Part shown: one piece after another, positions 1 to 32,002 of the stretch
Layout of the letters: every line of letters starts with the position of its first letter
How positions within the stretch are numbered: position 1 is the stretch's first letter
DNA from: Octopus bimaculoides
Lineage: Eukaryota
DNA length: 32,002 nucleotides
Assembly (NCBI RefSeq): GCF_001194135.2
Contig: NC_068984.1
Coordinates: 7,152,530-7,184,531 of the forward strand
Direction: 5' to 3'
Notes under the pieces: model-generated
Database searches by the model: none
Seen by the model: only the letters and a program-made list of their open reading frames with translations
What the model was told of the DNA's origin: nothing
Program-made: the position numbers and the translations under genes

Positions 1-73
1 ACCGTTACTCTGAGTTTCACGTTCCCGTTCAAAACTGTCCGATGAACGGGAACGTGAAACTCAGAGTAACGGT
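1..73. repeat. Perfect 30-bp inverted repeat (1-30 / 44-73, 13-nt loop) overlapping a hammerhead motif
   Basis: accgttactctgagtttcacgttcccgttc is the exact reverse complement of 44-73; the left arm starts at the window edge. Confidence 0.95.
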
Positions 74-76
74 TTT
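31..76 (+). ncRNA. Minimal type-I hammerhead ribozyme motif, family H1 (core CCGAUGA)
   Basis: Stem I AAAACUGU(31-38)/ACGGUUUU(69-76); core CCGAUGA 39-45; stem II ACG/CGU with GGAA loop; GAAA 56-59; stem III ACUC-A-GAGU; predicted cleavage after GUA at 68. Confidence 0.75.
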
Positions 77-120
77 TTTGTTATATTTCTGCTGCTTTTA
101 AATAAAGTATATATATATAT

Positions 121-420
121 ATGTATGTATGTATGCATATTTACGTATACATGTATACAAATATACTTTGCGAAGAATATATATATATATATATATATAT
201 CCATCCATCCATACATACATACATAATACAAACATACATGCATACATACATACATACATACATACATAATACAAACATACATGCATACATACATACATAC
301 ATACATACATACATACATACAGGAATGCATGCATGCATACATAGATACATATATAATGTCACGCGACCTACCGGGGCATCATTTGAAGGCTAAATGACCA
401 GCGATGCGTCACAACATCTG

Positions 421-451
<31 letters not shown>

Positions 452-510
452 TGTATGTATGAATGTATGTATGTACGTATGTATGTATGTATGTATGTAC
501 GTATGTATGT
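121..510. repeat. Compound (TA)n/(TACA)n/(TATG)n microsatellites with a short unique spacer
   Basis: Direct reading of the sequence. Confidence 0.95.
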
Positions 511-690
511 GACCGCTGAAATCTACAAGTTTTTTTTATTCTCTGTGTATTTCCTCTTATTCCTTTCTGTTGAAGAGCGTAGGATCGAAACGTAAAAGAT
601 TTTTTCATTCTTCCCGAGTGTCAAACTAATACATTTGCTTGCTGTTCATACACTTGTCCTCGTCTTTTGTTTTTCTATATATTTCAACTA
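510..690 (+). mobile_element. PLE-derived short repeat (family H2), copy 1
   Basis: About 180 bp homologous to 8429-8618; contains an HHR motif and ends in caac(TA)n. Confidence 0.65.
563..598 (+). ncRNA. Minimal hammerhead motif, family H2 (core CUGUUGA)
   Basis: Stem I CUUU/AAAG; CUGUUGA+A 567-574; stem II GAGC-GUAG-GAUC (one mismatch); GAAA; palindromic ACGU; GUA site at 594. Confidence 0.55.
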
Positions 691-698
691 TATATACA

Positions 699-751
<53 letters not shown>

Positions 752-800
752 GCGTGCGTGTGCGTGTGTGTATGTGCATATATATATATATATATACATA
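691..800. repeat. (TG)n/(TGCG)n/(TA)n microsatellite
   Basis: Direct reading. Confidence 0.95.
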
Positions 801-907
801 CACAAAATCTCCGCAGGACACCTGAAGAAGGCTGGAGAGTACATCAGCCGAAACGTTGTGCTAACAATAAACACGATGAGGACAAATATCCGTCAAATGT
901 AAATAAA
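801..907 (+). mobile_element. Truncated copy of the HHR-bearing repeat family H3
   Basis: Homologous to 15770-15875 (gacacctga..cagccgaaacgttgtg..gaggacaaatatccgtcaaatgtaaataa). Confidence 0.85.
817..862 (+). ncRNA. Minimal hammerhead motif, family H3 (core CUGAAGA)
   Basis: Stem I CAC/GUG; CUGAAGA+A 822-829; stem II GGCUG/CAGCC; GAAA 850-853; ACGU; GUU site at 857. Confidence 0.75.
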
Positions 908-1339
908 CTACTTGGTAAATATCAATGCTATCCTTGCTTTAGCATTCTCCGACACAATATATGTACACACATACTCACACACACACACAAACACACACAC
1001 ACACACACACATACACACACATATGTATATATATGCATATGAGTAATGCGTGTGTGTGTGCAAGCATAAATGTATGAATGTTTATACGCATAAATCTGAA
1101 GTCAATTCGTTATCGTAGCTTCGTGTGTGCTTGTAGATGCACGACGTACATATCTGCACCAGACGGTTACTGCTTGTATTTGTGTATATATATCACTGCC
1201 TGTCCGTTTAAATGTATACGTAGTTATGATGAAGGAATCGGTTGAAGAATCTTTTCGTTTAATAGTCTAATTTAATTCGTTTTCGATGATGTTATCATAT
1301 TGAATGAAGAGCAAAACACGTTTCTGTGCGCGGCTTTAT

Positions 1340-1593
1340 ATCTTCTTCTTCTTCTTCTTCTTCTTCTTCTTCTTCTTCTTCTTCTTCTTCTTCTTCTTCT
1401 TCTTCGTCTTCTTCTTCGTCTTCTTCTTCTTCTTCTTCTTCTTCTTCTTCTTCTTCTTCTCCTCCTCCTCCTCCTCCTTCTTCTTCTTCTTCTTCTTCTT
1501 CTTCTTCTTCTTCTTCTTCTCTCCTCTCTCCATCTTCTCCATTTCTCTTTCTCCCTATATCACCCTCTTTGTCTTTCCTTTTCTTTCTCTTCT

Positions 1594-1628
<35 letters not shown>

Positions 1629-1680
1629 CCACCACCACCACCACCACCACCATCATCATCATCATCGTCATCGTCATCAT

Positions 1681-1712
<32 letters not shown>

Positions 1713-1745
1713 TCATCACCACCATCATCATCATTATTATTATTA
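1340..1745. repeat. (CTT)n/(CCT)n tract followed by a (CAT)n/(CAC)n tract
   Basis: Direct reading; source of the poly-L/S/F/H pseudo-ORFs. Confidence 0.97.
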
Positions 1746-1845
1746 TTTCATTTTTGTTTCATTTCGGAGAGTGCCAGGAGAGCATGCTGTTATAAAATGT
1801 CGAAGCACAGATAACAGATTTATGTGTGATTACATCAATATATAA

Positions 1846-1850
<5 letters not shown>

Positions 1851-1895
<45 letters not shown>
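1851..1895. repeat. (CT)n microsatellite
   Basis: Direct reading. Confidence 0.97.
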
Positions 1896-1899
<4 letters not shown>

Positions 1900-2664
1900 C
1901 CTGTTTTATATTGGCAATCATTGCAACAGTGTTAATAATTGCATACATGCAATTACTCCACGTTTATAACTTAACAGACATAAACTCAACAAACATAATG
2001 AAAATTTTATTCCATCCGAAAGGTCAGAGGAAAAAAAAAATGAAGCCTACCACTATTTTTTTACTGCAATACATTAATTTTTTCCCCAAATATGTTGATT
2101 CTTCTTCTTCTTTCTTCCTTTTATTTCTAACATCATTTTGTTTATTTCTTTATGTTTTTCATTTTAGTTTTTAAATATTATATTTTGTACTTATTTCTCT
2201 TATCTCTTCATTAAATCTCTCTCTTTAGATAATTAACTTGATTCTAACTGAATGTTTGTTATGTTTCAATTACTGAACCTCGAGCTTTGATGAAGCATGC
2301 TAATCTATATTTTAATGAATCCTGTTCGGGAATTAACTAAAACAAACAAACTAATATTCCGAACATTCAAATAATCTAGGGTCAGACATGGGGGTGCAGA
2401 GTAACATTTTTTTTCCCTTTTCTTTCCTGACGATAAAAATCTGTTGCAAACTTATTTTCCTTCCAGTTTAATTTTCTTTCTTTTACATATTCTAAGATTA
2501 ATATTTGCTTTTTCTTTGGCTCAAAGCTTGCTGATTAAATCTGTATTGTAAATTGACAAGATCACGCTGCAGTATTATGGATATTTTCACGTCCTAAATG
2601 CAATGTGGAACTAAGCTTTCTTCTACAAGTAGAAATGGCCTTTTTCTTTCTATCGTATTCGTTT

Positions 2665-2878
2665 TCTTTTACTAGTTTTAGTCCTTAGAATGCGGCCATG
2701 CTGGGGCCTCGCTTTAAAGAATTTTAGTCGAACGAATTGACACGAGTACTTAACTATTTAAAAACCTGGTTCTTATTTTATCGGTTCATTTTGCCGAACC
2801 GTTAAGTTACAGGGACATACACATACCAACACCAGTTGCCGAGCGGCGGTGGGAGACAAATACAGACATAAAGAAGCA
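2665..2878 (-). mobile_element. Octopus tRNA-derived SINE (family A here), 3' half
   Basis: gcggccatgctgggg..ttttgccgaaccgttaagttacagggac matches 26271-26480 and 13133-13330. Confidence 0.8.
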
Positions 2879-3159
2879 CACGTACACACACACAAACATA
2901 CTCACACGCACATACATGCATACATTCTACTGTTATATGTAAACATAACACGCTGGACATTGTAGCTTCGGACAGAGGGGCAAAGGTATGTACCATCATA
3001 GAGGTCAGCTGCCCTGCATATATAGATATCTCTTTTCAAAATCAAAGAAACAGAGGATATCTATGGACAACTGCTTCGAAACCTCCAGCTTCTATATCCA
3101 GACTATAAATTCATATTCATACCAATAATAATTGGATCACTAGGTTTTGTTAGTAAATG

Positions 3160-3235
3160 CTTGTTCCAGTCATTAGGTTGCGGCCATGCTAGAGCACAGC
3201 CTTAAAGGGTTATAGGTGAACAAGTGGAACCCAAG
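3160..3235 (-). mobile_element. SINE family A 3' tail fragment
   Basis: cttgttccagtcattaggttgcggccatgctagagcacagcc matches the family A tail. Confidence 0.75.
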
Positions 3236-3250
3236 ACACACGTGGCTTCG

Positions 3251-3285
3251 GTCTGTCCCCTACCTAATTTGGGTAGGGGACAGAC
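3251..3285. repeat. Near-perfect 35-nt hairpin (14-bp perfect arms)
   Basis: gtctgtcccctacc (3251-3264) pairs with ggtaggggacagac (3272-3285). Confidence 0.9.
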
Positions 3286-3339
3286 AATTGTCTCATGAGT
3301 GGAGTTGATGCAGGGAAGCTAAAAGACACCTTTCATTTA

Positions 3340-3363
3340 TCTCTATCTCGCTCTCTCTCGCTC

Positions 3364-3405
<42 letters not shown>

Positions 3406-3483
3406 ACACACACACACACACACTCACACACACACACAAACGCACATACACTCTCACACACTCTCTCTCTCCCCATCTCTCTC

Positions 3484-3517
<34 letters not shown>

Positions 3518-3547
3518 GTATATATATATATATATATATGAGTGTGT

Positions 3548-3593
<46 letters not shown>
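3340..3593. repeat. Compound (CT)/(CTAT)/(CA)/(TA)/(GATA) microsatellite
   Basis: Direct reading. Confidence 0.95.
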
Positions 3594-3594
<1 letters not shown>

Positions 3595-3597
3595 CAT

Positions 3598-3691
3598 GGT
3601 TGCCTTTCAGCTTCCGTCTATCAATTCCACTCACGGGACAATATTTGCCCAAATTGTCACGTAGGGGACTGAGACCGAAGTCACGTGGCTA
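3598..3691 (-). mobile_element. SINE family A 5' region, degenerate
   Basis: ctttcagcttccgtctatcaattccactcac..ttgcccaa..gggactgagacc resembles 26520-26635. Confidence 0.65.
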
Positions 3692-3847
3692 TTGTCTACA
3701 CCTGATGCAAGAATTTTTGGAAACATTCCTGAGATTCGAGAAGACTTATTGCCACCAAACCTCAAGACAATATCCCTGCTGTACACAGTTGCATATAACT
3801 TTGATTATTAAAACTACTACTAATAATAATATAAATAATATAATAAG

Positions 3848-4080
3848 AGGAAGAAGAAGAAAAAGATGAAGAAAAAGAAGAGGTGGAGGAGGTGGAAGAA
3901 GAATGGGAGGTGGGGGAAGAAGAAGAAGAAGAAGAAGAAGAAGAAGAAGAAGAAGAAGAAGAAGAAGAAGAAGAAGAAGAAGAAGAAGAAGAAGGTGATG
4001 AAGAAGAAGAAGAAGAAGAAGAAGAAGAAGAAGAAGAAGAAGAAGAAGAAGAAGAAGAAGAAGAAGAAGAAAAAGAAGAG
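3848..4080. repeat. (GAA)n/(GAG)n purine tract
   Basis: Direct reading. Confidence 0.97.
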
Positions 4081-4100
4081 CCGCCAGCCTTGAAAGAAAC

Positions 4101-4428
4101 GTGAAAGCTACTAAACCGGATATTGTAAAAACCAAAACAATAAAGTCTGTTTATTGATCGATATGAGAATTCCTTGTGATCGTAATATCTTGGCAGAAGA
4201 ATTTGACAAACTCAGAACAAAATATAAAGATTTGCTCATAAAAATCGAAAACTGTGGCACTTCAAAGCAGTTACAATATCAGTGATTGTAGGAGCACTAA
4301 GAATGTTCAAGAGTGGAACTGGAAAGTATTTGAGAATCTTCCTTCGCTTACCATCTTTGGCAAGAAGTACAAAGATTGTATTAGCTGCTACGTCACACGT
4401 ATTGAACAAAGCATTATCGATGTTTTGA
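4101..4428 (+). mobile_element. Decayed R4/Dong-type non-LTR retrotransposon, restriction-like endonuclease C-terminus
   Basis: Reading across two frameshifts gives KPDIV..KVCLLIDMRIPCDRN..KYKDLLIKIE-LWHFKAVTISVIVGAL..KIVLAATSHVLNKALSMF*, matching the RLE PDIV..IDxxxP..KYxDL..W..PVxVGALG pattern. Confidence 0.85.
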
Positions 4429-4691
4429 AATCTGTCCAGAGTTACCTCTCTTCGGTATTTACCATTGATAACGGCAAAGAACCAGAAAAACGCAGCATTT
4501 CGGAATCAGAAAGGGAGCACAATTGGATATGTATGGTGTTTTTACACCTTTTACCATAAGAGAGAATTTTTTTTTCCTTCGCGGCAATTGCAGTGAATTT
4601 ACCTTTACAAGTTAAAGTTAAAATTTGTCATAAATATTCTAAATGACCTAAAGTTCGCTTATGCCTAAACACTGCCTTTCACTGATGCTCA

Positions 4692-5048
4692 TTAATATAT
4701 ATATATTTAAAATTTCCGGATTTTGCTGTTTTATGACGTTTTCCCATCTTGTCGATGAAGGCACGAAATAGGGAGTAATAAACAGTCGAGAACGGAGAAG
4801 TTAGACTTCTTTTGGTATTTTGTACCCTACTTGTCGCTCATGCGTTTATGTATGTTTCTCTCGTTGTTGATGTCCTGTACTTAATATATATATATTTAAA
4901 ATTTCCGGATTTTGCTGTTTTATGACGTTTTCCCATCTTGTCGATGAAGGCACGAAATAGGGAGTAATAAACAGTCGAGAACGGAGAAGTTAGACTTCTT
5001 TTGGTATTTTGTACCCTACTTGTCGCTCATGCGTTTATGTATGTTTCT
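4692..5048. repeat. Identical 189-bp tandem duplication running into an N-gap
   Basis: 4692-4859 is repeated at 4881-5048 with no difference seen; copy 2 is cut by the gap. Confidence 0.9.
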
Positions 5049-5321
5049 NNNNNNNNNNNNNNNNNNNNNNNNNNNNNNNNNNNNNNNNNNNNNNNNNNNN
5101 NNNNNNNNNNNNNNNNNNNNNNNNNNNNNNNNNNNNNNNNNNNNNNNNNNNNNNNNNNNNNNNNNNNNNNNNNNNNNNNNNNNNNNNNNNNNNNNNNNNN
5201 NNNNNNNNNNNNNNNNNNNNNNNNNNNNNNNNNNNNNNNNNNNNNNNNNNNNNNNNNNNNNNNNNNNNNNNNNNNNNNNNNNNNNNNNNNNNNNNNNNNN
5301 NNNNNNNNNNNNNNNNNNNNN
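5049..5321. other. Assembly gap (one of 11: also 6469-6674, 8619-8885, 10817-10944, 13478-13697, 19838-20119, 20725-21211, 22161-22898, 23899-24225, 28031-28120, 28914-29272)
   Basis: Runs of N, mostly flanked by (TA)n or other SSRs. Confidence 1.
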
Positions 5322-5879
5322 TATATATATATATATATATATTTATATACAGAGAGTGACAGAGATAGAAAGAGAGAGATGTGGGTGGCAACAAAAAATT
5401 CCGAACTCTTAAGCTTGGCACAGGCAAGATGCCAGTTGAGAGGAATTTTGCTTCTATTTCTCTCAAATCGTGTGACCACCTATAGACTCCCCCCGATTGG
5501 TTTCCCTCTTCCATATTAATTCCCTGTTATTTGTTATAATTAAATATGTTCTACAATATTAGTGTGGTATTGGCTGCTGCAGTCAGGCGAAATACACGAA
5601 AGCACAAAATGGTGGATTCTTCTTGCTTCAATAAGACTACAAATTGTGAAATTATTCATTTTTTTCCCTTATTTCTTTATTTTTGTTACTAATTAAAAAT
5701 GCAATTAAGGATTTTTGGTAATAAAATTAAAAATTGTTTAAACTGCAAAAAAATGTATTTTTAATCAAATTCCCGAATAAAAACAATGACAAACAATTAA
5801 AAATAAACATATAACAGTAAAAAAATCCACAACAGGAAAATTTACGTCGATAACAACGTTAAAAGTAAACACAAAGAAC

Positions 5880-6127
5880 AGCATCACCACCACCACCATC
5901 GTCGTCATCACCGTTACTTTTACCACCAGCATTCCCACTACGACAACCAGCACCACAACATTCACCACCGTTGGCCTTCCACCATCATCATGATCATCAC
6001 CAAAACCACTACCATAATCATAGCCATCATCATCATCTTCATCATCAACCACAGCAATAAAGTTAATGAGTAAACAAACAATTACTGTTGTTATCGTTTT
6101 TGTTGTTCTTATTGTTACTTTTATTAC

Positions 6128-6184
<57 letters not shown>

Positions 6185-6248
6185 CATTATCATTTTAATA
6201 CCATTGTAATTATTATCATTATTATTTTATTATCATTATTATTATTAC

Positions 6249-6305
<57 letters not shown>

Positions 6306-6347
6306 CATTTTAATACCATTGTAATTATTATTATTATTATTTTATTA

Positions 6348-6402
<55 letters not shown>

Positions 6403-6468
6403 CATTTTAATACCATTGTAATTATTATTATTATTATTATTATTATTTTATTATCATTATTATTATTA
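5880..6468. repeat. (CAC/CAT)n then (TAT)n array with a recurring interruption cattttaataccattgtaat
   Basis: The interruption recurs at 6191, 6306 and 6403. Confidence 0.9.
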
Positions 6469-7271
6469 NNNNNNNNNNNNNNNNNNNNNNNNNNNNNNNN
6501 NNNNNNNNNNNNNNNNNNNNNNNNNNNNNNNNNNNNNNNNNNNNNNNNNNNNNNNNNNNNNNNNNNNNNNNNNNNNNNNNNNNNNNNNNNNNNNNNNNNN
6601 NNNNNNNNNNNNNNNNNNNNNNNNNNNNNNNNNNNNNNNNNNNNNNNNNNNNNNNNNNNNNNNNNNNNNNNNNNACCACCACCACCACCACCACCACCGC
6701 CACTACATTATGATTGCATCTATTGGGCCCCAAACAACATATTAACAGAACAACAACAGTAATACTTCGTCTGAAATATTTTAAAATCTCTATGATAATC
6801 AAGTGATAATTTTAAATGATTTCGACTAATAAAGTCCAATTTTATAGACGTTTCTGTGTTGATCTATGTAGCCAAGTTTTATGATCTTTCGCCTTGCAAT
6901 TTTTAAAAAACAGTAGCATACAACATACGAAGTGCTGATATATAGAGCAAGCAGGCTTGATGTGCATATGACGAAATGTTTTACTTTAATAAAATAATTT
7001 TTAATGGTAAACCCCTTCAAATTTATAACACACAAACAAGGTTGATATTATTTATATTTATGATTCTAATCTTTTAGATTTTCTATTACCACATATATTC
7101 CGCGCCCATTACGATTTCATTTCATTTATTTTAATTACAGGCCAAATAAACTCCCTCTATTTGTACTTATTTTGTTTTCACATTATTTTAAATTTCTGGG
7201 TTGAATTATTTGACTTCTGTCATGTTATGACTCTGATTCATAATTTTAAATTACAACCCCATTTTTCTCAA

Positions 7272-7711
7272 TACGTTCAGGCTGATTCGAACGTGAACAT
7301 GCTGACCATTGTCGTTTTTTGTCATCGGAAAATAATCTCCCGTCTTTATAAAATACGCGTTTACACGCACAGTTCATGGATGTAAGAGGACTTTGAGATA
7401 CCGTGGTATTTCGAACCTATTTTGATCTAAGTTCATCTTATGAATTATTATCGGTTTGACAGACATCAGTGTGTCTCAGCAAATAATCTGTTCGCTGCTT
7501 TCTATAAATAGGTGCCTGTACAGTCATTGATCCTCGGTAGAAGAGACACACAATCAGATCGAAACACCAATGTGTCACGAAATCCCGTCAGCACTTCGCA
7601 CAACCATAAATCGTGTGCATCATGATCGCCTAGCCTAAAGAGAGGAGATGATCTTTGAAGGAAAAAATGAACAATGATCAGCATATTCACGTTCGAATCT
7701 ACTAGAACGTA
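7272..7711. mobile_element. Probable MITE or internally deleted Tc1/mariner-like DNA transposon
   Basis: Imperfect TIRs of about 48 bp (7274-7320 vs 7662-7709, e.g. gattcgaacgtgaacatgctgaccattg / caatgatcagcatattcacgttcgaatc), flanked by TA at both ends. Confidence 0.5.
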
Positions 7712-7959
7712 TTCAGTATAAATAGCCACGCTGTTCTTTGGATTCTCTCTGTTCTGCGTGCACCTCATGAATTAAAATCATTCTTATTCCCCTTTATCAT
7801 CTTTTGAATTTGTCCTCACCATATTTCTCTGAATGGCACACACGCGGTCGCGTAATTCTAAAGTCCGCTTTGCAATTAGTTTGTTTCTGAGCGGCCCTCC
7901 TACGTGGCACCTTGGGTAACTGCCTTGTGCTATCGTTTCGGACAACCAAATCTTCCTCT

Positions 7960-8340
7960 CTTCACTTCTACCCCCTTTCCTCCCTGGCGCTGACACCTTA
8001 ATCTCTTCACTCCTTCCACCTTCTCCCTTCATTGATACCCCTCCATCCACACACCTTCCCCACACATCCCACTCCCACATACCCCACCCTAGCCCCACAC
8101 ATCCTCACCCCAAAGCCACACCCTACCCTCACATCACCACCACACCACAAGACACCACCCACCCCACACCAATCCGCACACACAAGCACTGACCACTTCC
8201 CAGAACCCACACCATCATCCACACTCTCACACATTACAGAAGCACACATTTACACACGCACACATCCACACGTCAAAGTCACCAGCTCCTATCTACACAC
8301 ACACACTTAAACATTCTCTCATATACACACGCACGCGCAT
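7960..8340. repeat. C/A-rich low-complexity tract
   Basis: Degenerate CCCA/CACA units; source of the P/T/H-rich pseudo-ORF. Confidence 0.85.
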
Positions 8341-8428
8341 ATGCGTTTTGGGATCACTAGTACTTTATTATCTCTCCTTCTCCCTAGCTCTCCTGTCCAA
8401 CTACCTTTTTCCAACCAGTCACCATGCT

Positions 8429-8618
8429 TGATCGCTAAATCCACAAGTTTTTTTTGTTATTCTCTCTGTTTATTTCCTTCTGTCCCTTTCTGCTGAAGAG
8501 CGTAAGCTCGAAACGTAAAAGACTTCTTCACCTTCCCGAGCGTCGAACTAATACACCTGCTTGTTGTTTATACACCTGTCTTCGTCTTTTGTTTTTTCTG
8601 TAAATTTCAACTATATAT
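8429..8618 (+). mobile_element. PLE-derived short repeat (family H2), copy 2
   Basis: Homologous to 510-690; ends in caactatatat at a gap. Confidence 0.65.
8486..8521 (+). ncRNA. Minimal hammerhead motif, family H2 (core CUGCUGA)
   Basis: Stem I CUUU/AAAG; CUGCUGA+A 8490-8497; perfect stem II GAGC-GUAA-GCUC; GAAA; ACGU; GUA site at 8517. Confidence 0.6.
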
Positions 8619-9448
8619 NNNNNNNNNNNNNNNNNNNNNNNNNNNNNNNNNNNNNNNNNNNNNNNNNNNNNNNNNNNNNNNNNNNNNNNNNNNNNNNNNN
8701 NNNNNNNNNNNNNNNNNNNNNNNNNNNNNNNNNNNNNNNNNNNNNNNNNNNNNNNNNNNNNNNNNNNNNNNNNNNNNNNNNNNNNNNNNNNNNNNNNNNN
8801 NNNNNNNNNNNNNNNNNNNNNNNNNNNNNNNNNNNNNNNNNNNNNNNNNNNNNNNNNNNNNNNNNNNNNNNNNNNNNNNNNNNNNTATATATATACATAT
8901 ATATATACATATATATATATATATACACTGAAAAGCATGATGTAGTGGTTTTCGTCTGAACAAAAATCATTTCAAAGATCTTTTTTTGTGTTTAAATAGA
9001 CAGTATATAGCAAAGTGATTGAAACGTCGGTTCAGCAGTGATAACAAGAATGGCATAACGCGCTTCGGCCTCCTCGATCCTTGCCAGTGATATATACTCG
9101 CTTGTCACATACCTACACAAAAGTCGTCCGTAATATGTAGCAAACAATGAATAATATATCTCCTGATATTGCAGAAACCTTGCCGGGATGTAATAAATTC
9201 AGGGCATGCAATTGAAATAGCTCTGAATTATAACACCCATGTGTATATCATGACTAGCATATATATATTCCATTGTGTCCTTCTAGTTCGTCATTGTTGC
9301 GAGAAATTTTTCATCACTCCGATCTGTATTTCGTTTTTAACATATCATGGCTACGAAGAGATTTTCCATCGGAGAAAAACTACGGCATCGTGCCTGTCAA
9401 TAGTATATACACATTAGTTATCAAGCATATTTGGTTATTTTATGTGTG

Positions 9449-9535
<87 letters not shown>

Positions 9536-9590
9536 CACGCGTGCGCACTCACACACACACACGCACAAACACGCACATGCATACACATGC
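9449..9590. repeat. (TA)n and (CA)n microsatellites
   Basis: Direct reading. Confidence 0.95.
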
Positions 9591-10754
9591 ATATGTTTAA
9601 TTAACTATTAAATTTAGAATATGGTCGAAGTAAGTATTAAAACTGAACTCTTTAGCACAAAGTAGGTTTCCTTCTCATACAAATATTTTTTATAAAGACT
9701 CTGCATAATTTAGCATAATTTAATAACAAGTTGGATCAACTGGGGCGATTGTATTGTTGAGTTACTGCTATTTTGTGTAGAATAATCTAAATATGATTCA
9801 TACTTCAACTCGATCTAGAGAATGACTAACGAAATTTTTTCAAAGAGTTTCTGATTCAAAGAAGCCTAAGAAAACACACCGAATCCTTTAGACTATCCAT
9901 TTCCAGCGTCCTTAGAATTATGTCGCTACTTTTATAAGTAATTTTGTTAAATGGTTGGTTGGATGGAAAATATTGCCTTAAGTGGCAATAACTTAGTAAT
10001 AGTTTTGTATCATCTTAGCGATGGCGTCGGAAGAAAATAAGTAACTGATCCGAAATACGAGTTAGATTTGAAAATATAATTATTGGGATCAAAGTAATGC
10101 GAAATAAATATGAAATTCTTGGCTACCAAATGATCTTCTTAAATGGCATTCTTTATTATTGGGAAGATGATTCTAGTTTAATAGCAGATTAGATATATAA
10201 CCTCAGGGTTTTGGTCAACCGAAAACATTCGTGAAAGATAGAAGCGGATAAAAACAACGAACGTTGTTGTCAGTAATATCGACATTAATTTCAAATTGCT
10301 TGAATGAAATGAAAGAATCATCTGGAGACCAGGAAGAGAAAAACATGAAACAGATCTGATATTTGCATAAATTAATCAAAAATGGATGCTGATGTTCAAA
10401 ATCTATACTCCCTATCCATGGCAAAATCATTGCATATATATATATATATATATATATATGTACTCTATATACATCATATCATATGGTTTGTATTTATTGA
10501 CTATGTATGACTGAGTGAGTGTGTGATGTGTGTGTATGTGTTGTTTGTTTTGTTTGTGATGTATGAATGTATTTGCCCTTATAAGTTTGTGTCTGTGTTA
10601 GTGAATGGATACTAGAATATTCGCGAGTTTTTGTATACATGTGCGTACAAGAATTTTGTGAATACGCGGCTATATTATCGGTATTTGTGTGTACACATAA
10701 GTTTTCATGTGATTGCATGTCTCGGTTTACACACAATTGTGCTTATATATGTAC

Positions 10755-10796
10755 GCTTGATAATTGCCGAGAATACTCGGCATGAAACCAATGATA
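10755..10796 (+). ncRNA. Hammerhead motif family H4 (core UUGAUAA), ending at the cleavage site and followed by (TA)n
   Basis: UUGAUAA 10757-10763; 7-bp stem II UGCCGAG/CUCGGCA; GAAA; ACCA-A-UGAU (G>A relative to sister copies); stem I 3' strand replaced by (TA)n. Confidence 0.6.
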
Positions 10797-10951
10797 TATA
10801 TATATATATATATATANNNNNNNNNNNNNNNNNNNNNNNNNNNNNNNNNNNNNNNNNNNNNNNNNNNNNNNNNNNNNNNNNNNNNNNNNNNNNNNNNNNN
10901 NNNNNNNNNNNNNNNNNNNNNNNNNNNNNNNNNNNNNNNNNNNNATATATA

Positions 10952-10996
10952 TACCATTGGTTTCATGCAGAGAATTCACAGCAGTTATCAAGCCTG
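10952..10996 (-). ncRNA. Hammerhead motif family H4, inverted copy
   Basis: Minus strand reads GGC-UUGAUAA-CUGCUGUGAAUUCUCUGCAU-GAAA-CCAAUGG-UA then (UA)n. Confidence 0.55.
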
Positions 10997-11164
10997 TTTC
11001 ATAGGAAGTTTGTACTCATCTCCATCTTGACTGAGAATGAAATGATGCTGTATTCAACGTGACGAGAGCTAATGCAAGGGATATGACAATCAGTTGTTCC
11101 GCCTGATCTGTATATTTATGCATTTATTCTCAAATACCACACTATCTTGCGTAGTTTAGTTGTA

Positions 11165-11214
11165 GAGGCCTGATAATTGCTGAGTATTATCGGATTGAAA
11201 CCAATGGTAGCCTT
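11165..11214 (+). ncRNA. Hammerhead motif family H4 with intact stem I
   Basis: AGGC(11166-69)/GCCU(11210-13); core CUGAUAA; partly decayed stem II; GAAA; ACCA-A-UGGU; GUA site at 11209. Confidence 0.55.
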
Positions 11215-11280
11215 GTTAATACACAAGTAAAGAGTATTTATCCACGAATGCAGTGTTCAGCACTCATTCTCACTGTTCGG

Positions 11281-11998
11281 TATTAGTTTATATCTTTTAT
11301 CTGTTACTGGTTTCATCCCAGGGCTGAGGTCATGCTGGTGCACCACCTGTAGTTGCTTGGTGTTGTTTCCGATATCGTTTTTAGTGAAGTAGCGAGTTGG
11401 ACGGAGATGCTCTTCTTTGCGTCTCCTGCCGCGATATGGGTTCATCTGGTATCTCAAGATAGAAACCTGTCTAGATGTTCCTTGAAAACTTCCACATCAA
11501 CACCATGTAGATCTCTAAGGCTGCTTGGCAGGATGTTGAACAATTGTGTGCCTTTGAGACTCAGACTATTGCAGTACTATGTCCTTATTTTAGATGGGGA
11601 AGACAGAATCTTTGTTATGATGCAGTACCGTCCAGTTCGAGGATTGGTACAGCTGTCATTTCCAAAATTGGGGGTTAAACCCTCTAAGATCTTCCGAATA
11701 TATATCACTGCATATCTCTCTCTTCTCCTCTCCAGGGAATAGACTGAGCCCCTTTAGCTTCTCCCATTAGCCCATCTTTTGCATTGAGTCAATTTTCTTT
11801 GTGTATTGGCACTGGATTGCTTCCAGTTCCACAGTTTGTTTCACACTCTTGGCACCATAGTTGGGAGCAGTAGTCCAAGAGGCTGAGAATAAAAGTCATG
11901 CCATGATCAACTTTATCGAAGGCCTTGGCAACGTCGAGGTATATCACGTCTACAGCTGACTGGTTTAGCTGTTGTTTCAGTACCCAGTCAATGTGCTA
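11281..11998 (-). mobile_element. Decayed, internally deleted CR1/L2-group LINE (RT fragment, C-terminus and 3' UTR)
   Basis: VDVIYLDVAKAFDKVDHG joined to TFILSLLDYCSQLW; then ELEAIQ..TKKI..WEKLK..SLERRRERYAVIYIRKILEGL..NSLSLKGTQLFNILP..FKEHLDRFLS with stops and frameshifts. Confidence 0.9.
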
Positions 11999-12002
11999 TA
12001 AT

Positions 12003-12040
<38 letters not shown>

Positions 12041-12204
12041 TTGGATGAGTGGACAAATGATAGAAAGAGGCATCTGGTAGGAGTTACATATATTAATTAG
12101 TATTTGAAAACACTTTTATTTGGCCCCATACAACTTAAAGTAGACTCTAGAAATATACATGCAGAAATATATACACACATATATACATATATGCACACAT
12201 ACAT

Positions 12205-12514
12205 GACTGACACTCCGTCAGTTACCATCAACAGAACAGCTTTCTCATGAAACTCACGCGCATGTGGCTGAGTACTCCACAGACACTGGTACCATGACGT
12301 AGTTCTCAGGGAAATTCAGGGAAATTCAGGGAAATTCAGGGAAATTCAGAATGTGACATGGGTGGCTCTTTGAAATGCAGGTAGAACTCATTTTTGTCAG
12401 CTCAGTGGACTGGATCAATGTAAAATAAAATGTCTCACTCAAGCACACAACAAGCCACCGGGAATCGAACCGGCGATCTAGCGATCGTGAGCCGAATACA
12501 CTAAACCACGCGCC
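12205..12514 (-). mobile_element. tRNA-derived SINE with an internal 10-bp tandem expansion
   Basis: Minus-strand head ggcgcgtggtttagtg..ggttcgattccc (A/B boxes); 3' part shared with 23428-23600; (cagggaaatt)x4 at 12307-12346. Confidence 0.8.
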
Positions 12515-12553
12515 TTCACGAATTTATATATTTGTAGCAGTGTGGGTATGCGT

Positions 12554-12554
<1 letters not shown>

Positions 12555-12600
<46 letters not shown>

Positions 12601-12602
12601 CG

Positions 12603-12640
<38 letters not shown>
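12555..12640. repeat. (TG)n microsatellite
   Basis: Direct reading. Confidence 0.97.
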
Positions 12641-12641
<1 letters not shown>

Positions 12642-13132
12642 CTAATGTAAAGTGCAATATGCAATAAAGCACGATGGTTCCGATTTGAAAGCTCCGTGAT
12701 CAGAGCTCAGTTTAATCGTGTTTGATACGAGGCTAAACCACAATACTAACAACGTCTACCATATTACTTAAGTCACAGCAATGTTTTCTATCCATGATAG
12801 CACAGATATTCACCTCAGTAGAGCATCTATCTCCTGATCTATATACGTCATACCGATATAACACTGAAATTTTGTGTTCATTCATTCTCAGAAACGTGGT
12901 ATTATCTATGTTTATGGAGCTATTTTGTTGAAACAACAGAACAAATTATCTACACAATCTTGTATACCACACTTTGATCTTAGCCAAAAGGCTGTGGAAT
13001 AACACACGATCTTATATACTGATAGCGATATCTCCGTGTCCTACTTAATGTGTTTCTATGCAGAGACATAAACTTTGATATGTTTTATGTCTATGACGTT
13101 AGTTTGGTTTACATATATCTATGCTTTTTAAT

Positions 13133-13358
13133 CTTTTCATTCTTTTACTTGTTTCAGTCATTTGACTGCGGTCATGCTGCAGCACTGCCTTCAGTCGAAC
13201 ACATCGACCCCAGGACTTATTGTTTGTGAGCCTAGTACTTATTCTGTCGGTCTCTTTTGACGAGCTCGCTGGTTTACAGGGATATAAACACACTAAGATC
13301 GGTGGTGAAGCGATGGTGGGGGCACAAAGAAACACATGCACATACATACATACATACA

Positions 13359-13389
<31 letters not shown>

Positions 13390-13477
13390 GTGTGTGTGTG
13401 TTTATACGACGGGCCTCTTTCAGTTTCCGTTAACCAAGTCCATTCAAATGGCTTTAGTCGGCCCGAGGCTATAGCAG
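13133..13477 (-). mobile_element. SINE family A, head truncated by a gap
   Basis: cttttacttgtttcagtcatttgactgcggtcatgctg..ggacttatt..agcctagtacttattc..(CATA)n..gtcggcccgaggctatag. Confidence 0.9.
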
Positions 13478-13697
13478 NNNNNNNNNNNNNNNNNNNNNNN
13501 NNNNNNNNNNNNNNNNNNNNNNNNNNNNNNNNNNNNNNNNNNNNNNNNNNNNNNNNNNNNNNNNNNNNNNNNNNNNNNNNNNNNNNNNNNNNNNNNNNNN
13601 NNNNNNNNNNNNNNNNNNNNNNNNNNNNNNNNNNNNNNNNNNNNNNNNNNNNNNNNNNNNNNNNNNNNNNNNNNNNNNNNNNNNNNNNNNNNNNNNN

Positions 13698-13767
<70 letters not shown>

Positions 13768-14027
13768 GATTGATTGAGAGAGAAAGAGAAGTGGGTATAT
13801 TGATATAACATAGGTAGACGTTGTGTTTGTACCCCGTAGCTTGATGACTGGTGTTGGTTTGCGTCTCAGCAACCAGATGGATTCGGAATAAAGGGCCAAT
13901 AGAGTGAGTATCGGGCTTAAAAATAATTAATGAAGACGATTTGTATGACTAATTAATTTAATCCTGCAACGTTATGATTGAAAGAAAGAGATTATGAAGA
14001 AAATATGATTAAAATATGATTAAAATA

Positions 14028-14090
14028 GGCGCATGAGTGGCTGTGTGGTAAGTCAAATGACTGAAACAAGTAAAAGAGTAAAGAATAAAA
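14028..14090 (+). mobile_element. Internally deleted mini-SINE (family A head fused to family A tail)
   Basis: ggcgcatgagtggctgtgtggtaagt joined directly to caaatgactgaaacaagtaaaagagtaaag. Confidence 0.8.
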
Positions 14091-15465
14091 GAGAGCCCCC
14101 AAACAAGTTTTGTTAGCAAATTAATCTTAATATTAGAGACAAGGATAAGAGTTGTAGTCCGATTCTGGAAAACCCTCCTTCACCAACGACTACCCCAAAA
14201 CAGACCAGTGGGTTGCAGGGTTGTCACCTGAGCAGTGCAAAGGTGTCATATTGCGGGAATAGAATAGAATCACAGAATCACCAACAAATGGTAGCTACAG
14301 CGACAAGCTGTTACTGCGCATGCCTCCATGCTGCTGCTGCTACTACTACCACTACTACTACTACTACTATAGTTTACCGCCATTTTCGACTGTCACACCA
14401 TAGCGGCTGATATCTATACATTTATTCTATCGTACATTGTATATCTACCACAATGCATGTAATTATGTTCTTGTATTTCGCTAATAAATACATATTCCAT
14501 AACGTGTGGAGTTTTTCAGTGAAATTTTTAATAGGTTTCTCTTGAAATTGTTTCTATTTCTACTTTGATAGCTCGATATTTCAGTTAGATACTAGAGCGC
14601 TTTATTTTCTACCATTATATTGCACGATTCATTAATCTAGCTTATTGTATAATATAGTTTTATTACCATATTTCTTCTCACAGTAACCATAGATATGTTT
14701 TAAATCTGACACCTTTATTTAAACTTCGCACCTTGCCAACATACCTAACACCTTTCTATATCAAATATTTATTCATAATGTCTTCATTTCATGGTTTATA
14801 AATGAGAATAATTCAAGTGAAGGGGAAAATAATCAGTTGATATACAAGGAAGCATATTTTGAAATGATTTTTGTTGCCATGTTTCAGCCAGAGCAAGAAA
14901 AAAAAAAGGGGGGAAGTAGAGAAAATTCTGAATAAGCAACGAAACATTCTTTCGTCGTGTTTTATTCCCGCTGCCTTTTGACCTTTTTACAGAAATATTA
15001 AATTTTGATCGAAGAGCGCCCGACTGAAGTATAAGAGCCTGGTGTACAGTACGGTTATTCTACGATGACAATACAACACAAAACATGATAACGTGCATTT
15101 TGTCCCTTTTATTATTTGAAACTGAGGTCACGAATATATTTCTATTTCTAGCAGTTTATGGTAGCGGGAGTTTGTCTTCTGTCTAGACAGAAGAAATCAA
15201 TATAATCGATAGTGGTTTTGATTTACGTCAATGACTCGGATCTCTTCATTCAAATATTGAACTAAAATATCCACATTTTTGGTGTAAATACACGGCAATC
15301 AGTTTATCGGTGACTGATGGCTTCCATTGATAAAATTAGCTGACTCTCTTGTCTGTTATTGAACCCCAATTCAGCACTGATTGAGCAAACTTATGGACAA
15401 AATCTTTCCACGTTATTTACATTATTTACATTTGACGGATATTTGTCCTCCTCTTGTTTGTTATT

Positions 15466-15511
15466 AACACAACGTTTCGGCTGATATACCCTCCAGCCTT
15501 CATCAGGTGTC
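15466..15511 (-). ncRNA. Minimal hammerhead motif family H3 (canonical CUGAUGA)
   Basis: GACAC-CUGAUGA-A-GGCUG-(10-nt loop)-CAGCC-GAAA-CG-UU-GUGUU. Confidence 0.8.
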
Positions 15512-15582
15512 TTGGGGAAATTTCGAACCTGGGTTCTTATTCCTATGGTATTTTTCGATATTATTATTATTATTCAGGTCAC

Positions 15583-15648
15583 TGCCTGGAATCGAACTCG
15601 GAATATTGGGGTTAGCAGCCCGTGCTCTTAACCCTACGCCATGTGCCC
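15583..15648 (-). promoter_or_regulatory. tRNA-Ser(GCU)-like internal pol III promoter (SINE head)
   Basis: A-box-like TGGCGTAGGGTTAAG, anticodon arm ggg-CTGCTAA-ccc, B-box GAGTTCGATTCC. Confidence 0.7.
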
Positions 15649-15656
15649 GTGACCTG

Positions 15657-15662
<6 letters not shown>

Positions 15663-15736
<74 letters not shown>
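15663..15736. repeat. (AAT)n inside the composite element
   Basis: Direct reading. Confidence 0.97.
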
Positions 15737-15783
15737 GAAAAAATACTTTAGGAATGAGAACCCAGATTTGAAATTTCCCCCAA

Positions 15784-15829
15784 GACACCTGATGAAGGCT
15801 GGAGGGTATATCAGCCGAAACGTTGTGTT
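15784..15829 (+). ncRNA. Minimal hammerhead motif family H3 (canonical CUGAUGA)
   Basis: Identical over 46 nt to the reverse complement of 15466-15511; predicted GUU site at 15824. Confidence 0.8.
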
Positions 15830-16574
15830 AACAACAAACAAGATGAGGACAAGTATCCGTCAAATGTATATAATCTAAATAATGTAATTAATGTACATAA
15901 ATCCTAATCTCTCAAATATAGAACTGTAAAATCTTTCCAGTTCTGAACATCCCATCTTCTTGTGCGTCAGGGACTCTGTTGTCTTAGGAAAAACTTCATT
16001 CTTTATGGAATATGTATTTGTTACGAAATGCAAAAGGAACGTTACTACGTGCATATTAGGAGATATAATTCACCAAAGAATAAATCTAAAGATATTAGCC
16101 AAGCTGCTGGCTAGTTTGTTAATTAAATTAAATTTACTGACACAATTTGCTTGAAAGATCTATTTTTCTATAGAATAAACCTATAAATATCAGCTAACAT
16201 AGTGAGATTGTAGAGTGTGGTCTGAAGATCTGAAGATAACTTAATTATTATTTCAAGCAGACTGAACGATTACGTTGAGGCACCTCCGATAGATCGTAGC
16301 TCTACTGTAATATTCGGGGTGGAGGCTTAAGCATTCCACAGTTAAAAAAAAAAATTCATTCAACAATCAGGTAATAAATTTAACCTTGATTGGTTCTCTG
16401 ATAATTGATTTATTAATTACTCTCATTTTGCAATCAGCTTACTTCTTCTTTTCTCTTTTTTAGCCCTAGGATTCATAAGGCCGGTTACCCGGTTTCCATG
16501 GCGTATTGGTGACTGACATCACAACACTCACCTTGAACGGGACTCCGATCCGTTGTAGGATTCAAGTTCAGCAA

Positions 16575-16765
16575 TTTTGTGGGAAAGGAGAAAGTCGAGT
16601 ACATCGATCCTAGTAATTGGCAGATCCTTTATTTTATTGGCTCCGAAGAGATGAAAGGCCAAAATAGATCCCTGCAGGTTTTGAACTCAGAACGTTGAGT
16701 CGGAAGAAACACCGCTAAGCATTTTTTCTTCATCGGCAGACTAACGATTCTACCATTTCTCCATT
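16575..16765 (-). mobile_element. SINE family B, degenerate
   Basis: gatgaaagg..tttgaactcagaacgt..accgctaagcatttt..ctaacgattctacc. Confidence 0.75.
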
Positions 16766-17595
16766 TTAATCATCATATTTACATTGCTGCAATTAGTTGG
16801 GAAGACCCACAGAAAGCATTAACGGATCGAGCTGTTCCATCACACCGACAATGTTACTAGCAAATACAGTGAAGTATGAGTCAACACCATCCTCATGAAT
16901 AATAGCGAAATAATGACTTTAAAAACAGCGTTATTGAAAAGCTGTCTGTTTGAAATACTGCTTTAATAATTATATATTACTTAAAGAAATCTTTATCCCA
17001 TCAGAGTCAATGATGCCGTGTATGATTTGATGCTAATCTTCAGTATAAATATTTATCGAACCCCTTTCTAAAATGATAACAATCAGTTCAATATGTAGAA
17101 GTGTAGTTTATATTTAAAACATATTTATATGTTTAAAACCTATTTAGTTTTCCTATTGGATAAAAATGAGGGTATACTTCATAGGATAGACATAATAAGT
17201 CACATATATGAGAGCGTCATCTCTGGATTGGGATCTTGTGGGCCTCTAGCGACATTGTATTACTGTAAGGTAACCTATTAACACTCTAAAGATGGATGAT
17301 TCTTTCTCTGGAATTCACTTATCATATTCAACCTTACAGGAAGAATTCTGAGATTAGAAATCTTAAATAAACAACAGAAAAGACAATAACATATACACAC
17401 ACAAACAAATACATCGCTTAGCAGCGAGGGACTTCCTCCATTGTTCAGTTCAACTCAGAATGAGGCTAGAGGTGTTTTATTTAATTCAAGCTGTCGTAAT
17501 CATTAAAGCGACGGAGTATTAGTGCCGAAAGGTAATCCTTATAATCCGCCTTAACGGTTCTTTTATGCAGTACTTTTATGCACCGGTTGCCTAAA

Positions 17596-17665
17596 TGAAA
17601 GGATCTTTGAAAGCCATTAAGGCATCATTTGGTGTTCATGAAACCACATGGGAATCGTTGGCGAT
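17596..17665 (+). mobile_element. Possible RTE-clade LINE C-terminal fragment
   Basis: KGSLKAIKASFGVHETTWESLA resembles the RTE end KDxLKxxLKxxGIDxxTWExLA; the match is short. Confidence 0.35.
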
Positions 17666-17703
17666 TTTCTTCCTCCGTCTTCCCTTCTATTGGACTTTCC
17701 TCT

Positions 17704-17739
17704 GTTTCCGAAGAAGAGCGTCTGCTCGAAACATTAAAC
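17704..17739 (+). ncRNA. Hammerhead motif H5 (core CCGAAGA), related to H2
   Basis: Stem I GUUU/AAAC; CCGAAGA+A; stem II GAGC-GUCU-GCUC; GAAA; ACAU (likely decayed ACGU); flank ends in caac(TA)n as in H2. Confidence 0.55.
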
Positions 17740-17931
17740 CATTTTCTTTCCTTCTCTAAACGTGTGCTAATGCATTACATGCACCACGTCCTCGCACTGT
17801 TGTTGTTTTCTTCATGTTGGTTCTCTTTTGGATATACTATAGGGTACAACTATATATATCTGCATATATATCATAAGATATATATATATATAAGATCCAA
17901 TTGAATTAGGTGCTTAATTTATATGGTCTTA

Positions 17932-18018
17932 TGCCTCCGAGGAAGGCGGTGTATTGCAAATTGATGTAATTCTTGTATTGATCGATTAATTGGAGCCGCC
18001 TGAAACGGCCGTCATGCA
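17932..18018 (+). ncRNA. Hammerhead motif family H6 with a large stem II loop and a GUC site
   Basis: Stem I UGCCU/AUGCA (1 mismatch); CCGAGGA 17937-43; stem II AGGCGGU/GCCGCCU; GAAA 18002-05; palindromic ACGGCCGU; cleavage after GUC at 18013. Confidence 0.7.
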
Positions 18019-18049
18019 CTGATACCTGGACATCCTTGTTACTTATTTG

Positions 18050-18095
<46 letters not shown>

Positions 18096-18677
18096 GCGCG
18101 CACACACAGACACACACACACACACAAACACACACATGTATATCTCTCTCTATATATAATGTATATATATATATATATATATATAGTAATGATAGGGATT
18201 CAAAGAAGAATGAAGCATATTTCATATTAAACGCTCCGTTAAATGTGAGATGAGAGATTATTGATACGCCAGTAATTATTTATGTTTTGATATAGGGTAC
18301 AACTATATATATCTGTATATACATCATAAAATATCATGGGTGTATAAAAGAAACTGTATGTTTGTGTAATGTTTATTGAAAATATATTTTGTCTCCTCGG
18401 ACATTTGTGCTTATTTAAATTACCTGAAATATACCAGAAAAATCATAAAACAAATATAGACAGTCGATTATTAAAGAAAATGAAGAATTAGCGTAAGGGT
18501 AGAATAGCAAGACAAATTAAGTTAAAATATGGAAAAAAGTTAAGGATGACAATTTAAAAAATGAAACAGAAGAGTAGATAAATATATATATATTTATATA
18601 TATATACCTGTATGTGTTTGCATGCAAATATATATATATATGTGCGTATGCATGTGATTTGGTCGATATCTGTATAT

Positions 18678-18845
18678 AAGGCGGCGAGCTGCTTAGCGGT
18701 ATTTCGTCTGTCTTTGCGTTCTGAGTTCAAATTCTGCCGAGGTCTACTTTGTCATTCATCGTTTTGTAGTCGATAAATTGAGTACAATTTGCGTACGAGT
18801 GTCGATCTAATCGACTGGTCCCCGCTTCCAAAAATTTCGGGCCGC
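18678..18845 (+). mobile_element. SINE family B with a short deletion in the head
   Basis: aaggcggcgagctgcttagcggtatttcgtc..gagttcaaattc..gtcgataaa..aaaatttcgggcc. Confidence 0.85.
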
Positions 18846-19034
18846 ATGCATGTGTAGGCAAGTTGTACGTACAAGTAGGGAAGCATGTATGTATGCGTGC
18901 AAGTGTGTGTGTATGTATGTGTGTTTGTGTATGTGTGTGTATGTGTGTGTGTGTACTTCAGTAGACAGGTTACTTAATTACGAATATGCTTTTGTGAGGG
19001 AGTGCATATATGCGACTGAAAACTGATGTCTAAG

Positions 19035-19123
19035 AAAGAGAGAGAGAGATGGATAGACAGATAGATAGATAGACAGACAGAGAGAGAGAGAGAGAGATTT
19101 GATAACAGATAGGCAGATAGATA

Positions 19124-19160
<37 letters not shown>

Positions 19161-19300
19161 CAAACTGACAGACAGCAAGAGTGATAGATAGATAGACAGA
19201 TAGACAGATAGAGAGAAAGATTGATAACAGATAGGCAGATAGATAATAGATAGATAGACAAACAGACAGACAGCAAGACTGATAGATAGATAGACAAGAA
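19035..19300. repeat. (GATA/GACA/GA)n compound array with a duplicated interruption
   Basis: ttgataacagataggcagatagataatagatag occurs twice (about 19099 and 19220). Confidence 0.9.
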
Positions 19301-19798
19301 AGTGACACAGAGATAAAGATAGAATAAATAAGGAATAAATTGTGCTAAAATGCGAAAAGTGGTGAGATGCATAAAGATATGAAATTGTTAGGAATGCAAC
19401 GAAGAAAATTAAAAGTGTGAGCGATGGCAAACAATAAAACTAAGGAAAGAAATGAACGGAAGGAGAAAGAAAATATGGCATTTAGTGAGAAAGGAGAAAG
19501 AAAATATGGTGTTTACTGAGAAAATAATAACTGGAAGTGTCTAAATATTTACTTTGTTGTCGCAATTATCTTCCCATGTTGTTTGGTTTTGTTTCAATAA
19601 ATTACATTTTCATAATATTGAAATGGTGAAAACGTATTAAGTCGTAAAAATATTGATGGGAAAAGACGCACACGTATTTATACAGACACACATGCTTGAC
19701 TGCATGAATAAACACGCAAATGCGCATGCGCACACGCACACATATGCTCACATATACAGACACGTTAAATTCCTCCCTCTCACTCTCCATATATATAC

Positions 19799-19837
<39 letters not shown>

Positions 19838-31700: not shown

Positions 31701-32002
31701 CTTACTCATATATATTCTGTTCACCTAACTTAGAATCGGCACTTCGGAAATACTATAGAAAGTATCTTTATAAAAGTATATACCTGAATTACCAAGACCG
31801 TATATCTTCACTTAGCTGAGTTACGTTGTCTGTAGACACGGCAGGAATATCAGTTACAAACAACCCTGCGCGGAGTCTTGATATACAATATTCAGTTAGT
31901 ATTGTTTGGGTGTACCGACCAAGCAAGGTGCCTCAAGAGAATCTTAATTTATACACACACACACACACACACACAGACACACACACACAGACACACACAC
32001 AC

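What the first reader, a model, noticed from the sequence alone, without database searches (positions are those of the whole stretch)
15413..15930. Candidate Penelope-mobilised SINE: tRNA-Ser pol III head, hammerhead body and PLE-style inverted terminal copy
On the minus strand a tRNA-like head (A/B boxes, GCU anticodon loop) runs via gtgacctgaat and (AAT)n into a body with a canonical CUGAUGA hammerhead. Fused to the head's 5' end is an inverted copy of the whole body, with a second HHR. The 46-nt ribozyme is identical in both arms, while the flanks differ at 7 of about 46 and 4 of 45 positions. In the third copy (817-862) changes fall mainly at N7 and loop II. Established: SINE tails usually come from LINEs, and HHRs plus inverted terminal copies are PLE hallmarks. 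Inference: a pol III-driven, self-cleaving non-autonomous element that uses PLE machinery. I do not know this combination to have been described.
Basis: partly seen in the sequence, partly recalled or inferred. Interest (0 to 1): 0.88.

Follow-up and report, generated by a model that had tools for sequence, protein, structure and literature searches.

The report
Octopus tRNA-SINE with Penelope-type hammerhead
This is one old insertion of a short octopus retroposon that joins a tRNA-like promoter head to a body carrying the minimal hammerhead ribozyme typical of Penelope-like retroelements, laid down as a head-to-head inverted pair; it is a plausible but unproven case of a SINE that borrows Penelope machinery instead of LINE machinery.

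Summary
The window is octopus DNA. Bases 15411-15927 are one insertion flanked by a 12-bp target-site duplication. It holds a full unit on the minus strand: a tRNA-like head with A and B boxes, TGAAT, (AAT)n, and a roughly 150-nt body. An inverted, 5'-truncated copy abuts the head. Both arms carry a minimal type-I hammerhead that meets every published sequence criterion for Penelope-like-element (PLE) ribozymes. Rfam's hammerhead and tRNA models do not detect either feature.

A second octopus locus, seen through a gene model, has the same order of head, linker, (AAT)n and body. Other copies are 5'-truncated, and two of them lie next to (TA)n.

PLE hallmarks at the locus:
- an inverted 5'-truncated copy at the 5' end;
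- a roughly 30-nt 3' tail at one end only;
- 5' truncation in other copies.

A different repeat in the same window is the 3' end of an autonomous octopus PLE. No PLE carrying this body was found. Self-cleavage and pol III transcription are untested.

tRNA-promoter SINE-like elements with hammerheads are already known (Schistosoma Sm-alpha), and so are non-autonomous PLE derivatives. I rate this a new variant of a known kind, of moderate interest.

The parts
15399..15410 (.). Left copy of the 12-bp target-site duplication AAAATCTTTCCA
   Evidence: Exact direct repeat found only at the two outer boundaries of the composite.
15411..15559 (-). Body of the full (direct) unit, ending in the short-form 3' end ...CCGTCAAATGTAAATAATGTAAATAAC
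   Evidence: 91.5% identical to the right arm. Same 3' terminus as copy 3 and the L001 copy.
15466..15511 (-). Minimal type-I hammerhead of the direct unit: helix I GACAC/GUGUU, core CUGAUGA, bulged A, helix II GGCUGG/UCAGCC, GAAAC-GU, cleavage predicted after U at 15471
   Evidence: Descriptor scan. The minimum-free-energy fold forms helices I and II.
15560..15575 (-). Internal (AAT)5 microsatellite plus linker of the direct unit
   Evidence: Read directly. The same position holds (AAT)n in the right arm, in L001 and in P0002.
15576..15654 (-). tRNA-like head. A box 15641-15631, anticodon-like GCT 15616-15614, B box 15597-15588. The acceptor-like pair GGTCAC (15654-15649) / GTGACC (15582-15577) forms the innermost 6 bp of the large inverted repeat.
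   Evidence: ARAGORN at -ps80 only. A+B box combination unique in 157 kb and absent from 50 shuffles. No Rfam tRNA hit.
15655..15736 (+). Linker TGAAT and (AAT)~26 of the inverted, 5'-truncated copy
   Evidence: Tandem Repeats Finder: 15657-15736, period 3, 26.3 copies. Inverted-repeat match 15649-15673 against 15582-15559.
15737..15885 (+). Body of the inverted copy
15784..15829 (+). Second minimal hammerhead, identical to the first; cleavage predicted at 15824|15825
15886..15927 (+). Extra 9-mer repeats (AATGTAAAT-like) and the roughly 30-nt 3' tail TCCTAATCTCTCAAATATAGAACTGT. Present at this end only.
   Evidence: The same tail is present in the independent copy at L002:14640-14700 and absent from the left arm, copy 3 and L001.
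15928..15939 (.). Right copy of the target-site duplication
805..910 (+). Third, 5'-truncated copy of the body (hammerhead at 822-853). It starts directly after a (GT)n(TA)n microsatellite and has the short-form 3' end.

Best explanation
Bases 15411-15927 are the product of one retrotransposition event of an octopus tRNA-derived SINE family.

The unit, 5' to 3' on the minus strand, is:
- a roughly 79-nt tRNA-like head with internal pol III A and B boxes;
- the linker TGAAT;
- an internal (AAT)n;
- a roughly 150-nt body holding a Penelope-type minimal hammerhead;
- (AATGTAAAT)n;
- an optional tail of about 30 nt.

Inferred mechanism. Pol III transcribes the unit from the head and stops at a flanking T-run. 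A Penelope-like reverse transcriptase with its GIY-YIG nickase recognises the PLE-derived 3' module. It primes cDNA synthesis at both nicks of a break staggered by 12 bp. One cDNA reaches the RNA 5' end. The other stops at the 3' strand of the acceptor-like stem. The two cDNA ends (..GTGACC-3' and ..GGTCAC-3') are complementary and are joined there. This gives a full copy with an inverted 5'-truncated copy at its 5' end, the arrangement described for PLE insertions.

The hammerhead came with the PLE 3' end. As a single copy without a helix III loop it is probably inactive in cis. Its role is more likely in recognition or processing by the partner element.

Shown: the anatomy, the target-site duplication, the recurrence of the unit, the ribozyme layout, and the presence of PLEs in this genome. 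Inferred: the pol III drive, PLE mobilisation, the double-priming mechanism, and any cleavage.
For: Organism and second locus:
- Translated-repeat hits go only to Octopus proteins.
- P0002 reads RC-body (through GAAACGTT and CUGAUGA), (ATT)n, RC-linker and RC-head in one frame. It shares nothing else with the window.

Locus anatomy:
- A 12-bp target-site duplication flanks the whole composite.
- The A+B box pair is unique in 157 kb, with none in shuffles.

Ribozyme:
- That paper also reports dual minimal hammerheads 100-700 bp apart on opposite strands.
- A PLE reverse-transcriptase homologue from another genome carries CTGACGA-A-GGGC..GCTC-GAAAC-GT-C 96 nt after its stop codon, which is the same layout.

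PLE insertion hallmarks (PMC8557442):
- an inverted 5'-truncated copy at the 5' end;
- a tail at one end only, which recurs in L002;
- 5' truncation in copy 3 and L001;
- (TA)n next to copy 3 and the L002 copy.

PLEs in this genome:
- Autonomous PLEs with RT (RVT_1; homologues carrying GIY-YIG PF01541) occur in the octopus loci.
- Their 3' ends (family B) occur twice in this same window.
- PLE families are reported as recently active in O. vulgaris (PMC13282606).
Against: - No PLE whose 3' end matches the body was found in 157 kb of octopus DNA. The one reconstructed PLE ends in a different sequence.
- Only two loci extend far enough 5' to test whether head and body co-occur.
- The head is not recognised by ARAGORN at default settings or by Rfam's tRNA model.
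- No tandem or pseudo-LTR arrangement was seen.
- The 3' end carries 9-mer tandem repeats, which is more typical of LINE and SINE tails.
- The L002 copy has a classical twin-priming inversion, which LINE machinery can also produce.
- Cleavage at the hammerhead would separate the promoter head from the 3' recognition end, so a self-cleaving role is not obviously useful to the element.
- Old copies do not keep the ribozyme intact.
Confidence: 0.6

Rival explanations
1. It is an ordinary LINE-mobilised tRNA-SINE. The hammerhead-like motif is a passenger or relic, and the inverted pair arose by LINE-type twin priming or template switching.
For: - The 3' end has short tandem repeats (AATGTAAAT)n, as in many stringent LINE and SINE tails.
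- The L002 copy shows a textbook twin-priming inversion, with an internal segment inverted next to the direct 3' end.
- LINEs (Dong-R4, CR1, RTE, L1-Tx1) are the most active octopus retrotransposons.
- No matching PLE was found.
Against: - In classical twin priming the inverted piece is internal. Here both arms carry the element's 3' end facing outward.
- A tail extension at one end only is described for PLEs and not for LINE target-primed reverse transcription.
- The ribozyme fits the PLE minimal-hammerhead criteria point by point.
- No LINE with this tail was seen in 157 kb either.
Confidence: 0.2
2. It is a chance or modular nesting. A head-less PLE-derived non-autonomous element that targets microsatellites inserted into the (AAT)n tail of an unrelated simple tRNA-(AAT)n SINE, and the hairpin is two such events.
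For: - The L001 copy has (AAT)n plus the body but no recognisable head upstream.
- PLEs favour microsatellite targets.
- Copy 3 and the L002 copy lie next to (TA)n.
Against: - One target-site duplication flanks the whole composite.
- The body's 5' end meets (AAT)n at the same position in four copies, which is not expected from 5'-truncating insertions.
- P0002 shows the same order of head, linker, (AAT)n and body at another locus.
- L001's upstream 'cagtgtcactcaat' resembles the end of the head plus the linker, which fits 5' truncation there.
Confidence: 0.1
3. It is an assembly artefact or a DNA-level inverted duplication in a gappy draft assembly, not a retrotransposition product.
For: The window has 11 N-gaps. 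It also holds other suspicious structures next to gaps: a 100% identical 189-bp tandem at 4692-5048 and a palindrome at 21212-21491.
Against: - The arms differ at 16 of 150 positions, in (AAT)n length (5 against 26 units) and in their 3' ends.
- No gap adjoins the locus.
- The composite has a clean target-site duplication.
Confidence: 0.03
4. It is a host-exapted hairpin locus. Read-through transcription would give a roughly 170-bp imperfect dsRNA that could serve as an ADAR-editing or small-RNA substrate, and the conserved 54-nt stretch would reflect selection on that.
For: The identical 54-nt run between the arms is longer than expected (P about 0.008). Octopus is known for extensive A-to-I editing of dsRNA formed by inverted repeats (PMC5625713, from title and abstract only).
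Against: There is no evidence of transcription or of conservation across species. The identical stretch coincides with the ribozyme. That is equally explained by two source RNAs that differ only outside a constrained motif, or by gene conversion between the arms.
Confidence: 0.05

Closest known systems
Sm-alpha / Sj-alpha SINE-like retroposons of Schistosoma (Ferbeyre et al. 1998; Laha et al. 2000; cited through PMC2770079 and PMC6765202)
   Same: Short non-coding retroposons that combine a tRNA-derived pol III promoter (tRNA-Gln-like in S. mansoni) with a type-I hammerhead in the same transcript.
   Different: Sm-alpha carries a canonical hammerhead with a helix III, is detected by Rfam, and is often in tandem arrays where multimeric transcripts self-cleave. 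The octopus element has the loop-less minimal hammerhead and is dispersed as single or head-to-head copies. It also has an internal (AAT)n and PLE-style insertion scars.
Minimal hammerheads of Penelope-like elements (Cervera & de la Pena 2014, PMC4209133; Lunse et al. 2017, which I could not read here)
   Same: The core, the extra nucleotide after A9, the G10.1-C11.1 pair, the palindromic ACGU in place of helix III, a short helix I and a long helix II. That paper also reports pairs of motifs on opposite strands 100-700 bp apart, and thousands of dispersed 'orphan' copies.
   Different: Those motifs were assigned to PLE pseudo-LTRs or to truncated PLEs. Here the motif sits behind a tRNA-like pol III head in a roughly 300-nt non-coding unit.
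Non-autonomous PLE derivatives: animal non-LTR retrozymes (bioRxiv 10.64898/2026.07.22.740005; PMC7761336) and MRC1/Chlamys non-autonomous elements (PMC8557442)
   Same: Non-coding elements that share PLE terminal sequence or ribozymes and are presumed to use PLE RT and EN in trans.
   Different: Retrozymes are tandem arrays with canonical type-I hammerheads that yield circular RNAs. MRC1 forms pseudo-LTRs. None is described with a tRNA-derived pol III head in the papers I could read.
Octopus tRNA-derived SINEs OK, OR1, OR2 (Ohshima & Okada 1994; known to me only by citation)
   Same: tRNA-derived SINE families in octopus genomes.
   Different: From my own recollection, and not checked against any source here, those derive from tRNA-Lys and tRNA-Arg. 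Per PMC4758252, OR2 is a CORE-SINE. This head looks tRNA-Ser(GCU)-like. I could not compare sequences.

Membership tests
tRNA-derived SINE | Head related to a tRNA, with internal pol III A and B boxes at tRNA spacing | tested here: met
   TGGCGTAGGGT ... GTTCGATTCC, with the A box at +14 and the B box at +58 of the 79-nt head. This is the only such pair in 157 kb on both strands, with none in 50 shuffles.
tRNA-derived SINE | Head recognisable as a tRNA by standard detectors | tested here: inconclusive
   ARAGORN default gives no call. At -ps80 it calls tRNA-Ser(GCT), but that setting has a high false-positive rate. Rfam tRNA gives no hit at E<=10.
tRNA-derived SINE | Short, non-coding, dispersed copies with 5' truncation and target-site duplications | tested here: met
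   The unit is about 250-330 nt. There are six copies or fragments in four loci plus P0002, and a 12-bp target-site duplication at the main locus.
tRNA-derived SINE | 3' end shared with an autonomous partner retrotransposon | tested here: not met
   No RT-encoding element with this 3' end was found in the window or in L001-L003. The sample is only 157 kb, so this is weak negative evidence.
tRNA-derived SINE | Transcription by RNA polymerase III | not testable with these tools
   The unit has no TTTT inside it on the sense strand and has a TTTT in the 3' flank (15399-15402 read on the minus strand). That is compatible but is not a test.
PLE-type minimal hammerhead (PMC4209133) | Conserved core CUGANGA ... 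GAAA | tested here: met
   CUGAUGA ... GAAA in both arms and CUGAAGA ... GAAA in copy 3.
PLE-type minimal hammerhead (PMC4209133) | [quoted passage not shown] | tested here: met
   CUGAUGA-A-GGCUGG...UCAGCC-GAAA, with a helix II of 6 bp counted after the bulge.
PLE-type minimal hammerhead (PMC4209133) | Palindromic 15.2-16.2 without a loop 3 (dimer-forming helix III), and a short helix I | tested here: met
   GAAA-C-G-U-U gives the palindrome ACGU. Helix I GACAC/GUGUU is 5 bp including one G-U pair.
PLE-type minimal hammerhead (PMC4209133) | Located in the pseudo-LTR or 3' region of an element encoding RT and GIY-YIG | tested here: not met
   No coding PLE with this sequence was found. Comparable motifs do sit after PLE ORFs in L004/L005 and, in degenerate form, in octopus family B.
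PLE-type minimal hammerhead (PMC4209133) | Self-cleavage, as a dimer | not testable with these tools
   Needs in vitro transcription of monomer and dimer constructs.
Rfam hammerhead families (Hammerhead_1, _3, _II, HH9, HH10) | Score at or above the family gathering threshold | tested here: not met
   No hammerhead hit at gathering threshold or at E<=10. This is expected for a motif with no helix III hairpin.
PLE-type insertion architecture (PMC8557442) | An inverted 5'-truncated copy immediately adjacent to the 5' end, forming flanking inverted repeats | tested here: met
   The right arm is an inverted copy truncated at the head/linker boundary. Both 3' ends face outward.
PLE-type insertion architecture (PMC8557442) | A 30-40-bp tail extension present at one end only | tested here: met
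   The roughly 30-nt extension TCCTAATCTCTCAAATATAGAACTGT is at the right end only. The same extension is on the L002 copy, and three other copies lack it.
PLE-type insertion architecture (PMC8557442) | Partial tandem copies forming a pseudo-LTR | tested here: not met
   No direct tandem of the unit at any of the loci.
PLE-type insertion architecture (PMC8557442) | Microsatellite insertion bias | tested here: inconclusive
   Copy 3 and the L002 copy abut (TA)n. The main locus and L001 do not. The sample is too small.
Animal non-LTR retrozyme | Tandem arrays of hammerhead-bearing units that yield circular RNAs | tested here: not met
   No tandem array. Circular RNA cannot be tested here.

The most novel reading that the evidence does not exclude
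This would be a class of true SINEs, with a tRNA-derived pol III head, whose 3' recognition module comes from Penelope-like elements rather than LINEs. If so, part of the thousands of 'orphan' minimal hammerheads scattered through animal genomes would be SINE bodies rather than truncated PLEs. The tRNA acceptor-stem complementarity would direct the head-to-head joining of two cDNAs.
Probability: 0.4. Interest if true: 0.65.

Novelty: new variant of a known kind. Interest (0 to 1): 0.5.

Why it matters
SINEs are defined in practice by their dependence on LINE partners. A tRNA-headed SINE that uses Penelope machinery would extend that partnership to the third major group of retrotransposons.

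It would also help explain why minimal hammerheads are so numerous and mostly found away from coding PLEs.

A roughly 300-nt pol III-driven unit would be a small, tractable substrate for two open questions. The first is what the PLE hammerhead does. The second is how PLE insertions acquire their inverted copies and tails.

In octopus, SINEs are reported as 11.6% of the genome and are mostly unclassified (PMC13282606). A partner assignment for one family would therefore also help annotation.

The gain is limited, because hammerhead-bearing tRNA-promoter SINE-like elements and non-autonomous PLE derivatives are both already known.

Tried and rejected
- Rfam at gathering threshold and at E<=10 over the locus and over the head alone gave no hammerhead or tRNA hit, only noise such as Thr_leader on the AAT run.
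- A scan of JGI metagenome contigs for the 22-mer GTANATCAGCCGAAACGTTGTG found nothing. I did not use the second scan because octopus DNA is not expected there.
- Fetching the DNA of the two gene models that contain the repeat (P0001, P0002), of isoform P0003 and of PLE homologue P0008 failed because they are not on record. P0004's gene is too long to fetch.
- I searched for the partner PLE with the octopus PLE reverse transcriptase as query. It returned 909 homologues, and none of the 120 listed hits that carry an organism name is an octopus; most carry no name. The one locus I fetched (L004/L005) has no similarity to family A or B. It does carry a minimal hammerhead of the same layout.
- An apparent resemblance between the reverse complement of the family-A tail (ACAAGATGAGGACAAGT) and the family-B PLE 3' end (ACTTGTCCTCGTCTTTTG) stood out for one of three B copies only (score 29 against a shuffle mean of 18.5 and maximum of 30). 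I treat it as chance.
- The sequence upstream of the L001 copy is not a diverged head (alignment score 22 against a shuffle mean of 19) and is not repeated elsewhere in the data.
- A snap-back model, in which the cDNA self-primes at the acceptor stem and copies itself, explains the junction. I ranked it below two-primer synthesis because the copied arm (the right arm) carries a tail that its supposed template (the left arm) lacks.
- Literature searches for a SINE mobilised by Penelope found nothing. Repbase, Dfam, SINEBase and the Lunse et al. 2017 paper could not be consulted.
Full report
What is in the sequence.

The window is a gappy, AT-rich (32% GC), microsatellite-rich eukaryotic draft with no long ORFs. 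The region given is a large imperfect hairpin. The left arm 15413-15582 is the reverse complement of the right arm 15649-15885, at 91.5% identity. The centre, 15583-15648, reads on the minus strand as a tRNA-like sequence.

Each arm holds the motif GACAC-CUGAUGA-A-GGCUGG-AGGGUAUA-UCAGCC-GAAAC-GU-U|GUGUU. It lies on the plus strand at 15784-15829 and on the minus strand at 15511-15466. A third, 5'-truncated copy lies at 805-910.

I add three anatomical points.
- The whole composite, 15411-15927, is bracketed by the exact 12-bp direct repeat AAAATCTTTCCA at 15399-15410 and 15928-15939. This motif occurs nowhere else in the window.
- The innermost 6 bp of the inverted repeat, GGTCAC at 15654-15649 and GTGACC at 15582-15577 on the minus strand, are the pair that ARAGORN uses as the acceptor stem of the tRNA-like head.
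- The two outer ends differ. The left arm stops at ...AATGTAAATAAC. The right arm continues through two more 9-mer repeats and a roughly 30-nt extension, TCCTAATCTCTCAAATATAGAACTGT.

Is it more than chance?

The A-box/B-box pair at tRNA spacing (TGGCGTAG...GTTCGATTCC) occurs once in 157 kb of octopus DNA on both strands and never in 50 block shuffles.

Detection of the head as a tRNA is weak. ARAGORN finds nothing at default settings. It calls tRNA-Ser(GCT) only at 80% of threshold, a setting that produces 87 calls in 157 kb.4% of shuffles. Rfam's tRNA model gives nothing at E<=10 even on 96 nt. I therefore call the head tRNA-derived on the strength of the promoter boxes, the anticodon-like loop CUGCUAA and the GGTTAAG D-loop. 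It is not a validated cloverleaf.

A simple minimal-hammerhead descriptor finds five matches in 157 kb on both strands. Three are this family. The other two have only 4-bp stems and lack the other features. Rfam's hammerhead models give no hit, as expected when helix III has no hairpin.

The arms are identical over a 54-nt run that contains the ribozyme, against 16 differences in 150 columns. The chance of such a run is about 0.008, and the chance of no difference in the predefined 46-nt window is about 0.002.

Organism and other copies.

A concatenated six-frame translation of the unit hit only two proteins among 5.8 billion, and both are Octopus.

P0001 is O. sinensis LOC115224785 isoform X2. 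It begins with MRTQVRNFPKTPEEGWRVYQPKRCVNNKHDEDNYPS, which is an exonised body.

P0002 is an O. bimaculoides NUP42 model. It ends with ...ERFQDYPSSGVLGKFRTWVLIPKVFFDAIIIIIIIIIQVTAWNRTRNLGVSSLCS. This is the reverse-complement reading of the hammerhead region, the start of the body, (AAT)n, the linker and the 3' half of the head. P0002 shares nothing else with the window and differs from it within the repeat, so it is an independent locus with the same order of head, linker, (AAT)n and body.

Through relatives of P0001 I obtained 125 kb of O. sinensis and O. bimaculoides DNA as L001-L003. These loci hold two more family-A copies and no further head.
- L001:32619-32741 has a long (AAT)n and the body with its ribozyme core deleted. 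It is preceded by 'cagtgtcactcaat', which resembles the end of the head plus the linker, but by no head.
- L002:14674-14770 has an inverted tail fused to a forward ribozyme segment, abuts (TA)n, and carries the same roughly 30-nt extension as the window's right arm.

Across the family there are two discrete 3' ends. The short form is in the left arm, copy 3 and L001. The long form is in the right arm and L002. The family also shows 5' truncation, and in four copies the body meets (AAT)n at the same position.

Comparison with Penelope-like elements.

Cervera and de la Pena (PMC4209133) list features that emerged beyond their search descriptor. [quoted passage not shown] They also note pairs of motifs 100-700 bp apart on opposite strands. 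The octopus motif meets each of these.

Craig et al. (PMC8557442) describe PLE insertions as 5'-truncated and often in partial tandem. [quoted passage not shown] This locus shows the inverted copy and the one-sided tail, and other copies show truncation. The microsatellite association is seen in two of four loci. No tandem is seen.

PLEs are present and close by. L002 (minus strand, about 31300 to 28100) encodes a reverse transcriptase (RVT_1) followed by an ORF bearing the sequence ...IIYCVSCSLCHSLYIGQTGR, which I read as a GIY-YIG-like motif. Pfam did not detect GIY-YIG in that ORF, but homologues of the RT ORF carry GIY-YIG PF01541.

The last roughly 190 nt of that element are a repeat I had already seen twice in the window, at 505-700 and 8429-8618, and called family B. 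In three independent copies family B follows PLE coding sequence. It contains a degenerate hammerhead-like motif, CUG(C/U)UGAAGAGCGUA(A/G)GCUCGAAAC(G/A)U.

A PLE reverse-transcriptase homologue from an unidentified ENA assembly (L004/L005) carries CTGACGA-A-GGGC-TAAC-GCTC-GAAAC-GT-C 96 nt after its stop codon. That layout matches family A.

What I could not show is the key link, a PLE whose 3' end is the family-A body.

How it most likely works.

I read the unit as a SINE in which a pol III promoter head was joined to the 3' module of a PLE. The join may have come through an (AAT)n tail, since PLEs favour microsatellites.

The single target-site duplication, the two outward-facing 3' ends and the two different 3' termini fit cDNA synthesis primed at both nicks of a 12-bp staggered break, on two RNA copies. 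One cDNA reached the RNA 5' end (..GTGACC-3'). The other stopped at the 3' strand of the acceptor-like stem (..GGTCAC-3'). These ends are complementary and would anneal. That would explain why the inverted copy is truncated exactly at the boundary between head and linker.

If two different source RNAs were used, the clustering of arm differences outside the ribozyme would reflect constraint on active master copies rather than on this dead locus. Post-insertion divergence with gene conversion is an alternative.

A snap-back self-priming model gives the same junction. It fits less well, because the supposedly copied arm has a tail that its template lacks.

All of this mechanism is inference. The ribozyme as a single loop-less motif is expected to be nearly inactive in cis. 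Cleavage would also separate the promoter from the 3' recognition end. I therefore favour a recognition or passenger role over routine self-cleavage.

What is already known.

The combination of a tRNA-derived pol III promoter with a hammerhead in a SINE-like retroposon is established for Schistosoma Sm-alpha and Sj-alpha.

Non-autonomous PLE derivatives are also described: Chlamys MRC1 and animal retrozymes.

I found no paper describing a tRNA-headed SINE with a PLE-type minimal hammerhead, or any SINE assigned to a PLE partner. I could not consult Repbase, Dfam or SINEBase, and could not read Lunse et al. 2017. The recent O. vulgaris repeat annotation lists 893 unclassified SINE families with recently active copies and 30 recently active Penelope families. 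It mentions no hammerhead or ribozyme.

Verdict.

The SINE reading is well supported. The Penelope partnership is the best explanation but lacks the partner element. The claim of an undescribed combination is only partly right. I rate it a new variant of a known kind, with interest of about 0.5.

Noticed in passing
window 505-700 and 8429-8618 (+): A second repeat family, which I call family B (84% identical pair). It is the 3' terminal roughly 190 nt of an autonomous octopus Penelope-like element. It carries a degenerate hammerhead-like motif CTG(C/T)TGAAGAGCGTA(A/G)G(C/A)TCGAAACGTA and ends at (TA)n/(TG)n or at an assembly gap.
   Followed up: yes
L002:28100-31300 (-): A near-complete PLE. 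It has an RT ORF at 30382-29015, a downstream ORF with a GIY-YIG-like motif (29540-28992), a long CT-rich low-complexity 3' UTR, then family B and (TA)n. The reading frame is broken between the upstream region and the RT.
   Followed up: partly
L002:43807-45479: A 5'-truncated copy of the same PLE (+, 44519-45479). An inverted family-B fragment (43954-43807, -) lies about 560 bp upstream, and both outer ends abut (TA)n(TG)n. This may be a PLE-style inverted arrangement inside a microsatellite. I did not resolve the sequence in between.
   Followed up: partly
L001:20231-21900 (+): A second PLE family, with an RT C-terminus and a GIY-YIG-like YVGETARSIGERINE. Its 3' UTR holds CTGATGCGGTCACAGGAGTGTGACGAAAG, which is hammerhead-like but has C in place of A9. 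It also holds the motif TCTGGCCGAAAT, which occurs in the L002 PLE 3' UTR as well.
   Followed up: no
P0001 (O. sinensis LOC115224785 isoform X2) and P0002 (O. bimaculoides NUP42 model A0A0L8FR24): Gene models take their first 36 residues (P0001) or last roughly 58 residues (P0002) from this SINE. This is either real exonisation or annotation artefact.
   Followed up: no
window 4692-5048: A 189-bp unit repeated 1.9 times at 100% identity, directly next to the N-gap at 5049-5321. This is probably an assembly artefact.
   Followed up: no
window 21212-21491: A 280-bp sequence that matches its own reverse complement at 95%, starting right after the N-gap at 20725-21211. It could be a real foldback or an assembly artefact.
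   Followed up: no
window 13126-13474, 21599-21971, 26267-26667; L001:1030-1200: Another dispersed repeat family at 77-85% identity, whose translation contains ETDRISTRLTxNKSWxR. It is shared between the window and O. sinensis. I did not classify it.
   Followed up: no
L001 c[26976-27076]; L002 c[11255-11350], c[12614-12711]: Relaxed ARAGORN calls of tRNA-Lys(TTT)-like sequences recur inside another repeat. They may be heads of a different octopus SINE family or may be false positives.
   Followed up: no
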